Source: Shigella phage ESh19
Strand: one strand, 5' to 3'
DNA length: 64,000 nt
Sequence record: ON528729
In this document: positions 1 through 64,000 of the stretch, in pieces
How the letters are laid out: the number at the start of each line of letters is the position of its first letter
How positions within the stretch are numbered: the first letter of the stretch is position 1
Program-made: the position numbers and the translations under genes
Notes under the pieces: model-generated
The model's input: only the letters and a program-made list of their open reading frames with translations
Told to the model about the DNA's origin: nothing
The model's database searches: none

Positions 1-283
1 AATCTTTCAGGTTTATATCTTGAATTGATTCTAGAAGTATGTCATAATCACTGATTAACTTAAAATCACCTTCTAGAATGTTATCAATCCGATATGTCTC
101 TGCTTTAAATCGAAAGCTCATCTCTAAGCGTTTCAATTGTTCTAAGCTTAAACGCTCTAGAAAGCCACGTACAAGGTTTATTTTTAAATCCCTTGATAGT
201 GCCTTATTAGCTATACTGTGCGCTTGTAAGGCTTTATAGAGCGCCACAATAGAGATAAAAATTGCAGCGTATGTGATTAACAT
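1..283 (-). CDS. hypothetical membrane protein, 5' part only (gene runs off the window start)
   Basis: ATG at 283 on minus strand overlaps the stop of the upstream gene (ATGTTAA); frame open to window edge; hydrophobic N-terminus MLITYAAIFISIVALY; not in ORF track because truncated. Confidence 0.4.
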   Translation of the reverse strand, partial: MLITYAAIFISIVALYKALQAHSIANKALSRDLKINLVRGFLERLSLEQLKRLEMSFRFKAETYRIDNILEGDFKLISDYDILLESIQDINLKD

Positions 284-573
284 TTGTTTTTACCTTTGTG
301 GAATAGTTTACCAGTGTGACTAATTTCATATGAATCAACCATATCTCTAGTAGTCTTAATCGATGACTTATTAGTGTTATCATATATATCAACCTGAAGC
401 AATGGTTTTTTGTATTCTTTGCAAAAGTTCCATACACAAATTATTACTTCTTTTTTGTTAATCTTTCCATGATACCACTCTACGGCTTCAGAAGTACGGC
501 GCATGGATTCAATGAATTGAATATTACTTAATAGCTGGCTTAATTTAGTTCTAACGTTTGCGGCAATAAACAT
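277..573 (-). CDS. hypothetical early protein (98 aa)
   Basis: ORF preceded by conserved cassette ending in GGAGA SD; member of co-oriented small-gene operon. Confidence 0.55.
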   Translation of the reverse strand: MFIAANVRTKLSQLLSNIQFIESMRRTSEAVEWYHGKINKKEVIICVWNFCKEYKKPLLQVDIYDNTNKSSIKTTRDMVDSYEISHTGKLFHKGKNKC

Positions 574-657
574 TTTAGGTTCTCCAGTTTAGGATTGTTT
601 GTAAAGCTCTTTATCTGGGGCTATCTTATCAACTTGATAACCCCATGTAAAGCACTT
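574..657 (-). promoter_or_regulatory. conserved intergenic cassette, copy A (GGGG..CCCC hairpin, TTTACA box, conserved 5'UTR AACAATCCTAAACTGGAGA)
   Basis: near-identical flanks shared with copies at 1171-1262, 1521-1611, 1993-2076; fills whole intergenic gap; SD GGAGA 6-9 nt before ATG. Confidence 0.6.
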
Positions 658-1170
658 TTAGATATTAAAGATATTCATAACAGAATCTTTCAAGGCTTCT
701 AAACGCTCCATTACTTCAGATTCTCCATCGGAGTTCGACACTTCCTCTTCTAATCGTGAATCTAAATCTTCCCCGTCAAGATAGCACCAATCGAAGCCAT
801 AAGCAAGAGAAAAGCTATTTAATACTGTATTACCTTCTTTATCTTCTACCTTTGCAAATAGTACATAGCTATTAGCTTCTAAATCCCTTTGCAATTCATC
901 TTGTAAGCTCTTGTAAGCCTCTATAGATGGATTTTCACGGCCTTGTTTAGCATAATCACTCATCAATTGTGAAAGGCTGTAATGCTGTGGAATTGCATAT
1001 TTGTACCCGTTACGCTCTGGATTTTTAAGTTTGATTGTAACCCCGCCTTTGTGCTCATCGGTAAACTTCCAATTTTCCACACAATGGGATGCTTCACAAG
1101 CATTAACAGCTTCATAGATGATGGTGAATTTTTCTTTCTGAACTTCAAAGGTAGCTTCAACGTATGACAT
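658..1170 (-). CDS. hypothetical early protein (170 aa, acidic C-terminus)
   Basis: ORF with cassette-derived SD upstream; no recognisable motif. Confidence 0.55.
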   Translation of the reverse strand: MSYVEATFEVQKEKFTIIYEAVNACEASHCVENWKFTDEHKGGVTIKLKNPERNGYKYAIPQHYSLSQLMSDYAKQGRENPSIEAYKSLQDELQRDLEANSYVLFAKVEDKEGNTVLNSFSLAYGFDWCYLDGEDLDSRLEEEVSNSDGESEVMERLEALKDSVMNIFNI

Positions 1171-1262
1171 TTTTAGATTCTCCAGTTTAGGACTATTGGT
1201 TAGTAAAGCTCTTTATCTGGGGCTTAAGATACTAGCTTTTAAGCCCCATGTAAAGCACTTTA
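1171..1262 (-). promoter_or_regulatory. conserved intergenic cassette, copy B
   Basis: hairpin GGGGCTTAA-loop-TTAAGCCCC (1220-1248) flanked by CATGGGG and CCCCAGATAAAGAGCTTTAC conserved arms. Confidence 0.6.
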
Positions 1263-1520
1263 TTAGATTAAATTGTCAGTTAATGATAAGTGCATTTTAT
1301 AGCCTTTCTTTGTGTAGACATTAGTTCTACCAATTGCTCTTACACCTTTGAAAAGGTCATAGGAACTACGCTTCAGAGTAAGATGCTTATCACATTTCAC
1401 GCCCCATCTTACAGCAGATTCTTTTCCGTTGTCAACCACTTTACCATTTAGTTTTTTAGCAGTTGCGCGAGCGTCATCACGAGATTTTGCAGATACAATG
1501 ATGTTTTTGATAGTAGCCAT
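1263..1520 (-). CDS. hypothetical early protein (85 aa, basic)
   Basis: ORF between cassette copies. Confidence 0.5.
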   Translation of the reverse strand: MATIKNIIVSAKSRDDARATAKKLNGKVVDNGKESAVRWGVKCDKHLTLKRSSYDLFKGVRAIGRTNVYTKKGYKMHLSLTDNLI

Positions 1521-1611
1521 TTTTGATACTCCAGTTTAGGTTGATTGTTTGTAAAGCTCTTTATCTGGGGCTTATCTTATCTAACTATAAACCCCATGTA
1601 AAGGACTTTAT
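1521..1611 (-). promoter_or_regulatory. conserved intergenic cassette, copy C
   Basis: same conserved arms, divergent hairpin core. Confidence 0.6.
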
Positions 1612-1992
1612 TTAGTTAATTTTGAAAACTGTAACGTAGCCGTCACTACCAATTGTTTGAGATACTCCAGCTTTCTCTACATCATACCCCATTTTATCAA
1701 GATGGTACATTGCATCTTCATACCCATATTTTCCGCCTTGATAGCGTCTTTTTTCGCATCGTATCACAGTTTTACCACGTCCTGCAATAGCATTTATGAT
1801 AGCTTTTTCACCGGATAATGTACCGTCAAGCATAGTAGCTTTGTAGTGGTTAATACGGTTACCATTAACATCATACTTAAAATTGTAAGCGTGAACAACA
1901 ATTATTTTTCCTTTGAAGTTTTCTTTCATAGTTTCCTCTAAGATACTACGAAAGTTTTCTTTGTTGATAAATTTAGGCGCACGATATTTCAT
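1612..1992 (-). CDS. hypothetical early protein (126 aa)
   Basis: ORF; ATG 8 nt downstream of GGAGA of cassette D. Confidence 0.55.
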   Translation of the reverse strand: MKYRAPKFINKENFRSILEETMKENFKGKIIVVHAYNFKYDVNGNRINHYKATMLDGTLSGEKAIINAIAGRGKTVIRCEKRRYQGGKYGYEDAMYHLDKMGYDVEKAGVSQTIGSDGYVTVFKIN

Positions 1993-2076
1993 TTCAGATT
2001 CTCCAGTTTAGGATTGTTGGTAAAGCTCTTTATCTGGGGCTTAAGATACTAGCTTTTAAGCCCCATGTAAAGTACT
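1993..2076 (-). promoter_or_regulatory. conserved intergenic cassette, copy D
   Basis: hairpin GGGGCTTAAAAGCTAGTATCTTAAGCCCC plus conserved arms. Confidence 0.6.
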
Positions 2077-2238
2077 TTATGCAATAATTTTTATAAAATC
2101 TTTCATGGTTATTTTATCGCCATTTGTAAGGGCTACGCAAGCGTTACCCATAGCAGATTTATAGAGATAGAAGACTTTACCAATTTTTGGGTATCCGTCT
2201 AAATCTTTGTACTGTATTACATCGTTTTCTTTAATCAT
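2077..2238 (-). CDS. small hypothetical protein (53 aa; below ORF-track cutoff)
   Basis: hand-translated MIKENDVIQYKDLDGYPKIGKVFYLYKSAMGNACVALTNGDKITMKDFIKIIA; SD AAGAAGG 7 nt upstream; fills gap between 2251-2457 gene and cassette D. Confidence 0.35.
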   Translation of the reverse strand: MIKENDVIQYKDLDGYPKIGKVFYLYKSAMGNACVALTNGDKITMKDFIKIIA

Positions 2239-2250
2239 TGTCAAGCCTTC

Positions 2251-2457
2251 TTAAACGTTGTAATAATAAATTGCTGTATGTCTTGTAAACTGTCTTGTAT
2301 GATTTGTCAAGTAACAATCTGACCTGATTGATGTATCAACATATTCGTCAAAATCCTTTTCTGAAATACGTTGCCAAACATCACAAATTAGCATATAGAA
2401 ACGACGCTTATTTGTTTTGTTGTTGTCAACAATCATTAACTCACGTTGATATAACAT
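2251..2457 (-). CDS. hypothetical early protein (68 aa), first gene of operon
   Basis: ORF; upstream partial cassette (2458-2490) supplies the conserved 5'UTR and SD. Confidence 0.5.
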   Translation of the reverse strand: MLYQRELMIVDNNKTNKRRFYMLICDVWQRISEKDFDEYVDTSIRSDCYLTNHTRQFTRHTAIYYYNV

Positions 2458-2507
2458 TTTAGATTCTCCAGTTTAGGATTGTTGGGATGTTTCCCGTTGA
2501 TGCAAAT

Positions 2508-2535
2508 ACTATAAGACTGGATTTATGAAGTCAAC
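2508..2535 (-). promoter_or_regulatory. candidate sigma70-type promoter of the small-gene operon
   Basis: minus strand GTTGAC(T)-N15/16-TATAGT about 50 nt upstream of ATG at 2457. Confidence 0.4.
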
Positions 2536-2708
2536 AAAATTTTTAAAAATATTTTTGATGTTTCGTGAATAGAACGCACGTATGCGGATACACTAAAACA
2601 GGAATCTAGTCAAGAATTATTTTTGAGTTCTCTACAAATTTTTCTCTTGACTTTTGGGAGGAAGGGGAGTAAGAGGGGATGGTGGGGCTGGCTTCCTACA
2701 GCTACCTA

Positions 2709-2934
2709 CCTGCACAATTCGAAAATGAATTTTCCCTTTGGAGTCCAACTGCATCTGCACAAATTGAAAATGAAAAATCCCTTTGGAGTCTAGACCTGCA
2801 CAAATTTGAAATGAATTTTCCCTTTGGAGTTCAGCTAAAGAAATCTGTCCAGAGTTCTATGCAACTATACCTGCACAAATTTAAAATGAAAAAGCCCTCC
2901 TTACCTGAGATTTTAAACTCAAACTTTGGAGGGC
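2709..2934. repeat. degenerate direct-repeat array (4 copies of ~37 bp unit CCTGCACAAATTnGAAAATGAAnnnnnCCCTTTGGAGT)
   Basis: copies start at 2709, 2754, 2795, 2870; the fourth carries a 25 bp insertion; non-coding (indels break frame). Confidence 0.7.
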
Positions 2935-2935
2935 T
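2893..2935 (-). terminator. possible long-loop terminator after macrodomain gene
   Basis: GCCCTCC...GGAGGGC inverted repeat followed on minus strand by T-run; loop is long (25 nt) so weak. Confidence 0.25.
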
Positions 2936-2960
2936 TGTCTATGTCTATGTAGGTGACTTA

Positions 2961-3755
2961 TTAGTTACGTGCTTCAACATAGTTTACGTTTTCATGTGTG
3001 ATATAATCTTCTGCAAACTCTTCTGTAGTCGAATTGATATACACACTTGCATCATCACCAAACGTTACCGCTCTGTGGTGGTGACCTTGTAACGGGTGGG
3101 TAACTTGAGCGTTACTTCGATTGTACTTCTCAACCGGAGGGTAACTGGTGTGTACCTTGCCATTACGCTTCACCTTGAGGGTAACTTTATCCTTGCCTAC
3201 CACAGCAACACCATCAAAATATTGAGGCTCACTGAAGTTCTCCCAACCAGTAACAGGACTAGTCAACTGACTGTACATCTTATCTTCATAGACATACATA
3301 TATACGTCAACATCTTTCATAGTCTGATTAATAATGGACAGCACAGCCATACTATCAAGACCACCAATCCCTGCACAAATCATAGGAAGCCCAACTTTCT
3401 TAAGTTGGTTGACTTTGCAGTAATTATTCAGACGCTGCAAAGCTGCTTCTAAAGCATTGTACCGTGCATCTTTGCCAGTGATAACCTGAGTATAAAGGTT
3501 AGCAATCCGACCCTGCTTAAAACGTGCTACAGAGATGTTACCAAGCATTAGGTGCTTAGGGTTATGATTTTCACCACCTACTGTAGCATAAACCTCAGCG
3601 TCAGTTTCATAAGCTTTTGGGTAGCGTTTAGCAATTGTTGCTGCGATACCTGAACCCATCAAGTTCATGCAGTTACAACCGTGACCAATGATATCAAACT
3701 TCTTACCATCAAAGTCTTTAAAGATATCACCTTTAATAATTTTTACGATACCCAT
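2961..3755 (-). CDS. macrodomain protein, TARG1/DarG-like ADP-ribose hydrolase fold, with extra C-terminal domain
   Basis: KGDIF..DIIGHGCNCMNLMGSGIAATIAKRY matches TARG1-type macrodomain signature (catalytic Lys in KGD, G-rich phosphate loop); start re-set to ATG 3755 (MGIVKII), since track start 3812 overlaps the upstream gene and lacks an SD. Confidence 0.6.
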   Translation of the reverse strand: MGIVKIIKGDIFKDFDGKKFDIIGHGCNCMNLMGSGIAATIAKRYPKAYETDAEVYATVGGENHNPKHLMLGNISVARFKQGRIANLYTQVITGKDARYNALEAALQRLNNYCKVNQLKKVGLPMICAGIGGLDSMAVLSIINQTMKDVDVYMYVYEDKMYSQLTSPVTGWENFSEPQYFDGVAVVGKDKVTLKVKRNGKVHTSYPPVEKYNRSNAQVTHPLQGHHHRAVTFGDDASVYINSTTEEFAEDYITHENVNYVEARN

Positions 3756-3756
3756 A

Positions 3757-3957
3757 TTAGTAATGCTCCCAACGTTCGTTATCTTCAGAGGGTTTAACTC
3801 GGTTACCTTCATGGTCTACCCATAAAGCACCACAGCCTTCACAGATTACTGGCATTGCTGAACCAGCTTCAAACTCTGCTTTTGTAAAGAGACCTTTTAA
3901 GTCTCCTGTATCTTTTCCAAACATCTCAACAGAACACTTAGTGCAGAAATCAGCCAT
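3757..3957 (-). CDS. small zinc-ribbon protein (66 aa)
   Basis: CxxC ... CxxC pairs (CTKCS, CEGCG). Confidence 0.5.
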   Translation of the reverse strand: MADFCTKCSVEMFGKDTGDLKGLFTKAEFEAGSAMPVICEGCGALWVDHEGNRVKPSEDNERWEHY

Positions 3958-4210
3958 TTGAGATTACCTCTTGTAAGAATACTCTGTCACCGTATCTTTC
4001 CTTAATGAGGGTCTTCCAATATCCGAGTTCCTCTCTTAGATAGCCCCTGTCAATATAGTGACAAAAGTCACCAGCCTTAAAGTGGCTATGTGATAGTACA
4101 GAACCTTTATAGATTCGTGAACCAAATGGCATCACCTCATCCCTTCCAACAAATATAGCCCCTGCTAACACTTGACGTGTAACTTTACTTCTTACCAGAA
4201 TTGCTTTCAT
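3950..4210 (-). CDS. hypothetical protein (86 aa)
   Basis: ORF in operon, short overlap with neighbours. Confidence 0.45.
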   Translation of the reverse strand: MKAILVRSKVTRQVLAGAIFVGRDEVMPFGSRIYKGSVLSHSHFKAGDFCHYIDRGYLREELGYWKTLIKERYGDRVFLQEVISNG

Positions 4211-4511
4211 ACATCACCTTTTCAGTTAGCTCAAACAGGTCAACATGTTCGATGCTTTCAATATGGATACCAACTTTTGCATAGCGTTCTTTAACATTCT
4301 CTGCATTAAGCCATATCAGACACCAATGATTCTCTATGGATTCTTCAAGCTTGTCAACACAATCTTTAAAAGATTTCATATCTCCACGAGTGCCAATGAA
4401 TGCAACAACCCCATAGAGAAACTCTTTACCACTGTGACAGACTTGTGCTGTACCAATTTCTTTTTCACCATCTGAAAAGACGGCTACATAATTCTTACCA
4501 TCTAGTTGCAT
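4185..4511 (-). CDS. hypothetical protein (108 aa)
   Basis: ORF in operon. Confidence 0.45.
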   Translation of the reverse strand: MQLDGKNYVAVFSDGEKEIGTAQVCHSGKEFLYGVVAFIGTRGDMKSFKDCVDKLEESIENHWCLIWLNAENVKERYAKVGIHIESIEHVDLFELTEKVMYESNSGKK

Positions 4512-4513
4512 AA

Positions 4514-4786
4514 TTACTCTCCAATGAAGAACTTAACCCTGCTATTTCTTTTTAGGTCAGTGAAGTTAAAGAAGAAGTCTTTACAGTTAGAGCGGCCTTT
4601 CCTTTTAACCCCACAAAACTTTTGTTGGTATGTCTTCTTCTTAAACTCCAGATTACAGCATGGGCATTTAATCAAATCACCTACCTTGGCATTTGCATTA
4701 AGATAATACCTTGTTAGACAAATGTCCATTCTTTGTTGCAAACCTAAACCAGAGTTCATTAGATTGTTTTGGTGTATAACATACAA
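4514..4786 (-). CDS. hypothetical Cys-rich protein (90 aa)
   Basis: CPCC and C..C motifs; ORF in operon. Confidence 0.45.
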   Translation of the reverse strand: MYVIHQNNLMNSGLGLQQRMDICLTRYYLNANAKVGDLIKCPCCNLEFKKKTYQQKFCGVKRKGRSNCKDFFFNFTDLKRNSRVKFFIGE

Positions 4787-4909
4787 AGGAGATTTTGGAA
4801 AATCCTTTTGTGTATACTCTACAGTTGTTTTAGAGACCTCACCAAGAGGTCTCTAAACTCTGCCTTTAAATCTTGAAGTTCAGCCCAACGGTCTGCATCA
4901 TCTGCACAA

Positions 4910-5071
4910 TCACCCATTTGCAAGAACCTCTTTAATTTGTTGGAGTAAGGCTGCTGAGGATTCTTCCCAGAGTGTTAAACCCTCTATAGAGCCTACACAA
5001 CTTTCTCCAGCTTCATTGTAACGAGAATCACCATACTCTTCAATCAGTTTAAGCAACTTTTGCTTGTCCAT
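4910..5071 (-). CDS. hypothetical protein (53 aa; track ORF 4910-5212 trimmed to internal ATG)
   Basis: ATG 5071 with SD GAGGAA 6 nt upstream, immediately after stop of 5073-5342 gene. Confidence 0.4.
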   Translation of the reverse strand: MDKQKLLKLIEEYGDSRYNEAGESCVGSIEGLTLWEESSAALLQQIKEVLANG

Positions 5072-5072
5072 G

Positions 5073-5342
5073 TTATTTCCTCGTTTTAAGGACTGCATAG
5101 ATTTCTTTAGAATCTTCCCCAAACCATGTGTAGTGATTCTCGTTGATTTCAGGATGGTTGTCAACACGTATTTTGCAATCTCTTCCAACATGTTTAAGTT
5201 GTGCAGAAACACCCTGCATAAAGATGTGACAAGTTACATCATCCATAACCGTTGGCATAATGTCAAATCTCATGTAAGTGTTACTTGGTCTTGGTAACAG
5301 AAGATAACCTTCCACAAAAAATGTTTCATTCTTCTCTGTCAT
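5073..5342 (-). CDS. hypothetical protein (89 aa)
   Basis: ORF, stop/start coupled with o-spanin gene. Confidence 0.45.
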   Translation of the reverse strand: MTEKNETFFVEGYLLLPRPSNTYMRFDIMPTVMDDVTCHIFMQGVSAQLKHVGRDCKIRVDNHPEINENHYTWFGEDSKEIYAVLKTRK

Positions 5343-5608
5343 TGCTGCTTATTCCCTAACAAAATCATATCAATTAAATTGTTTGCCTTAATAGTGCATT
5401 CATAGTAACCATCACGATAAAACTCAAGAGCACTTGCAAGGTCTTCACCTTTAGTGCCTTTAACCTCATATCGTGCTTCTTCTTGAGTGTACTTGTCACT
5501 CTCACTTACTTGGGAGTTTTTGAAGGTACTGTTCACTTTGTTCGTTGAACACCCTGACATAAGGCTCAGTAGCACAATCATTAATAAAGACTGTCTTAGT
5601 TTTTTCAT
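5339..5608 (-). CDS. putative o-spanin (outer-membrane lipoprotein, Rz1-like)
   Basis: lipoprotein signal MKKLRQSLLMIVLLSLMSGC with lipobox; gene starts inside 3' end of i-spanin gene in another frame (overlapped architecture). Confidence 0.5.
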   Translation of the reverse strand: MKKLRQSLLMIVLLSLMSGCSTNKVNSTFKNSQVSESDKYTQEEARYEVKGTKGEDLASALEFYRDGYYECTIKANNLIDMILLGNKQQ

Positions 5609-5849
5609 AGTTCAATACCTCTTTGGTGTGTTTGTTTTTAGCAAGCACATCTTTCAAATCATTTTTGTAATTGGAGCTAAGATTTGATAAACCTTCTTGA
5701 TAAGCATCTTTAGCAACACTAACAAGCTTCTGATTAGTCAACTCTTTCTCGTTAACTTGGCTAGTCTTGTAAGTATAGCCACCCCAAGCACCTACACCTA
5801 ACAAAAACATGATTACAAAAGCTGCTTGACAAAATTCTTTGAATGTCAT
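5502..5849 (-). CDS. putative i-spanin (Rz-like, N-terminal TM + coiled coil)
   Basis: single N-terminal TM (AAFVIMFLLGVGAWGG) followed by charged helical region; overlaps lipoprotein gene; SD GGAGA. Confidence 0.5.
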   Translation of the reverse strand: MTFKEFCQAAFVIMFLLGVGAWGGYTYKTSQVNEKELTNQKLVSVAKDAYQEGLSNLSSNYKNDLKDVLAKNKHTKEVLNYEKTKTVFINDCATEPYVRVFNEQSEQYLQKLPSK

Positions 5850-5868
5850 TTGTCAATCTCCTAGACTA

Positions 5869-5970
5869 TTATAAGATAAAAGGCCAAAAAGCAGGGCAAA
5901 GCATAAGTATGATACCTACCCCTACTATGAGCATTACCAATGATGGTATTATCTTGATAACTTTAATCAT
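5869..5970 (-). CDS. possible small hydrophobic peptide (33 aa)
   Basis: hand-translated MIKVIKIIPSLVMLIVGVGIILMLCPAFWPFIL; ends 19 nt upstream of i-spanin ATG; not in ORF track; sits just after a terminator so expression uncertain. Confidence 0.25.
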   Translation of the reverse strand: MIKVIKIIPSLVMLIVGVGIILMLCPAFWPFIL

Positions 5971-5995
5971 AATATACCCCTTACATAAATGAAAA

Positions 5996-6011
5996 GGCTC
6001 CCGAAGGAGCC
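5996..6011 (-). terminator. rho-independent terminator (GGCTCC-UUCG-GGAGCC + U-run on minus transcript)
   Basis: perfect 6 bp stem, UUCG tetraloop, followed by TTTTCATTT on minus strand. Confidence 0.6.
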
Positions 6012-6023
6012 TCTATAATAACT

Positions 6024-6488
6024 TTAACCAAGAACTTTCGCAAGGACATTTGCTGCCATTGTTGAGGCTTTTGAAGCAGCAGCTACGCCAGCCTTAATGG
6101 TATTGTCCTTAATCGCAGAAACCGTTGCAGTATCTGTGAAGAGGTAAGTGGTAGTTTGAGAACCACTTGTAAAGGAAAGCATAAGAGCAGTTTCCAGATT
6201 GAAAGAACGGTAAGGAGCACCGGATTGTACAATCCCTTTTGCACCTAACTCTGAAGCCATACCCATATCATAGATAGTCATCAGATTTTCTTTATGAGCA
6301 GTAGTTGAACCAACACCCTTAACGTGTTTTGTGACATTCAACATGGCACGATACTCACGAATGTTACCATCAGCTTTCACGTTTACTGCACGAAAGATTT
6401 TACCATCGAAATTACTTTTGATAATCTCACGAACTACCTGTGATTTGTTACCGGAAGCATCGATAGCTACTGTAATAATGTTTTGCAT
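6024..6488 (-). CDS. hypothetical protein (154 aa)
   Basis: ORF with terminator downstream. Confidence 0.5.
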   Translation of the reverse strand: MQNIITVAIDASGNKSQVVREIIKSNFDGKIFRAVNVKADGNIREYRAMLNVTKHVKGVGSTTAHKENLMTIYDMGMASELGAKGIVQSGAPYRSFNLETALMLSFTSGSQTTTYLFTDTATVSAIKDNTIKAGVAAASKASTMAANVLAKVLG

Positions 6489-6499
6489 GGTTTACTCTC

Positions 6500-7195
6500 T
6501 CAGTTTTTAACAAGCATTGTTTTGATGTGTGGTAAGATTCTTTCAACCTTTGCCACGTTCTTCACTGTATCTTCTATAAAGCATACTACATCATAGTAAG
6601 GTAGAATGCAAGACTGAAGCATACGAACTTTTAAACTTTCTGCACTAATCTCATTGTCACCAAATCCACGCATAAACAGTAGGAAATCACTGTCTACATT
6701 CTCATTCAGGAAAAGATGTGTGACAACTCTTTGTGATTCTCCACGAGCAGTTAAGAATCCTATATCAGCATTTCTTGATATACCACACAGGATGTTAAAA
6801 ACATATGTTGGTTTAGCTCTGCGAGAGTCTACCAAGTTAGTATACTGTGAGTAAGTGCCGTCATCTAACAGAGTTGCATTAAGTTTCTTGTCAAAGCTTG
6901 TAAGAACACCATCAATGTCTGCTAAGACCATTTTACGTTTTTCTTCCAAGTTCTTTGCAACCAAGATAAGACTATTACGACCAACATATACAGTTTTACC
7001 TGTTAGCAAATCCTGACAAGGAATCTGTGTCTTTGTTGAGTGGAAGTCTTCAAAGCTACACACAACATCTCTTGCTGTATCTGCAAAGTCAGCTTTAGCA
7101 ATATCTGACCAACTTGCAGAACTGATATCTAAATCAAGTGGCTTGATATCATAAGCATGACACAGAACCATGTCAAATTGTTTTGATTCGCTCAT
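6500..7195 (-). CDS. HAD-superfamily phosphatase-like protein (tentative)
   Basis: MVLADIDGVLT resembles HAD motif I (DxDG[TV]); located mid-protein, N-terminal domain unassigned. Confidence 0.4.
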   Translation of the reverse strand: MSESKQFDMVLCHAYDIKPLDLDISSASWSDIAKADFADTARDVVCSFEDFHSTKTQIPCQDLLTGKTVYVGRNSLILVAKNLEEKRKMVLADIDGVLTSFDKKLNATLLDDGTYSQYTNLVDSRRAKPTYVFNILCGISRNADIGFLTARGESQRVVTHLFLNENVDSDFLLFMRGFGDNEISAESLKVRMLQSCILPYYDVVCFIEDTVKNVAKVERILPHIKTMLVKN

Positions 7196-7721
7196 ATTTT
7201 ACCTTTTTAATGTTTGTTGCAAACTCACATTGAGCCAGCAGTTTCATGTTATTGTACACATCTTGAGAGTATTGTCTAGCCTTTGGAATCTTGTATTTGT
7301 AACCAGCATTATAAGAAGCTAGGACACGCTTCATAGAGTACTTTCCATCTGGGTTACCATGAACCTTAGTCCAGAATAATAGCTCCTTATGAGCCTCTTT
7401 CGCTGAGTAATGGAAGTCGCTTACTAGCTTCTTCTTAGCAACCTTTGGAGATACCTTGTTACGCTTTACAACAGTCTTCAAGTGATTTTGGAAAACACCA
7501 TAATCATGAGTCTTTTTATTTTCTAACATGACACCTAATTGTGACTCTTGTAAGGCTATAGCTGCTAAAGGGATTCCCCAACCTTTTCCCATCTGTCCTT
7601 CGCCATAGTCATATGCTTTTAACATATTAACTTTCTGGCTGATTGTAAGCTCTGGACAGTCAGACGCTGTAGCTAAATGTGCTGTAAAGAATAAGCACAA
7701 ACCTAAAACAAATTTCTTCAT
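7173..7721 (-). CDS. secreted lytic transglycosylase (SLT-domain), probable signal-peptide endolysin
   Basis: signal peptide MKKFVLGLCLFFTAHLATA; SLT motifs AIALQES and SYNAGY; start set to ATG 7721 with AGGAG SD. Confidence 0.6.
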   Translation of the reverse strand: MKKFVLGLCLFFTAHLATASDCPELTISQKVNMLKAYDYGEGQMGKGWGIPLAAIALQESQLGVMLENKKTHDYGVFQNHLKTVVKRNKVSPKVAKKKLVSDFHYSAKEAHKELLFWTKVHGNPDGKYSMKRVLASYNAGYKYKIPKARQYSQDVYNNMKLLAQCEFATNIKKVKYERIKTI

Positions 7722-7788
7722 TTGCACTCCTATTTTGTTAAACATGCAGACAATTATACACTAACCTGCACATTTTTCAAATAAAAAA

Positions 7789-7804
7789 GGCTGCCGAAGC
7801 AGCC
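7789..7804 (-). terminator. rho-independent terminator after rIIB (GGCUGC-UUCG-GCAGCC + U6)
   Basis: stem-loop followed by TTTTTT on minus strand. Confidence 0.6.
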
Positions 7805-7822
7805 CCTTTAGGAATTTACTTA

Positions 7823-8935
7823 TTAGACTTCACGTTTACGCTGAGAAATCAGTTCACCAGCAGTGCCTACAACTACGTGGAGTGCTTCTGAACCATCCCA
7901 CTCTTTGATGATTTCACGGCGACTATTTACAATCGCTGCAACTTCATAACGGGAAGCTCGCATTTTCATGTCGTTGTAGTCAGTTGGTACTGAAACAACA
8001 TCACGAGGATGAACACGAACTTTCAGGATAGTGTCACCAGAGAAGCTAGTTACATAATCCCAAGCACCAACGTGCAGACCCTGAGAGCAGGTTACATGGC
8101 GGTTATTATCAACCATCCAACGTGGCATCTCTACAATGTTACCCAAATCATTTGGAACTTTGCAGGTACGAGAGTCAAACAGTTTACCACCACGAGTTGT
8201 GACTTTCTTCCAACCGATGATATAACCTTCTTCATCAATTTCAACATCGAGGTGTGATACGAAGCCCCAAAGTTGTTCTACAGAATCTTTTGATGGGTTT
8301 TCCATCAGTTTTTCGAAGAATGCAATCAGTCGAACAAAACCATTATCACCTTTCTTCATCATATCCAGAATACGGTCTACCAGAGTTGAGCGCATCTGAA
8401 CAGCACCGTAATACAGGTTGTCGCCTTTGATGGTTACAGCACCCTGAGTGAAGTTCTCAATAGACTTGCGAATGTTCATCAGTTCAAAAGCTTTCTTGTA
8501 CTCACCTGAAACAACAGCCATTACAATATCAGTGTAGTTAGGGTGAGTTGACTCAACAATCTCAGACTCTGCACCGAAAGTCATGATAACAGAATCACCA
8601 GTAATCATGTACTCAATCTGGCTGTTATTCTGCATTGCTTCATGCAGAGCATTTACAGGTTCTGCTTTGACTGCTTCTTTAACAGCTTTTGCAACAGGCT
8701 TCTGCTTAGATACTTTCTTGGTCGCTTTAGCTTTCTTTGCAATATCTTTCAGAGTCTTTGCAGGTTTTGCTTTGGTTTTCCCTGACAGCAGCGTTGCTTC
8801 ATGACGCTCTACAGCACGACCTACCGAACGGGTTGAAGTGTTATACTTCAGAGCGATTGCAGTTTTGGTCAGTTTACCTTCTTTAACCAGTGCATAGATT
8901 TCTGCGTCGATTTGTGCTTTAGTCTTAGTAGTCAT
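7823..8935 (-). CDS. rIIB: rIIB protein
   Basis: C-terminal block CSQGLHVGAWDY..KVRVHPRDVVSVPTDYNDMKMR and central LVDRILDMMKKGDNGF match remembered T4 rIIB; directly downstream of rIIA. Confidence 0.8.
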   Translation of the reverse strand: MTTKTKAQIDAEIYALVKEGKLTKTAIALKYNTSTRSVGRAVERHEATLLSGKTKAKPAKTLKDIAKKAKATKKVSKQKPVAKAVKEAVKAEPVNALHEAMQNNSQIEYMITGDSVIMTFGAESEIVESTHPNYTDIVMAVVSGEYKKAFELMNIRKSIENFTQGAVTIKGDNLYYGAVQMRSTLVDRILDMMKKGDNGFVRLIAFFEKLMENPSKDSVEQLWGFVSHLDVEIDEEGYIIGWKKVTTRGGKLFDSRTCKVPNDLGNIVEMPRWMVDNNRHVTCSQGLHVGAWDYVTSFSGDTILKVRVHPRDVVSVPTDYNDMKMRASRYEVAAIVNSRREIIKEWDGSEALHVVVGTAGELISQRKREV

Positions 8936-8985
8936 TTCAATATCTCTCTTTGTTGTTTAAAATTACTTAGTGGTTCGTATTCTAA

Positions 8986-9001
8986 GGGGCTTTTCAGCCC
9001 C
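8986..9001 (-). other. GNRA-tetraloop hairpin (GGGGCU-GAAA-AGCCCC on minus transcript) between rIIA and rIIB
   Basis: identical 16-mer recurs at 13847-13862; no U-run follows. Confidence 0.5.
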
Positions 9002-9014
9002 TGTCAAACTATTT

Positions 9015-11387
9015 TTATTCCCAACAGTTGGTATCTTCTGGGATGCTCTTAGTGTCAAAACCTAAAAACTTACCAACTTCGACGGGTGATACTTTATTCC
9101 AATCCAGATTAGAAAGCAAGAAGTTTTCTTTACGGCGTTTCTCAAAGTAATCTTTGAACTTGCTTTCAAGACGCTTCTTAGCATTATCCAGTACCTTTCT
9201 TGGCTTACAAGAACCTCTCATATTCCTGCGAATGGTATCAAGAGTGCTGGTGATATCTTTGTAAGCAACTGGTGCAGCAGTGTATGCCAAGCGTCCAAAC
9301 ATTGCTTCTATAGCCTCTTCATTCCCCTCTAAGAAGATAGTCTTCTTAAAGTCTTTACTGTACATGTGGCCTCTGGACTTACGTTTATCAGCAAACATAA
9401 AGTTTCGAGAAATCACATTACAATCAGTGATATCATGATTATTTGTCATGTACTGATATGTCAAGTAACGATGATACTCAATCCAATGAGTGTTATCAAT
9501 AAAATCTTTCAATACTTGTTCATTGACTTCTGTCCAATCTTCAGGAATCTTTTTCCAGTTGGCTTTACGGAAGACATAAACTGACTGTCCAGTTAACTCT
9601 GTCATCAACGTTGCAGCACGTTCTGGTGAACATGAGAAGATTCCACCAATCACTTCATCACTCTGTGCTTTGATATACAGTTGTGGTTCTTCAATCTCGT
9701 CAAAGTTCTCTTTAACCTCTGTATAGCGAATCATGTCGGTATTTGGACATATAAATGCTTTATACAGTTTTACAACACCACGTACAATAGTACGTTTTTC
9801 ATAGTGGTGTTCTTTAGATGACATTGTATGCACACTTAACAGACTTTTGTCAAGCATATGTAAATCTACAAACTCATCAAATTGCTGCTGACTGCTGAAC
9901 AAGAAAGCAATACCATTGTAGCGACGGAAGTTAGAGTCTTCCTGTTCACGGTCACGGCAAGCCCCACGGATAATCTGGTTTTTACCAGTTGTCTTTTCAG
10001 ACCCGTTCTTGTTTCGACGGTCATTGATAAGGAACAAGTAGTTGCTCAACTTATCTTTACTCATCGCTCCAAAGATACTAAACATTGCTGCATCTTGTGA
10101 ATAAGTCGCTGAAGTTGCCCGAATACGGTTCTCCAGACTGCTGTACTTGTAGTATGCTACAGGTTCATACAGATTACCAATATTAGGAACTGGATTACCA
10201 TCTTTATCAAGCCTCAAGTTACCCGCATCATCTTTCAAGAATGACGGAGAACCATCTGCTTCAGTTAACTGACCACGACGAATACCTAACAGTTTTTGTT
10301 CAAGCTTTTTCAAGTTCTGGCCTTGCCATTCCAGAGAATCTTGAACGTGATTAAAGATTTCACGAGCCTCTTTCCTCATGGTATCGTAAGCCTGTGCAGC
10401 ATCAATCAGAGTTGGCTTGTTAGCAATCTCTTTTACCACATCTTCTACGATTGTCTTAGTGATTTTCTTCACAGCTTCAACAATCTTAGTTTTGGTAGTC
10501 TCATTCATCTGCAATGCTTCACGAGATGCAGCAATAGCTACTGAACCAATTGGCATGTAGATGTTAACAAGGTCTACAGCACTACGGAAGAACTGAGGCA
10601 GAATGCTTGTAAACTCTGAACCAAGCAACTCACCCATTTCAACCGGATAAGCAATGTTACCCATGATTACATTGAAATGGACGCTGTTACTATTTGAGCG
10701 CCAGTTCTCTTTGTACTTCATTGCATCATAGACACCATCTTCACGAGAAATGGAAGTCATTGCTTCAAGAATGTCATAGTACTCAACATTACACTCTGGC
10801 TTAACTTTAAAGTACGAGTATACATTGCTCGCTTCTTCATGAAACTTGTTAATACGGTTATCAGATACCGCTACTCGAACAGCTAAACCATTTGGCTCTG
10901 TAGTTGGGTTAGTAGTCAACTTAGTTACTTGAGGGATACCATTCTCAAGGTAAACTGAGTATTTGTTAACTACACCATCAACATAGCTCGATACAGTGAA
11001 TGACTGAGCAATTGCAAATGGTGACTTTGAACCGATACCCATAGCACCAATGTAGTCATTTGAATCGTTCTTTGTGGATTCTCCATAGGTCATGTAAAGT
11101 TTCATAACTTTTTCATGAGTCAGCCCTGTACCAAAGTCACGAACTTCAAAGAATGGTTCAAAACGAGTTGGTAAGTGAACCAAGAAAGGTTTATCAACAT
11201 TACCAGAATCAATGTGAGCATCTACTGCGTTACATGATAACTCACGAATTACAGCACGTTCTTTATATGTGTAAACACCTGAGCTTAGAAGACTGAACAT
11301 TTCAGGTGTCATCTTAATTTGAGCCTGAGAGGTTTCCAGTGTACTTGAGCTTTTAATTACCGTTGCGTGGTCATTTACCATGCGCAT
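9015..11387 (-). CDS. rIIA: rIIA protein (GHKL ATPase-like N-terminal domain)
   Basis: N-terminal RAVIRELSCNAVDAH and DYIGAMGIGSKSPF blocks match remembered T4 rIIA / HATPase N-box and G-boxes. Confidence 0.85.
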   Translation of the reverse strand: MRMVNDHATVIKSSSTLETSQAQIKMTPEMFSLLSSGVYTYKERAVIRELSCNAVDAHIDSGNVDKPFLVHLPTRFEPFFEVRDFGTGLTHEKVMKLYMTYGESTKNDSNDYIGAMGIGSKSPFAIAQSFTVSSYVDGVVNKYSVYLENGIPQVTKLTTNPTTEPNGLAVRVAVSDNRINKFHEEASNVYSYFKVKPECNVEYYDILEAMTSISREDGVYDAMKYKENWRSNSNSVHFNVIMGNIAYPVEMGELLGSEFTSILPQFFRSAVDLVNIYMPIGSVAIAASREALQMNETTKTKIVEAVKKITKTIVEDVVKEIANKPTLIDAAQAYDTMRKEAREIFNHVQDSLEWQGQNLKKLEQKLLGIRRGQLTEADGSPSFLKDDAGNLRLDKDGNPVPNIGNLYEPVAYYKYSSLENRIRATSATYSQDAAMFSIFGAMSKDKLSNYLFLINDRRNKNGSEKTTGKNQIIRGACRDREQEDSNFRRYNGIAFLFSSQQQFDEFVDLHMLDKSLLSVHTMSSKEHHYEKRTIVRGVVKLYKAFICPNTDMIRYTEVKENFDEIEEPQLYIKAQSDEVIGGIFSCSPERAATLMTELTGQSVYVFRKANWKKIPEDWTEVNEQVLKDFIDNTHWIEYHRYLTYQYMTNNHDITDCNVISRNFMFADKRKSRGHMYSKDFKKTIFLEGNEEAIEAMFGRLAYTAAPVAYKDITSTLDTIRRNMRGSCKPRKVLDNAKKRLESKFKDYFEKRRKENFLLSNLDWNKVSPVEVGKFLGFDTKSIPEDTNCWE

Positions 11388-11420
11388 AAGAATATCTCCT
11401 TAGTTGTCGATGTGGCAAAC

Positions 11421-11449
11421 TATATAATTTTATAGATGCCACTGTCAAG
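11421..11449 (-). promoter_or_regulatory. candidate sigma70-type promoter upstream of rIIA overlapping an inverted repeat
   Basis: minus strand TTGACA-N17-TATATA; GTGGCA/TGCCAC inverted repeat (11412-11441) spans spacer and -10. Confidence 0.4.
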
Positions 11450-11629
11450 TTACTTTTTAAATTTCTTTCCAGTTCCATTGCAGTAAGGGCAACAATGTCC
11501 TATACCAACTAACCCAGAACCCTCACACCCATCACAAGGTTCAGTCTCTGAGAAGTACTTGCATAGTAACACTGCAATAGCAACAATACAACCGAGTGAA
11601 AGAACAATTTCTAACCAATAACCTTGCAT
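11450..11629 (-). CDS. small membrane-anchored protein with DnaJ-type zinc-finger repeats (59 aa; below ORF-track cutoff)
   Basis: hand-translated MQGYWLEIVLSLGCIVAIAVLLCKYFSETEPCDGCEGSGLVGIGHCCPYCNGTGKKFKK; two CxxCxGxG repeats; SD GGAGA 6 nt upstream. Confidence 0.35.
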   Translation of the reverse strand: MQGYWLEIVLSLGCIVAIAVLLCKYFSETEPCDGCEGSGLVGIGHCCPYCNGTGKKFKK

Positions 11630-11958
11630 ACCTTGTCTCCTATAGTTCTGAATAGGACAAAACTCCTGTCATGGACAATACTCGAAGATACTGCAAAACT
11701 ATTCTCAAGTATCTTTTTGTTTGGATTGTAAAATTCTTCTTGAAACAAATCAAGAGCTTCTTGATGGTTCTGTGGAAGACCTTTGATATAAACCTTCAAA
11801 GTAACCGTTGTATAAATCTCAGAAGCTAACTCTGATTGTGCTGCTTGAAACAGTTCATTGATAAACTTATGACCATCTTCATGTCGCTTGATGTTTTCCC
11901 AACGTTCTTCAATGATTAAATTAACATTCATCTGTTTAATTTTCATAGTAATCTCCAC
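11611..11958 (-). CDS. hypothetical protein (115 aa)
   Basis: ORF after terminator, SD present. Confidence 0.5.
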   Translation of the reverse strand: MEITMKIKQMNVNLIIEERWENIKRHEDGHKFINELFQAAQSELASEIYTTVTLKVYIKGLPQNHQEALDLFQEEFYNPNKKILENSFAVSSSIVHDRSFVLFRTIGDKVCKVIG

Positions 11959-11968
11959 AAATTAAAAA

Positions 11969-11984
11969 GGCTCCTACGGGAGCC
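11969..11984 (-). terminator. rho-independent terminator after Nampt gene (GGCUCC-CGUA-GGAGCC + U-run)
   Basis: stem-loop followed by TTTTTAATTT on minus strand. Confidence 0.6.
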
Positions 11985-11999
11985 TCTTATCATACTGTT

Positions 12000-13826
12000 T
12001 TAAAGTTGCTTGTCAATAGTATTTCGAACATCACGCAGGTTAACGTAACCATAAGGTTGCGAGTTACTAAATACCAGTTTCAAAGCACTATGACAATTGT
12101 CAATTGCACCTTCAAACTCTGCAAAGCCAAAACCATCTACAGCTACTAGCTTGTCACCATCCCACATAGGGACGACTCCACCAAAAGCAGACTTCTTAAG
12201 ACCACTGTCAGTTTTAGGGTCTTTAGCCAGCATAATTTCTTGACCATCCATCTGTGCAAGAGTTGCTTTAACAGCAAATGCAAATGTGTCACGAGTCAGG
12301 TACTGATAGGTGTATGAGCCTACACCAAACACTACGTTAGAACTTGCAAAACCTTTATCAGCAAGACGTGACAGAATCTCATTAGCCCTTTCCAGAGTGA
12401 TAGAATCACCGTAGATTAGTCCAATGTGCTCATCCAGTACTTTGTACCCTTTGGAGTTAACAGTGCCACCAAAGATGTTATACAGCGTGTGGATAGCTCC
12501 ATCAATTTCTGCTGTTAACATACGCTTCACAGTAAACTGTCCAGTTTTCTGAGCGGTAATCAGGTTGATTGTATCAATATAATCAAAATCTTCATTTTCA
12601 GCAACCATCTCATATCCTTCAGAGATTAACCAAGCAGAGAACCCAAAACCAATATCAGACATTTCACAATTCAAGATTGTGTCATGCAGATGGGTATTAT
12701 CTGGTGCAAGACCTTTCATGTGCTTGTAGAACATTGACTTAGCAGTTTCCCATTCAACGGCTTTGTAACCTGTAACAATGTGAACAGGGTCTCCAGAGTC
12801 TGGACGAATTACCAACTTACCATCACGATTCAGAATTACATTACGTAGCTCTGGCAGAATCTCTGTAACAGTACGCCAGAAGTTGTAAGTATCTGAAACA
12901 ACACTTGCAATACCAGTTGGATATACGTCTACCAGTAAATGCTCAAAGGTTTTAACCTCACCACGCCAACGTTTTGCATCCAGCAAGCTATCAGACCGCA
13001 TGATGTACTGTGAATGAATATCTTCCTCTGACAAGTCTTTCATATTCCATGAAATGTTTGCGCACATCACAGAGTGTTCAGTAGCTGGTACAGAGTTGCC
13101 GATATCACTTACTTCCATAAACTGACCATAAGAACGTTTAGCAGTGTAGACAGCAGGGAAGCTGTCAGTACCTTTAAAGCTTGTCAGGTGTCCTACTGCG
13201 TTAAACGCATCATCTGTGAAGCCAGACATGCCACGCATTGCAAAGTCATGACACTGCCAAGGTAAATGGGAGTCGTTGTCACAGGTTAAATCAGCCCATT
13301 GCTTACAAATACGTTTGTAATGCAGTGCAATAGTTGCAATCGTACAAGCTTTCCAGATTTCAGCAGAGAAAGCATCTTCAAGGTAACCAGCTACCCAATG
13401 GAATCCCTCTACAGTATTTTTGAAGACAATCATCGGGACACGCATAGGGACAATTGTACCTTCCTCTACAGAGTAGACTTCAACAGGTAGGTAACCCAAG
13501 TCATGAAGTTCTTCCCAATGTTGACGACCAATAGTATCTGCACCAAGGACACCATTCATGATTTCCAAGATTTCGTCAATGGCTTCTTTCTTATCACGTT
13601 CAAAGAACGTTGCATTCCAGTGGTCTACCAGATAGTCTTTTACAAAACGCTGAATACCAAAAGCTACAACACCATCAATCTCTAACGGAGAGTTAAACCA
13701 TTTATCTCCACGAGGTGTTAAGTTCAACATAAGATACTGTGTAGCATCTGGATACTGATAGATATGACCCGCTTTATAAGCATCTGCATTAAGACCTGCT
13801 GGTACTGCATAGATTGATTTAGTCAT
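12000..13826 (-). CDS. nadV: nicotinamide phosphoribosyltransferase-family enzyme (Nampt/NadV-like; possibly nicotinamide ADP-ribose transferase)
   Basis: blocks YKAGHIYQYP, HDFAMRG..SFKGTDS, PATEHS, VVSDTYNFW, IRPDSGDP, GVGSYTYQYLTRDT align with eukaryotic/bacterial Nampt; 608 aa, longer than canonical ~490 aa. Confidence 0.8.
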   Translation of the reverse strand: MTKSIYAVPAGLNADAYKAGHIYQYPDATQYLMLNLTPRGDKWFNSPLEIDGVVAFGIQRFVKDYLVDHWNATFFERDKKEAIDEILEIMNGVLGADTIGRQHWEELHDLGYLPVEVYSVEEGTIVPMRVPMIVFKNTVEGFHWVAGYLEDAFSAEIWKACTIATIALHYKRICKQWADLTCDNDSHLPWQCHDFAMRGMSGFTDDAFNAVGHLTSFKGTDSFPAVYTAKRSYGQFMEVSDIGNSVPATEHSVMCANISWNMKDLSEEDIHSQYIMRSDSLLDAKRWRGEVKTFEHLLVDVYPTGIASVVSDTYNFWRTVTEILPELRNVILNRDGKLVIRPDSGDPVHIVTGYKAVEWETAKSMFYKHMKGLAPDNTHLHDTILNCEMSDIGFGFSAWLISEGYEMVAENEDFDYIDTINLITAQKTGQFTVKRMLTAEIDGAIHTLYNIFGGTVNSKGYKVLDEHIGLIYGDSITLERANEILSRLADKGFASSNVVFGVGSYTYQYLTRDTFAFAVKATLAQMDGQEIMLAKDPKTDSGLKKSAFGGVVPMWDGDKLVAVDGFGFAEFEGAIDNCHSALKLVFSNSQPYGYVNLRDVRNTIDKQL

Positions 13827-13846
13827 CTTTTTATCTCTCTCAAAGT

Positions 13847-13862
13847 GGGGCTTTTCAGCCCC
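13847..13862 (-). other. GNRA-tetraloop hairpin between Prs-like and Nampt-like genes (identical to 8986-9001)
   Basis: GGGGCTTTTCAGCCCC exact repeat. Confidence 0.5.
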
Positions 13863-13870
13863 TAAAGTTT

Positions 13871-14770
13871 TTATTCAATATTTGCTACGGTCACTTGTGA
13901 GAAGTGGGAAAGACCACGGTCTTTTTCATCCCCTAGTGAGTTTGTAGTGTAGATATGGTCGATACCATTGTCAAGGAGATTTTCAACACCTTTAGAGAAA
14001 ATCCCATGAGTGACATACAGTTCTACACGTTCTGCTCCAGCTTCACGAAGATACTTTGCAGCCTCGATAAATGTTCGACCACCGTCACAGATATCATCCA
14101 GAATCATGACGGTCTTACCTGTCAAGTCTACATCATCAAGGATTCGCATACCAGTGATTTCACCAGTTTTCAGGTTTCGTACCTTAGCCATTGTAATGTA
14201 AGGTTTCTCAACCTCTTTAGCAGCCTCTTCAGTCTTCTTAGCTGCACCTGCATCTGGAGCCACTAAGTAATCAATGCGTGGGTCACTTGCAAAGTGGACT
14301 GCTGCCTCTTTTTGAGGGAGGTTGTAGAAGCTCTTAAACAAATTCTCTGCAACATTACTGTGAGTATCCAGAGCACATACTGCATCGAACTCCATAGCAT
14401 TTACAAGATTTGCAAAGACTTTAAGTGCTGCTGCATCACCTTTAAACATGTGACGGTCATAGCGAGCATTTGGTAAGAATCCAAAGACAACAGTTTTCAG
14501 GGTTGCTTTCTGAGGAATCAAACGGTCAATTGCTTCTTTAGCCATAGCCAATGCAAAGAGTGTGTCTTTGTCATAACCTTGTACAGTGAATATTACGTTT
14601 TCAATCTTACCAGCAGCATGTTCAGCAAAGTCTACTAAGTCTTCTGAGAAATTACCACCAATCTCCCCAGAAGGGAACTGGATAATGTTGAAGGTCTCTT
14701 GGTGAGTACCTTTGGAATTTGAATTAATCAGGACTCGAATAGTAGTTTTCATAATATCTCTCTCAGTCAA
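13871..14770 (-). CDS. ribose-phosphate pyrophosphokinase-family enzyme (Prs-like; possibly ADP-ribose pyrophosphokinase)
   Basis: PNARYDRH and VMILDDICDGGRTF resemble Prs divalent-cation and PRPP-binding loops; adjacent to Nampt-like gene. Confidence 0.75.
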   Translation of the reverse strand: MTERDIMKTTIRVLINSNSKGTHQETFNIIQFPSGEIGGNFSEDLVDFAEHAAGKIENVIFTVQGYDKDTLFALAMAKEAIDRLIPQKATLKTVVFGFLPNARYDRHMFKGDAAALKVFANLVNAMEFDAVCALDTHSNVAENLFKSFYNLPQKEAAVHFASDPRIDYLVAPDAGAAKKTEEAAKEVEKPYITMAKVRNLKTGEITGMRILDDVDLTGKTVMILDDICDGGRTFIEAAKYLREAGAERVELYVTHGIFSKGVENLLDNGIDHIYTTNSLGDEKDRGLSHFSQVTVANIE

Positions 14771-15041
14771 AAGTTACAAACGTTACAGCCATAGCTGATT
14801 TACATTTCTTTGGGTCTACAATGTGGTAGATAACTGAACAGTTTCCTGTTCCGTCTGGTACTGGTTTTGTCCAAGTACGTTCAATATTTGGTTCTCCAAA
14901 TTCTTTATAGAATCCGTTGGAGTAGTGGTCTATCATCTCAATAGCGAGTGCATCTGGGACGTGACCACGTATCATATACATCTCACTACCATTTCCAGCT
15001 TCGCTAATAAGCTCTTTGATATCCCATTGTTCTCTAGCCAT
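14763..15041 (-). CDS. hypothetical protein (92 aa from ATG 15041)
   Basis: track start is TTG; ATG 15041 has GAGG SD. Confidence 0.4.
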   Translation of the reverse strand: MAREQWDIKELISEAGNGSEMYMIRGHVPDALAIEMIDHYSNGFYKEFGEPNIERTWTKPVPDGTGNCSVIYHIVDPKKCKSAMAVTFVTFD

Positions 15042-15549
15042 GATAAGTTGCCTCATAAACTGTCTCAAGCTTCAACAAGAGTGATATTGCCAGAACTGCA
15101 TATTCCCTGTCAAGCATTGGTGGCATATTATTTTTAAGATATGCTTTCTGTTCTTCCCAAGTCATCTTAGGGGCTTCTGGAAGCTTCTCTCCCTGCTTCT
15201 GGTTATCTTCTTGAGTCTGGATAAACCAGTTAGAGCAATGGTGCTCTCCACCTTTTGTCACGGGCTTATGGTGACCTAACGTGAAAGCTTTCTTTCCAGA
15301 ATATCTACAAAGTTTATTAAGGGTTGCAATGGTGTTCTTGACAACACAATATTCATATAGGTTATCAATAGTGTAGTGAGGGTAATACTGGAACAAGGCA
15401 CTGTCACGGAACTTACCACGGTTCCAAAGCACCATGTGATTAGAATTTGAAGGGTCATACTGATGTGACTCGATGAACTCTTGACGCTCATCAAAATCAA
15501 GACGAAGAACAGACATTGCAGCAGCACGTTTCAGATTTGAATGGTACAT
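15034..15549 (-). CDS. HNH endonuclease-like protein
   Basis: LGHHKPVTKGGEHHCSNW fits HNH core (His-His ... Asn with flanking Cys). Confidence 0.45.
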   Translation of the reverse strand: MYHSNLKRAAAMSVLRLDFDERQEFIESHQYDPSNSNHMVLWNRGKFRDSALFQYYPHYTIDNLYEYCVVKNTIATLNKLCRYSGKKAFTLGHHKPVTKGGEHHCSNWFIQTQEDNQKQGEKLPEAPKMTWEEQKAYLKNNMPPMLDREYAVLAISLLLKLETVYEATYHG

Positions 15550-15568
15550 GATTTCTCCAAAATAAAAA

Positions 15569-15588
15569 GGGAACCTTTTACAGTTCCC
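15569..15588 (-). terminator. rho-independent terminator (GGGAAC-UGUAAAAG-GUUCCC + U-run)
   Basis: stem-loop followed by TTTTTATTTT on minus strand. Confidence 0.55.
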
Positions 15589-15601
15589 TAATCATATACG
15601 T

Positions 15602-15913
15602 TTACTGAGCTATTTTCAAGACTTTTAAGAAACCTTCCTCACCAATTGCATCATAAACGTTTTCAGTTGGCTTGATAAGGTTGTTCAAGCATACAATTTT
15701 CTTACGCTTCTTGTCATAAGTAAGCTTCAGTTGTTTCAACTCTTTGTCATCTTCAGGGTGCTCGTTGTACATCTTCACAGCTTCTTTAAAGCTAATGTAG
15801 CCACCACCTAAAGTAAGGAAACCCGTACCACAATAGTGGGAGTTGTGTTTATCAGCCATAAACTGGCACAGGATAGAAATCTGAATTTTACGAGTGTTAT
15901 AAATCTTTTCCAT
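15602..15913 (-). CDS. hypothetical protein (103 aa)
   Basis: ORF. Confidence 0.45.
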   Translation of the reverse strand: MEKIYNTRKIQISILCQFMADKHNSHYCGTGFLTLGGGYISFKEAVKMYNEHPEDDKELKQLKLTYDKKRKKIVCLNNLIKPTENVYDAIGEEGFLKVLKIAQ

Positions 15914-15924
15914 TTTAGTAATCC

Positions 15925-16182
15925 TTACTTGCTACGTTTACGGTTGCGAGCTTTTTTAGCTGCACGTTTAATTGCTGCTGCACCAGTTTGGCGATGAGCT
16001 TGCTTCTTACCACCTTTACCACGTCCAACATGGATGTAAGGTTGCTGTTCAATCTGGCTTGCAAGAACCTGTGCAACTGCTGAAGCATCTACTCCAACCT
16101 GCTTACCAGTCATTGAAACGATAGCTGCTGCTTTTGCCAGAGCCGCTAAGAAACCTGCTTTCATGTTTGAAAAAATACCCAT
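15925..16182 (-). CDS. hypothetical Ala-rich protein with basic C-terminus (85 aa)
   Basis: ORF; C-terminal KRAAKKARNRKRSK. Confidence 0.45.
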   Translation of the reverse strand: MGIFSNMKAGFLAALAKAAAIVSMTGKQVGVDASAVAQVLASQIEQQPYIHVGRGKGGKKQAHRQTGAAAIKRAAKKARNRKRSK

Positions 16183-16197
16183 TTTAATATCTCTCTT

Positions 16198-16476
16198 TTA
16201 AAGTTTAATACAGAACTGGTCTAGTTCTTCTTTTTCAATACAGACTTGTATGTTTCCGTATCTTACATCAGTGAAAAGCATTAGTCCATCCCCAAGTGTT
16301 GATTTTTCTTCAACTGTGAATGTTACCTGCTTAACAAGTGCAGCTAAAGCCGTTAAGCCATTCTCACCAAATTTTTCTTGAGTATAAACCATCCAAGCAT
16401 CAAGCTTGTTGATGTTATAAATCCACTTACCAGAGTAGCTATTCTGCTCTCCATTGACAGTCGCCTTGCCAGCCAT
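16198..16476 (-). CDS. hypothetical protein (92 aa from ATG 16476)
   Basis: ATG 16476 with GGAGA SD; overlaps 3' end of nrdG by about 38 nt. Confidence 0.4.
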   Translation of the reverse strand: MAGKATVNGEQNSYSGKWIYNINKLDAWMVYTQEKFGENGLTALAALVKQVTFTVEEKSTLGDGLMLFTDVRYGNIQVCIEKEELDQFCIKL

Positions 16477-16930
16477 ATTCTTTTCTCCAAAGTATTTGAT
16501 TGTCAGACCCACGATACGGTTTGTGTGTCGGTTTAGAAGCATCATACTTACCATCTATTACCACGTCAACATATTTCATCACTTCTAAGTGAATTTTTTC
16601 ATGTAGCTGGTAACCTGTCCATAACCAGATAGATTTGTCTGGGTAGATAGACCTAACCTTCTGACAAATCTTTGTAACTTCTTCAACGTTACGGTCATCA
16701 AGTGGTTCTCCACCTAGTATGGAAAGACCGCTTATAGCTTCATCTTCCATGAGTCTTAGAATGCCATAAAGGTTTGCATAAGTAAACTCTTTACCAGCAT
16801 TAAACTTCCAAGATTCCTTGTTAAAGCAACCTTCACAGTGATGTTTGCAGCCAGCTACAAAAAGACTGACACGAGCACCTTCACCGTTTGCTGTATCGAA
16901 TTTTCGTATTTCCATGTAGTTCATTAGCAC
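16439..16930 (-). CDS. nrdG: anaerobic ribonucleotide reductase activating protein (radical SAM)
   Basis: CKHHCEGC radical-SAM cluster motif near N-terminus; size ~160 aa; next to nrdD. Confidence 0.75.
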   Translation of the reverse strand: MLMNYMEIRKFDTANGEGARVSLFVAGCKHHCEGCFNKESWKFNAGKEFTYANLYGILRLMEDEAISGLSILGGEPLDDRNVEEVTKICQKVRSIYPDKSIWLWTGYQLHEKIHLEVMKYVDVVIDGKYDASKPTHKPYRGSDNQILWRKEYGWQGDCQWRAE

Positions 16931-17316
16931 ACCCCAACTTCAAACCTTACATGTTTTGTGACGTACTCTTCACAGTGCTCTTTAATAAATTCCTGAAGCA
17001 GCTCATCTTCCTGAGCACGAGTCATCAAAGCAACATACTTTGGATTCATTGTTTGCTGAATGCTGTAGAAAGACATATCACCAATTTCTGTTCCATATGA
17101 ATCTGACCATGTTCCAGTTACTACTAAGACTTTATCACTCAACTCCGTAGGCAGTCCAATGTCATCATCCTTTGCATCATCAATAACAGAATCAGTTATT
17201 AAAAGAGTACATGCTATGTAAAACTCTGAGTATTTTCTGTGAGTTTTCTCACAAGAGCCACACTCTAAAGCATAGTCTTTAAGCCAGTTCATTTGATTTT
17301 TATTTAATTTAGTCAT
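16924..17316 (-). CDS. hypothetical protein (130 aa)
   Basis: ORF; ATG overlaps stop of upstream small ORF. Confidence 0.45.
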   Translation of the reverse strand: MTKLNKNQMNWLKDYALECGSCEKTHRKYSEFYIACTLLITDSVIDDAKDDDIGLPTELSDKVLVVTGTWSDSYGTEIGDMSFYSIQQTMNPKYVALMTRAQEDELLQEFIKEHCEEYVTKHVRFEVGVC

Positions 17317-17410
17317 TTCTCTTTCCTTTCAATGTATTGTATAAAAGCCCTAACAAGAAACCTAGTAAGACAGAGCCTACTAAAGTGACTAACAAGAATG
17401 TCTTAATCAT
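17309..17410 (-). CDS. possible small single-TM peptide (33 aa)
   Basis: hand-translated MIKTFLLVTLVGSVLLGFLLGLLYNTLKGKRND; ATGA overlap with upstream gene and AATGACTAA overlap with downstream gene (translational coupling on both sides). Confidence 0.35.
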   Translation of the reverse strand: MIKTFLLVTLVGSVLLGFLLGLLYNTLKGKRND

Positions 17411-17757
17411 TCGCCATACCACCATATTGTTTGGTTGTTATCACAAACATACAGATACTCTGTCCCGATTTGCGGGACGATGATTGTAGTGTTGCCTGAG
17501 ATGACTGTCATGTAGTACATGTATTCCCTGCTTTGTGATGTTTGCTGGCAATTGTTTGCATTCATCCAAATTCTTGTTTGATAAGTATCATATACTAGAA
17601 ATCCTATCATAATTGCTAATGCAATTCCAAGGAGCCATAACCAAAATTTAGGCCAAAAGTCATAACTTAGCCTATCTTTGTACTTCATAATACCAAGAGT
17701 AATAAGCAATACTAAGCAAGCCAATGTGCAGACTGTAACATAAACCCATACGTTCAT
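17407..17757 (-). CDS. membrane protein with two predicted TM helices (116 aa)
   Basis: hydrophobic segments VWVYVTVCTLACLVLLITLGIM and FWLWLLGIALAIMIGFLVY. Confidence 0.5.
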   Translation of the reverse strand: MNVWVYVTVCTLACLVLLITLGIMKYKDRLSYDFWPKFWLWLLGIALAIMIGFLVYDTYQTRIWMNANNCQQTSQSREYMYYMTVISGNTTIIVPQIGTEYLYVCDNNQTIWWYGE

Positions 17758-17821
17758 AATTATTGCTCCAATAAAAAAGGTGATGTAAGCCTATCAAGAC
17801 CTACACCACCTTGTCAACTAC

Positions 17822-19963
17822 TTACATAGATTTTCTATCCTGAATCTCAGCAATTTTTGCATCGTTCATTCTGGAAGTACCTTTAATCTTAGTCCAGCCA
17901 AGATAACCACATACACGGTTAATCACAGAGATATCATGTGAGTTACACTTAGGACACAATTCAACATCTGCACTTGGACGGTGACCACAATTCTCACAGA
18001 TTGCCAAGTCAAAGTTAACACCTTGATAGAAACCTTTACCCATACCTCTTGTCACACAAGCCCTGATAGCTTTATGATTCTCTGGGTTAGCAATACGAAT
18101 GTACTGGATATGTCCTCCATTACAAGCATGGAAGAAAGGTTCTTCTAAGTCTTGCTTTTCAAATGGTGTAATATCCGCACCAACATTCATGTGGAAACTG
18201 TTTGTAAAGTATTCTTTATCAGATACACCTTTAACAACTCCAAACATGTTTCTAAACTGCTTCAATTGCGTACCACAAAGGCTCTCAGCAGGTGTACCAT
18301 AGAGGGCATACAAGAAACCATCTTCCTGTTTAAACTGCTCCAGCTTGCCATTCAGGTAGTTTAAAACCTTACTTGCAATATCACCGTCTGACTCATGTAA
18401 TCTTTTACCTTGTGCAAGTACTGTTAACTCATCTAATGCAGTAACACCGAAAGAGGCTGTAAAAGATTTCACAGTATCCCAACCAATCTTGTCAGTTGGC
18501 TTCTTATGGCCTTTATACAAACCACCTTGTGTGAATGCTAGAGGGTTAGAGCTTGCTGGCATATTAGCAATCATCTCATAACGCTTTTTATGAAAGCTTC
18601 TAATCATCTCAAGATACTTGTCAAGTTCTGTCCAGAAGTCTAAACCATTCTCTTCAGAATACTTGTAAATCATTGGCAGATTGAGAGATACTGCACCGAT
18701 ATTTGCTCGCCCTGTGTAGAACTCTTTACCATCTTCATCATAATATGGTGATAAGAAAGCCCTACAACCCATTGGAGAGATGACTGCACCTGAACGCTCA
18801 AAAGCTTCTGCAACAGAACCATGACCAGAAACACTTAAGAAGTCTGGATACATAGCTTTAGAACAGCACTCAATAGCTTTGTCATAAAGAGTTCCCTGCC
18901 AAGGGTCTAACATGTGCCTTGTCTCATCATAAATGTAAACCAGTTTAGGGAATACAACAGGCTTCTTAGACTTGCCTTGACCATTCATTCTCACATCAAG
19001 AATAGTCTTTGCAATCATAAATTGCAAGCGGTTATCTTCACTAGCCATATCTGGTTCGAGTAAACCAAACGTTAAAGTTGTGAATGCAAAATCACCACGG
19101 CTGCAAGGAACTGTATTCAGTTTCATTTCCAGAGATTGGAAGCCTTGGGTTAGCTCAATCTGAAGTTGCTCTTTAGCGTAGTGGTATACTTCTTTACTTG
19201 GGATATTATACTGCTTTGCTTTCTCCAGATGATACTCAAAAGACTTCTTAGCATATGGCACAAGAACCTTGTCAATCTCTGGGATAGTAAACCCACCAAA
19301 TTGCTGTGCAGTTGCTGAGAGTACAACGTCACCAATGACCTGTAAAGCTGAAAGTACAGACTTTGGTTCACAGTATTCGATGCCTGACATTTCAAAACCA
19401 CCTTTCAAGACGCTTCCAATGTCAAACAAGCAACAGTTAATACCACCGAAGATTAAATCTCTCAGGTCATGGATATAAATGAATCCATCTTCAATAGCAC
19501 TTGCTTCTTCTGGTGTCAAGTGATACTGCTTAAAGATTTCTTTTGTCAAATATCCACGGATGATTGAGCCTTTTGTAGAGATTAAGCTACTGTCAAAGTT
19601 AGCATTCTCACGGTCACCTAAGAAGAGTGTGTCTTTAGTTTTCTGGTAAAGTTCATCCCAATTCTGTGCAACCTCTTTACGATAGTTTCTGTAGGTTGAG
19701 TATGACTCATAGATTTCATGGTTTACCTCTGCCAGAGTTCCTTCCACAATACTGTGAACATCATCTACAGAGATGAGCATAGCATTCTGATTAGTTGCTC
19801 TGACAAGCAGTCTCATAAAGGCTGATTCAAGAGCATGGATAACTTCTAGTGGTAACTCTTTGTAGCCGACTCTATTAGCTGACTTGGTAACTGCTTCGAC
19901 GATTTTATTTACATTTGGTTTTTCCAGTGAACCGTCTTTCTTAATAATTTGTACTTTAACCAT
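17822..19963 (-). CDS. nrdD: anaerobic ribonucleoside-triphosphate reductase (class III)
   Basis: C-terminal glycyl-radical motif RVCGYLG and Zn-ribbon CENCGH..CPKC; start re-set to ATG 19963 (MVKVQII) with AGGAG SD, directly after terminator. Confidence 0.85.
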   Translation of the reverse strand: MVKVQIIKKDGSLEKPNVNKIVEAVTKSANRVGYKELPLEVIHALESAFMRLLVRATNQNAMLISVDDVHSIVEGTLAEVNHEIYESYSTYRNYRKEVAQNWDELYQKTKDTLFLGDRENANFDSSLISTKGSIIRGYLTKEIFKQYHLTPEEASAIEDGFIYIHDLRDLIFGGINCCLFDIGSVLKGGFEMSGIEYCEPKSVLSALQVIGDVVLSATAQQFGGFTIPEIDKVLVPYAKKSFEYHLEKAKQYNIPSKEVYHYAKEQLQIELTQGFQSLEMKLNTVPCSRGDFAFTTLTFGLLEPDMASEDNRLQFMIAKTILDVRMNGQGKSKKPVVFPKLVYIYDETRHMLDPWQGTLYDKAIECCSKAMYPDFLSVSGHGSVAEAFERSGAVISPMGCRAFLSPYYDEDGKEFYTGRANIGAVSLNLPMIYKYSEENGLDFWTELDKYLEMIRSFHKKRYEMIANMPASSNPLAFTQGGLYKGHKKPTDKIGWDTVKSFTASFGVTALDELTVLAQGKRLHESDGDIASKVLNYLNGKLEQFKQEDGFLYALYGTPAESLCGTQLKQFRNMFGVVKGVSDKEYFTNSFHMNVGADITPFEKQDLEEPFFHACNGGHIQYIRIANPENHKAIRACVTRGMGKGFYQGVNFDLAICENCGHRPSADVELCPKCNSHDISVINRVCGYLGWTKIKGTSRMNDAKIAEIQDRKSM

Positions 19964-19984
19964 TCTGACTCCTAATGCAAAAAA

Positions 19985-20000
19985 GGTCTCCGAAGAGACC
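19985..20000 (-). terminator. rho-independent terminator (GGUCUC-UUCG-GAGACC + U6)
   Basis: stem-loop followed by TTTTTTGC on minus strand; nrdD SD follows. Confidence 0.6.
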
Positions 20001-20012
20001 CTTATATTAATT

Positions 20013-20213
20013 CTACTTAGAAAACTTTTCAATAAGCTTTTTAAGCTTTCCACTCAAATCATGTTTGATATCTAATATCTCAAAGATAACCCATACTAGC
20101 ATAGCTCCAAATAGAGCACCTTGTTTTAAATCAGTAAACAGGCTAGTAACCATGAATGCCAGAGCAATCATCGGAGCATCTTCAACAAAACCATCCCATA
20201 AACGTTTAAGCAT
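20013..20213 (-). CDS. small membrane protein (66 aa)
   Basis: hydrophobic core MIALAFMVTSLF..LFGAMLVWVIF. Confidence 0.4.
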   Translation of the reverse strand: MLKRLWDGFVEDAPMIALAFMVTSLFTDLKQGALFGAMLVWVIFEILDIKHDLSGKLKKLIEKFSK

Positions 20214-20448
20214 TATTCACCTCTGCCATAAAGTTCTGTAGTGTTCCAACAGGTTTCATTTCATTGTCTTCAACCTTCATAATGAAAGGCATCTGACGAA
20301 CAGGTATCTTTGCAATATCCATCAGGTCACTTAGCTCATAATCTTTCCCAAGCATTCTAACAACATGGTCTAAGCCACGAGCCTGAGCAAAGTTCTTAGC
20401 AGTCACACACTGTGGGCATCCATCTTTTGAGTAAATTACATAAGTCAT
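20206..20448 (-). CDS. glutaredoxin/NrdH-like redoxin
   Basis: CPQC active-site motif near N-terminus, 80 aa, between nrdB and nrdD. Confidence 0.7.
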   Translation of the reverse strand: MTYVIYSKDGCPQCVTAKNFAQARGLDHVVRMLGKDYELSDLMDIAKIPVRQMPFIMKVEDNEMKPVGTLQNFMAEVNNA

Positions 20449-21521
20449 TAAGGAACCTCTAAAAATCCTGAATTTAAATCATCAACAACGGTATTCAAAA
20501 GGTACGCACCATTTTGTTGTTCTTGGTTAGCGTTTTGCTCTTTATCAATTTCCATCTTCTTAATCATATATTTCAAAGGTGGTTCTTTAGGAGCTACGAA
20601 GTCTCTTGGAATACCAAACATATCATACAATGGAGCAGCGTTGTAGTAAACCCATTCGTGAAGAAGTTTTGTATTCAAACCTACAACAGCACGTCCTTCA
20701 GAGAAGATATAATAAGACCATTTCTCTTCACTTTCAACTACTTCATCCAGAATTACTTTAATCTCTGGGAGTACTTGACGGAAAGCTTCTTGCCACTCTT
20801 CATCTTTCAAAGTTTCTTTTAATGCTTCGATATCAATCTTTGTGTGAATGATTTCGTCAAGCATAATTTTCTGTACTGCTTGTGCAATCCCTTGGAATTT
20901 ATCTTGTGCATCAAGTGCAAAGGTACATGCAAAGGATGCCATGAAGGAAATACCCTCAAGTGCTGTTACTGCAAAGAGACCTTTTAAGATTACTTTGTGG
21001 AAGTGTAAAGGGTCTTTCTCCATTAGCTCTTGACGAACATAGCTTAAACGATAGTTAATACCTTCGTCAAGTAATTCTGCCAGTGCTCTGTTCACAGTCT
21101 TCAATCTGTCCTGAACAGCAGCGTTCTGGTTAATCTCATCAAGGATTGTTTCAGGGTTCTTGATACACTGACGAACAATCTCTGAATAAGTTAGTGCATG
21201 AAGGTTCTCAATTTCTGATTGCTTCATGATAGCAGTTGCATAGATATCATCAGAGATGAATGGTGCAAATGCAAAAGCTAAACTCTTAGCAACCTGTGTA
21301 TCTGCTTCCCATTGCCATTTCAGAATCTCAAGCATTACACCAGACATTGATTGAGGGACACTCTCAAAGTCTAAACGTGACTGTTCAAATGGGAACTCAT
21401 CTTCAGACCAGTCTTGAGCTTTCTGCTGCTTATACAGTTCAAAGATTTTTGGATAGTGTTTATTAAGTGAATCAAAAGTCTTACGTTCTTCACCTAAGAA
21501 GATTGGATGTGAATTAATCAT
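20448..21521 (-). CDS. nrdB: ribonucleotide reductase class Ia small subunit
   Basis: di-iron ligand pattern (EGISFMASFA..., DEIIHT) and size 357 aa; adjacent to nrdA. Confidence 0.85.
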   Translation of the reverse strand: MINSHPIFLGEERKTFDSLNKHYPKIFELYKQQKAQDWSEDEFPFEQSRLDFESVPQSMSGVMLEILKWQWEADTQVAKSLAFAFAPFISDDIYATAIMKQSEIENLHALTYSEIVRQCIKNPETILDEINQNAAVQDRLKTVNRALAELLDEGINYRLSYVRQELMEKDPLHFHKVILKGLFAVTALEGISFMASFACTFALDAQDKFQGIAQAVQKIMLDEIIHTKIDIEALKETLKDEEWQEAFRQVLPEIKVILDEVVESEEKWSYYIFSEGRAVVGLNTKLLHEWVYYNAAPLYDMFGIPRDFVAPKEPPLKYMIKKMEIDKEQNANQEQQNGAYLLNTVVDDLNSGFLEVP

Positions 21522-21793
21522 TCTGGTAATTTTCCTGTTCTGAACATATCTCTCGCAGCTTGTCTTGTAAGGACTAGCCAGTTTTCCATATTAAATAACT
21601 CAGGTGCTCTAACATATTCTTTGCCGCCATTAAAGCAGTCAATATATCTCACACATTTCTTCCAAGAATCATCATCCTGCTTTACCATTACCTCTGTACT
21701 GGCAACATAGTAAAGTGTATTTCTTGGCTTATACATCAGATAAACAGATTTACCTTCTGCTTTATTTCTTGCGGATTCTATTAAGTCTATCAT
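21518..21793 (-). CDS. hypothetical protein between nrdA and nrdB (91 aa from ATG 21793)
   Basis: track ORF trimmed to ATG with GGAGA SD; preceded by hairpin GAGGGTC-loop-GACCCTC (21816-21836). Confidence 0.4.
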   Translation of the reverse strand: MIDLIESARNKAEGKSVYLMYKPRNTLYYVASTEVMVKQDDDSWKKCVRYIDCFNGGKEYVRAPELFNMENWLVLTRQAARDMFRTGKLPE

Positions 21794-21848
21794 AGACTCT
21801 CCAAAGTTAATTTTAGAGGGTCTTTTACGACCCTCATAGTTATTGAAA

Positions 21849-24083
21849 CTAAACACCACAACCTTCACAGTAAGCATCTTGTAGTGCTGACTTACCAACA
21901 CCAATACGACTGTTAAGATAATACATGGTTTTCATACCAACTGAGTTAGCATAAATCATGTACTTCAGAGCTTGCTCTAATGATACCTTCTTAGACTTCG
22001 AGTAGTCAACATAGAAATCTGAAGAGATAGCTTGACCAGTGAACTTTTGAACAATTGCATAGCAATCAATCATATCAAATGTGTCAATATCCCAAGCAAT
22101 TTCATAGACATACTTCAACTCTTCGTAGTCTGGTACGATAAACAGTACGTTACCAGTGGCAGACTTTTTAGTTAAGATGAAGTCACGAATAGGGTACAGA
22201 CCGTTTGTTGTGTTAGTTGCCAGAGAAGAACTCTCATTAGGCATGTAAGCCTCTAACACAGAGTTACGGATACCTCCATTTTCTTTGATTCGATGTGACA
22301 GGTCATCCCAATCATAACGAAGTTTTGCATCGTGCTTCTCATCAATTTTCTTGTTAGCAGTCTTTGGTGGAACCCAACCATCAGGGTACTTAGTAAACTG
22401 CATGTACTCTGGTACACCACGCTCTTTTGCGAGTCTTAAAGATGCTTCATGCAAGAAGTAAGAGTGCATCTCAGCCAACTCATGTAGTTTGGTTTTACCT
22501 GCTCTTGATGAGTAATTCACATAGTTCTTCGCAAGGTAGTGAGCCACATTAGTAAGGCCAATACCAACAGAACGACGCTTCTGAACATGGTTACGCATCG
22601 ACGGATACGGATAATCCATAAGGTCAATAACGGAGTCAACCATTGCCAGAGCATAATAAGCAACGTCAGCGTATTCATCTTCTGAGATTCTCCCTGCAAC
22701 CAAACTAGCTAGGAAGCAAAGAGCAACTTCACCATCTTCTTTCTTGGCTGTGTAGCTGTATAGGTCTCGTTCATCTTCAAAACCATGTACTGGCAATACA
22801 ATTTCCATACACAGGTTTGACATTTTCAAAGGCTCTTTGAAAGGTGTATGATAGTTTGCGTTGTTAGTAAAGAACGGGTAAACACGTCCTGTAGCATAAC
22901 GTTGCTGAATAAACAACTTGGCAACTTCACGAGCCTTTACACGTTTATGTTTAACACCTGTATGAACTGCGTGACCTACTGCCATAGCAAATTCATCAGC
23001 ACTTGCTGTGTAGAACATGTCATACAGTCTTGGTGCATCTTTGTAAGAGAATAGCAACCAATCTGTATCGTACTGTACACATTGCCAGAAGTAATCATTT
23101 GCACCAAATGAGTAATCCATTTCATTAATACGCTTTGCAGGAACCGTTGTAGGGTGCTTCAAGCGTAGCAAATCCTCAATCTGTGGGTCTAATGCAGTGA
23201 AGAAGTTATTAGCTGAACCACCACGACTCTTCTGCTTATTAGCCTCTACAGCAGCACGTACAAGCTTATAATAAGGGAGTTTTCCCATATGCTCAATAGT
23301 GTTTTGTCGGATTCCATCACCAATTGTTCTGGTCTCCATCAGCATACCAATACCTGCTTGCTTAGTGGTCATGTCATAAGCTACTTTTGTAGCAATGCCA
23401 AGAGATTCAGCAGTATCATTTGCTTTAATTAGGCAACATGAAGCATAGCCAGATTTTGTAGCTCTCAGACCATTCAGATACGGTGTAGGGGCATTAATCT
23501 TCAGGTCAGATAGATATGTGTAGAGCTTAATAACATCATCTAAACGACGCTGTTTAGGCTGTCTTTCAAAGGCTTTCATAGCCATACCCATGAACATAAA
23601 CTGTGGAGACTCAAACAACTTACCACTTTTAATGTCACGGATTCCATACTTATCACGGAACTGCTTCAGCACTGCATACCCATAAGAGATATCTTTTGAA
23701 TGTACGATGTGACCTTGTAAATAGTCAATCTCTTCAGGTGTGTAATCCATGTGTTCCCAAAGCCCCATCTGCTCCATCTTCATCACAAATGGAAGTAACT
23801 GAGGAACCTTTGTAAATCCACCAAAAGCTTCTTTGTAGATAATGCCAAGAAGTAGCCTCCCAGCCATATCAGAGTACTCTTGAGTTTGCTTATCAATACA
23901 AACGTCAATCATAGCTTGGTGCATTTCTTTTGTTGTACAACCTTCATAGACACGCTTCATAGCTTCCATTACAACTTCTGACCAGATAATTCCTCTCTTG
24001 TCAGCCCATGAAGCCCATTTATTTAAACGTTCTGGTTCGAATGGTACAATTGTACCGTCTGATTTGCGAATAGTGGTAATCAT
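21849..24083 (-). CDS. nrdA: ribonucleotide reductase class Ia large subunit
   Basis: N-terminal ATP-cone, active-site NLCMEIVLP block, 744 aa. Confidence 0.9.
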   Translation of the reverse strand: MITTIRKSDGTIVPFEPERLNKWASWADKRGIIWSEVVMEAMKRVYEGCTTKEMHQAMIDVCIDKQTQEYSDMAGRLLLGIIYKEAFGGFTKVPQLLPFVMKMEQMGLWEHMDYTPEEIDYLQGHIVHSKDISYGYAVLKQFRDKYGIRDIKSGKLFESPQFMFMGMAMKAFERQPKQRRLDDVIKLYTYLSDLKINAPTPYLNGLRATKSGYASCCLIKANDTAESLGIATKVAYDMTTKQAGIGMLMETRTIGDGIRQNTIEHMGKLPYYKLVRAAVEANKQKSRGGSANNFFTALDPQIEDLLRLKHPTTVPAKRINEMDYSFGANDYFWQCVQYDTDWLLFSYKDAPRLYDMFYTASADEFAMAVGHAVHTGVKHKRVKAREVAKLFIQQRYATGRVYPFFTNNANYHTPFKEPLKMSNLCMEIVLPVHGFEDERDLYSYTAKKEDGEVALCFLASLVAGRISEDEYADVAYYALAMVDSVIDLMDYPYPSMRNHVQKRRSVGIGLTNVAHYLAKNYVNYSSRAGKTKLHELAEMHSYFLHEASLRLAKERGVPEYMQFTKYPDGWVPPKTANKKIDEKHDAKLRYDWDDLSHRIKENGGIRNSVLEAYMPNESSSLATNTTNGLYPIRDFILTKKSATGNVLFIVPDYEELKYVYEIAWDIDTFDMIDCYAIVQKFTGQAISSDFYVDYSKSKKVSLEQALKYMIYANSVGMKTMYYLNSRIGVGKSALQDAYCEGCGV

Positions 24084-24108
24084 TATATTAAATCCTACAG
24101 GTGAAAAA

Positions 24109-24126
24109 GGGTCTCCGAAGAGACCC
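24109..24126 (-). terminator. rho-independent terminator (GGGUCUC-UUCG-GAGACCC + U5) upstream of nrdA
   Basis: same stem sequence as 19985-20000. Confidence 0.6.
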
Positions 24127-24134
24127 CTTAGAGA

Positions 24135-24470
24135 TTAAATGCTAAAAATCTTTTTACTTACCCAGAGTTCAACGAACTTCTGTGATACTTTTGTCAGTGA
24201 ACCTTTAGACATTGCATTCATGTACCAGTAACGCATACCATCATCGAATGCCATATCAAGTTTTTCACTAACATCATCTTCAAGTCGTGCAATTGAAAAG
24301 TTACCACGTACTTTGCAGACAACTCGTCCAAATTTGATATCACTGCGACCTTTGCAATCTTCAGTGTACATTACAAAGTCACCATGACGGAGTGTCTCAC
24401 CAAACTTATCAGTGCCTAGTTCTTCACCAGCTTTGATTTCTTCTTTAGTTAACTTTTTAATTTTAGACAT
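24135..24470 (-). CDS. hypothetical protein (111 aa)
   Basis: ORF. Confidence 0.45.
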   Translation of the reverse strand: MSKIKKLTKEEIKAGEELGTDKFGETLRHGDFVMYTEDCKGRSDIKFGRVVCKVRGNFSIARLEDDVSEKLDMAFDDGMRYWYMNAMSKGSLTKVSQKFVELWVSKKIFSI

Positions 24471-24789
24471 GATATCTATCCAAGTTTCGTTTCAAGTAAA
24501 TCCACTGGTCATCTGTGCGCTCTACACCCATGAACAGTGGGGCTACAACAACTTTACCAAAAGTATTTCTGTGCTGGCAAATCTCGTAAGAGTACGGTTT
24601 ATCAATATTTAAGCCATACTTATACAACACTGCTGCTAATACTTGTTCATTATCCAGAATCGTTTCTGGCTTCTCTCCGTACTTGTCTAACAGTGAATCA
24701 TTCATAAACACTGTCATAGAGAGGTTGTAGTTGGAGAAGTGGCTTTTTGCCACCACTTCTTCACCTTTATTAATGTTCTGTGAATCCAT
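24463..24789 (-). CDS. hypothetical protein (108 aa)
   Basis: ORF. Confidence 0.45.
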   Translation of the reverse strand: MDSQNINKGEEVVAKSHFSNYNLSMTVFMNDSLLDKYGEKPETILDNEQVLAAVLYKYGLNIDKPYSYEICQHRNTFGKVVVAPLFMGVERTDDQWIYLKRNLDRYHV

Positions 24790-25525
24790 TATAACCGACT
24801 CCTTTCAACCACTGCTTGAGGTTGATTGCATCATAATTCAATTTCGGATATGAGGTTACATGGAACTTCTCACCATCATAGTACACAATATCCGCAAGCC
24901 ATAATCCATTCTCACGGCAGAAGTCTTTATCTGCTTTTGAAGAGATTGGTTCAACTTTAGAAAAGTTTTTAATGCCAAGACTACCAAGACTTCCAATCAG
25001 TCCTTGGCAGATAACGCATGTGTCAGATGTTACCACAAATAATTCTTTTGCGTCAACTTCTGCAATAAAACTTTCAAGTTGAACTTTTGGAAGATTAGAC
25101 TGTTTCATAATCTTACCATCAGACTTGCGAATAATCGCAAACCACTCTTTACCTTCGATGATTGATTGACGCAGGTAACATTCATCACCAGTACGTTTCT
25201 CAATATCAAACATTCGCTGTAAAGCTTCTTGATAGTCGTCTGTGTATTTGAGGTTGTTGTTTTCACAAACAGCCTTGATAGCACCATCATGGTCATGTTG
25301 TGTCAGGAAAATTAAACCGTCAAGTACATACTGCAAATCAGCTTGAGCATCAAGGGTCTCAACAGGGTCTTTGGATTCTACTGCTGCGACTAACTCTCTA
25401 GCTTCTTCAAGCATACACAGAGATTGACTTTTCAGTGATTCCCAATACTCTGTGCTGTATGGTTCTTTTGGATTATTGCCACAACGTAGATTCCAATTTT
25501 TTACGGATTCTCTGGAATTAAACAT
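24770..25525 (-). CDS. hypothetical protein, N-terminal region MazG-like (tentative)
   Basis: EYWESL...LEEARELVAAVE...DAQADLQYVLDGL resembles all-alpha NTP pyrophosphohydrolase pattern. Confidence 0.4.
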   Translation of the reverse strand: MFNSRESVKNWNLRCGNNPKEPYSTEYWESLKSQSLCMLEEARELVAAVESKDPVETLDAQADLQYVLDGLIFLTQHDHDGAIKAVCENNNLKYTDDYQEALQRMFDIEKRTGDECYLRQSIIEGKEWFAIIRKSDGKIMKQSNLPKVQLESFIAEVDAKELFVVTSDTCVICQGLIGSLGSLGIKNFSKVEPISSKADKDFCRENGLWLADIVYYDGEKFHVTSYPKLNYDAINLKQWLKGVGYNGFTEH

Positions 25526-25755
25526 TAAGCCTCCTTATCTTCAAACAACTTTTGTTGAGACTCAATATAGTCCATTCGTTCTTTGAGTTCAACACGTTTG
25601 CTTAACAGATGTTGAATTTGTGATTCCAGAGCATCCATCTCAGCTTCTGTAGCTGACTTAGCTTTGCTGATAGTTTCCTTCAGTGCTGCTACGCCACTCT
25701 GGATTTTAGAAACATGGTCATTTTTGATTTTATTAAACATTTTAAACTCTCTCAT
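25525..25755 (-). CDS. small coiled-coil protein (76 aa)
   Basis: ORF, heptad-like charged sequence. Confidence 0.4.
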   Translation of the reverse strand: MREFKMFNKIKNDHVSKIQSGVAALKETISKAKSATEAEMDALESQIQHLLSKRVELKERMDYIESQQKLFEDKEA

Positions 25756-26242
25756 TAAGTTTCATGATTTTAGTGATTCTCTTCTCAGCTTCATCATAAG
25801 TCTCTTTTGTAAGAAACTTGATTGCTGCAATGTTCGCATTGTAGAAGAGTCGAAGCTTAGAGTCAATCCTTTTTGTCATGACGTCAAACTTATGTTGTAG
25901 GTTAGCTTCGCCATAAACCAAGCCACCTCGCGTATAGTAAGTCTGGATGATGTAGAAGTCAAACTCTTTTTCACCAAAAGATTCAATATCCTTCTTAATG
26001 TATTCAGAAGATGTTTGATAAGTCATCCAATCACTTTCTTTTGTCACGACTTTACGTCTGGTCTTTCCAGCAACCTTTCTCTTAGTGACGTTATTAAATT
26101 GTTTCTTTCCAATATAATATTGTCCAGTTTTCTTACAGTATACTAAATAGACAAAACCAAAATAGTTAGCGGGGTCAATTTCCCCGCACAGTGAAATCCA
26201 ATGTCCATAAACAGGGCAATTTCCAAATCCTTTAATCTTCAT
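25742..26242 (-). CDS. GIY-YIG-like endonuclease (tentative homing endonuclease)
   Basis: GFVYLVYCKKTGQYYIGKK resembles GIY-(10 aa)-YIG module. Confidence 0.4.
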   Translation of the reverse strand: MKIKGFGNCPVYGHWISLCGEIDPANYFGFVYLVYCKKTGQYYIGKKQFNNVTKRKVAGKTRRKVVTKESDWMTYQTSSEYIKKDIESFGEKEFDFYIIQTYYTRGGLVYGEANLQHKFDVMTKRIDSKLRLFYNANIAAIKFLTKETYDEAEKRITKIMKLNERV

Positions 26243-27272
26243 TCATAACTGGCTCCCAATTGTATTTTTTAAACGTAAAATCATCTTTAGGATTTCGTTC
26301 TTGATAAGCAATCCAGAAGTGCTGCTCCATTAGTTCTAGTGGAGTTCTTGTCACAATCTGACCATCCCACGATTCATAAGTATATGACTCTTTCTTAGCA
26401 TAAAGTTCATAGATTGCGTCTAAGCACTCTTTGTAGGTAGTTTTACCTTCCAGTGCATTCATCACCGCAACTTTACCAGCACCTTTTAAACCGAAGTAGT
26501 TATCTGCATTATCACCTGCTACAGCTTGATAGCAGAGGAATTTAAAACCTACCCCGACTGTCTTCTTAGCTTTCGGTTTAGATTTGATAGGGCAATCCCA
26601 AATCTCACCAACGTTATTATCTGCAATGAAAATTAATGGAGATTTCTCGTAAGTCATATCAATACAGTAAGTTCCTTCAGCTTGACGAAGGTCTTTATCA
26701 ATACTCATCAGAGCAGCTTTTTTACCCATCTTCTCAGCTTTTGCAATAACGATAGAGTCTGCTTCGAAGCCCCCCTTTAGGAGCTTAAACTCTGGTCGTG
26801 ACAGAAGATACTCACGACAAGCAACTAGGTGTGTAGGTGTTACAGCTTCTTTTCTGTTACCTTGGTATTGGTGTTCAAGACCTTTGATATCCTTGTGTTT
26901 GTGAACACCTTTCTCAGTAAGGTAACCCATCCATTTGCGTTCTTTACCAACGACTTTCAACCACTCCTGAAGAACTTGCTGTGTAGCCATAATTGCTTCA
27001 GCTTCACTCTTAGCTTCTTTCCAAGTCTGTCTTTCCCATTCATCTTCATCAAAGTCAAGTCCTAACTCTTCAGTTAAAACTCTTTGGTCAGACAACCATT
27101 GTGCTGCCAGTTTTGCACTATCAAAAGCGTCGGATTCTTCAGCAGTGATTTTATTCACATACTTGTACTTTGCTTTTTCAACTACACAAGCACCTTTGTA
27201 AGCAATGCTATCAGAGTCAATAAAGACGTGTGTAACGCTCTCTGGGAGCTTTGTTAAGGTGTATTGTTCCAT
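26232..27272 (-). CDS. 5'-3' exonuclease / flap endonuclease (RNase H-like)
   Basis: THVFIDSDSIAYKGA and FEADS..SIDKDLRQ blocks match remembered T4 RNase H / FEN motifs; start set to ATG 27272 with GGAGAG SD. Confidence 0.65.
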   Translation of the reverse strand: MEQYTLTKLPESVTHVFIDSDSIAYKGACVVEKAKYKYVNKITAEESDAFDSAKLAAQWLSDQRVLTEELGLDFDEDEWERQTWKEAKSEAEAIMATQQVLQEWLKVVGKERKWMGYLTEKGVHKHKDIKGLEHQYQGNRKEAVTPTHLVACREYLLSRPEFKLLKGGFEADSIVIAKAEKMGKKAALMSIDKDLRQAEGTYCIDMTYEKSPLIFIADNNVGEIWDCPIKSKPKAKKTVGVGFKFLCYQAVAGDNADNYFGLKGAGKVAVMNALEGKTTYKECLDAIYELYAKKESYTYESWDGQIVTRTPLELMEQHFWIAYQERNPKDDFTFKKYNWEPVMNED

Positions 27273-27334
27273 TGTACTCTCCATACGAAAAAGCCCCATA
27301 CGTCTGTACAGGGCTTTGTAGTAGTTACTGACTA

Positions 27335-28195
27335 TTACTCGTCGTCAGTTTCGAAATCATCTTCGTCGTCATCATCTGGGTTTGGTAGGTCGTCATCATC
27401 GTCATCACCACCTTTACCTTCATCACCAGAATCTTTTGCATCTTCTTCAGTGATTTCACCGTTATCTTCAACACCCGCAAGGCCAAGCATTGCCAGTTCA
27501 TCTTCATCCAGTTCGGTTTCAGTAGCACCACCAGTACCACCAGTGTAAGGAACCAGAGTATCAATGATGAATTGTTCCTGAATTGGCTTGGTCAGAACGT
27601 TACCTTCAAAAGTGTAGAAGTGAGTCGCCAGAATCACACTACCAAATGAACCGTTACCGACTGCAATATCTGGATGAATTACATCGTAAGTCTTGTCATC
27701 ATCATGTTTGTCAGATTTTGCTGCCTTGATTTTCTTCATAGGCTGCTTAACTGCAACACGTTTACCGTTGATTTCTTCAACCAGCATTACAGGGAAACTC
27801 TGTTTTGCTGACCAAACAGCACCATCTTTGTATGCTGCTGAACGGCTAACCTTCAGGATGTGATAGGTTTCAGCTTCGAATGGAGGCTCACAACCAAACT
27901 TCTCTTCGAAGTCATCTGCATCAACAGCCTCTGTAGTAACTTTATCCCAACCTTCAGGATTCTTCTTAGTCTTGGTGAACTCTTTAAAGAGCTTGTTACC
28001 ATCTTTTGCCAGAATTGAAACGCTGTAGTTACAATCTTTGCCCGGAAAATGCTTATCCACAGATTTACCCTTTTGAGGGCGTGGAATAGTGTTCAGGTAA
28101 TAGAACCAAACATCTTTCAGCAGGTAACGCAGAGTCTCACGTTCTTGACCATTGTACTTCTCTACCGGAGCTTTCATTTTAACAACTTTAGACAT
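27335..28195 (-). CDS. putative ssDNA-binding protein with acidic C-terminal tail
   Basis: C-terminus DDDDDDLPNPDDDDEDDFETDDE; located beside primase-helicase; fold not verifiable. Confidence 0.4.
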   Translation of the reverse strand: MSKVVKMKAPVEKYNGQERETLRYLLKDVWFYYLNTIPRPQKGKSVDKHFPGKDCNYSVSILAKDGNKLFKEFTKTKKNPEGWDKVTTEAVDADDFEEKFGCEPPFEAETYHILKVSRSAAYKDGAVWSAKQSFPVMLVEEINGKRVAVKQPMKKIKAAKSDKHDDDKTYDVIHPDIAVGNGSFGSVILATHFYTFEGNVLTKPIQEQFIIDTLVPYTGGTGGATETELDEDELAMLGLAGVEDNGEITEEDAKDSGDEGKGGDDDDDDLPNPDDDDEDDFETDDE

Positions 28196-28280
28196 TTTAA
28201 TACCTCTTTCTCAAATTAACTTTTAACTCAACTATCAAGGAGTACAATCTTACAGACTTCGTACTCCCTTGTCAAATACT

Positions 28281-28418
28281 TTAAGCAGATTTCTTAGCTG
28301 CTTTACGAGCCGTCTTACCTGTACGTACCCGCTTCTGTACATAGTGTTCAGCAGATTTACCAGCAGTTGCTTTCATGGAATCGCCAAATACTTTCTCGAA
28401 TGCTTTAGAATGTTTCAT
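28281..28418 (-). CDS. possible small basic protein (45 aa; below ORF-track cutoff)
   Basis: hand-translated MKHSKAFEKVFGDSMKATAGKSAEHYVQKRVRTGKTARKAAKKSA; SD GGAGA; ATGA overlap with upstream stop. Confidence 0.3.
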   Translation of the reverse strand: MKHSKAFEKVFGDSMKATAGKSAEHYVQKRVRTGKTARKAAKKSA

Positions 28419-28696
28419 GAATCTCTCCGATATATTTCATATTCAAAATGTTTATTAGTCAAGGTAAAGATGTAAACTGTGGACAAATTATCAATTGCTA
28501 ATGCAAACATCTCAACATTGTCTTTTGATATATGTTCAAACTTTACTTTATGTCCCTTGTTGATGAGTACTTTACCGAACTGTTCTATCTTAGTCAAGCA
28601 CTCATTTACAAATTTTTCTCTACTTTCTTCTGAATAGAAGGGTTCAAAACCCTCCTTCAGATAACTATCAATCAGTTTCGAACGGACAGTCATCAT
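28415..28696 (-). CDS. hypothetical protein (93 aa)
   Basis: ORF overlapping 3' end of primase-helicase. Confidence 0.45.
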   Translation of the reverse strand: MMTVRSKLIDSYLKEGFEPFYSEESREKFVNECLTKIEQFGKVLINKGHKVKFEHISKDNVEMFALAIDNLSTVYIFTLTNKHFEYEIYRRDS

Positions 28697-30659
28697 TATC
28701 CTCGTTAATCACAGGTGGAATGGTAGAACTTTCACGTTGCTCTTGTGTGTAAATCTCTCCAGATTCACGGTCAAAATCAACATCTTCATAGTGTGGCATA
28801 GAGTCATCGTAATGGTCTTCAGCCTCACCAATACCAAACTGCTGACGAATATTCTCTGCTGCACCATCAATATCAACACCACATCCAGCAGCCTTTACAA
28901 GACGACCTGTATCTGGATTATACCAAGTGTGACCAGCAATACCAGTTGATTTACCATGACGACGACATTTCGTTAACTTGATTTTTGTCAAGTTCTTTTT
29001 AACAGGGTCTGGGTCAACCTTGTTACGCATAAGCAAAATGTTGTTCATGGAAATCTGGAAGTATGCACCAGAACCCTTGATATCTTCTTCAGAAATATCA
29101 CCACCTTCAGAGTTGGCCTTTTGACCACCTGCACTCTTACGAACGTGACACACGTTTACCTGAGCATACTGGTAACGCTTACAGCGACGAAGTAACTCAG
29201 ACAGAACTTCCTCTTCATCTGTATCAGAGCGTGACAGCGCCAATGTAATAGGGTCAAGGATGATAATCTTACAATCAAGACTGTTAACCAGATAGTCAAC
29301 AAACTCCAGCAGGTTATCTTGGTCAATTGCCCCTTGGTGGTCTACGATGTGAATACGACGACCTTTTGACAACTCAGCATGTGCAACCTTAATCTCATCC
29401 CAATTACGCTCATCGTAAGGAATCTCTGAAATCTGCTTACTAAGATGGATTGCACAGAGCATTTCCATAAGTTCTTCGTAAGTATCTTCTACAGGAATTA
29501 CACCGATGTTGTACTCAGTATCTTTCCATGCTTTGTAAATCATCTCACGAGTATATGCAGATTTACCTACAGATGAAGGTGCAGCAAGGGTTGTAATCTC
29601 ACCTAAACCATACCCGCCATAAGTCAGCTTATTCAAATCCCCGAAAGAATCTGGGAAAGGAATTAAAGGAATCTGACCACGATTCTTCATAGCATCGAAA
29701 CCATCTGCAAAGTTCTTGATACCAGCAGGGCAGTAACGAGGTGCATTGTAGATTCGTTGTTTAAATCCTTCTAAGACTGTATCTTTGTCTTTGAAGAACT
29801 TAGTCCACCACTCACTAAGGTCTTTAATACCTTCAGGATACTGGAACAGTCTTACTTTCTCAATAGGTAAGATACCAGCAGCTTCCTTAGTTGCTTTAGC
29901 CCCTGCTTCATCATTATCAAAGCATAGGTAAATCTCATCAAAGGAAGTAATATACTGATAGTTCTCTTTGATAGACTTAACATTAGCACCAGATGGTACA
30001 GAAACGTGGCAGTAATTCTTACGTCTAGACTTATCTTTAATTGCTAAAGAAGTCATGTAGATTGCTGTAGCACATTCCATCTCACCTTCCCAGATGAAAA
30101 GACGGTTACCACCTTCTGGAGCAATCCATGAACCGAACATAGCCAGTTCACCTTTAATATCTCCGACACCACCAGAAAAGTCTTTCAACTTCCCACGTAA
30201 GTGCTCTTTGTGATAGTCATCTGGATATTTGTGACGAACACGATAACCTACATGTTGCAACTTACCATCTTCATCTTTTTTGTATGTTGGATAGAAATGT
30301 GCATCAATGTCGCCATTATCGTCAATATCAACTTTAATACCAAGACGCTCAAGGACTTTTGCAGGAATCTTCCTGTCTTTTAAATCCATTGCTTCTAGGT
30401 TTTCTTTCACATCATCCAAATCCATACCACGAAATGTACGGTTTTTATTCTCTGAACCTGAAGTATGAGTACTCACAATCTGCCCTTTATCAAAATCCCA
30501 CTCTGGAAAACCTTTTCCACAACTGAAACATGTCATTGAATATGAACCGTCATCATGACGATATATAGAACCTGCATCTGAAGATAAACATTGAGGGCGT
30601 GGACATGCACAGTGACCTACAAATGTTCCAGCATCTTTCAGTTTTCTCTGTTTAGCCAT
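28668..30659 (-). CDS. DNA primase-helicase (zinc-binding domain, TOPRIM, SF4 helicase)
   Basis: N-terminal Cys4 zinc ribbon; TOPRIM E (IWEGEMECA) and DxD (DNDEAG); Walker A AAPSSVGKSAYT. Confidence 0.85.
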   Translation of the reverse strand: MAKQRKLKDAGTFVGHCACPRPQCLSSDAGSIYRHDDGSYSMTCFSCGKGFPEWDFDKGQIVSTHTSGSENKNRTFRGMDLDDVKENLEAMDLKDRKIPAKVLERLGIKVDIDDNGDIDAHFYPTYKKDEDGKLQHVGYRVRHKYPDDYHKEHLRGKLKDFSGGVGDIKGELAMFGSWIAPEGGNRLFIWEGEMECATAIYMTSLAIKDKSRRKNYCHVSVPSGANVKSIKENYQYITSFDEIYLCFDNDEAGAKATKEAAGILPIEKVRLFQYPEGIKDLSEWWTKFFKDKDTVLEGFKQRIYNAPRYCPAGIKNFADGFDAMKNRGQIPLIPFPDSFGDLNKLTYGGYGLGEITTLAAPSSVGKSAYTREMIYKAWKDTEYNIGVIPVEDTYEELMEMLCAIHLSKQISEIPYDERNWDEIKVAHAELSKGRRIHIVDHQGAIDQDNLLEFVDYLVNSLDCKIIILDPITLALSRSDTDEEEVLSELLRRCKRYQYAQVNVCHVRKSAGGQKANSEGGDISEEDIKGSGAYFQISMNNILLMRNKVDPDPVKKNLTKIKLTKCRRHGKSTGIAGHTWYNPDTGRLVKAAGCGVDIDGAAENIRQQFGIGEAEDHYDDSMPHYEDVDFDRESGEIYTQEQRESSTIPPVINEDNDDCPFETD

Positions 30660-30852
30660 TCACACCTCTTCGTTGTAGTTCTGCCTTAAGACCGTTTTCA
30701 ATCTTATCAAGCTCATGGATTTCTTCTGCAATCTCTTTCCTTCTTGAAGCGACCCTTTCAAGTCGCTCCATCATAACTTCTTTGGAAAGAGATGAGAGTT
30801 CCACTGTACGGTGGTCAATTACTTTAAAGTTATTCTCTCTCATCTTCAACAC
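30652..30852 (-). CDS. hypothetical protein (66 aa)
   Basis: ORF. Confidence 0.4.
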   Translation of the reverse strand: MLKMRENNFKVIDHRTVELSSLSKEVMMERLERVASRRKEIAEEIHELDKIENGLKAELQRRGVNG

Positions 30853-30855
30853 CTT

Positions 30856-31596
30856 TTATAGATTGATAATGGTTTTAAGTTTACTCTCTAACTCTTCCAT
30901 CGTTCCGTTATTCTGGATAATATCACGGGAGAAGTTAGTGGAGATACCACGTTCAGAGCTATGGGAAGCCACCTGAATAGCATCTTTTCTTGTAATCTCA
31001 ATTATCTGGCTATCATAGCTTTGAAGGAACTCAGCTTCAATATCAAATCTTAAATCACATACCAGTGCAATACCTATGTGACTTTTCTTAACGCAATCAC
31101 CATAGAATTTTTCAATACGTTCTGCCAAATCTGTAATCCAGAAACGCTCTCCAAGAATTTTACGGATAACCTCACTACCCCAGACTTGCTGTATTTGTCT
31201 TGAGGAAATCATATATTCATTTTTCAAACCAAGCTTTGTAAGCAATGTTGGCTTACCAACTTTCTTTAACTCTTTGATAAGTCTGTCTGTGATTTCCCCA
31301 CAAAGTTTTGCATCATCTTGTATACCCTTGCTTTTCATGTTTATATTGAAAGCCCATGCCACACGAGAGTTAAGGTTGTCAAAATCTAAGCTAAACTTTT
31401 TAGGCGTTTCTTTCGTATCACCATATAGGTCGTGCCAGTTTAAGTCAAAGATAAACCCAGCAGTTGCTTTTAAGTTATCGGCAAACGCAAACACTTTAAC
31501 AGTGTATCCAGCCTCATTCAATAGATTTTTTACAATGCTGCAAGACGTATCCTTTCCAGAACGAGCTTTTCCAGTAAATGCAATAACACTTTTCAT
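30856..31596 (-). CDS. deoxynucleoside monophosphate kinase (T4 gp1-like)
   Basis: P-loop FTGKARSGKDT and C-terminal GTMEELESKLKTIINL match remembered T4 dNMP kinase; start set to ATG 31596 (track start is TTG). Confidence 0.7.
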   Translation of the reverse strand: MKSVIAFTGKARSGKDTSCSIVKNLLNEAGYTVKVFAFADNLKATAGFIFDLNWHDLYGDTKETPKKFSLDFDNLNSRVAWAFNINMKSKGIQDDAKLCGEITDRLIKELKKVGKPTLLTKLGLKNEYMISSRQIQQVWGSEVIRKILGERFWITDLAERIEKFYGDCVKKSHIGIALVCDLRFDIEAEFLQSYDSQIIEITRKDAIQVASHSSERGISTNFSRDIIQNNGTMEELESKLKTIINL

Positions 31597-31653
31597 ATCG
31601 TTCACTCCATAATAAAAAGCCCCCAATTAAGGAGGCTGAAGGGTATGCCACAA

Positions 31654-32448
31654 TTATTGTAGTTGAGAACCAGTGAGTTCACGCTCAGACATTGCTTCTA
31701 GCTGCTGAACAAACTCTTCACCGAAGTTGATTGCAATCTTGGTGCTAAGGACTGCTGCACCAGTTTGGCTAAATACATCCCCTAGTGCTGCTGTATGAGC
31801 ACCTTGTGAAATGCTCTCTACAAAGCTTGGGTCAGACTCTAACATTTTTGACACTTCAAGTAAAGCATGAATACCCATGATACTAAAGATAGCGTTTAAC
31901 AGTGAAGTTACCTTAACCTGAATAGGGTCTAAAGAGAGACCATTAGTAATCTCTGACAGCTTATTCATTGTCTCATCAGCGTACTGAATTGCCTTGTCAG
32001 AGACTTCATCAAAGCCCCAATCCAGTTTTGCATAACGTGGTGACTTATCATTCATACGCTTCTCTAGCGATGCCATTACAGCAGCAACTGGTGTACAAAT
32101 ACCTTTCAGAAGGTCTTCATCACTCATGTTATCAAGCTCTTTAATACCCTTCTCAGTAATCTGGATGTATCCACCTGAATACATTTCATCAAAGATGTAT
32201 GTTGCAAAGGCATCAACACCAATGAGGATGGTTTTCAGAGCATCAGTCTTATTAGCCAGCAGGTATTCAACCTCTTTACGGAAATCTTCGTCATTCTCTA
32301 CAGCGTTTTCTACAACACGCAGAGATTCAGGGATAAATTTTCCTGACAGTGAGTTGCTACGCATAATGATAGCAAGAGTCTCAACAGTGTTCAGCATGAA
32401 TGCTTCGTCAATACCTTTTTCTTCCAGAATCTCATTTACAGTTTTCAT
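31654..32448 (-). CDS. hypothetical protein (264 aa)
   Basis: ORF. Confidence 0.5.
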   Translation of the reverse strand: MKTVNEILEEKGIDEAFMLNTVETLAIIMRSNSLSGKFIPESLRVVENAVENDEDFRKEVEYLLANKTDALKTILIGVDAFATYIFDEMYSGGYIQITEKGIKELDNMSDEDLLKGICTPVAAVMASLEKRMNDKSPRYAKLDWGFDEVSDKAIQYADETMNKLSEITNGLSLDPIQVKVTSLLNAIFSIMGIHALLEVSKMLESDPSFVESISQGAHTAALGDVFSQTGAAVLSTKIAINFGEEFVQQLEAMSERELTGSQLQ

Positions 32449-32872
32449 CTTTAATCTCTCTCATTTTGTTAATAGTAAGTCGTGATAATCTTAAGCTTTC
32501 TTGTGAAGAGAAGTCAAGTCCTTTTTCAGACCGTGGGAAGTAATTTCTGTCCCAAGTATTCTCTGCATCCTGAAGCAGTTGGGATAGACTATCTAAGTCC
32601 GTTCCATTTTGCAACTTATTTTTTAAGGTATCTATCAAAAAGATTGTGTCTTTCGCTTTACGTCTTTCTGAAGATATCTCTTTCATGTGCTCAAATACCG
32701 AGCACTTTAAACCTTCGTCATATCCACTTGATAGTTCTATCTCATGCTGAACATCAACCATTCGACGATGTTGATAAGCATACTCCTTCTGAGCCTCAAT
32801 GTAAAGTGCTTCAACTTTTTCTAAAGCTTGGACAAGGTTATTGATATCTGGGTGAACGTACATCCTCTGCAT
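32432..32872 (-). CDS. hypothetical protein (146 aa)
   Basis: first gene of minus operon facing divergent region. Confidence 0.5.
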   Translation of the reverse strand: MQRMYVHPDINNLVQALEKVEALYIEAQKEYAYQHRRMVDVQHEIELSSGYDEGLKCSVFEHMKEISSERRKAKDTIFLIDTLKNKLQNGTDLDSLSQLLQDAENTWDRNYFPRSEKGLDFSSQESLRLSRLTINKMREIKDENCK

Positions 32873-33131
32873 GATTGCCTCTGTTAAGTATCTATAAAGA
32901 TTTTAATCTCTTATCTTTATGTATGTTATACATATAACTTTAAAGATTTTTAAAAGCTATTAAAAATCTTTTAAGACTTTTAAAGAAACTGTATAGTTAA
33001 TCTATAAAGGGAGTCTATTAAGATAAAACCCACTTCGAAAAGACTAACACCTTGTCAAGTAGTTTGTCAACTTGCTTTTTGAAGAAAATTGCTGTAGGGT
33101 ATTATCCAGAATGATTTGAGAGGGAGTAAAA
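32873..33131. promoter_or_regulatory. AT-rich divergent intergenic control region
   Basis: between divergent operons; repeated TWTAAAGA boxes, palindrome GTTATA-CA-TATAAC (32925-32938), tandem TTGTCAA (33051-33070), TTTGAA-N16-TATTAT upstream of DNA polymerase. Confidence 0.45.
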
Positions 33132-35831
33132 ATGGACAATGTAGATTTCGAAAAATTACATTTGGTTGGTGATACAGAAACTGATGGGTTGCTCCTTGAG
33201 TTTACAAAAGCACACGTAATGGCTTTCGCAGACTATAAAGATGACAGTGATGAACCTGCTGTGTGGGTTTTCACTGATGAGCCTATTCTTGGTCACAAGT
33301 ACACAAAATACATCAAAGGTGGTCTGCGTGAAGGTGTTGAGTTTGCACTGAAAGCTAAACGTCTTTGCATACATAATGGTTTAGGTTATGACTGGTGGGT
33401 GTTTAATCACATTGCACCTGACCTGTGGAACTTTGAGAATCCTAAGTGCAAGCCTTGGAGTGACTTCTTTCAGGATTCACTTATCCAATCTCGCGTACAG
33501 TGGATGGATAGACCTACACCAAAAGGTTACAAAGGTGCTCATGGTTTGGCTGCATGGGGTGCTCGTGTTGGTGTTCGTAAACCAGAGATTGAAGAGTGGG
33601 GTGTCTGGAATGCAGAGATTCTTACTCGTGTTGTAGAAGATATTAAGATTAACGCCAAAACTAAACGTGCTCTTGATAATGAGTACCTCAAGCTTAAGAA
33701 GTGTGGTGTTGACACTTATGAAACCTACATGCGAGCTAAAGAAACATCTTTCTGGATGAGTCAGCAAGCTATCAACGGTTGGAAAGCTGATGTAGAACTT
33801 ATGCAGTTCCACGTTAAAGAGCTTGACAAGTTAACTAATGAGTTGGCTGCTGAGGTTGAACCACACCTTCCACCAACTATTAAGACAAAAGGTAAAGTCA
33901 CAGGTGAAGAATTTGCCAAGTCTTGGAATGAGTATGTAGATACATTTGGTCACGTTGACGGTTTAAAAAGGATTACCAAGTACCCTAAGACAAAGTATCG
34001 TGAACAGATGCGTGAAGGTGAGTTGAAGCAGTACCCTATCAAGCCATATGGTAAGCCAACCACAAAGATTTTTAATGTTGAGAAACGCAACTGCTACACT
34101 CCAACTAACACGGTCACAAAAGAAGAGTACCCTGAAGGTTTTGTAGCAATGAAAGATGCTCGTGCAGTTTGTAATGAACTGAATGAGAAGATTGGCAAGA
34201 AGTGTAAAGATTGGAAGCCAGTTAAGACTGTGAAAACTGTGAAGTACTACAACGTTCACGTTGTTAATCACTTTGAGTTAGAGTCTAGTCGCTACACTGG
34301 TTTGATTGATGCACCATTCACACCAATTGAGTTTGAAGTTTCACGAATGACTCAGGTAGCTGTGGTGAAGGATTACTTAAAATCCGTTGGCTGGATTCCT
34401 GATGATTGGAACTATAAAAAAGATTCTGACGGTCGTCCTATCAAGGTTTGCAGGTTCAAAGACAACAAAAAGATGATTCGCAAACATCCTAAGTGGGATG
34501 AGATGGTTGAACGTTGTGGGTTGAACTATATTGAGCATGAAGGTGTCTACTACATCGAGCATAACTGGTCTGTTAAGAAGTACACAGATGTGCTTGAGCC
34601 TTGCTTGATTAGGACTTCACCAAAGCTTACAGAATCTTCTTATGATACAATCGAAGGTGAGCTTGGACAGAAGATTGCGAAGTACTATACTTTGATGCAC
34701 CGACGCAGGACTATCGAGAACTCAAAGGATGATGAGAAAGGTTGGCTGAACCAGATTCGTCCAGATGGTCGTTTGAGTGCAGGTGCAATGGTGTTTGGTA
34801 CTTCTACTGGACGTATGACTCAGTATGGTATTGTGAACGTACCTTCTGGTGCTGCTGTGTACGGTGAGCCAATGAGGGCAGTGTGGATTTGTGAAGAGGG
34901 AACCAACGTAGTATCTGTTGATATGAACTCTGCACAGCTTGTACTACTCTGTAACTTCATGGGTGATAAAGATTTCACCAAAGCGGTAACAGAGGGTAAA
35001 GAAGAGATTGAGTTTGTTCGTCAAGAGGATGGAAGATACTACTGTAAACACTTTGACCAGTATCTGAATCCAGAGATTGACAAGTATCTGCGTTACGACT
35101 CTGAAAACGATTTGTACGTAGTTTACTCAGGGACTGATGCTCATACCCTGAACAGTATCTACTTCAGCCTTAATGATGAGCAAGATATCTTGACTTGTCG
35201 TGCTACTCAGGATGAGAATCTTCTTCATGAGATTAGCAAGGGACGTAAGAAAGCTAAGAATGGTATCTATGCCCTGTTGTTCGGTGCAGGTGATGAGAAG
35301 TTTGCTAAAACAATTAAAGCAGCAACTACTCAGGAAGGTGCATTGACTAAGCAGACTTACTTTGTGCGTTTACCGAAGATTAAGAAACTGTTAGACAACT
35401 TGGAAGCTGATTTCAAAGCAACTAAGAAAGCACTTGAAGAGGTGTTTGGTAAGACTGCTGCAATAGCTAAAGGTGGATTTGTTCAGGTTGCTGGGGCGTG
35501 GTTGTGGTGTAAATCTCCACACAAACTCTTGAACTATCTGTTGATGGGTTCAGAAGCACAAGTTCAGAATGAAGCAATCAACCTTGCTTGTCGTCGTATG
35601 ATTGATGAAGGTTTGATGAAACTAAATGGTCGTAAGCCAGCTATCGGTGCTCGTTTACTTTGTGCTTACCACGACGAAACAAGCTGGGAATGCCCAGAAA
35701 GCATGACAGCAGAAGTTAAGGCAGTAACTGACTGGTATTATGGTCAAGCTTCTAAAAACTTGGGACTGAAGAAGGATACTTTGGTAACGGGTACTGGTAA
35801 GGTTGGTAAATCGTGGCTTGAAGTCCACTAA
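33132..35831 (+). CDS. DNA polymerase, family A, with 3'-5' exonuclease domain
   Basis: Exo I DTETDG near N-terminus; Pol A motif C LLCAYHDETSWE; 899 aa; SD GAGGGAG. Confidence 0.85.
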   Translation: MDNVDFEKLHLVGDTETDGLLLEFTKAHVMAFADYKDDSDEPAVWVFTDEPILGHKYTKYIKGGLREGVEFALKAKRLCIHNGLGYDWWVFNHIAPDLWNFENPKCKPWSDFFQDSLIQSRVQWMDRPTPKGYKGAHGLAAWGARVGVRKPEIEEWGVWNAEILTRVVEDIKINAKTKRALDNEYLKLKKCGVDTYETYMRAKETSFWMSQQAINGWKADVELMQFHVKELDKLTNELAAEVEPHLPPTIKTKGKVTGEEFAKSWNEYVDTFGHVDGLKRITKYPKTKYREQMREGELKQYPIKPYGKPTTKIFNVEKRNCYTPTNTVTKEEYPEGFVAMKDARAVCNELNEKIGKKCKDWKPVKTVKTVKYYNVHVVNHFELESSRYTGLIDAPFTPIEFEVSRMTQVAVVKDYLKSVGWIPDDWNYKKDSDGRPIKVCRFKDNKKMIRKHPKWDEMVERCGLNYIEHEGVYYIEHNWSVKKYTDVLEPCLIRTSPKLTESSYDTIEGELGQKIAKYYTLMHRRRTIENSKDDEKGWLNQIRPDGRLSAGAMVFGTSTGRMTQYGIVNVPSGAAVYGEPMRAVWICEEGTNVVSVDMNSAQLVLLCNFMGDKDFTKAVTEGKEEIEFVRQEDGRYYCKHFDQYLNPEIDKYLRYDSENDLYVVYSGTDAHTLNSIYFSLNDEQDILTCRATQDENLLHEISKGRKKAKNGIYALLFGAGDEKFAKTIKAATTQEGALTKQTYFVRLPKIKKLLDNLEADFKATKKALEEVFGKTAAIAKGGFVQVAGAWLWCKSPHKLLNYLLMGSEAQVQNEAINLACRRMIDEGLMKLNGRKPAIGARLLCAYHDETSWECPESMTAEVKAVTDWYYGQASKNLGLKKDTLVTGTGKVGKSWLEVH

Positions 35832-35892
35832 TAGTGTTGACAAGGTGCTCATGGAAGAGTACCTTATACTATATATTATATAGGAGACTTGT

Positions 35893-36093
35893 ATGACTAT
35901 TTCAGAAATTGAAGTTCAACTGCAATGTGCTGGATATTCTCAAAGTGAGATTGAGGCTATGTGCATCATCATTTGCAGTAGCCATAAGCACCTCAAGCTT
36001 TCTAATGAAAATCTTAGCAAGGTTGATATTTTTATTGCTGGAGGTAAGATTATCAAGGATAAGACAGGATACCTTAAAGGTGAACGTCTATGA
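35893..36093 (+). CDS. hypothetical protein (66 aa)
   Basis: ORF with AGGAGA SD. Confidence 0.45.
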   Translation: MTISEIEVQLQCAGYSQSEIEAMCIIICSSHKHLKLSNENLSKVDIFIAGGKIIKDKTGYLKGERL

Positions 36094-36299
36094 GCCATCG
36101 TGGAAGAACTCATCTCGCTATGATGCAAGGTGCTTCAAAAGAGACTATCAAGAATCGGAAGAAAACTCTTTTTGACAGAATGAATAGACTCATTGATAAT
36201 GCGAGCCTACCTAACTCTGAAAAGGTTTTCTTGAAAGGGAATCTGAAGAGTATTGCACAGGAACTTATTGACATTGAATTTTGGAGACACCAAAAATGA
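36090..36299 (+). CDS. hypothetical protein (69 aa)
   Basis: ORF, ATGA-coupled. Confidence 0.45.
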   Translation: MSHRGRTHLAMMQGASKETIKNRKKTLFDRMNRLIDNASLPNSEKVFLKGNLKSIAQELIDIEFWRHQK

Positions 36300-36547
36300 G
36301 CAATAAAGAGCAAGAAGCTTTAGCAATCTTCAAGAGCGAAGACAAATCAATAGCTTTTGTCTCAGAGGCTTGGTGCAGGGATTTGGGGTATGATTGGTAT
36401 ATCTTCTTATGCGCTAAGAAAGATGTTAAACCAGTTGATGAAACCCGATTCAAAGAACTGTATACTATCTGCCAAGAGGGTTATGAAGAACATTACGAAG
36501 GTTCTTTGAATCCTGTAAATTCAAAAGCTTCAGATTTATTTTATTGA
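36296..36547 (+). CDS. hypothetical protein (83 aa from ATG 36296)
   Basis: ATGA overlap with upstream stop. Confidence 0.4.
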   Translation: MSNKEQEALAIFKSEDKSIAFVSEAWCRDLGYDWYIFLCAKKDVKPVDETRFKELYTICQEGYEEHYEGSLNPVNSKASDLFY

Positions 36548-36557
36548 GAGGTTTAAA

Positions 36558-36803
36558 ATGTTAAAATTATTGATACCAGCTTTAGCAGTCCTACTGGTTG
36601 GGTGTAACCCTTCTTATGAGAATAAGGATGCTTCTTACAGACTTCCTCCAGAAATGCAAGACTGCAAGATTTATAAGCTTAATGGTGATGCCATTAGCAG
36701 GGATGTTATTGTAGTTCGCTGCCCAAATTCTCAGACGACAACTTCTTACAAGTATGGGAAGAATAGTCAGTCACACGCCACAGTTTTTGATGAGGGATAT
36801 TGA
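36558..36803 (+). CDS. putative lipoprotein (81 aa)
   Basis: signal MLKLLIPALAVLLVGC with lipobox. Confidence 0.5.
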   Translation: MLKLLIPALAVLLVGCNPSYENKDASYRLPPEMQDCKIYKLNGDAISRDVIVVRCPNSQTTTSYKYGKNSQSHATVFDEGY

Positions 36804-36804
36804 T

Positions 36805-37011
36805 ATGCAGGTTCTGGTAAACTTTATCTATAAGTATGAAAACATCTTCAGCACTATGACTGTAGCTCAACGCAATCCAGTTATTCCCCGAGAAGGGGAG
36901 ACTGTTGAGATTAATGATTGGAACTACAGAGTTGAAGAGGTCAAGCATAAACTTAAAGATGGTTATGACCACCAAGTTGTAAATGTGTATTTAAAAGGTA
37001 AGTGGCAATGA
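36805..37011 (+). CDS. hypothetical protein (68 aa from ATG 36805)
   Basis: SD GAGGGA 7 nt upstream. Confidence 0.4.
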   Translation: MQVLVNFIYKYENIFSTMTVAQRNPVIPREGETVEINDWNYRVEEVKHKLKDGYDHQVVNVYLKGKWQ

Positions 37012-37250
37012 GTAGAGAAGACCAGTTAATTGATATGCAAAATGACAAAAATGAGGCAATATCCATAATCCCAATATTGTGGGGGCATGACTGCACATAT
37101 GGTAACTATCTGTGTGTTTGTGAAGACCGAAACATTGAACCCGTAAGCCGTGATGAGTATCAAAAACACTTAAAGGCTCTTGACAATTACTTCACAGATA
37201 ATAAATGCTCTCAGATTTCAAGTGAGGTCTTGCATGAAGATTTTTATTAA
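37008..37250 (+). CDS. hypothetical protein (80 aa from ATG 37008)
   Basis: ATGA overlap with upstream stop; track start is GTG. Confidence 0.4.
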   Translation: MSREDQLIDMQNDKNEAISIIPILWGHDCTYGNYLCVCEDRNIEPVSRDEYQKHLKALDNYFTDNKCSQISSEVLHEDFY

Positions 37251-37331
37251 AGTTATTGATGAAGATTTTGGAGGGTGCTCTTGGCACTCATTTTTCACAA
37301 AAGGTTGTCTAGCTTGTGAGGCACGTAATAA

Positions 37332-38432
37332 ATGACAATTCTGTACAAACAAAACAAAGATGGTTCTTTCAACGTCTGGTCATGTGTTGCTGTAGGTGAT
37401 AAAGTCGTCACAACTTATGGTAAAGAAAATGGCAAGATGATGTTTGAAGAGTACACAGCAGAACCTAAGAACATCGGTAAAAAGAATGAGCGTAATGCTG
37501 AACAGCAAGCTCTCTTTGAAGTTGCTGCTAAGTACAAGAAGCAGGTTGACCGTAAAGGATATGCTTACACAAAATCTGAAGCAGAGAATGTTGAGAAGGT
37601 TGGTGTACAGCTTGCTCAGGATGCTTCCAAGATAAGTCACAAGAAGTATCTGGTATTCCCTGCCGATGCTCAACCTAAACTTGATGGTGTTCGTTGCAGG
37701 ATTTCAAGAGATGCTGACTCAGAAAGTTTTACGGCATATTCTCGTGAGAACACGGTATACAACATTCCTGTAGAGTTGATTCCTGATGTTCTTCTTATGC
37801 TGAAACTGCACAAAGATGTTGAGGATTTCGACGGGGAGATTTATGCTCATGGTTGGGACTTGGAAGATATTGTATCTATGATTAAGAATGCTGACAATCC
37901 AGACCGTCACCTTCTTAAATTCTACTGGTATGATATCTGTGACAAGACTAAATCTTGGCCTGAGCGTCGTGAAGTTATTGATAATTCACCAATCGTTGAA
38001 CTCGGTGATGCTTGCAGGGTTGTACCTGTTCAGACAATCCGTGTTAACTCTTGGGAAGAATTTGATAATGCTCATGACAACTGGGTTAAACTCAAGTTTG
38101 AAGGGGCAATGTATCGGTCAATCTCACCAGATTCGTTCTATGAGTGTGGTCATCGCTCTTACTTCCTGATTAAGCACAAGAAGATGCACACACAGGAATT
38201 TAAAGTAACTGGTGTAAAGACTGATAAACGTGGTCATGGTAAGTTCGTTGTAGAGACTCTTCCTAACGTCTTTGTAGATGTTTCATGGAAAACTACACAC
38301 GAGAAGAAAAAGTATCTTGCTGAACATCCTGAAGAGTTTATCGGGAAGCCTTTAACGGTTCAGTTCCAGAAGATGACTCGTAAGGGTTCTTTACAGTTCC
38401 CTGTTGGGCTAGTAATTCGAGATTATGAATAG
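37332..38432 (+). CDS. ATP-dependent DNA ligase
   Basis: adenylation motif I PKLDGVRCR (KxDG); 366 aa. Confidence 0.8.
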   Translation: MTILYKQNKDGSFNVWSCVAVGDKVVTTYGKENGKMMFEEYTAEPKNIGKKNERNAEQQALFEVAAKYKKQVDRKGYAYTKSEAENVEKVGVQLAQDASKISHKKYLVFPADAQPKLDGVRCRISRDADSESFTAYSRENTVYNIPVELIPDVLLMLKLHKDVEDFDGEIYAHGWDLEDIVSMIKNADNPDRHLLKFYWYDICDKTKSWPERREVIDNSPIVELGDACRVVPVQTIRVNSWEEFDNAHDNWVKLKFEGAMYRSISPDSFYECGHRSYFLIKHKKMHTQEFKVTGVKTDKRGHGKFVVETLPNVFVDVSWKTTHEKKKYLAEHPEEFIGKPLTVQFQKMTRKGSLQFPVGLVIRDYE

Positions 38433-38440
38433 AGGTTAGT

Positions 38441-38590
38441 ATGTTTAGCACAATTATCCTGTTTGTTTTTGTTGTTTTATCATTATCTTACTTCATAAGT
38501 AAACTTTTAAGCATAACATACAAAGCAGCCTTAGCCCTTACTCTGTTGTCATTTGCAGTAAATGCAGCAGTTAGAATGTATTTAGTATAA
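38441..38590 (+). CDS. possible small membrane protein (49 aa; below ORF-track cutoff)
   Basis: hand-translated MFSTIILFVFVVLSLSYFISKLLSITYKAALALTLLSFAVNAAVRMYLV; SD GAGG 6 nt upstream. Confidence 0.3.
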   Translation: MFSTIILFVFVVLSLSYFISKLLSITYKAALALTLLSFAVNAAVRMYLV

Positions 38591-38595
38591 AATTG

Positions 38596-38656
38596 TTGAC
38601 ATGAGTAACCTGACGGGTATACTACCTATATAGAAAATTATATAGGAACCCGTCAG
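38596..38656 (+). promoter_or_regulatory. sigma70-type promoter with nested inverted repeats (operator-like)
   Basis: TTGACA(38596-38601)-N16-TATACT(38618-38623); outer IR CTGACGGGT/ACCCGTCAG (38610-38618, 38648-38656), inner palindrome CCTATATA/TATATAGG. Confidence 0.5.
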
Positions 38657-38673
38657 AAACCTCGGAGGTGTTT

Positions 38674-39054
38674 ATGAAAAAGTTACTTGTTGGTGTCATT
38701 GCTATTGGTATGAGTTTTAGTGCAGCAGCTATGAAGATGCCTGAAGCAAACTTTAATGGTGTTGCTTTAGAATCTTGTAAGATTGTACAGAAAATCGCTT
38801 CAAATGCTGGAGAGTTGACTAAACCGTTGTCTGCTCAGACTGTTCAAGAAATGACTGATAAGATGGTTGACTACAACTACCATTTTATGGGAGATTACTA
38901 TGACAGATTAGCAGATGAGATGGTCACTCAGAACGTTGACCTTCTTGATAGCAAAGGTATTGAGACTGTAGAAGATGTGAAAGACAACTTTATGCGTGAG
39001 TCTTTCAAAGGTGTTCAATACTTTATTGAAAATCGTCACTGCATGGGTTTATAA
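38674..39054 (+). CDS. secreted protein of unknown function (126 aa)
   Basis: signal peptide MKKLLVGVIAIGMSFSAAA; start at ATG 38674 after GGAGG (track start is GTG). Confidence 0.55.
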   Translation: MKKLLVGVIAIGMSFSAAAMKMPEANFNGVALESCKIVQKIASNAGELTKPLSAQTVQEMTDKMVDYNYHFMGDYYDRLADEMVTQNVDLLDSKGIETVEDVKDNFMRESFKGVQYFIENRHCMGL

Positions 39055-39056
39055 TC

Positions 39057-39260
39057 ATGAAGAAGAACATCTGTAGAACAGACTATGGTGAAGTGGTCGA
39101 TGATGACGGAGTAGTTATTTACAGAGTTTGGGCTAATGATTTTGCAACCGTTGTAGAGTCTTTAGATAACTACATCAATGGGACTCGTGAAAACGTCAGA
39201 GCAACTAATCTTGATTCGTTAATAGACACTTCTCGAAAACGGAGAAAGAAAGATGAATGA
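39057..39260 (+). CDS. hypothetical protein (67 aa)
   Basis: ORF. Confidence 0.4.
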   Translation: MKKNICRTDYGEVVDDDGVVIYRVWANDFATVVESLDNYINGTRENVRATNLDSLIDTSRKRRKKDE

Positions 39261-39552
39261 AGTCTTTGACCCATATGCACCTCAAGATTCTTGGGAGGCT
39301 GATAGAGAGGCTGAAATGGAGAGTTATGTCTGTCCAATGGATATAGAAGAGATGAAAGACTTTGTATCTTTCAGATTCTCTAAAGAGATTGAGAAGCTAA
39401 AACTTTCTCAGGCTCAAGTAGCAACTGTTTGTGAAATCTCACAGAGTCGTGTGTCAAATATCATTAACGACCCTCAAAAGATTTCTTTAGAGTACATGCT
39501 TAATGCTTGTACAAAACTTGGTGTAAATTTTAACTTAAGGCTGGCAGATTAA
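39253..39552 (+). CDS. putative HTH DNA-binding protein (99 aa)
   Basis: LSQAQVATVCEISQSRVSNIIN resembles XRE-type helix-turn-helix. Confidence 0.4.
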   Translation: MNEVFDPYAPQDSWEADREAEMESYVCPMDIEEMKDFVSFRFSKEIEKLKLSQAQVATVCEISQSRVSNIINDPQKISLEYMLNACTKLGVNFNLRLAD

Positions 39553-39553
39553 T

Positions 39554-39913
39554 ATGAAACGTGAAAATGCAATCTTTAACGATAACTTTGCAATTGGCTT
39601 CTATGGTAAACCAACTCCAGCAGAGAAACTTTATGGTAATGCAATTCTGGAGACCTTGAAAGAGGTTTACACAACTGGTGGTATGAAGCATACTGAAGCA
39701 AACCGTGTAAGAGGTTATATGGCAATTGGCTCTGCAATCTCTAACATCAAACTTGAAACTACAAGTGCTAAAAAGGTGCGAGACCACTTCATCAAAGAGT
39801 TGTCAGAGAACCTAGATGGTGTTGAAGTCAAGGCTGTCTGGTTAGATGTTGATGGTCACAACTACACAACTTTTGTGTTTAAAAATGAGGATATCAAATG
39901 TCTCTTCCCTTAA
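39554..39913 (+). CDS. hypothetical protein (119 aa)
   Basis: ORF. Confidence 0.45.
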   Translation: MKRENAIFNDNFAIGFYGKPTPAEKLYGNAILETLKEVYTTGGMKHTEANRVRGYMAIGSAISNIKLETTSAKKVRDHFIKELSENLDGVEVKAVWLDVDGHNYTTFVFKNEDIKCLFP

Positions 39914-40401
39914 AACTTGATTTATACTTTGGTTACAGTGTATTACAGGGTAGCATACTTTCACTACCAAAGTCAGATTACCGTTGTGATTTAGGTTCTG
40001 TGAAACGTGCATCACACTTCAATAACAACATTTTAGGCTTGCAGACACTTCACAGGTGGCTTGAGGAAGATGGACGGTTGAATGAGTATCTTCACCAACT
40101 CGAACTAGCCAAAGAAGAAGGTCATATGGGCTATGAGATGCTTCCACATCTTTACAAACCTGTAAGCCCAAATGAGATTCGTTGGAATGAGCAAGCTGTT
40201 GAGAGCTATAATAAATTTAATATAACTATTGGCTCCAGAGCTTGGAAGGAGTATATGAAACTCCGTGAAATCATCATACAGACTATTGGAAAGCGTGTAG
40301 CAAAAGGTCTTGTTTATGATGAAAAGGTTGACTGGAATACACAAAAGTGTATAAAATTCTTCAAGTACGATAATGACAAGGATACTTTTGTAGAGGTTTA
40401 A
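39898..40401 (+). CDS. hypothetical protein (167 aa)
   Basis: ORF with GAGGA SD. Confidence 0.45.
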   Translation: MSLPLKLDLYFGYSVLQGSILSLPKSDYRCDLGSVKRASHFNNNILGLQTLHRWLEEDGRLNEYLHQLELAKEEGHMGYEMLPHLYKPVSPNEIRWNEQAVESYNKFNITIGSRAWKEYMKLREIIIQTIGKRVAKGLVYDEKVDWNTQKCIKFFKYDNDKDTFVEV

Positions 40402-40402
40402 C

Positions 40403-40918
40403 ATGAAAATTGGAATTACCCTTTGCCAGCCTGAAGCAGAGTTCTTGAAATCAATGTTGTCTGAGCATATGAAAGCTACAAATCATACTGAGAAGGCATT
40501 CTTGATTGATACCAACTATGATGCAGGAACTATTGAGTTCATCGATGAAGACACTGCTGACTCTCTGTGTGTTCTCCCTGCTCATCTGTTCACTCCAGAA
40601 TTACGTGATAGTCGCTCTATTGAAGTTAATATGGAGCCAAGTATTGAACTGTACTCAGATACACAGTATCCAAGAAGTTTTAAAGCATTGCTAAACATCT
40701 TCATAGCTGATATTGTAGAAATTGTTAAACAAACTGAAGGTGGTCATGTAGTGACTGCTGAGTACGAACAAGGTACTATTAAGTTGACAGGTGATTTTGG
40801 TTCTATGAGTTTCTTAGACTTTGTTCCAAAACACTTCGAAGATTTCTTGTCAAGTGAAGTTGATGACCTTGACTTCATACTCAAATTTGAACGCACTTTT
40901 AAGGTAAACAAAAAATGA
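40403..40918 (+). CDS. hypothetical acidic protein (171 aa)
   Basis: ORF with AGAGG SD. Confidence 0.45.
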   Translation: MKIGITLCQPEAEFLKSMLSEHMKATNHTEKAFLIDTNYDAGTIEFIDEDTADSLCVLPAHLFTPELRDSRSIEVNMEPSIELYSDTQYPRSFKALLNIFIADIVEIVKQTEGGHVVTAEYEQGTIKLTGDFGSMSFLDFVPKHFEDFLSSEVDDLDFILKFERTFKVNKK

Positions 40919-41187
40919 AAATCTTAAGCGGAGTATCACAGTGTTACATGAATGATGGTGAGCCAGTTAAATGCTGCCATTGTGGAGGTGAGAACTTCCA
41001 AGGTGAAGTTTCAGAGATTGTCTCTGGCAATATCGCTGAAGAGTACACCCGTTGCTGTGGATGTGGAAAGATTTTATCTTTTTGGGCTTATGGAAGTTAT
41101 GAACCACAACCTCACCTTATTTACCATCCAAACAGGATTGTGAAGCGTGTTCTGAATTGGTTCATTATCAAAGGATTTACAAAATGA
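40915..41187 (+). CDS. zinc-ribbon protein (90 aa)
   Basis: CCHCGG ... CCGCGK. Confidence 0.45.
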   Translation: MKILSGVSQCYMNDGEPVKCCHCGGENFQGEVSEIVSGNIAEEYTRCCGCGKILSFWAYGSYEPQPHLIYHPNRIVKRVLNWFIIKGFTK

Positions 41188-41729
41188 TTAAGTTAATTTT
41201 TGCAAGTGGTATTAACGGGGAGTTTGGCACAGCTACTGGAATGCCTTGGCCTCGTAATAAACAAGATATGGCAGAGTTTAAGAAGCAGACTATTAACCAG
41301 TTAGTCTTGATGGGTAGCGAAACTTGGAAGACTCTTGGGAGCAAGCCTTTGCCAAACCGTGATAATATTGTCTTGACAAACTCTCTTGACTTTTATGGTC
41401 TGGATTTTAAAGATGACTCTCATTGTAAAGCAAGAGTTAAGCCTGAAGCTTTTGGGGCTTTCCTGAAGTATATTGATAGTTCTATTGATGAAGATGTTTT
41501 AGTAATCGGTGGAGCCAATATCTTAATCTCAGCTTTGCCGTATGCTGACGTAGTTTTCCACAGTGTTATTAAGGAAGTTACTGAAGAGGCTACTGTCAAG
41601 CTACCTTATGAGGGTTTCTTCCAGTACTTGTATGACACAGAGTTATTTGCTAAAGTACAGTCCAAACCTTCAGAAGATAAGTCTGTGGTTTTTGATACCT
41701 ATGTTCCACAAGTAAGAGGACGTTTCTAA
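41184..41729 (+). CDS. dihydrofolate reductase
   Basis: GMPWP, LVLMGSETWKTLG, PNRDNIVLT, VIGGANIL; start set to ATG 41184 (ATGA overlap). Confidence 0.8.
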   Translation: MIKLIFASGINGEFGTATGMPWPRNKQDMAEFKKQTINQLVLMGSETWKTLGSKPLPNRDNIVLTNSLDFYGLDFKDDSHCKARVKPEAFGAFLKYIDSSIDEDVLVIGGANILISALPYADVVFHSVIKEVTEEATVKLPYEGFFQYLYDTELFAKVQSKPSEDKSVVFDTYVPQVRGRF

Positions 41730-41730
41730 T

Positions 41731-42630
41731 ATGTCACAAGCAGATGTAAGCTACAAAGCTATTTTAAACCACGTTTTATCAGTTGGTGAGTTGCGTAATA
41801 CCCGAACTGGCTCAGTGATTTCAACATTTGCTCCACCTGAGTTTCGTTTTGATATGCGTAGTGGATTTCCATTAATCACCTCAAAACAAACATTTATGCG
41901 TCAAGTTCTCGGTGAAGCATTATGGTTTATGAACGGAGAAAATCAACTAGGGCATTTGCGTTACAGAACTTGGGGAGAGAACGACGGAGAGCGTTGGACT
42001 ATCTGGACAGATGATTTTAAACGTTGGTTGAAAACAACCTATGCTACAGAGAATGATTGGCTGGAGGACGCTGGAGGAAGAATCTACGGAGTCCAATGGA
42101 GAGCCTACGAAGGTCATGGTGGCGTTGTTGTAGACCAGTTGAGTAATCTTGTAGAGAAGATGAGAAAGTCTCCTACAGACCGTTACATGCTCGTTAACGC
42201 ATGGAATGCAGCAGATATCTCAAGTAACTCTATGGCATTAGCACCTTGTCATGTACTTTTTCAGATTTATATCTCGAACACTAATGAGGTTGATTTGAAA
42301 TGGTATCAGCGCTCTTGTGATACATTCTTAGGGTTACCGTTTAACATTGCTTCCTATGCCTTTATCTTGGAAGTGTTGTGTAAACTGACGGGATATACAC
42401 CGCGATATCTGATAGGGACTTACGGTGATACTCAAATCTATCAGAACCATATGTCGCAGGTTTTTCAGCTTCTTGGCAATGAAGAGTTTCCAGCACCTAA
42501 GTTTGAAATTCATCAAGATTTGAAGTCTCTTGAAGACTTGAGACATATGACAGCAGATGACTTCCTAGGTGGGTTGAAAGGGTATAAACATGCTGGTAAG
42601 ATTGAAGCTCCCTTGTCAGTAGGTAAGTAG
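41731..42630 (+). CDS. thyA: thymidylate synthase
   Basis: LAPCHVLFQIY, YQRSCDTFLGLPFNIASYA active-site blocks. Confidence 0.9.
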   Translation: MSQADVSYKAILNHVLSVGELRNTRTGSVISTFAPPEFRFDMRSGFPLITSKQTFMRQVLGEALWFMNGENQLGHLRYRTWGENDGERWTIWTDDFKRWLKTTYATENDWLEDAGGRIYGVQWRAYEGHGGVVVDQLSNLVEKMRKSPTDRYMLVNAWNAADISSNSMALAPCHVLFQIYISNTNEVDLKWYQRSCDTFLGLPFNIASYAFILEVLCKLTGYTPRYLIGTYGDTQIYQNHMSQVFQLLGNEEFPAPKFEIHQDLKSLEDLRHMTADDFLGGLKGYKHAGKIEAPLSVGK

Positions 42631-42641
42631 ATACAAAAAAA

Positions 42642-42661
42642 GGCTCCTTTTTACGGGAGCC
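42642..42661. terminator. bidirectional terminator at convergence of plus and minus operons
   Basis: GGCTCC-TTTTTAC-GGGAGCC flanked by A7 upstream and T-rich downstream. Confidence 0.6.
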
Positions 42662-42667
42662 TTAGCA

Positions 42668-43042
42668 TTATTTCTTTTTAGCATTCTGTGTATTTTGTTC
42701 GGTAATTGCTTGTAAAGCTGATACAGACTGTGCTAAGTTGTTCACACTATCTGAGAATTTATCAAGGGTTTTGGTCAACTTAGCGTTCTCCCCTTTAACG
42801 TTCTCTAACTGCACTTTCTGGTTTTCCATCCCTAACTGAAGGAGTTTCATATCAGACTGTAAATCACGAATAGCTGAATAGTTACCTTTTGAGTAACCAT
42901 CCAACTGTTGTAACTTTGTGTTGATAGAAACTTCTTGCTTTCCATCAGAGACCTGCATCGTAGTGTACATACCAATTACACTGAAAATACCTACAACGAT
43001 TGCACCAATATTATTCTTAAAAGCATCTTCAAGCCACTTCAT
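42668..43042 (-). CDS. membrane protein, N-terminal TM + coiled coil (124 aa)
   Basis: TM IGAIVVGIFSVIGMYTT then heptad-rich region. Confidence 0.5.
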   Translation of the reverse strand: MKWLEDAFKNNIGAIVVGIFSVIGMYTTMQVSDGKQEVSINTKLQQLDGYSKGNYSAIRDLQSDMKLLQLGMENQKVQLENVKGENAKLTKTLDKFSDSVNNLAQSVSALQAITEQNTQNAKKK

Positions 43043-43236
43043 TATTTCTCACCTTTAAAAGCCTTTTCCAAGGTATCTACAAATTCATCATCAATAGGTG
43101 TATCTGTTTTACTCGCAAGGTATCTTGCAAGCTTAAAGAACACTTTTTCAATCATGTATTCACTGAGAAGAGAAAAAAGAAGCTTCCAAAAGAATGCCCC
43201 AAGGTTTTTCATGAAGATTGCTAGAATGGTTGGCAT
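43042..43236 (-). CDS. small membrane-associated protein (64 aa)
   Basis: hydrophobic N-terminus ILAIFMKNLGAFFWKLLFSLL. Confidence 0.45.
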   Translation of the reverse strand: MPTILAIFMKNLGAFFWKLLFSLLSEYMIEKVFFKLARYLASKTDTPIDDEFVDTLEKAFKGEK

Positions 43237-43322
43237 TTAATCACCTTACTTCTTGAGCCAAGATGGTGAGAATACCTACTAAGAAATATTAACACCATCT
43301 TGACAGTTAGTCAACAAGGTAA

Positions 43323-45698
43323 TTATGCAGTTCTTACCCAAGCCATTAATTTAATGTAAGTGTTAAGAACACTGAATGCTGCACCAGAACCAGTTGCACC
43401 AGTGTTACCACTGAATGTGTGGTTGTGAGCACCAATACCTACACCGTGACCGTGAGCACCTACCCAACTTGTTCTCCCTGTCCAAGTTCTGGAAGCATAG
43501 AAGTTAACTGGCGCACCATAAGTGAAGTGAGAACCTGTCCAGCTATGCCCACCTTGGCTACCACTCATTGCAAAAGCACCGTCTGCAACGTAGAACGAGT
43601 TATTATCACTTCTAAACCATCCAAAGTTACCAGAGATTTCCATATTACCTCTGTCATGGTCGTGAGCACCTTGAGCGTCTGTGTACTTAGTGCCATAATC
43701 AAATGTACTTGTTGTTCCAGAGAAGCTATGAGTGTGCGCAGGAATATGACCAACACTTAGAGCCACCGTATCAGAACCACCAAGACCTTTCACATCGGAA
43801 CCATTTGCAGAACCAATTCTAATAGTTCTGTTTGCACCCTCTGTCAAGTAAGTCCAAGTAGTGCCTGGGAAAGCTGTATTTGGGTTGACATTAGAAGCAA
43901 AGAACGTCACAATACCAACTGGATACACTTTTTTAAGGTCTGTAGCATCAGTTACAGCGGAAGCAATACGTTGGTCTACTTCAGCCTTGGTGTAAGCACC
44001 AAGTTCAGAGGGTGTAGGTTTGTCTTGGTCTGTGTAGATTTTAGCCCAAACCTCTTCAAAACCAAATCCATCCCTTGCTGTTCTATAATAGATTCCAGTA
44101 TTCTTGTAGTTAAATTTAAACTGTGCAGTCGGTGTAGATGCACCAACTCCAAGGTACATTTGGTAAACTAAGTGAGTAGACCCACCAGTTGAATTTGTAA
44201 CACTGTACAAACCTGTTTTTGAATTCCAAGCAATACCTGTTGCATCACCAACTTCTGTTCCCGTTCCAGATACACCAGACAACATATATCTTGAGTTTGA
44301 AGCAGATTGTGTGTAGTATCTTGAGTCAAAGTTTGACCAATCGCTTGGTCTTACTTGTCCAACAATATTCACATGTGTATTCACATCTAAATCAGTACCA
44401 ATATTGATTGCCTTTCCTGTTACATCATTGTTAAGTACCACATTGTTTTGACCAGCATCACCAATACCCAACCACCATCTCCTGCTCCCATTAGCATTAT
44501 GTGCAGACATGTAGATTCCAGAGTCTTGTACTGTTGCCTGTAGTCTAAAAGGATTGTCGCTGTCAGTATTGATAGTCTGTGGACTAGTAAAAACGTTTGC
44601 AGCATTAGTTCTTGCAAGAACATTCGTTAAAGAGCTTGGAACGTATCTTGTATCAAAGTTTGCAAAGTCACTTGGTTTTACCTGACCAGTTACATTGATA
44701 GCTTTATTAAATGAAAACTCTGTAGCAATTTTCAAGTTAACATTTGTCATCTGATTTGCTAAAACAATCTCAGACTGCGTACCATCTGGTTGACCTACAT
44801 ACCAAGTTCCTGTCCCAGCACTGTTATAACCACGCATAAATAATGCAGCATTCTCTGTAACCGCTCTTAAGTTAAGTGCATTACTATCTGCAATAACATA
44901 AGTCTTACCATTGAAGTTGTTAACCCCAACAAAGTTATTACTTGCATTAAGTTTTGCAAATCTCTGGTCAGCAGCAGTCTGTGTAAAGAATCTTGCATCA
45001 AGGTTATTCCAGTTATTAGGCTGAACCTGTCCATTGATTTCAAAATTCTTATCAACACTAACAGAGTTTGTGCCAAGAGTCAACGTAGCACCCTTACTAT
45101 TAACTAATGTAACATCAGTACCAGAAGTCAAGTTACCAACTGTGAATCTCAAAGCATTATTTGAATCCCTTGCTTCAATATATGCTCCACCATCTGGTAA
45201 GATACTTTTAAGTGTTAAACCAACACCGTTGATATTAATGATTTGTCTTGCCAAGAAGGTATTTTCAGTTTCCTTCATAGCGTATCTTGCATCATTTTCA
45301 GTATTAGTTCTCATACCTAATTCATTAGGAGATGGTTTATTAAGTGTGTGATAAACTGTTGCAGACCTTGTGGCATCATTTACAGTTAATCTTAAAGCAC
45401 TTGCATTAATTCTAAAGGTCTTGGCAGTGTCACCGAGAATAACCTCAGAAGAACCTGTTGGGTCTAATAAGTCTTTTCCACCGTATCTTAATTTGACGAT
45501 GCCAAGATTCCCTGTCATATCCCCACCAGTTAGTTGTAAGAATCTTTCTAGTTTGAAAGAGGCAAGGAAATTTGCATAGGTCATTTTACGGTCTTCATCA
45601 CCTAGCATATCAGACCTTTTGATAATTCTTAGGTGAAGTAAATCTTCTGAGCGAACTGTATCAATACTGTTTAGCTCACTTAGCTTATATTCAGCCAT
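43323..45698 (-). CDS. tail fibre protein (long), His-rich C-terminal domain
   Basis: GGDMTG fibre motif, three internal ~35 aa repeats (VQPNNWNNLDARF / VKPSDFANFDTRY / VRPSDWSNFDSRY), C-terminal HxH repeats ending AWVRTA. Confidence 0.7.
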   Translation of the reverse strand: MAEYKLSELNSIDTVRSEDLLHLRIIKRSDMLGDEDRKMTYANFLASFKLERFLQLTGGDMTGNLGIVKLRYGGKDLLDPTGSSEVILGDTAKTFRINASALRLTVNDATRSATVYHTLNKPSPNELGMRTNTENDARYAMKETENTFLARQIININGVGLTLKSILPDGGAYIEARDSNNALRFTVGNLTSGTDVTLVNSKGATLTLGTNSVSVDKNFEINGQVQPNNWNNLDARFFTQTAADQRFAKLNASNNFVGVNNFNGKTYVIADSNALNLRAVTENAALFMRGYNSAGTGTWYVGQPDGTQSEIVLANQMTNVNLKIATEFSFNKAINVTGQVKPSDFANFDTRYVPSSLTNVLARTNAANVFTSPQTINTDSDNPFRLQATVQDSGIYMSAHNANGSRRWWLGIGDAGQNNVVLNNDVTGKAINIGTDLDVNTHVNIVGQVRPSDWSNFDSRYYTQSASNSRYMLSGVSGTGTEVGDATGIAWNSKTGLYSVTNSTGGSTHLVYQMYLGVGASTPTAQFKFNYKNTGIYYRTARDGFGFEEVWAKIYTDQDKPTPSELGAYTKAEVDQRIASAVTDATDLKKVYPVGIVTFFASNVNPNTAFPGTTWTYLTEGANRTIRIGSANGSDVKGLGGSDTVALSVGHIPAHTHSFSGTTSTFDYGTKYTDAQGAHDHDRGNMEISGNFGWFRSDNNSFYVADGAFAMSGSQGGHSWTGSHFTYGAPVNFYASRTWTGRTSWVGAHGHGVGIGAHNHTFSGNTGATGSGAAFSVLNTYIKLMAWVRTA

Positions 45699-45706
45699 TT
45701 ATAAAT

Positions 45707-45722
45707 CCTCTTTCTAGGGGCT
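45707..45722 (-). other. hairpin GGGGCU-loop-AGCCCC between fibre genes
   Basis: GGGGCTGTGTAGCCCC; same stem as 8986/13847 hairpins. Confidence 0.4.
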
Positions 45723-45743
45723 GTGTAGCCCCTTATAAAATAA

Positions 45744-46919
45744 TTACGCAGTTCTCTTCCAAACATATACAACATAAGAAGGTTGCTCAATATTAAATGC
45801 TTGTCCAGCACCAAATGCACCAGTTGTACCTGAGTGAGTGTGCTCAGAAGATTGAACTGTCACAGTACCTGAGTGTCCATGTGAACCAATTGCAACGCTG
45901 TGTCCATGTGCTCCAATATACACACTGTGAGAGTGGTTACCACCAACTGAAGAGTTAACGTTGAAGGTATGTGTGTGAACCCCATCAAAGTCTGTATATG
46001 ACGCATTACCAACACCTGCATCAGCCGTTGCCGTAATAGCGTTTACACCACCCCTGTCGGAACCCCTCAATGGAATCCTGTGGCTGTGACTACCAGCACT
46101 GCTTACAGAACCATTAACGTTATGAGCGTGGCTTCCAGAGTCGTTTGTGGCCTTAGAACCATAATCAAAACTTGATGTGCTCTTAGTCCCATAGTCAAAG
46201 CTAGAAATTACTACTGTTGCATTATGGGAGTGTCCACCACCAGTTAGTAATACAGAGTGTGTGTGACTTGGAATGTTATTTTGTGTAAGTGTTACAGTAG
46301 CAGAACCAAATACTGATTCTACAGGTCTTGTATCTGTGTCATAACCAACAAGAGACCTTCCTTTAGAAACTAACTCCCAAGTACCACCACAAAGTAAATA
46401 TGTAGATGGGTTTGCAGGGTTAACTGACAAATGAATAGTACCAATTGGATAGCTATTCTGGATAGCTCTGTATAAAGCATTCACAGCTTTTGCAGTAGCG
46501 TACTTATCAGCATCTTCAGAGTAAGAGTTTGAGTATGTCCAGTTTTGAATATTAGACAAACCTACTTGAATCTTGTTAGTGTTGTGAGGGTTATTCTTGT
46601 CATTAATGTGATTTTGAATAAGGGCATTAACTTCATCACTTGATAGAATATTAAGGTTCTGTCTAGCCTCTTCAACACTAACCACGTCTGACAAGTTATT
46701 AGCAGCCACTAATTGGAGTGCGTTAACAACATTACCAAGTTCTACGTGAACCTTTGTAACACCGTGTGGGTTATTTCTTAAAGATGCGTGTGGAGCAAGT
46801 AATTGCTCAAGTGTGCATCGTTTATCCTCAATACCTTGCTTCAGGTGAAAGATATCACTTAAATCAATCGGTAATGAGGCTTGAGGCAATGCACTAATTT
46901 GAATTTCACCGACTGCCAT
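45744..46919 (-). CDS. tail fibre protein (short), paralogous C-terminal His-rich domain
   Basis: C-terminal HSH/HTH/HGH repeats and ending VWKRTA shared with 43323-45698 product. Confidence 0.7.
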   Translation of the reverse strand: MAVGEIQISALPQASLPIDLSDIFHLKQGIEDKRCTLEQLLAPHASLRNNPHGVTKVHVELGNVVNALQLVAANNLSDVVSVEEARQNLNILSSDEVNALIQNHINDKNNPHNTNKIQVGLSNIQNWTYSNSYSEDADKYATAKAVNALYRAIQNSYPIGTIHLSVNPANPSTYLLCGGTWELVSKGRSLVGYDTDTRPVESVFGSATVTLTQNNIPSHTHSVLLTGGGHSHNATVVISSFDYGTKSTSSFDYGSKATNDSGSHAHNVNGSVSSAGSHSHRIPLRGSDRGGVNAITATADAGVGNASYTDFDGVHTHTFNVNSSVGGNHSHSVYIGAHGHSVAIGSHGHSGTVTVQSSEHTHSGTTGAFGAGQAFNIEQPSYVVYVWKRTA

Positions 46920-46921
46920 TA

Positions 46922-47221
46922 TTAGCTCCCTTTATATTCGTATGTGTAAAGGTTAGTCGTGCTGGTGTGTGCAGTTCCTGTTACTGTGTCAATTAATTCC
47001 CAACCATTGGAAACTAAATCAGGTTGCTCCGTAGCAAATGAACGAACCTCTCCAACCGTACCATTTACTTTGTTAAGCAAATAGTTGATAATATAGTTAA
47101 ACCACTGACGACCCATAGGTTCACCCCTTAATAGGCCAGTGGCTTGAATTTCTGGAGGTGGTAAAACTTTAAGCTGGTTACCATCAGCATCAACTGTATC
47201 TGTAGACCATGAAAGAGACAT
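46922..47221 (-). CDS. hypothetical tail protein (99 aa)
   Basis: ORF between baseplate and fibre genes. Confidence 0.45.
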
Positions 47222-48078
47222 TATGAACTTCCTTCTTGTTGAGATTTATCTTTTCTGCCTTTGACGATTTGGGCGACTTCTGCCATAATCCCATAATCAC
47301 CACCTGCTACTGTTTCTTTACCAGCAATGAAATAGTCGTTGCTATTGTTTGTTTTGCTGACTTTTAAATAATCTTTACTGGTACTTCCACCAGTTTTATC
47401 CACTCTTACATAACCATCTCTTACACCTGCATCTGCAAAACTACCTAATTTGTTTGCTTCTAGAGAGCCACCTGTGTTATTCGTAATAAGACCCTTGTTA
47501 GTGTTTGTTACAAACCAGTTATTGTTCTCATCAGTGATTGCCAGAGATGAATCAGCAACCTCTACAGGAGTCCAAGCAGTACCATTTAAGGTAACATCTC
47601 TAAGGATAACTGCCGAACCAATAGTTGTTGCAGCAATCTTAGAAAGTGTGTATGCTGTATCTAACACGTTATTACGAGTGTTTACACGGACAACGATTCC
47701 ACCAGTCATTGGTGTAATGTGCTCAAAAATCTGACTGAATGATGCGTTGTAAAGGGTCATAACAGCCCTTTGTAAGAAGTTTGGTGTGGTGTCAGAACGT
47801 CTTAAGAAAATTTGAATGTAGAGGATAGCTCTGTAAGTGTCATCATCAGCACCAATAGGTCTAGGGACTTTAATCAAAGCCCCAATGTTATCAAGTTGTG
47901 TGCCAACACCTACACGAATATTTCTTTCAGTATATAACTGGTTACTGATATCCTCTAATAATTGTAACTCATCTGTGATAGATTTCAATAGACTTGTGTA
48001 AATAAACTTATCTTTGAATTGAGTTACAGTTCTTTCGTCCAATGTTTTCTCATAAAAGTTTTCAATCTTTTTAAACAT
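47221..48078 (-). CDS. baseplate protein (P2 gpI-like by synteny)
   Basis: follows J-like gene; start set to ATG 48078 with AAGGAG SD. Confidence 0.45.
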
Positions 48079-48080
48079 TG

Positions 48081-49550
48081 TTACTCCTTGGTAATTGTAT
48101 ACTGTGAGCTTTCCCAAACAGTGTACTGGTCACCATCAATAGTGATTCTTGAAGTTGTGTACTGCCCCTCAGCAGGTGGAATTGCTTGGTTATTTGAAAG
48201 TGCAACCTTAATCTCGTTAATCTCGATACCTTGAATCACATCATAGATATGTCCATAGATTCTGTTAGGGATTACATCGTTACCAACTTTCAACGTTCTA
48301 CCATAGGCATTAATACCTTGAACAATTCTGTCATGAATATCCTGTTCAGGGATGTTAAGAGTTTCTTCATCGTAAAGAGAGTAAGTAACCTTGACAAAAA
48401 CATATTTAGGCATTGGTCTGCTAAAGTAAACATCATGAGGGAGAGAACCTAAGTCATATGCAGTCCCAAAGATTGAACCATATGGGCGAATACCAGCAGG
48501 TTTCGTGTCCCAGATTGCCTGTGCAATATTATCATTCTGACCACCAACTACAACAATCTTAAAAGACTTCGGAGGAAGACCATCAGCGTTTGTTGTCTCA
48601 GTATCATTTTCTACACCAGAAGCATCAGACACACCTTGCACTCTCTTGACAGCAGCTACAATAGCATCCAGAGTACCTACACCAGTAACAGCCAGAGATT
48701 CTAAGTAACGCTGTCTCAGTTCTGTGTCAGTTTCCTCATCACGACCTGTTGTCAAGTCATATCTGTTGAAAACACTATCAAGACCATCTACAGTTGTTTC
48801 AATCTCAATCAAGGTTCCTGCAAGAGTCTGGATAGCTCCAGTTTCATCTGCTACAACGTCACTGATTGAAGTAATCTTTGTAAATGTTAAGAATGTCGTT
48901 GCAGTAACAACCATAGGGTTAGTTCTGGCAATGATATCTCCAGTGTCTTTATAGATTCTTAGAACTGAGCCATCATTAATAACTTCAGCCTTTGCAATAA
49001 TACCACCATTGATAGCATCTGCAAGTTTCTGTAGCAATGTTGTAATGGTATCAGAGCTAGTCGGATGATATGAATACTCAATGTTGTCAATGATAATAAC
49101 ATAGTTTGCATCTGTTCGTAAAGAGTTAACTTCTAAGTTTGCCTCTACACAGTAAGATGGAGTCAGCGTGAAAGTTGACACAGGGTAAAAGATATTACCT
49201 GCTGTGCTTCTTAACCTTGTAGTGGCTGGTACAGGAGCACCAGAATTACCAGTGAACTCAGCTTGACCTCTTGTAGCCTGTGCCACATATCTGTATACAG
49301 CGTTCAAAGCTGTTACATCATCTAAACTGAATCCTTCAGCTTTGTCAATAGTACCACCGTCATAGATTTCTGACAAGATTTCATGAACGTCTGCAAGACC
49401 TCGGCAAACAGAAGCTAAGAATAACCCAAGTTCGCTATCTTCAGAAACATCAAGGTTTGGTGAGATATCTCTATACAGACTTGCTTTAACATCATCCAAG
49501 ATTTCTTGATATCTTTTTGTTTGTAAACCTGTAGTTGTTAATCCAGCCAT
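48081..49550 (-). CDS. baseplate J-like protein
   Basis: [10 protein letters not shown] block typical of baseplate J family; 489 aa. Confidence 0.55.
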
Positions 49551-49965
49551 TAAATGTTTACCTCTGTATTAATTTCAACATCGTCAGCAGTTGTCGTTGC
49601 ATTAAATCTTACTGACACTTTTCTCATTGCATTATCCATTGTTGAAGAGTAGTTGTAGATGTTTGTTACATCTCTCGTTTCAACAAGGTAACCTTTCATA
49701 TAATTATCAAAAATAGAGGTCTTCTGCTTGAACTTAGCAAGCTGTAAATAAGGGAATCCAGCAGATGTATTAAAGAATACCTCTCCAGCCCTTAGAAGAC
49801 ACCTAATATGTAATCTTTGAGCTACCTGAGTAGCTTTATCGTCTTCTGGGATAATTCTAATCTGATTACCCGTAATTTTTAAATCTCCGTGAGCAACGTA
49901 TACAGAATCATTTCCTAATTTAGCTACGTAGTCACCACCAAGATTAATTGCAAAATCTGTTTTCA

Positions 49966-49966
<1 letters not shown>
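49550..49966 (-). CDS. baseplate wedge protein (gp25/gpW-like by size and synteny)
   Basis: 138 aa directly upstream of J-like gene. Confidence 0.45.
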
Positions 49967-52727
<2,761 letters not shown>

Positions 52728-52728
<1 letters not shown>

Positions 52729-54965
52729 TATTCATCCTCTGGGTAGCTAGAGTTTAACAGAATATCTTCCTGACTCTTATCAGTGATATCCACCATCTTA
52801 GTAGCAATCTGCTTACCATCCAGATTAAAGGAAACGTTAAGCGTCTGCTTAGTTTGCAATGGTAGTCCAGAGGGAGTCATCATCATAGGTGTCTGGTTAA
52901 ACTTGTTTGCAAAGTTATTTAGAGACTCAGACAGGTTGTTCATGATAATATCCCAATTTGACAAACCATTATCAACCCTCTGAATATTTCCAGAAGTGTC
53001 TGTGGTATATTGTGCAAACTGAAGTTGTCCATTCTGGTCAAAGAACATTGGACGTTTTGGATTAGTGATTCCTGAGATAGCTTCATTGAAAGGATTAGGT
53101 GTGTTAACCTCGTTAAATCTCTTTCCAGCATTCTTGTCAACTGAACCAGATAACATTAATGCAGAACCACCTACACCAAGAGCCATTCTGGTTGCTGATA
53201 CACCAGCCGTTGTAGCTGCTGTTTCTGCTGCTGTAGTTAACCCAAACTTCTGTGCAATCTTAGCTAAGATACCTTCTTCAAAAATACTCTTGACAAATGC
53301 TACAGTACCACCAAAGATTTTAGCAACTTTTGTAATAGCTGCAATTGAAACACCGATAGCGGTGAACGTAGCAACTAACTCAGCAGAGTCCTTGATTAGT
53401 TTCTGTTGACTAGCATCTAATTCCTTGAAATAACCCATTGAGGTGTAGTACAATGAAGAAATGCGGTACATGATATCTGTCACGAAATCTAGGAGGTTAC
53501 TAGCACCTTTTAAGAGGTAACCAATACCTGTACCAAGTGCTTCAGATGTACCAAGGGAACCTTGCAAGAACATTGCAACTGAGTTAGAGAGTTGTGAAAT
53601 ACCTTCGCTAGAGTTGTTAAACAAAGCTACAAGGGTGTTATCCCACATTGCCTTTGCTTGACCCATAGAGGTAGCTGTCTGCTTAGAAACTGCATTCATA
53701 CCACCTGCTGCTTCAACAAGCTCTCTCATTTTTTCTGAGACTTTTGGTAGAACGTCTTTTGCAAGAAGCTGACCATCTTTCATCATCTTGTCAAGTTCTT
53801 GTGGAGTTTTACCAATAGCATCAGCAAATAACTGAACAGCACCTGCCAAACGGTCACCTAACTGTCCACGAAGTTCTTCAGCCTGAATCTTACCTTTAGA
53901 TGCCATTTGCTGGAAAGCAACCATGATACCTTTCAAGTCTTCATCAGAAGCACCACGAATACGTGAGAACATAGCAGCATTCTTATAGAACTCTTGAGTT
54001 CCTTTAAAACCTAACTCTGGTTGAGCACCAGCAGCGAAGTTTGAGTACTGCTTCATAGTGTCTGTGTAGTTCTGACCAATCTGGTGAGAGAACGTAGCAG
54101 CGAACATTCTAGCTTGCTGTGTATCCCCTCCAAAGATAGCTGTTGAGGCTAACTGTGCAGACTGTCTCTTTACACCTGCATCAATAGTCTTCTGAGCTAA
54201 TTCCAGCATAGCATACGCTGAAACAAAACCACCTACAAGCTGTCTTAGTGAAGAGTTTGCTCTGTCTTGTAACCAAGCTGACTCTCTGACTGCCTTAAGT
54301 CTAGCATTTTCTGCAATAACCCAACGTTTGGTAGTGTCAATGAGTTTCTTGACTTCCATCTCATACTCACCAACTTTACCACTACCTTTGTACTTATTAT
54401 AGATTCCTTGTAAGCTTCCTCTGAAGGAAGTAGCCATTTGGTTACCTTGTCCACCAATTGTTTCAAGACGACGAGTCAAACCAGAGTAGAAGTTGTTATT
54501 AAACATTCTTTCCATTTGTCTTTGAGCAATATCAGGTCTAACTCTAGGTGAACCACCACCTCCAACCGGAGGGATAGTATTACCACGGCCTCTACCAACT
54601 CCACCACGAACATTAACTTTACCTTCAACATTCATAGCTTGTCTTAGAGCCTTATTAATCTCTTTGGCTGTTTTCTTACCCTGTGTTTCTAATCTACGAA
54701 GTGATTTTACACCTTGTGAATCTAAATTCATAGCATTGTTTAGGGATTTATTGATTCTGCCTGAAGCAGTCTGAGCGTTTTTTACAAGTCTGTTTAGAGC
54801 GTCTTGTGAACTTCTATTAGGCTTCACATCAAAGGCTTTATTGATATTGCGTTCAATACGTTGAGCAGACTGCATAGCCATTTTCTCAACTCTTTGCAAA
54901 CCCTTAATAACCTTTTCACTGAATCCAAGTTCAACAATAAAACTATCAACTGTATATTGTGCCAT
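52728..54965 (-). CDS. tail tape measure protein
   Basis: 745 aa, Gly/Ala-rich hydrophobic segments, preceded by chaperone pair. Confidence 0.7.
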
Positions 54966-55192
54966 TAAATTTTACCTGCTTTTCTGAGTTCGTTGTAAGC
55001 CATTTCTTCTTTATATGACTTCTGGATTTCTAAATATTGACGTAGAGATAATAAATCAACGAAGGTCATATCAAAAAGTTGGTTGAGTGTTTCTTTACAC
55101 CCATCCATACCATAAATAGCAAGCACAAATTTCATCTCATCTGCTTCATCATAAGTTGCCTTTACAGCCCCGTCAGTCAGCGGGGTCTGCAT
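54965..55192 (-). CDS. tail assembly chaperone, frameshift extension ORF
   Basis: -1 frame relative to 55201-55602 ORF; frame open upstream across slippery heptamer. Confidence 0.5.
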   Translation of the reverse strand: MQTPLTDGAVKATYDEADEMKFVLAIYGMDGCKETLNQLFDMTFVDLLSLRQYLEIQKSYKEEMAYNELRKAGKI

Positions 55193-55200
55193 AGAATAAC

Positions 55201-55602
55201 TTAAGCTTCCTGTTGAGAAGTTAGGCTTTTGAAAATGCTTGCCTCGAAAAAACTTCCGAAGTTTGCCTCCAAAGCAAAAGCTAAAAAGTCAATAAATTCA
55301 CCGTAGTTCGCTTGGAAGTAACTATCAATTTTCAGTGGGAAGTCATTAACTGTTGCCCCCTGAAATAGTGTCTCTGCCATTGCATCAATATCCAGTTCAT
55401 CAACCTTTTCAAAGCAAGCTTCTACAAGCTCTTTAAAGGGAACTTTCACCTCTCCATCTTTTGAGGTTAGTCCAGAGAACATCTGTGCAAATGCTGGTAC
55501 AACTGCTTTACCAAGCTTCATAGAGATACGGATACCATCTCTAGCTCCAAGAAGAATAATAGTTACCTTCTTGCCATTAATCATTTTAGTTTCAGTTTTC
55601 AT
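55201..55602 (-). CDS. tail assembly chaperone
   Basis: 133 aa immediately upstream of tape measure; contains T_TTT_TTC slippery site near 3' end. Confidence 0.55.
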   Translation of the reverse strand: MKTETKMINGKKVTIILLGARDGIRISMKLGKAVVPAFAQMFSGLTSKDGEVKVPFKELVEACFEKVDELDIDAMAETLFQGATVNDFPLKIDSYFQANYGEFIDFLAFALEANFGSFFEASIFKSLTSQQEA

Positions 55603-55639
55603 TGTGATTCCTTAAAAGTTCTGGTATAAAAACACAAAA

Positions 55640-55665
55640 GGGGAAGACCTTTTACAGTCTCCCCC
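55640..55665 (-). terminator. rho-independent terminator after tail tube gene
   Basis: GGGGGAGAC-UGUAAAAG-GUCUUCCCC + U-run on minus transcript. Confidence 0.5.
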
Positions 55666-55678
55666 TTATTAGGATTTG

Positions 55679-56125
55679 TTAAACGCTTGACGCAGGGATT
55701 GTTGAAGCGTAGTCTAACTTCTCACAACCGAAAATCCAAGTTTTAGAGTTCTGGTAACGTCCAAGTTCAATCTGTGGAAGCTCTTGCAACCAAGCATTGA
55801 TACCTGTAGCCAGTACTGAACCGGATGGGTCATAAATTACGAAGTTAGATGAAATGTCTTCTTCAAGTTCCATGTCATCTTGTTTAGCTTGAATTGCAGA
55901 AAGCATCTGGTTAGATAGAGAAGTCTGCATTAGCTCAATCTCAATCGTACCTGTCTTGTCTGCATTTCTTGTCAGAGCTACTTGACCACCTGCACCTACA
56001 ACTGGCGTAACAAGTGGAGAAGTTCTCTGAAGACGCAAGAATGAGTCTGGTGCAAAACCTTCAATGGCAATGCCATTCCAGCTACAAACTACATCTTTAG
56101 GGGAATATTGCTGATACATAGCCAT
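55679..56125 (-). CDS. tail tube protein (by synteny)
   Basis: 148 aa between sheath and chaperones. Confidence 0.45.
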   Translation of the reverse strand: MAMYQQYSPKDVVCSWNGIAIEGFAPDSFLRLQRTSPLVTPVVGAGGQVALTRNADKTGTIEIELMQTSLSNQMLSAIQAKQDDMELEEDISSNFVIYDPSGSVLATGINAWLQELPQIELGRYQNSKTWIFGCEKLDYASTIPASSV

Positions 56126-56139
56126 TCCTAATTACTCCT

Positions 56140-57492
56140 TTATTCGTAAGCCACTGTGCCTTTCAAGTCAACATCCAAGATAGCCCCTGCAAGAATACCG
56201 TGGAAGGTAACGTCTTTCAGGATACGTGCTTTCTTATCTGCCAATGCAACTTGTGAGGCTTTAGGAACAGTAACGGTGTAAGTTGACAAAAAGTTTCTGT
56301 TAACTGCTCGCTGAAGAGATGTTTCAATGACCTGACGAATACGGGTAATACCAGTATCATCATAAGTAATCTTACCACCCTTCTGATTAATTAGCAAGTC
56401 TCTCAGAGATGTTTTCAAATCAGATTCAAGCCAATCAACACCACGTACAATGTCAATCCATTCACCACCAGAAGTGATACCTCTGCGCACTACAGGAACC
56501 CCACCATCGAGGTCAATGAAGTTACAGCTACGAGTGTCTAAAGCTGACTTCTGAATGCTTGTCAGTGGTCTCTGGTTAGCGGGTTGTAGAGATGCTGCAA
56601 CACCAGTTAATTGAGCGTTACCCCAAGCAATTGAACCTGCATCGTATGGAGCGCCATATGCGATGTAAGCCATTTCTGGGTAGTCATACTCGGCTGTGTG
56701 ATGCCACAAGCAAACTGTACGAGTGTACTTGCTCTTAGCTAACTGTGCCGGAACATCTGTTGCAGAGGTCAAATCAGTGCCTTGCAGAGCCTTAACATCA
56801 GCATTAGCTGTGAAGAAAATCTTCTTACGAGCCTGAATCTCTGAAGCCATTGCCAAGACAAACTGTTGAGTTCTGTCTTCTGCTGAGATGAAGTACCAAT
56901 CTGTTGAATATGTTTCAATGGATGCCAGAGCAGCAGAAGCCGTGTCAGCAGTTGTTGCTGCAATAGATGTTGTAGGTGTAATAGACGTTACTTTTACGAA
57001 GTCATTATCACCAGCTTTAGTAATAATCATCGTCGCAGAAGCACCAGTACCTGTTACACTAACATTAACACCATCTTTAATTGTTGGGCTTGCTTCAATC
57101 TGTGATTTAAACTCATTCAAGACAATAAGTGCTGTGTCGCTTTCTTTTGCAGTGTACTGGAATGGCTGAGAAACACCACCACCAATAGCAACTGTCAATG
57201 AATATTCACTTCCTTCAGCCACTGTGTCGGGAATAGAAACAGTATATTGCATAGTTCTTCTACCAATATACAGTTGAGTTACTTTTGGAGTTTGGCTCCA
57301 TAGCTGTTTTGCAGCTTTATACGCAGCAGTACTTTCATCAAAGTCTTCAGCTACTTCTGTTAATGAAGTGTAACCACGGATTCTTTCTTCAAAGTTATCT
57401 GTTGAAGCAAGGAATAATGGTAAACCAAAACCTTCTCTTGTAGTTCCTGCTGTGTTCAATGTAATATCTACATTAACAATTGGATTCCACAT
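56140..57492 (-). CDS. tail sheath protein
   Basis: 450 aa, Ala/Thr-rich, positioned upstream of tube in contractile-tail order. Confidence 0.55.
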   Translation of the reverse strand: MWNPIVNVDITLNTAGTTREGFGLPLFLASTDNFEERIRGYTSLTEVAEDFDESTAAYKAAKQLWSQTPKVTQLYIGRRTMQYTVSIPDTVAEGSEYSLTVAIGGGVSQPFQYTAKESDTALIVLNEFKSQIEASPTIKDGVNVSVTGTGASATMIITKAGDNDFVKVTSITPTTSIAATTADTASAALASIETYSTDWYFISAEDRTQQFVLAMASEIQARKKIFFTANADVKALQGTDLTSATDVPAQLAKSKYTRTVCLWHHTAEYDYPEMAYIAYGAPYDAGSIAWGNAQLTGVAASLQPANQRPLTSIQKSALDTRSCNFIDLDGGVPVVRRGITSGGEWIDIVRGVDWLESDLKTSLRDLLINQKGGKITYDDTGITRIRQVIETSLQRAVNRNFLSTYTVTVPKASQVALADKKARILKDVTFHGILAGAILDVDLKGTVAYE

Positions 57493-58092
57493 TTATTTTA
57501 CCCCTTTGGAGTCTACATCTAGATGGATAGTATATTCTGGTGGCTCCTGTCCTTCCTCGTAAACCAATTCACCATCCACAATGATGCGCTCAATAATACT
57601 CCCACGCTCATCTTTTAATACTGAATTTTTTACAAGGGTTACAACAAGAGGTGCAGAATTTTCAAAATCTGTGTTGAGATAAGTATAATCATTTGGGATA
57701 GCCCCTGTATCAAGTACTGAAGCACCTGTCATGTCAGCTAGATAATCTCTTGTAGTACTCATCTCTAATCTTTGTTTTAGCTCAAGCATAATACTGTGAG
57801 CACCTTTACCATTTACAGTAATAAGTACAGGAATCTGAAAAGCAATTCTATAACAAACTACATCATCTTCCACGAACTTATCAAGAACCCAACCATAAGG
57901 TGTGGTAGCATCTTGACAGTATACTGTAATAAAAGGCTGGTCTGGTTTTAGACCTTTATCATTGGAATTATCTGAAGGGTAAGCCCTAATAACGTTTGGT
58001 CTGTTATTCTTGTCTCTCGCTAAACGGTGACCAATAACATCAACCAAAACTCGGACAATACCTTTCTCAAGTTCTGCTGTTTCTAACTGCAT
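57493..58092 (-). CDS. hypothetical head-tail joining protein (199 aa)
   Basis: ORF, synteny. Confidence 0.4.
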   Translation of the reverse strand: MQLETAELEKGIVRVLVDVIGHRLARDKNNRPNVIRAYPSDNSNDKGLKPDQPFITVYCQDATTPYGWVLDKFVEDDVVCYRIAFQIPVLITVNGKGAHSIMLELKQRLEMSTTRDYLADMTGASVLDTGAIPNDYTYLNTDFENSAPLVVTLVKNSVLKDERGSIIERIIVDGELVYEEGQEPPEYTIHLDVDSKGVK

Positions 58093-58468
58093 TCATCTTA
58101 TTCCTTCTAATAATGATATACTCATAATGGGATGTGTGAGCTAATTGTTCAGACCAATCCATTGTCATAAAGACTTCGTATTCGTGTCCCTTAATCATGA
58201 CAATATCAGCTTCAGTCCAATCAACATCATCAGACGTTCTTAACTCAGCTACAGTGAAAAGGATTCTTGTATCTGTCAGTCTGATACCTTCAGGTAAAAC
58301 AATCTGTGTACCATTCTTTACAGAACCCTTAATATAAGGTTGAATATTACCTTTACAGTTAATTGATACAATATCCTGTGAAGCTACCCAATCACCATCT
58401 TCATTGTAATAACCATCTTCAGATACCTTTCTTTTAACTACAAAGCTGTGTCTATTTAAGAGTCTCAT
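58067..58468 (-). CDS. hypothetical head-tail joining protein (133 aa)
   Basis: ORF, synteny. Confidence 0.4.
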   Translation of the reverse strand: MRLLNRHSFVVKRKVSEDGYYNEDGDWVASQDIVSINCKGNIQPYIKGSVKNGTQIVLPEGIRLTDTRILFTVAELRTSDDVDWTEADIVMIKGHEYEVFMTMDWSEQLAHTSHYEYIIIRRNKMNAVRNSRT

Positions 58469-58947
58469 TTTTTAATACCTTTCTTAGTAGAGATTTTATA
58501 AGCAAGGTTATCTCGTAAATCTCCAGTTTCCACAAGAGGGGCATTGAAGCCTTTCTTTTTAACTGTAGATGGAGCGTTAGGAGGCAATATAGCCGTATTA
58601 CCAAAACCTCTTTTAATTGCTTTCTGAGCACTCTTTGCAAATGCTTCTAAAGTATCTGAGGGGTCAGTATTAAGACTGTTTAATTGCTTATAGAGATTCT
58701 TCTTAGTCTGCTCTAACAAGGTCTGTCTGTGTAACATCATAGTAATTTCAAACAACCTACGATATACTTTACCTGAAGCTGCTGGTACACCAATAACTTC
58801 ATGCAAGTACATTAAAGCAGAGTAAGAAAAACCAGAGCTATGTTGACCTTGTTCCTGAAAATACCCAACTTGAGCATTAGCCGTATGCAAGTTCTTCATA
58901 GCCCCGACTAATTTAGCTCTAGCGGGGTGAATAACCCTTTTAACCAT
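58465..58947 (-). CDS. hypothetical head-tail joining protein (160 aa)
   Basis: ORF, synteny. Confidence 0.4.
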   Translation of the reverse strand: MVKRVIHPARAKLVGAMKNLHTANAQVGYFQEQGQHSSGFSYSALMYLHEVIGVPAASGKVYRRLFEITMMLHRQTLLEQTKKNLYKQLNSLNTDPSDTLEAFAKSAQKAIKRGFGNTAILPPNAPSTVKKKGFNAPLVETGDLRDNLAYKISTKKGIKK

Positions 58948-59396
58948 TATTCATCTCGCTCGATAATAAATACACCATTGACACGTTCACAGTAATCTCT
59001 ACCGTAGTATCTAACAGCATCGCCATATTCAGTATATTTCTTGACAGAGCAAGGATTTTGACGACGCATGTCAATATCACACTGGTTAATACCACCCGCA
59101 TAAGGGAGGCCACTAACAGAGCTTTTAACTAGGTCGTCATAGACAGCTTTCAGAGATTTGAATCTGGAAGAGTTTCGTAAATAAACACCACCAACTTTCT
59201 CATCTCCCATCTTGGCTACTTGAAAGAGTAAATATTTAAGAGCTTTGATGGCTGCTTTCTTTTCATCCTTTCCAGATTCTTGGTAGAACCACTCTAGAAC
59301 CGATTGGTCAATGAGGATTTCATTGTTGTCAGTATCGGTGCAGAGGATTCGAACTCTATCAAGAGGGTTATTAGCGGGGTCGCCTGTATAACACAT
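58947..59396 (-). CDS. hypothetical head completion protein (149 aa)
   Basis: ORF, synteny. Confidence 0.4.
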   Translation of the reverse strand: MCYTGDPANNPLDRVRILCTDTDNNEILIDQSVLEWFYQESGKDEKKAAIKALKYLLFQVAKMGDEKVGGVYLRNSSRFKSLKAVYDDLVKSSVSGLPYAGGINQCDIDMRRQNPCSVKKYTEYGDAVRYYGRDYCERVNGVFIIERDE

Positions 59397-59418
59397 TTAT
59401 AACCCTCCTTTCAAGTTA

Positions 59419-60522
59419 TTACTCAGCGTCTGAACGAACGTCAACAAGCAGTTGAGGACGTGTGCAGTATGGCAGCATGTAAGAGTGGGCTTCGAAGTCA
59501 ATACCTTCGTCACGGTCTTTCTCATATTCGAACACATACAGTTCCTGACCCAGAGTGTTTGCATAACCCATCTTAGGACATGGAGCGTAAGCAACTTCGA
59601 AGATGTTGTTAGCTTCACCCAACATTGCTACGTTAGGGAATGCGTGACCTACACCAACATTAGTGTCAGATACACCGTCAATGCTAACCAGCGTATGAGT
59701 CTTACCACGCTTGTCTTTGAACTTACCGTTGTACTGTACGAATACAACACCACCGTAGTAGAAGCGGTTCATGTGAGCCTGAACACCATCAGTACCACCA
59801 GTTCTTAGAGAACCAGTAATCTGTTGCCAAGCCAGCGGAGTCTGCTGTGCAAGGTATGCGTCACGAATCTTAGGATGCTTGATAAGCTTGCTGAAGAAAG
59901 TTCTGTCAACAACGATGTGAATTTCTTCACCGTTAATTACAGTACCTGTCTTAGCTTCATCTTCCATGTGCATACGCAGGTCTTCAATGTGCGCATCGAT
60001 ATCAGAGTTCGGGTTGTCCAAGTCGAAGTAGATAGTCTTCTTAGTTACATCAAACTGCTTGTACAGGTCTGCGTACAGAACACCGTTAGCGTCGATAACT
60101 TTACCCTTCAGAGCTTGCATAAACAAGAACTCACGAGTAATATCAAACTTGGTACGAATCTTCATCAGCTTCTTAGCACGTACAACTGCTTCAGTAGTCA
60201 GTTCATTTGCAGTGCCTGGCTGACGAACACCCTGAATCTCATCAGGAGTGATGCTTTCAACTTCCTTGAAGTACATCATCGGGAAGCTAATCTGACGAAC
60301 ACGCTCAGGAGCGCTAGTCTCAGCTTTACGGCTGGTACGGTCTACCGCATCCAGTAAGCTGATATCCCAATCAGTCAAGTCCATCAGGAAAGTAGTCTGT
60401 GTTTGTGGAGCAGAACGGAACAGTCCCAGACCAGAGATATATCCGTAAGTATTTGGAATAGACTGGACTTCACCAGTTAAGTCAGCAAGGAAAAATCTGC
60501 TTTTTTCAGAATTAGTCAACAT
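59419..60522 (-). CDS. major capsid protein (lambda gpE-like)
   Basis: 367 aa; C-terminal ...YMLPYCTRPQLLVDVRSD resembles lambda E tail (..LMLLADPDEFVSV); follows decoration and protease genes. Confidence 0.7.
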   Translation of the reverse strand: MLTNSEKSRFFLADLTGEVQSIPNTYGYISGLGLFRSAPQTQTTFLMDLTDWDISLLDAVDRTSRKAETSAPERVRQISFPMMYFKEVESITPDEIQGVRQPGTANELTTEAVVRAKKLMKIRTKFDITREFLFMQALKGKVIDANGVLYADLYKQFDVTKKTIYFDLDNPNSDIDAHIEDLRMHMEDEAKTGTVINGEEIHIVVDRTFFSKLIKHPKIRDAYLAQQTPLAWQQITGSLRTGGTDGVQAHMNRFYYGGVVFVQYNGKFKDKRGKTHTLVSIDGVSDTNVGVGHAFPNVAMLGEANNIFEVAYAPCPKMGYANTLGQELYVFEYEKDRDEGIDFEAHSYMLPYCTRPQLLVDVRSDAE

Positions 60523-60553
60523 TGTAAAATTCTCCAGAATGTCTTATTATTAA

Positions 60554-60931
60554 TTACAGGCCAGTTGGGACGAAATCAATACCTTTCGCCTTAAGAGCAG
60601 ACTTGACAGCAGCAGCATCAACACTATCTGCCAGAGTTAGCATGTCTTTCAGTTCAGCGTCACGGTAAATACCAACAACTTTTAACTGACCGTGGTAAGA
60701 CAGTTGTAGGTCTGCGTAGAAGTTAACGATACATACAGAATCTGCCTGAGCTTCTTCACCTGCTGCAACTTTAGTACCATCAGCTTTCAGAACTTCACCT
60801 ACACGATACTCAGTGCTGGCTACTGGAGCGTACTCTTTACGAGAGTGACCAGTTGGTGTAATCTGTTCCCAAAGGATGATATCGTTCAGAGGTTCTCTGT
60901 TACCTAATTTAGTAAAACCTTGATATGCCAT
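60554..60931 (-). CDS. head decoration protein (gpD-like by synteny)
   Basis: 125 aa between protease/scaffold and capsid genes. Confidence 0.45.
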   Translation of the reverse strand: MAYQGFTKLGNREPLNDIILWEQITPTGHSRKEYAPVASTEYRVGEVLKADGTKVAAGEEAQADSVCIVNFYADLQLSYHGQLKVVGIYRDAELKDMLTLADSVDAAAVKSALKAKGIDFVPTGL

Positions 60932-60943
60932 TATTTGTGTTCC

Positions 60944-62290
60944 TTATTTGATAAGAGTTTTCAAAGCATTCTGGAGAGCCAGTTTGCGTTGGTCAGCGTT
61001 AGCATTAGCATTTGCTTCTGGAGCGGTGTCTTTACCGTCATCCACTTCTGCTTCGCCGTCATTGCCAAGTTCTTCCATAGCGTTTGAGTGTTCCAGAACA
61101 GCACCAGCAGTTTCTTTCAGCTTAGTGATTTCAGAATCCTTCTCAGACATGGCAGAAGCGTGGGACGCGATAGTTTCATTAAGTTTCTGGTTAGCACCTT
61201 CCATAGCATTCATAAACAGAACACTCAGAGGGTTGTCAAGACCAGCACCTAAAATAGCTGTTGCAGCTTCTTTTGCATCAAACCCAAAAGTTTCAGCAGA
61301 TGCAGAAATCTTACCAGTTAAATCTGTAAGAACTGCTTCCTGTTCCTTAGCTTTCATTTGAGCAACCTGAAGACGCAGAGCTTCTAGTTCTTGCTTTTCT
61401 TGTTCAGTCATTTCTTCACCTGAATTGTTTGTGTTTAAACTTACAGGAGCTTCTTCAGAACCTTGTAAGTAATTTAAGAAATCATCTTGAGACATGATAG
61501 AGTTAATTAAACCAAGTTCAAGAGCTTCCTGAGCAGAATAAACATTCGCCTCAGTATTCTTTACAGCTTCTTCAGAGATATTACGTGAGTCTGCAACAAA
61601 ACTAGTAAAAGTCTTGTAAGTGTCATCAATTCTCTTTTGAAGTCTATTCTTGCTTTCTTCTGATAATGCTTGGAATGGGGAACCCATACCTTTAAATTCA
61701 CCAGCTTTAATAACGTTAATAGTTACGCCATTCTTTTCAAATGCTTTAGTTAATTCTTGGTGAACCATAATCACACCAATTGAACCAACATCTGCATCTG
61801 GTGATGCAATAATTTCTTCAGCGGAAGATGCAAGAGCATATGCAGCAGAGCAAGCAAACTCATCTACATAAGCAATAATTTTCTTTTGGCCTCTTGAAGC
61901 CATGATGTGTCGTGCCAACTCAAAACAACCTGACGCTTCACCACCACCTGAATCAACGTGCAGCACGATAGTCTTAATAGACTCATCTGCTAGGGCTTCG
62001 TCAAAGCCTCTGCGTAAACCTTCATAAGAACTTAGTCCACCAGTACACATTGCATCCATGAAGGTCATACGATGTGTTAGGCCACCCATAATAGGGATAA
62101 TAGCAATATCATCTTTAACTTTTAAAAGACTTCTTGCCTCACCTTTTGGTTTATCAAAGTTTACTGCTGCTTGTACCTCACCTAACAAGCGGTTATTAAC
62201 ATAAGTCGCTGCTGAGTGGGCTAATGATTCTGTAGCTAGTAAAGGTTGGTTGAATAATCTGTCAGCAAGTCTGAAGATATTCGAACTCAT
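60944..62290 (-). CDS. prohead protease (S49/ClpP-like) fused to scaffold-like coiled-coil domain
   Basis: DSGGGEASG and DEFACSAAYALASSA blocks of S49 peptidases; C-terminal half Glu/Ala/Lys-rich coiled coil. Confidence 0.7.
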   Translation of the reverse strand: MSSNIFRLADRLFNQPLLATESLAHSAATYVNNRLLGEVQAAVNFDKPKGEARSLLKVKDDIAIIPIMGGLTHRMTFMDAMCTGGLSSYEGLRRGFDEALADESIKTIVLHVDSGGGEASGCFELARHIMASRGQKKIIAYVDEFACSAAYALASSAEEIIASPDADVGSIGVIMVHQELTKAFEKNGVTINVIKAGEFKGMGSPFQALSEESKNRLQKRIDDTYKTFTSFVADSRNISEEAVKNTEANVYSAQEALELGLINSIMSQDDFLNYLQGSEEAPVSLNTNNSGEEMTEQEKQELEALRLQVAQMKAKEQEAVLTDLTGKISASAETFGFDAKEAATAILGAGLDNPLSVLFMNAMEGANQKLNETIASHASAMSEKDSEITKLKETAGAVLEHSNAMEELGNDGEAEVDDGKDTAPEANANANADQRKLALQNALKTLIK

Positions 62291-62301
62291 TTTTACTCAC
62301 C

Positions 62302-62634
62302 CTATTTATTTAAGTCAATGGATACTGAAGAGATAACATAAATTCCTTCTTCAGCAAAGAACTGAGGGCTACTTAGAGCACCTGTTGCCACGCACTTAGA
62401 GTTGTCATCCCATAAACTAAAATGAGAAACTGTAGCAGAAGCTGGAACAGTAATATTAACTGTGTCTTCTGAGGCAATTAATCCATTATTAGGTTCTGAG
62501 AAGAAGATAGCCACTGGCTGAGTAACCTTGTTTGCTGTAGGGTCTGCCGTTGGGTCTACATTGTGTAATACAATAGTTGTCGGGGTTAGTGTGGCTAGGA
62601 TTTTATTCTTACCATCAATCGTTAATGTTCCCAT
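62302..62634 (-). CDS. hypothetical head protein (110 aa)
   Basis: ORF. Confidence 0.4.
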   Translation of the reverse strand: MGTLTIDGKNKILATLTPTTIVLHNVDPTADPTANKVTQPVAIFFSEPNNGLIASEDTVNITVPASATVSHFSLWDDNSKCVATGALSSPQFFAEEGIYVISSVSIDLNK

Positions 62635-63134
62635 TAATTAAACCTTACTTTTTGTTTAAGGATTGTTGAATGGTTACCAGATTCATCTACCACATTTACA
62701 ATCATATCATAAACTTTACCTTTGACAAGTACTTTGTAATCATTTTGTGAAAAAATGTACTCAAGTCTGTTAGACTCTTTGTTTACTGTCATTGGAGATT
62801 GAAATGCTGTATCAATGGTAATGAACGCAGCTTCAACACTATTAACGTTAACACGTTTATTCTCACAGTTATATAACTTTACACCCAAAAGGCATGAACT
62901 GTCAAATGGAATTTTAACAATTTCGTTACAATTGTTTGAAATAAACTGTTTTCCGCTCATTGGAGCATCAAGTAACCTGCAAATAGTGAAAACGTCAGAG
63001 GTTCCACCATCACTAACATACCCTGAAAGGCTGACCCTTGAGCCAGCCTCTACAGTTAATTCATCAGTGATAATTAAGACACCTCTATAAGAATGCACTC
63101 GCGTAGCATTGGAAATAGAGATAACTTCTGCCAT
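62634..63134 (-). CDS. hypothetical head protein (166 aa)
   Basis: ORF. Confidence 0.4.
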   Translation of the reverse strand: MAEVISISNATRVHSYRGVLIITDELTVEAGSRVSLSGYVSDGGTSDVFTICRLLDAPMSGKQFISNNCNEIVKIPFDSSCLLGVKLYNCENKRVNVNSVEAAFITIDTAFQSPMTVNKESNRLEYIFSQNDYKVLVKGKVYDMIVNVVDESGNHSTILKQKVRFN

Positions 63135-64000
63135 TATTTGTTTGCCTTATTAGCTGTGCTTGGGTCTTTAGCTGAAGGAGTTTTAGCAGTCCCTTCTCCA
63201 GCAGTTTGATAACCATCACCAGAACGACTTTGAGTGTTTGGGGATAGTTTCTCAGATACTGGTTTAGACTCATCAGCAGGTTCAAGGTCAAGATATTCTC
63301 TAAGCTTGTCAGACAATGGCTTATCAACTTCCAGAGCACCAACTGCAACTGTCTTCTGAATGAATGATGCAATAGCTTCAAGGTCTGGTGTCTCAATATC
63401 ATCATACACAATTTCTACGTGTTCTTCATCATCCCACATATTTAGTGCATAAGTCTGAGCAACCAAATCACGGTTAATTACATTCTTCACTTGCTTCAGA
63501 AGAATATCAACTGACATTGCCAGTAAGCTTGTCTTAGAATCTGCCAGAGAGAATGAACCATATTTTGACTGTCCCATAGCAAGAACATCAGACATAAACG
63601 CCATCATAATTTGCTTAGAGTATCTATCAATGATAGAACCTGTATCATAAGCTTTAGCACCCTGTCGAGAAACTAATGAGAACTCAAAGATATCTTCTTT
63701 AGTTTCTGGGTCGATAAATCTAGGCCAAATTAAACCTGCTCTGTCATTAGCAATTAAATCATTTACTACTTCTTGGCAGTATTTAACAAAAGCTTTCTTT
63801 TCAGGCTCTGCATCTTCACCTAAGTAATCAGGTGGAAGACCAATCTTTGGCATACCTACTAAGTCTCTGGAAACACCAACTGCTTCAAACTCTTCAATTT
63901 GAACTTTGTATTTCCAAGGAACATAAGCATTAAGTAATGGTGAACGTCCCTCTGGGTTACCGTATTCATCGTCATACTTGAACAATAAGAATTTACTTCT
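63134..64000 (-). CDS. portal protein, C-terminal part (gene runs off window end)
   Basis: frame open to window edge (track start is a TTG); position upstream of protease and capsid; Lys/Ala-rich C-terminus. Confidence 0.45.
   Translation of the reverse strand, partial: RSKFLLFKYDDEYGNPEGRSPLLNAYVPWKYKVQIEEFEAVGVSRDLVGMPKIGLPPDYLGEDAEPEKKAFVKYCQEVVNDLIANDRAGLIWPRFIDPETKEDIFEFSLVSRQGAKAYDTGSIIDRYSKQIMMAFMSDVLAMGQSKYGSFSLADSKTSLLAMSVDILLKQVKNVINRDLVAQTYALNMWDDEEHVEIVYDDIETPDLEAIASFIQKTVAVGALEVDKPLSDKLREYLDLEPADESKPVSEKLSPNTQSRSGDGYQTAGEGTAKTPSAKDPSTANKANK

Follow-up and report, generated by a model that had tools for sequence, protein, structure and literature searches.

T4-like phages carry promoter-early stem-loop (PeSL) cassettes, described by Arbiol et al. 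(2010, PMC2839356) and Comeau et al. (2014, PMC4122927), and among known systems these come closest to the elements analysed here. The stem-loop of a published PeSL is mostly placed between the -35 and -10 hexamers or on top of the -10, its stem may include G-T pairs, and an SD and an ATG stand at the 3' end; promoter and terminator activity have been measured, and the cassettes, which are found mostly in the hyperplastic early regions of T4-like phages, have a role in modular shuffling (PMC2839356; PMC4122927). For the Felix O1 phage group, the temporal regulation of which is still said to be unknown, Whichard et al. (2010, PMC3185647) predicted host-type promoters (TTGACA-N-TATAGT/TATACT/TATAGG) and reported 57-bp and 39-bp intergenic direct repeats, for example CTTTACATGGGGCTTAAAAG...TAAGCCCCAGATAAAGAGCTTTAC. 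Their promoter list includes P102 in the primase/helicase region and is without those after polA and ligase, and promoter-embedded hairpins were not noted for Felix O1 (PMC3185647). In the literature that we searched we found no description of PeSL cassettes for Felix O1-like phages, and no transcription start or 3'-end data for Ounavirinae phages.

The window, a 64,000-nt stretch of DNA from Shigella phage ESh19 (record ON528729), holds two plus-strand sites that have a TATACTA...ATTATATAGGA element in common. According to the original prediction this element might itself be what is recognised, either as a phage-specific middle/late promoter or as an operator. We consider it probable, although far from certain, that both sites are instead compact PeSL-type cassettes in which a promoter is combined with a stem-loop, and that the shared element consists of the -10/discriminator, the leader and the (ancestral) SD of two related cassettes.

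Anatomy of the two sites

Sites 1 and 2 are internal to a plus-strand replication/nucleotide-metabolism module that extends from polA (33132) to thymidylate synthase (~42630), and they are very probably promoters directly 5' of plus-strand genes. Both intergenic gaps are filled in the same order, with the stop codon followed by 5 nt, TTGACA, a GC-rich stem-loop, a -10, an AT-rich leader, an SD and the ATG.

At site 1, the -35 hexamer TTGACA (35837-35842, plus strand) is located 5 nt past the polA stop codon (35829-35831). It shows no variation in 29 related genomes, and the 64%-identical relative L026 also has TTGACA there. A stem-loop of 8 pairs including one G-U (AGGTGCTC-atggaa-GAGTACCT, 35843-35864, plus strand) begins directly after the -35 and occupies the promoter spacer, with its 3' arm overlapping the -10. 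Among the 29 genomes this stem-loop varies at one loop position only, while L026 has a different hairpin at the same place (GAUGCACA-agga-UGUGUAUC). The RNA fold of 35832-35895 reaches -18.9 kcal/mol (z -3.4), and the hairpin is more stable in the sense than in the antisense orientation (-11.2 vs -7.1 kcal/mol).

The original prediction had measured 22 nt between TTGACA and TATACT and had taken this distance as a sign that the element, and not the -35 box, may be what is recognised. The distance is correct, while the conclusion is not supported, since a conserved TACCTT (35860-35865, plus strand) stands 17 nt from TTGACA. TACCTT is a weak -10 that matches at 3 of 6 positions; its T1, A2 and T6 are invariant in the 29 genomes, and the last T of TATACT (T6, 35870) is replaced by A in 10 of them. 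L026 reads TTGACA-N17-TATCTT here, without the TATA element. TACCTT is thus the probable -10 of site 1, and with it the problem of the 22-nt spacing is gone; transcription would start near 35871-35873.

The shared element of site 1, TATACTATATATTATATAGGAG (35865-35886, plus strand), can then be read as discriminator, AT-rich leader and SD (AGGAG, 35882-35886, with the ATG at 35893). It is here that the variable positions of the cassette cluster in the 29 genomes: pairwise identity is 97.9% in the -35/stem-loop/-10 block vs 84.7% in the TATA element. The strong constraint at site 1 is therefore on the former block and not on the TATA element. Mean pairwise identity of the whole cassette is 92.9%, and that of the neighbouring polA 3' end is 75.6%, with 54.7% at third codon positions. 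Downstream lies a 66-aa gene (phrog_4230, 35893-36093, plus strand), which site 1 would drive and which is absent in Felix-type relatives, where the site 1 cassette adjoins the next gene directly.

Site 2 begins with TTGACA (38596-38601, plus strand), 5 nt past the stop of a 49-aa ORF (38441-38590), followed at 16 nt by the -10 hexamer TATACT (38618-38623, plus strand). As the original prediction had it, this is a near-consensus sigma-70 promoter (11 of 12 consensus positions) combined with two nested inverted repeats. TTGACA and GTATACT are the same in all 5 sequence variants of the site, and the predicted start is near 38630-38631. The repeats form a bipartite hairpin (38610-38656, plus strand; -22.3 kcal/mol, z -6.6; 17 pairs with an asymmetric internal loop) that begins 8 nt after the -35. 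Its outer stem, CTGACGGGT/ACCCGTCAG (38610-38618 and 38648-38656, plus strand), has 9 pairs, is 100% paired across the 5 distinct variants and shows compensatory, two-sided changes at 5 of the 9 pairs. The inner stem, CCTATATA/TATATAGG (38625-38632 and 38639-38646, plus strand), showed no covariation in these variants, and 3 of its pairs are broken in some of them (L028, L016). Because the hairpin surrounds the -10 and the putative start site, its formation should be confined to read-through RNA from upstream; a transcript starting at the promoter of the cassette itself is predicted to be unstructured (z +0.4).

The shared element of site 2, TATACTACCTATATAGAAAATTATATAGGA (38618-38647, plus strand), was confirmed in sequence and place, as was that of site 1, and can be read as -10, start region and AT-rich leader. 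Both sites do precede plus-strand genes that have an SD and a start codon, but the AGGA within the site 2 element is not the working SD here. That role falls to GGAGG (38664-38668) in front of the ATG at 38674 (38664-38676 in total, plus strand), whereas Moogle-type versions of the cassette use AGGA as their SD (at the counterpart of site 2, the sequence of Moogle, Sf18 and KPS64 is ...TTTTATATAGGAGGTAGTTATG). The gene downstream (phrog_4332, 38674-39054, plus strand) encodes 126 aa with a signal-peptide-like N-terminus.

Neither hairpin was called in a terminator scan. A canonical intrinsic terminator was rejected for both sites: the hairpins are followed by the tails UUAUACUAU (site 1) and AAACC (site 2), with no U-tract directly 3'. 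No Rfam covariance model matched at E <= 1 on either strand of 32500-43000.

Occurrence of the shared element

Exactly two copies of the composite TATACTA...ATTATATAGGA are present in the window, compared to 0.00 expected over 100 shuffles, and Citrobacter phage KMM4, a 98%-identical relative (Ounavirinae/Mooglevirus), also has two in its complete genome of 86,911 bp. Degenerate versions of the motif were found at the same two places only, in the window as well as in KMM4. The genome-wide search thereby returned two copies only, which is one half of what the original prediction had named as evidence against itself, the other half being that no transcription start is associated with them. In dinucleotide-preserving shuffles of the two intergenic regions, a common substring of at least 11 nt arose in ~0.15% of cases (P ~0.0015). 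The similarity of the two sites exceeds chance, yet it is a two-copy feature: with up to one mismatch allowed, the 11-mer is not enriched across the window (3 found vs 1.28 expected). Since identity between the sites is unlikely by chance, the shared 11-mer may have a function of its own.

The element does not keep a fixed register. TATATAGGA begins 6 nt past TATACT at site 1 and 15 nt past it at site 2, and the arms CTATATA/TATATAG are separated by 1 nt and 6 nt, respectively. Position 35875 is an A in only 4 of the 29 genomes and position 35878 in 15. The exact 11-mer is not kept even in close relatives and, among the loci examined, is restricted to the window/KMM4 lineage; Mordin, Sf14, Moogle and L028 carry ATTGTATAGGA at site 1, and Felix-type homologues of site 2 read TATACTCAATGTAATACAAAATTTAATATAAC, which contains neither the 11-mer nor the palindrome.

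Similar cassettes and mosaic breakpoints

The arrangement is common in the window. A hairpin begins 0-8 nt past the -35 in 12 of 13 intergenic sigma-70-like promoters, and z is at or below -2.5 in 9 of the 13; the same threshold is reached by 6% of windows taken at random and by 8.6% of promoter-like matches inside genes. The sense fold is the stabler one in 8 of 12 cassettes, and G-U pairs account for 16 of 142 pairs across cassettes. The 20 nt 5' of the -35 are 60% AT at site 1 (genome 61%), 85% AT at site 2 and 70-85% AT in most other cassettes. Sequence is shared in patches: GTTGACAAGGTG is common to site 1 and the cassette at 17758, AAAATTATATAG is common to site 2 and the rIIA-like cassette at 11388, and other cassette pairs in the window have strings of 12-53 nt in common. 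There is also a four-copy cassette family at 574-2076. Some cassettes are true terminator look-alikes, such as the one at 17758-17821, the stem of which is followed by TTTTTTATT. Upstream of a 286-aa gene (27335-28195, minus strand), divergent relatives have the same layout with different stems.

In both cassettes, homology with relatives breaks exactly at the -35 and at the SD. Compared to the Moogle-type L003, homology stops at 38602 and restarts at 38664, and between these points L003 has 1,955 bp with two cassettes. Compared to the Felix-type L005, homology stops at 35886 and restarts at 36089, while L016 has a 525-bp insertion adjoining the site 1 -35, at 35836-35840. In Felix O1 itself, a site 1 cassette is located between ORF95 and ORF94, and two cassettes are located between ORF88 (ligase) and ORF87.

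Site 1 can also be aligned over its full length with Moogle-type P-C, the promoter cassette 5' of the homologue of the 126-aa gene in relatives (TTGACAAG...TTATACT...ATATA...TTATATAGGAG...TATG), which suggests common descent rather than coincidence.

Proposed function and alternative explanations

We hypothesize that host sigma-70 RNA polymerase initiates at the two predicted start sites, and that the resulting short, open, AU-rich leaders would help the polymerase to initiate and to escape from the promoter, and ribosomes to load. Transcripts that come from upstream would carry both arms of the stem-loop, and the hairpin formed in this read-through RNA could attenuate transcription, stabilise 3' ends or serve as a processing site, thereby insulating the transcription units from one another. 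The sites would be similar because the cassettes are of common descent and have recombined in patches, and not because of a dedicated recognition element.

Could the hairpin at site 2, and others without a U-tract, act by processing instead of attenuation? In this variant of the PeSL-type explanation, RNase III or another endonuclease would trim read-through RNA to a 5' end near that of locally initiated RNA, and the upstream mRNA would keep a protective hairpin at its 3' end. The long and stable bipartite stem with its asymmetric internal loop, the missing U-tract and the covariation, which implies selection on pairing, are consistent with such a site, as is the position of the 5' arm upstream of the start site, by which only read-through RNA would fold. 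On the other hand, the L016 version of site 2 has a longer stem (14 pairs) followed by UUUU and is terminator-like, and a PeSL stem-loop terminated transcription in a reporter test (PMC2839356). We regard processing as a rather unlikely variant. A related arrangement is known from phage T7, where internal promoters are paired with RNase III sites, and the hairpin lies downstream of the promoter and is thus on all transcripts. Internal promoters of a co-directional gene block and a conserved intergenic RNA hairpin are features that T7 has in common with the present sites; the difference is that the 5' arm here precedes the start site, so that the fold would be confined to read-through RNA.

It is somewhat less likely that the sites are two independent ordinary promoters in which generic elements (TATACT, an AT-rich leader, AGGA) happen to coincide, the shared string being meaningless. 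Self-complementary TATATA-type runs easily yield palindromes, and both the narrow distribution of the exact 11-mer, with ATTGTATAGGA in its place in four relatives, and its lack of enrichment in the window would fit such an explanation. The rarity of an equally long common substring in the shuffles and the full-length alignment of site 1 with P-C argue against it.

Another unlikely explanation, and one that we rate slightly lower, is that the AT-rich palindromes (CCTATATA-N6-TATATAGG at site 2 and CTATATA-N1-TATATAG at site 1) serve as operators, bound over the start site by a 99-aa Cro/C1-type HTH_3 protein that would repress or autoregulate both promoters. Its gene (39253-39552, plus strand; PF01381, E 2.8e-08) is the third of the operon downstream of site 2 and would be driven by it, keeps a syntenic position in every Felix- and Moogle-type relative, and has counterparts in Mordin and Sf14 that are annotated as transcriptional regulators; the protein is thus a candidate regulator of these promoters. 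The palindromes overlap the predicted start sites, a typical position for a repressor, and the shared 11-mer is improbable by chance. However, the 5-bp difference in arm spacing, about half a helical turn, does not fit a single dimeric binding geometry, and the inner stem, which shows no covariation, is disrupted in the variants of L028 and L016. Positions 35875 and 35878 of the motif vary freely among relatives, and Felix-type site 2 lacks the palindrome despite a nearly invariant recognition helix (ISQ[SA]RVSNI).

A phage-specific middle/late promoter, at which a phage factor would modify host polymerase to work independently of the -35, is very improbable and is largely refuted by copy number: although TATACT at site 1 lies at 22 nt from TTGACA, beyond the standard sigma-70 range, and although, according to Whichard et al. 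(PMC3185647), the temporal control of Felix O1 is not understood, a complete 86.9-kb genome has only two copies, both within the replication/nucleotide-metabolism module and none before late, structural or lysis genes, the conserved hexamer at site 1 is the canonically spaced -10 and not TATACT with its variable T6, the register relative to TATACT is unequal, and TTGACA, which would be needless, is invariant at both sites.

Comparison with known systems

The PeSL-type explanation draws on several similarities. The promoters are sigma-70-like with hexamers ~17 nt apart (17 nt at site 1 and 16 nt at site 2, as read from sequence), the stem-loops of both sites are placed in the spacer between the hexamers or across the -10, and the stems contain G-U/G-T pairs. 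An SD and a start codon stand at the 3' end of the cassette, so that the intergenic gap is filled. To complete the resemblance, the cassettes are numerous in the genome, share sequence in patches and have edges that are boundaries of insertion, deletion or replacement between related genomes. In general, however, PeSLs belong to T4-like phages, whereas this phage is a member of the Ounavirinae/Mooglevirus (Felix O1-like, ~87 kb); we therefore class the cassettes as PeSL-like, an extension to another subfamily. The stems here are of mixed sequence and not of the Gn-loop-Cn kind, the published cassettes have measured activities and form mini-circles by recombination while ours are known from their sequence, and the surroundings of sites 1 and 2 are a conserved replication module instead of a hyperplastic region of ORFans. 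The four-copy family at 574-2076, on the other hand, is similar to the classical arrangement of cassettes flanking ORFans, and the Felix O1 repeats CTTTACATGGGGCTTAAAAG...TAAGCCCCAGATAAAGAGCTTTAC are the counterparts of this family within the same subfamily.

An intrinsic (Rho-independent) terminator overlapping the next promoter would likewise place a GC-rich hairpin immediately after the stop codon, and the 17758-17821 cassette and the L016 version of site 2 come close to this arrangement. Sites 1 and 2 differ from it in their tails, and AAACC in place of a U-tract means that site 2 is not a canonical intrinsic terminator.

Implications

Overall, this is ordinary regulation, and neither a new promoter class nor an operator: with two copies only, neither of them upstream of late genes, the element does not define a class. 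The motif itself matters little, as what it marks are two internal host-type promoters with related leaders. What matters more is that nearly every intergenic promoter here has a selected RNA hairpin just past the -35. The likely -10 of the post-polA promoter has been corrected, which is useful for annotation and engineering, and the analysis provides concrete candidate promoters and RNA elements for a phage group that is used in Salmonella typing and biocontrol.

The concept of PeSLs as insulating, shuffling promoter/terminator cassettes would thus extend beyond T4-like phages. A bolder proposal, which we offer as speculative and rather doubtful, is that PeSL-like cassettes organise the whole genome in Felix O1-like phages and have a function that goes beyond termination. 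In most cassettes the 5' arm lies directly past the -35 and upstream of the predicted start, and each cassette would therefore give two leader isoforms, a hairpin-closed one in read-through RNA (processed, attenuated or stabilised) and an open, AU-rich one in locally initiated RNA. If this is true, the cassettes would be a built-in switch between upstream-driven and autonomous expression and also, as the breakpoints at both sites suggest, recombination hot spots for gene shuffling, and they would be the first PeSL-like case outside the T4-like group.

Two gaps of the polA module share an element

The phage belongs to the Felix O1-like myoviruses (Ounavirinae, Mooglevirus), and about 260 Ounavirinae genomes in GenBank match the region. 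Between 35000 and 39500, identity to Citrobacter phage BSwM KMM4 is 98.3%, and Shigella phage Sf14 and Citrobacter phage Mordin reach 94-98%. According to the annotation of relatives and the open reading frames, both sites belong to a co-directional plus-strand module that starts with DNA polymerase A (polA, 33132-35831) and continues through small genes to DNA ligase (37332-38432), a 49-aa ORF (phrog_22006, 38441-38590), a 126-aa gene (38674-39054), a 67-aa gene, a 99-aa Cro/C1 HTH regulator (PF01381, 39253-39552) and finally DHFR and thymidylate synthase, ending at a bidirectional terminator (42640-42663). The only gaps of at least 35 nt between genes of this module, 35832-35892 and 38591-38667, are site 1, which follows polA, and site 2, which precedes the 126-aa gene. 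The 49-aa ORF is annotated in KMM4 and unannotated in Mordin and Sf14, and its stop codon lies 5 nt from the site 2 -35, just as the polA stop lies 5 nt from the site 1 -35.

Upstream of the module, a very AT-rich divergent region of 259 nt (32873-33131) separates polA from a minus-strand block. Its minus-sense strand carries TTGACA boxes in tandem (TTGACAAACTACTTGACAAGGTG), and motifs resembling AAAGATTTTTAA and AAAATCTTTTAAGACTTTTAAAG occur in it several times; a search of this region for a polA promoter gave no clear sigma-70 promoter, and among the promoter-like sites it alone has no hairpin (z +0.7).

The two strings on which the original prediction was based match their description exactly (35865-35886 and 38618-38647), as do the two nested inverted repeats of site 2. 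The composite TATACTA-N(0-15)-ATTATATAGGA occurs twice, compared to 0.00 expected, and its exact and degenerate forms match only the two sites, in the window as well as in the complete 86,911-bp KMM4 genome. The shared element is therefore more than chance, yet strictly two-copy.

Could a regulator recognize this element? The sequence TATATAGGA, found at both sites, is a candidate operator of the downstream 99-aa HTH protein, a possibility that is weakened by inconsistent half-site spacing (1 nt at site 1 vs. 6 nt at site 2) and by loss of the palindrome in relatives whose recognition helix is unchanged. We also sought co-variation of regulator and palindrome across phages, but because the recognition helix is nearly invariant no such signal is possible, and this argues just weakly against an operator. 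Pure coincidence is an unlikely source of the sharing of TATACTA...ATTATATAGGA; it would fit the confinement of the exact 11-mer identity to one lineage, but an 11-nt substring common to both gaps is seen in only ~0.15% of dinucleotide-preserving shuffles. A phage-specific promoter class recognized through the element, as originally proposed, is essentially excluded by its two copies and their location in the window and in KMM4. What stands of that proposal is a probable promoter at each site, not a special recognition element. TATACTA...ATTATATAGGA is most likely the -10/discriminator, leader and SD portion of two related cassettes (stop codon, -35, stem-loop, -10, AT-rich leader, SD, ATG), and the likeness most likely stems from descent and recombination rather than from a dedicated recognition site.

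Outside the two sites there is a single near-match to the 11-mer, ATTATATTGGA (26108-26118, minus strand). It adjoins a strong terminator-like hairpin, GCGGGGAAATTGACCCCGC (26187-26169), and the stretch 26098-26190 (minus) may be another terminator/promoter junction.

A probable -10 hexamer and the hairpin of site 1

We compared site 1 in 30 IMG/VR loci that surround polA homologues, together with GenBank records. The cassette was found in 29 genomes, including Felix O1 (between ORF95 and ORF94), with the consensus TTGACAAGGTGCTCATGGAAGAGTACCTTATACTATATCTTATATAGGAGG. Its mean pairwise identity is 92.9%; the final 300 nt of polA reach 75.6%, and their third codon positions 54.7%. Conservation is 97.9% in the -35/spacer/-10 block and just 84.7% in the TATA element with the SD. 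The variable positions cluster within the predicted motif: TATACT ends in A instead of T (35870) in 10 of 29 genomes, just 4 of 29 have A at 35875, and 35878 is split between A (15) and G (14). In TACCTT (35860-35865), exactly 17 nt from TTGACA (35837-35842), T1, A2 and T6 are kept in all genomes. Locus L026, from a relative whose polA is 64% identical, has TTGACA-N17-TATCTT at the same position after the polA stop, without the TATA-rich element. The 22-nt spacing between TTGACA and TATACT had been taken as a possible sign of unusual recognition; given these patterns, the puzzle is most simply solved by TACCTT, a conserved alternative, as the putative -10.

The site 1 spacer forms the hairpin AGGUGCUC-auggaa-GAGUACCU, one pair of which is G-U. 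Folding 35832-35895 gives a z of -3.4, and the sense hairpin reaches -11.2 vs. -7.1 kcal/mol for the antisense. In L026 a different hairpin, GAUGCACA-agga-UGUGUAUC, occupies this position.

Several other candidates were rejected. A T4-style MotA box, GGTGCTCA, upstream of TATACT at site 1 finds no MotA/AsiA-like gene known in these phages (PMC3185647); the sequence fits better as a hairpin arm, and TATACT is unconserved as a -10. A 5'-UTR hairpin of UAUAUAGG and CUUGUAUG that would mask the SD and AUG at site 1 is insignificant (z -0.5). With TACCTT as -10, TATACT would sit at about -7 to -2, before the start, and the idea that it acts in the initial transcript as a sigma-dependent pause element was therefore dropped. 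T4 oriF/oriG and the T7 primary origin combine a promoter with an AT-rich unwinding element; the AT-rich run here spans only ~20 bp, and a replication origin has no other support.

A covarying stem-loop at site 2

The stem-loop is under selection. The window-type site 2 cassette exists in five distinct versions (window, Mordin, HP1, L028/ESh21 and L016), and an IMG/VR pattern scan for further variants returned only three contigs, none of them new. TTGACA (38596-38601 in the window) and GTATACT are constant across the five, while the outer stem differs in sequence with pairing kept (CTGACGGGT/ACCCGTCAG, TTAGTGGGT/ACCCACTAG, ATAGCAAGT/ACTTGCTAT). All nine of its pairs are 100% paired in the five versions, and at five of them both sides have changed. 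This covariation score was reached in 0 of 500 shuffles, and slid controls were 31-43% paired. Covariation is absent from the inner TATA stem, three pairs of which are broken in some variants.

The hairpin has a folding energy of -22.3 kcal/mol (z -6.6). The transcript predicted from site 2's own promoter lacks structure (z +0.4). The 5' arm precedes the -10, and the hairpin is therefore possible only in read-through RNA. No Rfam family matched 32500-43000 (E <= 1). Whichard's Felix O1 promoter P102 (TTGACC-N17-TATACT) was rejected as a site 2 homologue because it belongs to another locus, where the primase/helicase gene ends.

Felix- and Moogle-type genomes carry not one but two cassettes after ligase, P-B and P-C, which lie 0.2-1.9 kb apart. 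P-B is TTGACA-N17-TATACT bracketed by GGTGAGTA/TACTCACC, and P-C is TTGACA-N17-TATTTT followed by TATACTCAA...ACAAAAT.... In Moogle, Sf18 and KPS64, P-C reads ...TATACTCAAATATATACAAAATTTTATATAGGAGGTAGTTATG, so that TATAGGAGG is the working SD there; the Felix-type stretch is TAATATAACTTTGAGG, and the 11-mer is therefore missing in Felix-type genomes.

In Felix-type loci (L005, 11270-11390; the Felix O1 locus L043, 3950-4110, minus; and most others), P-B (TTGACA-N17-TATACT/TATGCT) precedes ~100-200 nt of conserved, unannotated sequence in the gap between ligase and the homologue of the 126-aa gene. This stretch, which the window lacks, holds a near-perfect 19-pair hairpin, GCAUCACUUAAGAGUCUUU-uaa-GAGGGUUUUUAAGUGAUGU, ahead of the next cassette. 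In several genomes no ORF fits between P-B and the next promoter, and the stretch could therefore encode a small non-coding RNA or serve as a processing site.

Cassettes across the genome

We surveyed all intergenic gaps of the window with a sigma-70-like promoter in gene-sense orientation (13 promoters). In almost all, a GC-rich inverted repeat directly 3' of the -35 fills the spacer or brackets the -10. A hairpin of this layout is present in 12 of the 13, at offset 0 after the hexamer in 10 of these 12. A z of -2.5 or lower is reached by 9/13 promoters vs. 6% of 200 random 58-nt windows and 8.6% of 58 intragenic promoter-like matches, and an MFE of -14.6 kcal/mol or lower by 10/13 vs. 9.5% and 6.9%, respectively. 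The sense fold beats the antisense in 8 of 12 cassettes and G-U accounts for 16 of 142 pairs, which points to structure at the RNA level, in the direction of transcription.

Six further cassettes are on the minus strand. That at 8936-9014 (TTGACA-GGGGCTgaaaAGCCCC-TTAGAAT) lies upstream of a 370-aa gene following the rIIA-like gene, and its 17-nt hairpin, AGGGGCTGAAAAGCCCC, recurs at 13827-13870. Upstream of the 790-aa rIIA-like gene itself (HATPase_c_3), the cassette at 11388-11449 reads TTGACA-GTGGCA..TATAGT..TGCCAC; a CTATA/TATAG stem is nested in it, and one of its 12-mers recurs at site 2. At 17758-17821 a terminator-like stem right after TTGACA is followed by TTTTTTATT, and at 28196-28280 and 43237-43322 the stems bracket the -10 (z -3.2 and -5.7). 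The cassette upstream of a 286-aa gene (27335-28195, minus) keeps its layout in relatives, with compensatory and wobble changes in some and wholly different stems in two divergent genomes. Sharing between cassettes is patchwork: site 1 and the 17758 cassette both have GTTGACAAGGTG, and site 2 and the 11388 cassette both have AAAATTATATAG.

A four-copy family of ~90-nt intergenic cassettes (574-657, 1171-1262, 1521-1611 and 1993-2076, minus) follows the pattern (G/C)CTTTACA-T-GGGG(C/T)TTA...TAAGCCCC-AGATAAAGAGCTTTAC...CCTAAACTGGAG...ATG, flanks small ORFs and has exact shared strings of 22-53 nt. It corresponds to the 57-bp direct repeats of Felix O1 (PMC3185647). The gap 2458-2960 has the 3' part of this family (CCTAAACTGGAGAATCT).

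Cassettes at mosaic breakpoints

Homology between the window and the Moogle-type locus L003 stops at 38602, just past the site 2 -35, and restarts at 38664, at the SD; between these breakpoints L003 has 1,955 bp with two cassettes. Against the Felix-type L005, homology stops at 35886, the site 1 SD, and restarts at 36089, which makes the 66-aa gene an indel bounded by the cassette. In L016 a 525-bp insertion abuts the site 1 -35. In many relatives (L004, L008-L017, L019, L027, L029-L032; Felix O1 ORF95) an HNH homing-endonuclease gene follows the polA stop and precedes the site 1 cassette, with an insertion point that abuts the -35; the window lacks it. Five loci (L019-L023) have a polA match that is ~800 nt longer, which suggests an insertion within polA.

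Relation to promoter-early stem-loops

The window cassettes have the same anatomy as the promoter-early stem-loops (PeSLs) of T4-like phages, which contain G-T pairs, end in SD and ATG, show promoter and terminator activity in reporter assays, and recombine among themselves, resulting in modular shuffling (PMC2839356; PMC4122927). The arrangement of the four-copy family resembles that of classical ORFan-flanking PeSLs. The Felix O1 genome paper gives a few host-type promoters and the intergenic direct repeats, calls temporal regulation unknown, and leaves the promoters and hairpins of sites 1 and 2 unmentioned (PMC3185647). Our literature searches found no paper linking PeSLs to Felix O1-like phages, and none on transcription start mapping or RNA-seq of these phages.

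Host sigma-70 polymerase would initiate at both cassettes and produce short, open, AU-rich leaders, while RNA arriving from upstream would fold the stem-loop. By analogy with PeSLs, the folded stem-loop may attenuate or stabilize this RNA, or be processed. Both sites are PeSL-like cassettes, and they extend this known kind of cassette to the Ounavirinae.

What the first reader, a model, noticed from the sequence alone, without database searches (positions are those of the whole stretch)
42668..43236. Two small membrane proteins at the end of the tail-fibre operon
Downstream of the tail fibre genes and just before the convergent bidirectional terminator are a 64 aa hydrophobic protein and a 124 aa protein with one N-terminal TM and a long coiled coil. 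The topology resembles holin/antiholin or fibre-assembly factors located beside fibre genes in T-even-type phages; this could be the missing holin of the lysis system.
Basis: inference. Interest (0 to 1): 0.4.

Follow-up and report, generated by a model that had tools for sequence, protein, structure and literature searches.

The report
Candidate missing lysis module, Felix-O1-like phage
Two small coupled genes after the tail-fibre genes of this Felix-O1-like phage are real; one belongs to the family of a proven lysis protein of phage PM2, which makes the pair the best current candidate for the holin function that this phage group is still said to lack.

Summary
Both ORFs exist exactly as described, on the minus strand: p64 at 43042-43236 and p124 at 42668-43042, with stop and start overlapping. 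A bidirectional terminator follows.

The window is a Mooglevirus-like member of Ounavirinae, not a T-even phage.

p124 has one weak N-terminal TM helix and a single ~83-residue coiled coil. Its family is narrow and confined to Ounavirinae. Relatives label it "putative holin" from topology alone, and it matches no known holin family.

p64 is only partly hydrophobic. It belongs to Pfam PF26925, the family of PM2 gp l/P18, an experimentally defined lysis factor. Elsewhere PF26925 genes abut endolysins of four enzyme classes, the T holin of RB49-like phages, the PM2 holin, and the T7 holin slot.

In SUSP1, knockdown of the p64 homologue gives about 15-fold smaller plaques. Knockdown of either fibre gene has no effect.

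The pair stays 87-97% identical while the neighbouring fibre diverges or is replaced. This argues against a fibre-assembly role.

Verdict: probably a two-gene lysis module (about 0.65). Which partner forms the hole is unresolved. No holin activity has been shown.

The parts
43042..43236 (-). p64: 64-aa protein of Pfam PF26925 (Phage_PM2_Gpl; phrog_402). Three helices: a hydrophobic N-terminal helix with two Lys, an amphipathic helix, and an acidic C-terminal helix after a conserved K-T-x-T-P-x-D-D-E-F motif.
   Evidence: ORF. phrog_402 at 1.7e-21. Precomputed PF26925 on a 100%-identical protein and on all homologues, named. My own profile of 8 non-PM2 members scores PM2 gp l at 22.3 bits, against 11.4 bits for the best of 5000 shuffles. 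AlphaFold pLDDT 86, helices 2-23, 26-42 and 47-63.
42668..43042 (-). p124: 124-aa bitopic protein (phrog_4038). Short N-terminus, one weakly hydrophobic TM helix (about residues 11-32), then a single ~83-residue coiled-coil helix ending in KKK. Labelled 'putative holin' in relatives.
   Evidence: ORF. phrog_4038 at 3e-70, function unknown. Hydropathy. AlphaFold helices 3-29 and 40-122. Heptad register. Annotation in Sf19, Sf14, Moogle and SUSP1. Only 2 true distant homologues among 1.84 billion representatives.
43237..43322 (-). 86-nt leader between the fibre stop and the p64 start. It holds a strongly folding, nearly invariant hairpin that overlaps a sigma-70-like TTGACT-17-TGnTAATAT motif and pairs with the p64 Shine-Dalgarno.
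   Evidence: MFE -34 kcal/mol, z = -5.4. Promoter-like match. The element is unique in the window. The core is invariant in 16 distinct Felix/Moogle-type sequences, so there is almost no covariation to test. The SD is predicted mostly paired in all 16. Kolesnikvirus and the L014/L049 type carry a true intrinsic terminator at this position.
42640..42663 (.). Bidirectional intrinsic terminator shared with the convergent thymidylate synthase gene.
   Evidence: A stem of 8-9 bp with T-runs on both strands. Fold z-scores -3.9 and -3.5.
43323..45698 (-). Context: distal long tail fibre (791 aa, T4 gp37-like C-terminal domains), immediately upstream of p64.
   Evidence: phrog_4277, Pfam gp37_trimer and gp37_C. 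Only 47-55% identical in Moogle, Bas63 and SUSP1.
5339..5849 (-). Context: canonical overlapping two-component spanin elsewhere in the window. The i-spanin is 5502-5849. The o-spanin is 5339-5608, with lipobox LMSGC.
   Evidence: ORFs and sequences. Annotated i-/o-spanin in Sf19 gp113/gp114.

Best explanation
p64 and p124 form a translationally coupled two-gene lysis module. It supplies the inner-membrane (holin-type) step of a lysis system whose other parts are scattered around the genome: a GH24 endolysin outside the window, and spanins at 5339-5849.

Proposed mechanism. All functional steps below are inferred; only anatomy, family membership and context are shown.
1. The pair is transcribed late with the fibre genes. 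A leader hairpin that pairs with the p64 Shine-Dalgarno damps translation. p124 is made in fixed ratio to p64 through the overlapping stop and start.
2. p124 inserts N-in/C-out with one weakly hydrophobic TM helix. It oligomerises through its 12-heptad periplasmic coiled coil and accumulates harmlessly. At a critical level it triggers and permeabilises the inner membrane, collapsing the proton-motive force and releasing the soluble lysozyme. This is a class-III-like, single-TMD holin, positionally equivalent to T of RB49/T4 and to PM2 P17.
3. p64 is a homologue of PM2 P18. It is a small membrane-active accessory protein that works with the single-TMD partner, either as co-holin or trigger, or as a helper in envelope disruption.

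I put about 0.65 on 'lysis module' and about 0.4 on this exact division of labour.
For: Shown:
- p64 is a PF26925 member. It is linked to PM2 gp l by an independent profile test.
- PM2 gp l/P18 is required for outer-membrane disruption at lysis, and its neighbour gp k/P17 is the holin. These statements come from the reviews, which cite Krupovic et al. 2007.
- PF26925 genes abut lysis genes in at least seven independent contexts:
  - after GH108;
  - after Amidase_3;
  - after GH24 lysozyme;
  - after Amidase_2;
  - before the T holin PF11031 in two Krischvirus loci, directly after gp37;
  - after the PM2 holin;
  - in the fibre-to-small-terminase slot where T7 keeps holin 17.5, abutting a 62-aa coiled-coil protein with a weak TMD.
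- In four lineages the immediate partner is a single-TMD protein: PM2 P17, T, the L061 62-mer, and p124.
- The p64 then p124 order is kept in all Ounavirinae genera examined, even at 27-50% identity.
- The pair is 87-97% conserved while the adjacent fibre is 47-55% identical or replaced.
- CRISPRi-ART in SUSP1: the p64 homologue agp027 is 'Fit' (2.27, p = 0.0007). EOP falls only about 3-fold, but plaque area falls from 616-1201 to 52-69.
- In the same study the known holins score Semi-Fit (T4 t) and Fit (T5).
- The same paper and the Meda announcement say no holin is known for Felix-O1-like phages.
- In Sf19, p124 is the only TM-containing ORF found among the late structural genes. The other small membrane proteins lie in early-type regions.
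Against: - Neither protein has been tested for lethality, permeabilisation or complementation.
- p124 matches no holin family in Pfam, NCBIfam or PHROGs. It has no detectable homology to PM2 P17.
- A 12-nm periplasmic coiled coil is unusual for a holin and looks more like an i-spanin or DivIC/FtsB.
- The SUSP1 p124 homologue agp028 scored 'Not Fit' (0.20, 3 guides). Its target site lies inside the translated agp027 ORF, so this could be a false negative. That explanation is my inference.
- The agp027 phenotype could be polar on agp028, so it does not say which protein matters.
- The CPT group called the Moogle homologue 'putative holin' in 2015 but reported 'a holin was not identified' for Felix-like Meda in 2019.
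- The Sf14 homologue was detected in virion mass spectrometry.
- PF26925 also occurs inside structural gene blocks, next to SU10-adaptor genes, in LAh_6, SE131 and L064.
- The phage already has a canonical spanin pair, so a PM2-like outer-membrane role for p64 would be redundant.
- The endolysin is tens of kilobases away.
Confidence: 0.4

Rival explanations
1. Same lysis module, opposite roles. p64, the PF26925 protein, is the membrane-permeabilising effector, a small holin-like or disruptin-like peptide. p124 is its regulator: an antiholin or timing factor, or an anchor that holds p64 inactive through the coiled coil.
For: - In four cassettes where PF26925 follows an endolysin (GH108, Amidase_3, GH24 and DUF5675), no TM or lipobox protein is found among the immediate neighbours. 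PF26925 is therefore the only membrane-active candidate beside the endolysin there.
- In SUSP1 the p64 homologue is Fit with a small-plaque phenotype, while the p124 homologue is Not Fit. That is the pattern expected for an effector versus a dispensable regulator.
- The p64 family is broad (Corticoviridae, myo-, podo- and sipho-type contigs), while its partners are unrelated to each other.
Against: - In PM2 the PF26925 protein is reported as the outer-membrane factor and gp k as the holin.
- The N-terminal helix of p64 falls below the usual TM threshold. The record's annotators did not flag the Vibrio member as TM-containing, and that genome has other TM proteins elsewhere.
- In L062 a strongly hydrophobic 39-aa ORF lies just upstream of the amidase.
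- Polarity of the agp027 knockdown on agp028 is not excluded.
Confidence: 0.25
2. A membrane function unrelated to lysis, for example superinfection exclusion, injection or immunity, or envelope remodelling during infection.
For: - A sigma-70-like extended -10 promoter motif is conserved in the leader. It would allow expression independent of the late fibre operon.
- Kolesnikvirus and the L014 type have a terminator between the fibre or adhesin gene and p64.
- Phages often keep small membrane proteins such as T4 Imm or Sp for exclusion. This is background knowledge.
Against: - Exclusion genes are not expected to be needed for plaque formation on a naive host, yet agp027 is Fit.
- There is no defence-family match.
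- The recurrent adjacency of PF26925 to endolysins and holins is unexplained on this reading.
- The promoter match count in the region is no higher than in shuffles.
Confidence: 0.13
3. A tail-fibre assembly factor or a virion-associated protein, for example a membrane-anchored scaffold for fibre trimerisation or a minor virion component.
For: - The pair sits directly after the distal fibre gene in all Ounavirinae and in RB49-like phages.
- The Sf14 p124 homologue (gp55, FDI99_gp102) is listed as detected by mass spectrometry of particles.
- The Sf14 authors note that no Mu-type fibre chaperone is encoded.
- Trimeric coiled coils are common in fibres.
Against: - Conservation is decoupled from the fibre: 87-97% against 47-55%. 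The pair persists when the fibre is swapped for unrelated architectures that bring their own Caudo_TAP or gp38 proteins.
- In SUSP1 both fibre genes are Not Fit while agp027 is Fit. A chaperone cannot matter more than its client.
- There is no match to any chaperone family.
- The Sf14 sample was a pelleted, TCA-precipitated lysate, and gp55 was not placed in any density. Membrane contamination is plausible.
- p124 has a TM helix.
Confidence: 0.1
4. A second, non-canonical outer-membrane disruption system, spanin-like. p124 would act as an i-spanin-type inner-membrane coiled coil, and p64 would provide PM2-P18-like outer-membrane disruption.
For: - The p124 architecture, an N-terminal TMD plus a periplasmic coiled coil, is that of an i-spanin.
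- PM2 P18 is needed for outer-membrane disruption.
- PF26925 sits after the endolysin, where Rz/Rz1 usually sit.
Against: - No lipoprotein partner exists. p64 has no Cys or signal peptide, and no lipobox ORF is embedded.
- A canonical i-/o-spanin pair is already present.
- Spanin loss is usually nearly silent on plates. This is background knowledge, and no spanin gene is among the T4 or SUSP1 Fit or Semi-Fit genes named in the study's summaries. Yet agp027 is Fit.
Confidence: 0.1

Closest known systems
PM2 (Corticoviridae) lysis genes k and l: P17 holin and P18 outer-membrane factor (Krupovic, Daugelavicius and Bamford 2007, as cited)
   Same: Both are abutting or overlapping two-gene units made of a PF26925 protein and a small single-TMD protein with a helical, coiled-coil-like tail. 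p64 is a sequence homologue of P18.
   Different: - Gene order is reversed: k then l in PM2, p64 then p124 here.
- p124 is 124 aa with a 12-heptad coiled coil, against 53 aa for P17, and has no detectable homology to it.
- p64 has about 7-13 extra N-terminal hydrophobic residues.
- This phage also has its own endolysin and a spanin pair. PM2 was described as lacking both. For the endolysin that view has since been challenged by the prediction that PM2 P5 is an endolysin.
T4-type holin T with its RB49/Krischvirus arrangement gp37, PF26925, t
   Same: The local gene order is the same: a distal fibre with gp37-like C-terminus, then a PF26925 gene, then a single-TMD N-in/C-out protein, then the end of the late unit. 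Both are class-III-like single-TMD topologies with most of the mass predicted on the periplasmic side.
   Different: p124 does not match PF11031. T is 218 aa, and its periplasmic part is known to be globular (background knowledge). p124 has one long coiled coil instead. No RI/RIII-type antiholins are known here.
Two-component spanin i-subunit (lambda Rz type)
   Same: An N-terminal TMD followed by a periplasmic coiled coil, and similar in size to the phage's own 115-aa i-spanin.
   Different: There is no cognate outer-membrane lipoprotein gene embedded, overlapping or adjacent. A bona fide spanin pair exists elsewhere.
GenBank 'holin / putative holin' annotation of Ounavirinae homologues (Moogle gp54, Sf14 gp102, Sf19 gp58, SUSP1 agp028)
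   Same: The same protein family at 88-97% identity.
   Different: The label is not backed by a family match or by an experiment. The group that introduced it later reported 'a holin was not identified' for a Felix-like phage. PHROGs lists the family as unknown function.

Membership tests
Pfam PF26925 Phage_PM2_Gpl (p64) | Significant match to the family HMM | tested here: met
   The precomputed PF26925.1 hit is on a protein 100% identical to p64 (P0121) and on all 24 close homologues. The family name is given. The local Pfam copy lacks this model, so my own hmmscan returned nothing.
Pfam PF26925 Phage_PM2_Gpl (p64) | Detectable homology to the founding member, PM2 gp l | tested here: met
   A profile of 8 non-PM2 members scores PM2 gp l at 22.3 bits (E = 2.3e-5). 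The best of 5000 shuffles scores 11.4 bits. Pairwise BLASTP alone finds nothing.
Pfam PF26925 Phage_PM2_Gpl (p64) | Role in host lysis (outer-membrane disruption in PM2) | not testable with these tools
   Only indirect evidence is available: lysis-gene neighbourhoods and the SUSP1 small-plaque knockdown.
Holins (functional class), p124 | Small phage membrane protein with at least one TMD and a charged, hydrophilic C-terminus | tested here: met
   One TM segment at about residues 11-32, and a C-terminus ...NAKKK. The TMD is weakly hydrophobic (1.62), and 8 of 22 residues are G, A, S or T.
Holins (functional class), p124 | Membership of a described holin sequence family | tested here: not met
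   There is no holin model in Pfam, NCBIfam or PHROGs for p124 or for five other family members. Only sub-threshold coiled-coil noise appears. The PF11031 model detects RB49 T at 4.5e-61 in the same library.
Holins (functional class), p124 | Genetic linkage to other lysis genes | tested here: inconclusive
   p124 is not next to the endolysin or the spanins, which are scattered. It is translationally coupled to a PF26925 lysis-family gene.
Holins (functional class), p124 | Timed, lethal permeabilisation of the inner membrane; premature triggering by energy poisons; complementation of a holin-null | not testable with these tools
   No experiment was found in the literature searched. SUSP1 agp028 knockdown scored Not Fit.
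PM2 P17 (gp k) holin family, p124 | Sequence or profile homology to gp k | tested here: not met
   hhalign probability 0.3%. Only the architecture, a TMD plus a helical tail, is shared.
Two-component spanin, p124 as i-spanin | Type II inner-membrane protein with a periplasmic coiled coil | tested here: met
Two-component spanin, p124 as i-spanin | Cognate o-spanin: a lipobox-bearing small ORF embedded, overlapping or adjacent | tested here: not met
   p64 has no Cys. No lipobox ORF is present among all ORFs of at least 30 aa in 42668-43236. The real o-spanin, with LMSGC, is at 5339-5608.
Tail-fibre chaperones or adhesins (Caudo_TAP, gp38, gp57A-like) | Family match and co-variation with the fibre they serve | tested here: not met
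   There is no family match. The pair is 87-97% conserved against a 47-55% fibre. It persists beside fibres that carry their own Caudo_TAP or gp38.

The most novel reading that the evidence does not exclude
PF26925 proteins together with an unrelated single-TMD partner (PM2 P17, T4-type T, the T7-like 62-mer, Ounavirinae p124) form a widespread but unrecognised two-component holin system. It would span Corticoviridae and tailed phages of three morphotypes. In it the small P18-like protein is an obligatory co-holin or trigger, and in Felix-O1-like phages it is the long-sought essential lysis gene.
Probability: 0.2. Interest if true: 0.75.

Novelty: new variant of a known kind. Interest (0 to 1): 0.55.

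Why it matters
Felix O1 and its relatives are classical typing, biocontrol and therapy phages. Their lysis timing gene has never been identified. A 2019 genome announcement and a 2025 functional-genomics paper both say so, and the latter calls Ounavirus lysis 'a mystery'.

This analysis joins three facts that were not joined before:
- The unexplained 'Fit' gene agp027 of SUSP1 is the p64 homologue.
- It belongs to the family of the PM2 lysis factor P18.
- That family recurrently abuts endolysins and single-TMD holins.

The open question becomes a two-gene, directly testable hypothesis.

If confirmed, it would define a new holin family (phrog_4038) with an unusually long periplasmic coiled coil. 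It would also give a function to PF26925 outside corticoviruses. That is useful for annotating lysis cassettes and for engineering lysis timing in therapeutic phages.

If it fails, the widespread 'holin' label on this family in GenBank should be removed.

Tried and rejected
- Pfam, NCBIfam and PADLOC scans of both proteins gave no informative family. p124 gave only sub-threshold coiled-coil hits.
- PDB profile search and Foldseek of the p124 model gave nothing or only generic coiled coils. Foldseek of the p64 model against viral structures found only its own family.
- Pairwise BLASTP of p64 against PM2 gp l found nothing. A family profile was needed.
- hhalign of the p124 family against PM2 gp k showed no homology.
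A 5-sequence alignment worked but returned mainly Ounavirinae.
- I tested whether a transcript starting at the promoter-like motif inside the leader hairpin would free the p64 Shine-Dalgarno, as with T4 gene e. It would not. The SD is then predicted to pair with the CACC of the hairpin's 3' arm.
- Covariation support for the leader structure cannot be obtained, because the core is invariant.
- The hairpin is not a repeated genome element.
- The PhageMaP Bas63 paper has no held supplement. Its gp116 is not this gene, whose Bas63 homologues carry locus tags bas63_0028 and bas63_0029.
- A search for 'PF26925' in the literature returned nothing.
- I considered p124 as an i-spanin and rejected it because it has no o-spanin partner.
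Full report
**1. What is there**

p64 is at 43042..43236 and p124 at 42668..43042.
- The p64 stop and the p124 start share one base (TAATG). A GGTGAG ribosome-binding site for p124 lies in the last codons of p64.
- Upstream on the same strand are two tail-fibre genes. One is 391 aa. The other is 791 aa with T4 gp37-like trimerisation and C-terminal domains.
- Downstream is a G+C-rich hairpin at 42640-42663, flanked by T-runs on both strands. It faces the convergent thymidylate synthase and DHFR genes.

The window is a Felix-O1-like myophage of subfamily Ounavirinae, closest to Mooglevirus. It is 97.4% identical to Citrobacter phage BSwM KMM2 and 92-97% identical to the Shigella phages Sf13-Sf19. 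It is not a T-even phage.

**2. Anatomy of the proteins**

p124:
- It has one hydrophobic segment at about residues 11-32, with a 19-mer hydropathy maximum of 1.62. Eight of 22 residues are G, A, S or T.
- AlphaFold predicts helix 3-29, a short low-confidence linker, and one continuous helix 40-122. pLDDT exceeds 80 from about residue 60.
- Residues 40-122 keep a single heptad register, with 71% hydrophobic a/d positions against 25% overall. This amounts to about 12 uninterrupted heptads.
- Charge flanking the TMD is nearly balanced in the window protein. It leans slightly positive on the N-side in distant homologues, so N-in/C-out is likely but not shown.

p64 is only partly hydrophobic. AlphaFold, run with a 41-sequence alignment, gives three helices at pLDDT 86.
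- H1 (residues 2-23) is hydrophobic but carries two Lys. Its hydropathy maximum of 1.45 is below the usual TM cut-off.
- H2 (26-42) is amphipathic.
- H3 (47-63) is acidic, with net charge -4.
- Family-wide conserved positions are E26, A37 and D49-D50, inside a K-T-x-T-P-x-D-D-E-F motif.

'Hydrophobic membrane protein' overstates the case for p64.

**3. Families**

p124 belongs to phrog_4038 and p64 to phrog_402. Both are listed as 'unknown function'.

The p124 family is narrow.
- It has 305 clusters at 90% identity, and the best 120 are all at least 90% identical to the query.
- A full HMMER pass over 1.84 billion representatives found nine hits. Only two are genuine distant homologues, of 114 and 128 aa at 28% identity.
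- Both distant homologues have the same TMD plus coiled-coil build. Each follows a PF26925 gene at the end of a fibre block and faces a convergent thymidylate synthase gene (the 114-aa protein in L014 differs from P0147 at a few residues).
- None of six family members matches any holin model. All hits are sub-threshold coiled-coil noise. The weak DivIC resemblance reflects the shared architecture of a TMD plus a leucine zipper.
- Structure and PDB searches were uninformative.

p64 is different. Every homologue returned by the protein search carries the precomputed Pfam domain PF26925, including one that is 100% identical. The contig look-ups name this family Phage_PM2_Gpl.
- The local Pfam copy lacks this model, so I tested the link myself.
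- PM2 gene l encodes a 51-aa protein.
- A profile built from eight non-PM2 members scores it at 22.3 bits (E = 2.3e-5). The best of 5000 shuffles of the same sequence scores 11.4 bits.

According to two reviews citing Krupovic et al. 2007, PM2 P17 (gene k) permeabilises the cytoplasmic membrane as a distinct class of holin. P18 (gene l) is required to disrupt the outer membrane.

PM2 gp k is itself a 53-aa protein with an N-terminal TMD and a helical tail. It shows no detectable homology to p124.

**4. Where PF26925 genes sit in other phages**

It has about 110 clusters. The contexts found were:

| Context | Source |
|---|---|
| Directly after a GH108 endolysin | Vibrio phage 1.016.O |
| Overlapping the end of an Amidase_3 gene | L055 |
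| Abutting a GH24 lysozyme | Shewanella genome contig, L057 |
| Abutting an Amidase_2 gene | L062 |
| Overlapping the end of a DUF5675 protein | L058 |
| Between gp37 and the T holin (PF11031) | RB49 and a second Krischvirus contig |
| After holin gene k | PM2 |
| Between the fibre and the small terminase | T7-like contig L061 |
| Next to an SU10-type adaptor gene in a structural block | LAh_6, SE131, L064 |

- The L061 slot is where T7 keeps holin gene 17.5; that is established T7 gene order. There the PF26925 gene abuts a 62-aa protein with an N-terminal coiled coil and a weak C-terminal hydrophobic segment.
- PF26925 is therefore predominantly a lysis-cassette gene. In four lineages its immediate partner is a single-TMD protein. 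Two of those partners belong to experimentally established holin types.
- In the four cassettes that I scanned (GH108, Amidase_3, GH24 and DUF5675), no neighbouring ORF has a TM segment or a lipobox.
- The Vibrio genome does encode TM proteins elsewhere. Its annotators did not flag the PF26925 member as TM-containing.

**5. Conservation and synteny in Ounavirinae**

The order fibre, p64, p124, terminator, convergent thyA holds in Mooglevirus, Felixounavirus, Suspvirus, Kolesnikvirus and two uncultured lineages.

Identity to the window proteins:

| Relative | p64 | p124 | Distal fibre | thyA |
|---|---|---|---|---|
| Moogle | 97% | 97% | 47% | 96% |
| Bas63 | 89% | 93% | 51% | 79% |
| SUSP1 | 88% | 95% | 55% | 86% |

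In Pistou, L013 and L014 the fibre is a different protein. L013 brings a Caudo_TAP chaperone, and the L014-type contigs bring gp38-type adhesins. The p64-p124 pair remains in all of them. This uncouples the pair from fibre specificity and argues against a fibre-chaperone role.

**6. What the literature says**

The 'holin' label comes from the 2015 Moogle announcement. It lists 'a putative holin' without evidence and notes that lysis genes are scattered in Felix-O1-like phages. The same centre wrote in 2019, for Felix-like Meda, that 'a holin was not identified'. Meda's homologue is annotated as hypothetical.

The Sf14 cryo-EM paper lists gp55 (FDI99_gp102, the p124 homologue) as 'Holin or lysozyme', detected by mass spectrometry of particles. 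The sample was a pelleted, TCA-precipitated stock, and the protein is not placed in any density.

The most informative data come from the CRISPRi-ART screen of SUSP1.

| SUSP1 gene | Homologue | Fitness | Call |
|---|---|---|---|
| agp027 | p64 | 2.27 (p = 0.0007, 6 guides) | Fit |
| agp028 | p124 | 0.20 (3 guides) | Not Fit |
| agp025 | fibre | -1.4 | Not Fit |
| agp026 | fibre | -4.6 | Not Fit |

- In single-guide validation of agp027, EOP fell only from 1-2e10 to 5e9.
- Plaque size fell from 616-1201 to 52-69 units.
- In the same study the known holins behave similarly: T4 t is Semi-Fit and the T5 holin is Fit.
- The authors treat agp027 as a gene of 'completely hypothetical function'. [quoted passage not shown]

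Two caveats are my inference. A guide on the agp027 start may also lower translation of the coupled agp028. Guides on the agp028 start lie inside the translated agp027 ORF, where ribosomes may displace dCas13d, so 'Not Fit' may be a false negative.

**7. Interpretation**

The simplest account of all this is that p64 and p124 form a coupled lysis module. I put about 0.65 on that. This fits several observations:
- the family membership of p64 and the neighbourhoods of its relatives;
- the positional equivalence of p124 to T in RB49-type phages and to P17 in PM2;
- the small-plaque, near-normal-EOP phenotype in SUSP1;
- the strong conservation of the pair, independent of the fibre;
- the lack of any other recognised holin.

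In the complete genome of relative Sf19, the other small TM proteins lie in early-type regions, and none is next to the GH24 lysin. The window has a canonical overlapping spanin pair at 5339-5849, so the outer-membrane step is already covered.

My preferred division of labour is p124 as the single-TMD hole-former that oligomerises through its coiled coil, and p64 as a P18-like accessory or co-holin (about 0.4).

The reverse assignment makes p64 the effector and p124 a regulator (about 0.25). It is favoured by the knockdown asymmetry and by the endolysin-plus-PF26925 cassettes that have no other membrane protein nearby.

Other readings are less likely:
- a non-lysis membrane function (about 0.13);
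- a fibre or virion role (about 0.1);
- a second spanin-like system (about 0.1).

None of the functional steps has been demonstrated.

**8. The leader**

The 86-nt spacer between the fibre stop and the p64 start folds strongly (-34 kcal/mol, z = -5.4).
- It overlaps a sigma-70-like TTGACT-17-TGnTAATAT motif.
- It is unique in the window.
- Its core is invariant in 16 distinct Felix/Moogle-type sequences, which leaves almost no covariation to test.
- The p64 Shine-Dalgarno is predicted to be mostly paired in all 16.
- Kolesnikvirus and the L014/L049 lineage have a true intrinsic terminator at this spot.

The pair may therefore be a partly separate, translationally damped unit rather than simply 'the end of the fibre operon'. 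A T4-gene-e-like model, in which an internal promoter frees the SD, was not supported.

**9. Novelty and verdict**

The 'holin' idea is already a database label for p124, but an unsupported one.

What is new here is the link between three things: p64, the unexplained SUSP1 fitness gene agp027, and the PM2 P18 lysis family. Also new is the recurrent pairing of that family with single-TMD holins.

I rate it a new variant of a known kind: a PM2-like two-gene lysis module in a tailed phage, with an unrelated, much longer coiled-coil partner. Interest is moderate to fairly high, because it makes an acknowledged open question directly testable.

Noticed in passing
window 43237-43322 (- strand): The leader has a nearly invariant hairpin (-34 kcal/mol, z = -5.4). 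It overlaps a TTGACT-17-TGnTAATAT promoter-like motif and is predicted to sequester the p64 Shine-Dalgarno. Related genera have an intrinsic terminator at the same place. Its function is unknown; it could act in attenuation, mRNA processing or translational damping.
   Followed up: partly
SUSP1 NC_028808 22942-23139 (locus L059 4943-5140): The CRISPRi-ART 'Fit' gene agp027 is described by its authors as completely hypothetical. It is the p64 homologue and so a PF26925 / PM2-P18-family protein. This link does not appear in the paper.
   Followed up: yes
L061 2811-3186 (T7-like metagenomic contig): A PF26925 gene and an abutting 62-aa protein (coiled coil plus a weak C-terminal hydrophobic segment) lie between the tail fibre and the small terminase. 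T7 keeps holin gene 17.5 at this position. This suggests a non-orthologous holin replacement.
   Followed up: partly
L055 1972-2693; L057 3553-4204; L062 2581-3216; L006 3477-4210; L058 3669-4195: PF26925 genes abut endolysins of four enzyme classes (Amidase_3, GH24, Amidase_2, GH108) and a DUF5675 protein. In the four loci scanned for this (L055, L057, L006, L058) no TM or lipobox ORF is found among the immediate neighbours. DUF5675 may therefore be an unrecognised lysin.
   Followed up: partly
L014-L017 (uncultured Ounavirinae-like contigs), genes upstream of the PF26925 gene: These relatives carry a 1355-aa fibre with Gp34_trimer and S74 peptidase domains, plus one or two T-even gp38-type adhesin genes. 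The window's gp37-like fibre is absent. This shows wholesale fibre-module exchange with T-even phages around a fixed p64-p124 pair.
   Followed up: no
window 36558-36803 (+): An 81-aa predicted lipoprotein (MLKLLIPALAVLLVGC...) lies in the early region. It is homologous to Sf19 gp72 and unrelated to the spanins. Its function is unknown.
   Followed up: no
Sf19 MF327005 48624-48773 (- strand; locus L003): An unannotated 49-aa ORF with two or three strongly hydrophobic segments lies between gp69 and the DNA ligase gene. It is another small membrane peptide that could be considered as a holin candidate. I did not find it at the expected place in the window.
   Followed up: partly

Follow-up and report, generated by a model that had tools for sequence, protein, structure and literature searches.

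Two tail fiber proteins encoded by Shigella phage ESh19 (sequence record ON528729) are very probably the side fibers of an Ounavirinae myophage, each ending in a collar and a T4 gp37-type needle of HxH motifs, with the head of the needle carrying out host recognition. Homology, the register of the motifs, the module boundaries, and the sharing of a head cassette with other phages were observed directly in the window, the whole 64,000-nucleotide stretch of DNA that was analyzed, and in the sequences compared with it. An earlier note on this DNA had described two paralogous fibers with a histidine-rich C-terminal domain; its observation is confirmed here, and its interpretation is partly supported.

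By sequence, the source phage is a Felix O1-like Mooglevirus (Ounavirinae). The DNA is 95 to 98% identical to Mooglevirus genomes, in which the fiber genes are annotated as tail fibers. The two fiber genes are adjacent, and both lie on the minus strand (Table 1). The long fiber matched phrog_4277, "tail fiber protein," from end to end, and the short fiber matched phrog_2097 (E, 4e-131). Both proteins are orthologous over their full lengths to the short and long tail fiber (STF and LTF) pair of the Ounavirinae, represented by Bas63 gp26 and gp27 and by Sf14 gp52 and gp53. The 99-residue protein encoded directly upstream is 86% identical to Bas63 gp25 and matched phrog_4141, a family that carries no functional annotation; in the cryo-EM study of Bas63, gp25 is the attachment point of the long fiber on the baseplate wedge (PMC12609058). 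A 64-residue membrane protein and a putative holin are encoded downstream, and the gene order (wedge, LTF platform, STF, LTF, small membrane proteins) is conserved with the Ounavirinae. A scan for promoters and terminators returned counts equal to the shuffle expectation; its sole meaningful-looking match was a bidirectional terminator at 42640-42663, 3' of the holin gene.

TABLE 1 Positions of the fiber genes, their modules, and the neighboring gene in the window
Feature	Position	Strand	Basis or remark
Long tail fiber gene, 791 aa	43323..45698	(-)	ORF; orthologue of Sf14 gp53 and Bas63 LTF gp27
Long fiber aa 1-110, putative N-terminal baseplate-attachment region	45369..45698	(-)	Boundary approximate
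Long fiber aa 151-482, three ~110-aa shaft repeats	44253..45248	(-)	Pfam gp37_trimer x3
Long fiber aa 475-586, gp37_C domain	43941..44276	(-)	Similar to phage Mu tail fiber S domain
Long fiber aa 588-650, collar (T4 gp10/gp12-type)	43749..43937	(-)	Pfam Gp10_C
Long fiber aa 651-765, HxH needle enclosing head	43404..43748	(-)	655 and 679 outgoing; 749 and 758 returning
Long fiber aa 682-748, enlarged aromatic-rich HxH-free head cassette	43455..43655	(-)	Predicted receptor-binding tip
Long fiber aa 766-791, C-terminal return segment	43326..43403	(-)	Ends KLMAWVRTA
Short tail fiber gene, 391 aa	45744..46919	(-)	ORF; orthologue of Sf14 gp52 and Bas63 STF gp26
Short fiber aa 1-145, putative N-terminal attachment region and short shaft	46485..46919	(-)	
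Short fiber aa 146-218, collar	46266..46484	(-)	Pfam Gp10_C (E, 5e-17)
Short fiber aa 219-362, HxH needle with 9 motifs	45834..46265	(-)	2XGF (E, 4.2e-25)
Short fiber aa 281-314, small head	45978-46079	(-)	Inside HxH needle
27-nt tandem repeat in short fiber gene	45873-45929		Encodes two IG(A/S)HGHSV units
Short fiber aa 363-391, C-terminal return segment	45747..45833	(-)	Ends VYVWKRTA
99-aa protein directly upstream of short fiber gene	46922..47221	(-)	Orthologue of Bas63 gp25 "LTF platform"

As first noticed, both fibers carry repeated HxH motifs toward the C terminus and share a W(K/V)RTA ending (...LMAWVRTA in the long fiber and ...VYVWKRTA in the short fiber). The long fiber has four such motifs (HTH655, HDH679, HGH749, and HNH758), and the short fiber has nine (HTH219, HSH230, HAH264, HSH278, HTH315, HSH329, HGH338, HGH347, and HTH360). 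When the last 240 residues were shuffled 20,000 times, the count of the long fiber was reached in 6 shuffles (mean, 0.45) and that of the short fiber in none (mean, 1.41). BLASTP aligned residues 588 to 791 of the long fiber with residues 153 to 391 of the short fiber (30% identity; E, 1e-17), upholding the proposed paralogy of the C-terminal domain, which is also homologous to the trimeric T4 gp37 tip (2XGF). Both BLASTP and a nine-sequence MAFFT alignment that takes in T4 gp37 and lambda Stf placed all four long-fiber motifs opposite short-fiber motifs, and therefore the lack of positional conservation that would have counted against a common domain was not seen. HGH749 and HNH758 cannot each be paired with one particular short-fiber motif, since the 9-residue IGAHxHxV unit occurs as a repeat. 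In the MAFFT alignment, the HxH columns were kept across both fibers, Michonne, Si3, phiEa104, T4 gp37, and lambda Stf. Among 66 homologues, H679, H681, and W787 of the long fiber were invariant and H655, H657, and R789 were at least 90% conserved. The number of HxH units in homologues ranges from 2 to 8. N-terminal of the common domain, BLASTP between the two fibers found nothing significant. The N-terminal and shaft regions had been described as different; the shafts do differ, and the first ~45 residues have in common a weak motif, DL..HL...EDRK.T...LA, whose score was reached in 34 of 2,000 shuffles. Recent gene conversion between the two genes was rejected, their longest common DNA stretch being ~42 nt at 74% identity.

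The same domain relates both fibers to the tip of T4 gp37. All seven T4 HxH motifs were matched in the short fiber, with spacings of 34, 14, 37, 14, 9, and 9 residues compared with 32, 14, 37, 14, 9, and 9 in T4 gp37. The long fiber by itself matched 2XGF with an E value of 6.4e-5, and a profile of its family did so at 2.9e-15. The collars are related to the C-terminal domain of T4 gp10 (2FKK), which was matched by residues 144 to 228 of the short fiber (E, 5e-7) and by the long-fiber family profile (E, 6.7e-6). Laid out on the needle, the motifs number four outgoing and five returning in the short fiber and two outgoing and two returning in the long fiber, all in conserved His columns. The long-fiber return segment aligns with the T4 gp37 C terminus, IVRLA, and a chain that goes back to the collar would fit the conservation of the C-terminal W.R.A segment. 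An AlphaFold2 monomer of the long-fiber tip, built from a 66-sequence alignment, was of moderate quality (pLDDT, 71), with a collar at 86 to 89 for residues 590 to 619 (model residues 11 to 40) and 66 to 68 for residues 620 to 649 and a poorly defined head (42 to 58). Foldseek with this model against the PDB gave weak matches to gp10 and C24 (best, gp10; E, 0.01) and did not find 2XGF, a monomer of an intertwined trimer being a poor probe.

In the T4 gp37 tip, three chains bind iron through their HxH motifs (2XGF; sites modeled as iron, PMC12609058). AlphaFold trimers docked in cryo-EM maps have been published for Sf14 (PMC11821841) and Bas63 (PMC12609058), in which the short fiber is ~430 Å long and the long fiber ~630 Å. 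From homology, we infer metal binding by both ESh19 fibers, and we likewise infer the trimeric state, the identity and number of the metals, and the receptor. Each fiber would be a homotrimer attached to the baseplate through its N terminus, and its end module would join a collar of the gp10/gp12 type to a needle of the gp37 type. Each chain would run outward, form a small distal head, and go back to the collar; because it runs back along the needle, the C-terminal W-x-R-T-A would pack against the collar. Three chains going out and back would make a six-stranded needle, and at each HxH layer they would give six histidines to one axial metal ion (Fe2+ in T4 gp37), the metals riveting the trimer into a stiff rod. 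Counted by motif, as many as 9 ions would sit in the short fiber and 4 in the long fiber; these are upper estimates, since HTH219 and HTH655 mark the passage from collar to needle and T4 lacks an equivalent of HTH360.

The metal could instead be zinc or a mixture, especially at the collar-proximal HTH, although we regard this as unlikely. The T4 short tail fiber, gp12, has a single His-coordinated site that binds zinc, and the first motif of the needle, IP(A/S)HTHS, lies at the end of the collar, a domain common to the gp10/gp12 family. However, the closest solved sequence homologue is gp37, with its modeled iron (2XGF; PMC12609058).

The N-terminal parts of the fibers are built differently. 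Residues 1 to 110 of the long fiber are 90 to 100% conserved among Moogleviruses, and a role of the fiber N terminus in baseplate attachment is known from Bas63 (PMC12609058) and Sf14 (PMC11821841). Three internal repeats of ~35 residues had been described in the long fiber; there are indeed three, but the period is 109 to 115 residues and only a core of ~30 residues, GQV(Q/K/R)P..(W/F).N(L/F)D.R(F/Y), is conserved. An offset scan and MAFFT gave offsets of 109, 115, and 224 residues with conserved cores, and self-BLASTP for internal repeats returned the diagonal alone. Pfam gp37_trimer covered three stretches (E, 2.6e-43; 146 bits; cutoff, 21.7) and was followed by gp37_C (E, 6e-18; 65 bits; cutoff, 22.5), whose region matched the Mu tail fiber S/S' structure (PDB 8JU3; E, 7.8e-22); both families exceeded the Pfam gathering threshold in the long fiber only. 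The third repeat varies very strongly from one relative to another, residues 361 to 450 being only 29 to 66% identical to Sf14. The gp37_C domain is 12 to 13% identical to that of Michonne, and therefore this module has been swapped. Annotation of Si3 with proteins of 453 and 311 residues suggested at first that the Mooglevirus long fiber had arisen by fusion of two Felixounavirus genes; this was rejected, since Bas63 has a single 784-aa gene, and the Si3 split is a frameshift within the core of the third repeat. The short fiber has two NNPHxxxKxxVxLxNxxN repeats, at residues 48 to 66 and 108 to 126 (alignment score, 60; reached in 0 of 2,000 shuffles).

The two fibers had been thought to share a tip and to differ in receptor-binding shafts. 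By homology, the receptor-binding part instead lies within the common C-terminal domain, because the gp37 chain makes its head at the far end of the needle before coming back to the collar. The head segments of the two fibers are unrelated (34 residues in the short fiber and 67 in the long), and relatives are most divergent there. Identity to relatives collapses at residues 691 to 750 of the long fiber and 241 to 330 of the short fiber; compared with Michonne, the heads are 0 to 25% identical and their flanks 70 to 90%. Phage Si3 has two fibers with a near-identical head on collars that are ~30% identical. The long-fiber head is 54 to 73% identical to the gp37 head of the T-even phages ZQ3 and CJY920, the needles being otherwise different, and this cassette stands in place of two HxH motifs that lie next to the head in the long fibers of Michonne, Si3, and Bas63.

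It is quite improbable that specificity is set by shafts or lateral domains (the third gp37_trimer repeat and the Mu S-like domain), with the HxH tip serving as a structural cap only. Relatives differ as much in residues 361 to 450 and 481 to 540 of the long fiber as they do in the head, the Bas63 authors found unexpected variability of the beta-helix repeats and named host recognition as one possible reason (PMC12609058), and the Sf14 authors speculated that the fiber might touch its receptor proximal to the tip (PMC11821841). In T4 gp37, however, the head of the solved homologue contacts the receptor (PMC12609058), the short fiber is nearly invariant in its shaft and strongly variable in its head only, and the long-fiber head moves between phage families as a cassette, as a specificity module would. 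Lateral binding sites may exist in addition, because the third shaft repeat and Mu S-like domain are also hypervariable. The evidence points to the heads, rather than the shafts, as the main specificity determinants. Recognition would fall to the head that the His strands enclose, T4-sized in the short fiber and aromatic-rich in the long, and the conserved His-strand sequences would frame it as an exchangeable cassette. Since the two heads are unrelated, two different surface structures are most likely recognized; the receptors would probably be LPS-core sugars, as in other Ounavirinae. Retention of the His boxes mainly as recombination sites for cassette exchange, with metal coordination secondary or absent, is very doubtful, for although HxH motifs exactly flank the head cassettes in the ESh19 fiber and the T-even gp37 carrying the cassette, vary in number among homologues, and are encoded twice in the 27-nt tandem repeat, their conservation is at the protein level (histidines invariant, codons and middle residue variable), the fiber genes share DNA stretches of at most ~28 to 42 nt (74 to 82% identity), and the histidines bind iron in the solved T4 homologue. 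One role does not preclude the other.

The presence of a gp37-like HxH tip on both Ounavirinae fibers is real but ordinary, having already been published for orthologues. In Bas63, both fibers end in a T4 gp37-like tip composed of collar, HxH needle, and head (Sci Adv 2025, PMC12609058), and the shared-tip finding raises no open biological question. The fibers of the Felixounavirus Bas63 (JohannRWettstein) are 67% (STF gp26) and 50% (LTF gp27) identical to those of ESh19 over the full length, and the gene order is alike; however, they have 7 (STF) and 6 (LTF) HxH motifs compared with 9 and 4, and the ESh19 long-fiber head is another, larger cassette. Cryo-EM of Sf14 revealed two fiber sets folded up along the tail (Commun Biol 2025, PMC11821841); that paper treats HxH for the tail needle only, not for the fibers. 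Sf14 gp52 is 96 to 100% identical to the ESh19 short fiber in every 30-residue bin, and gp53 is 83 to 100% identical to the long fiber outside two patches, residues 361 to 450 (29 to 66%) and part of the head (66%). T4 gp37 shares with ESh19 the collar, the six-stranded His needle, the head, and the (V/K)R(T/L)A ending, and its seven HxH motifs and their spacing are kept in the short fiber. Unlike the ESh19 tip, which is part of a single-protein fiber, it forms the distal quarter of a four-protein fiber and needs gp38; its head sequence is unrelated, and the short fiber has two more HxH motifs and the long fiber three fewer. Lambda Stf and P2-like prophage fibers (Photorhabdus, Erwinia, and Pragia) have the collar, the HxH C-terminal module, and a KLM(G/A)W(Y/V)R.A ending but differ in their N-terminal shafts (Phage_fiber_2 repeats), and lambda Stf is accompanied by Tfa.

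Across the whole 64-kb window, tblastn with T4 gp38, ZQ3 gp38, and lambda Tfa found nothing below an E value of 1, and no gp38/Tfa-type chaperone gene was found beside the fiber genes, which bears on the assembly route and not on the fold. The Sf14 study likewise reports no such homologue (PMC11821841). The gp37 proteins of CJY920 (Tequatrovirus; 73%) and vB_EcoM-ZQ3 (Mosigvirus; 54%) have in common with the long fiber the head cassette HDRGNMEISG.FGWFRSDN..FY.A.GAF...ASR.W.G. The rest of these proteins is T4-like: the collar is a different one, the returning His units are more numerous, and the end is IVRLA. In ZQ3 a 183-aa gp38-type chaperone gene follows gp37. We tentatively propose that the long-fiber head may be a distinct, structurally uncharacterized cassette of ~65 residues, aromatic-rich and metal-free, that replaced two His layers, moved horizontally between the Ounavirinae and some T-even gp37 proteins, and folds in the Ounavirinae without gp38 or Tfa. 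If true, this would make it a portable receptor-binding head, workable in both chaperone-dependent and chaperone-independent scaffolds. Residues 682 to 748 of the long fiber and 281 to 314 of the short fiber are probable host-range determinants, of use in annotation and engineering. Conserved His strands enclose both heads and would therefore be natural swap points for retargeting phages of Shigella, E. coli, and Citrobacter.

The long fibre contains four HxH motifs (HTH655, HDH679, HGH749, and HNH758), and the short fibre contains nine, at residues 219, 230, 264, 278, 315, 329, 338, 347, and 360. When the last 240 residues were shuffled, the observed count was reached in 6 of 20,000 shuffles for the long fibre and in none of 20,000 for the short fibre. 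BLASTP aligned long-fibre residues 588 to 791 with short-fibre residues 153 to 391 (30% identity, E = 1e-17), and no significant match between the two proteins was found N-terminal of these segments. Both by BLASTP and in a MAFFT alignment of nine sequences, every long-fibre HxH lies opposite a short-fibre HxH (4/4); therefore, the histidine motifs are positionally conserved, and the shared HxH-rich C-terminal domain proposed in an earlier note on this DNA is upheld. The conserved W(K/V)RTA terminus that it described can be read from both ORFs, which end in AWVRTA (long) and VWKRTA (short). In the family alignment of 66 sequences, H679, H681, and W787 are invariant, and conservation reaches at least 90% at H655, H657, and R789. 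Thus, judged from this alignment, the W-x-R-x-A ending is a family hallmark; T4 gp37 and lambda Stf end in IVRLA.

Both C-termini match the Pfam family Gp10_C, which represents the C-terminal domain of gp10 from the T4 baseplate. Among solved structures, short-fibre residues 144 to 228 matched T4 gp10, and residues 146 to 363 matched the receptor-binding tip of T4 gp37 (2XGF; E = 4.2e-25). The long fibre alone matched 2XGF with an E value of 6.4e-5, and a long-fibre family profile built from 66 sequences matched 2XGF (E = 2.9e-15) and gp10 (E about 7e-6). All seven HxH motifs of the T4 gp37 needle (883, 915, 929, 966, 980, 989, and 998) have short-fibre matches, and their spacing is 32, 14, 37, 14, 9, and 9 residues in T4 versus 34, 14, 37, 14, 9, and 9 in the short fibre. 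The short fibre exceeds T4 by two motifs, 219 and 360, both at the collar end. These sequence matches support the common tip fold suggested previously. An AF2 monomer model (pLDDT 71; head, 42 to 58) and a Foldseek search performed with it were uninformative.

By homology to T4 gp37, whose tip architecture is summarized in the Bas63 paper (PMC12609058), we infer the trimer state, chain topology, and metal binding of both fibres. Each fibre would be a homotrimer in which the chain runs outward past the collar, makes a small distal head that would contact the receptor, and returns to form a six-stranded needle. The six histidines of each HxH layer would hold one axial metal ion (iron in T4), giving up to nine ions in the short fibre and four in the long fibre. 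Among Ounavirinae fibres, short fibres have 6 to 9 His layers and long fibres have 4 to 6; across 120 homologues the HxH number ranges from 2 to 8. A 27-nt tandem repeat in the short-fibre gene (window 45873-45929, minus strand; 2.1 copies, 80% match) encodes consecutive IG(A/S)HGHSV His units and shows how needle length can change in 9-aa steps. Elsewhere in the tail, the 213-aa central spike/needle protein (window 49966-50607, minus strand) ends in NEHTHHYYW. The Sf14 and Bas63 papers (PMC11821841 and PMC12609058) describe such an end as the iron-binding HxH site that is conserved in the puncturing needle; by their account, it would give the tail a second HxH metal site, independent of those in the fibres.

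The heads of the two fibres are unrelated in sequence. The short-fibre head (residues 281 to 314) is 34 aa long and T4-sized, and the long-fibre head (residues 682 to 748) is 67 aa long, rich in aromatics, and without HxH. The greatest divergence among relatives falls in the head regions: identity to phage Michonne is 0 to 20% in long-fibre residues 691 to 750 and 23 to 38% in short-fibre residues 241 to 330 versus 70 to 96% in the flanks. Therefore, the previous view of a common tip with different receptor-binding shafts needs adjusting. The tip scaffold is indeed common, but the functional assignment was partly misplaced, since the difference lies in the head of the tip. The long-fibre shaft varies too, in the third repeat (residues 361 to 450) and in a Mu-S-like domain (residues 481 to 540; PDB 8JU3, E = 7.8e-22), and a lateral contribution to receptor binding is possible. 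An LPS-core receptor has been reported or proposed for other Ounavirinae, and by analogy the receptor here is probably an LPS-core structure.

The long-fibre head is a discrete cassette, HDRGNMEISG.FGWFRSDN..FY.A.GAF...ASRTW, and is not simply a degraded needle. This cassette (~65 aa) also lies between His motifs in gp37 of Tequatrovirus CJY920 (73% identity) and Mosigvirus ZQ3 (54%), in both of which the collar and returning strands resemble those of T4 rather than those of the window long fibre. From these sequences, it looks like a receptor-binding head exchanged across phage families. In ZQ3, a gp38-type chaperone gene follows the fibre gene; no gp38 or Tfa homologue was found in the 64-kb window.

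The two fibres of Salmonella phage Si3 (L008 3563-4729 and 6188-7123) have almost the same head sequence and flanking His strands (VGGRYGGDSIGGK.RVQVSGTEQVSS), whereas identity between their collars is ~30%. Homogenisation of paralogous tips is therefore possible; the pattern suggests gene conversion, and both Si3 fibres probably bind the same receptor. The ESh19 tips are not homogenised, and no DNA evidence of recent conversion between the two genes was found. Annotation splits the Si3 long fibre into two proteins of 453 and 311 aa. A two-gene fibre was rejected, since the split (L008 about 6100-6200) results from a frameshift in the third shaft repeat, within its conserved core, where DFSNLDARYYTQS continues in another frame; the frameshift is likely a sequencing error or mutation.

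The long fibre does contain three internal repeats (Pfam gp37_trimer, three stretches, E = 2.6e-43), but their period is 109 to 115 aa rather than the ~35 aa reported earlier, which approximates only the ~30-aa conserved core, GQV(Q/K/R)P..(W/F).N(L/F)D.R(F/Y). The N-terminal regions differ, as claimed, except that the extreme N-termini share a weak motif, DL..HL...EDRK.T...LA (score reached by 34/2000 shuffles), in keeping with the baseplate-binding domain of Bas63 that is reported to be structurally conserved (PMC12609058). The N-terminal half of the short fibre also carries two NNPHxxxKxxVxLxNxxN copies absent from the earlier note (residues 48 to 66 and 108 to 126; window 46542-46778, minus strand; alignment score reached by 0/2000 shuffles), similar to repeats often seen in the shafts of P2- and lambda-type fibres.

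The adjoining fibre genes, 45 nt apart on the same strand, close a baseplate gene block and are followed by genes for two small membrane proteins, of which one corresponds to the putative holin of relatives. The upstream 99-aa protein is 86% identical to Bas63 gp25, a trimeric, T4 gp9-like "LTF platform" that anchors the long fibre (cryo-EM, PMC12609058). Within the spacer (45699-45743, minus strand), a GC-rich hairpin with a perfect 6-bp stem, GGGGCT-ACAC-AGCCCC, lacks a T-run and closely precedes the ribosome-binding site of the long fibre; it could act in mRNA processing or stability or in translational coupling. A bidirectional terminator-like hairpin at 42640-42663 (AAGGCTCC...GGAGCCTT, T-runs on both strands) separates the thymidylate synthase gene from the convergent holin/fibre operon.

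Coordinates of the fibre locus and of gp37 genes carrying the head cassette
Feature	Location	Strand	Remarks
Long fibre gene	43323..45698	-	ORF, 791 aa
Short fibre gene	45744..46919	-	ORF, 391 aa
99-aa protein	46922..47221	-	Between wedge protein and short fibre; phrog_4141, no PHROGs function
Second wedge protein	47221..48117		Upstream of fibres
Baseplate_J wedge protein	48081..49550		Upstream of fibres
gp37 with head cassette	L010 1307-4447		ZQ3 DNA
gp37 with head cassette	L011 about 1142-4417		CJY920 DNA

The window shares 98% DNA identity with Citrobacter phage BSwM KMM2 and 95 to 96% with Shigella phages Sf13-Sf19 (Mooglevirus, Ounavirinae; Felix O1-like myophages); the annotation of these genomes lists both genes as tail fibre proteins. 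Sf14 gp52 (391 aa) and gp53 (792 aa) have been placed on the virion, with gp10-like and gp37-like features noted and HxH discussed only for the tail needle (PMC11821841). For Bas63 (Felixounavirus), the cryo-EM paper describes a T4 gp37-like C-terminal tip with collar, HxH needle, and head in both STF gp26, which has seven di-histidine motifs, and LTF gp27, which has six (PMC12609058); the regular expression used on the window fibres reproduced these counts. Full-length identities of 67% (short) and 50% (long) mark the Bas63 proteins as orthologues. Given these descriptions, the observation is real but of low interest: the shared gp37-type HxH tip is already known biology for near-identical proteins.
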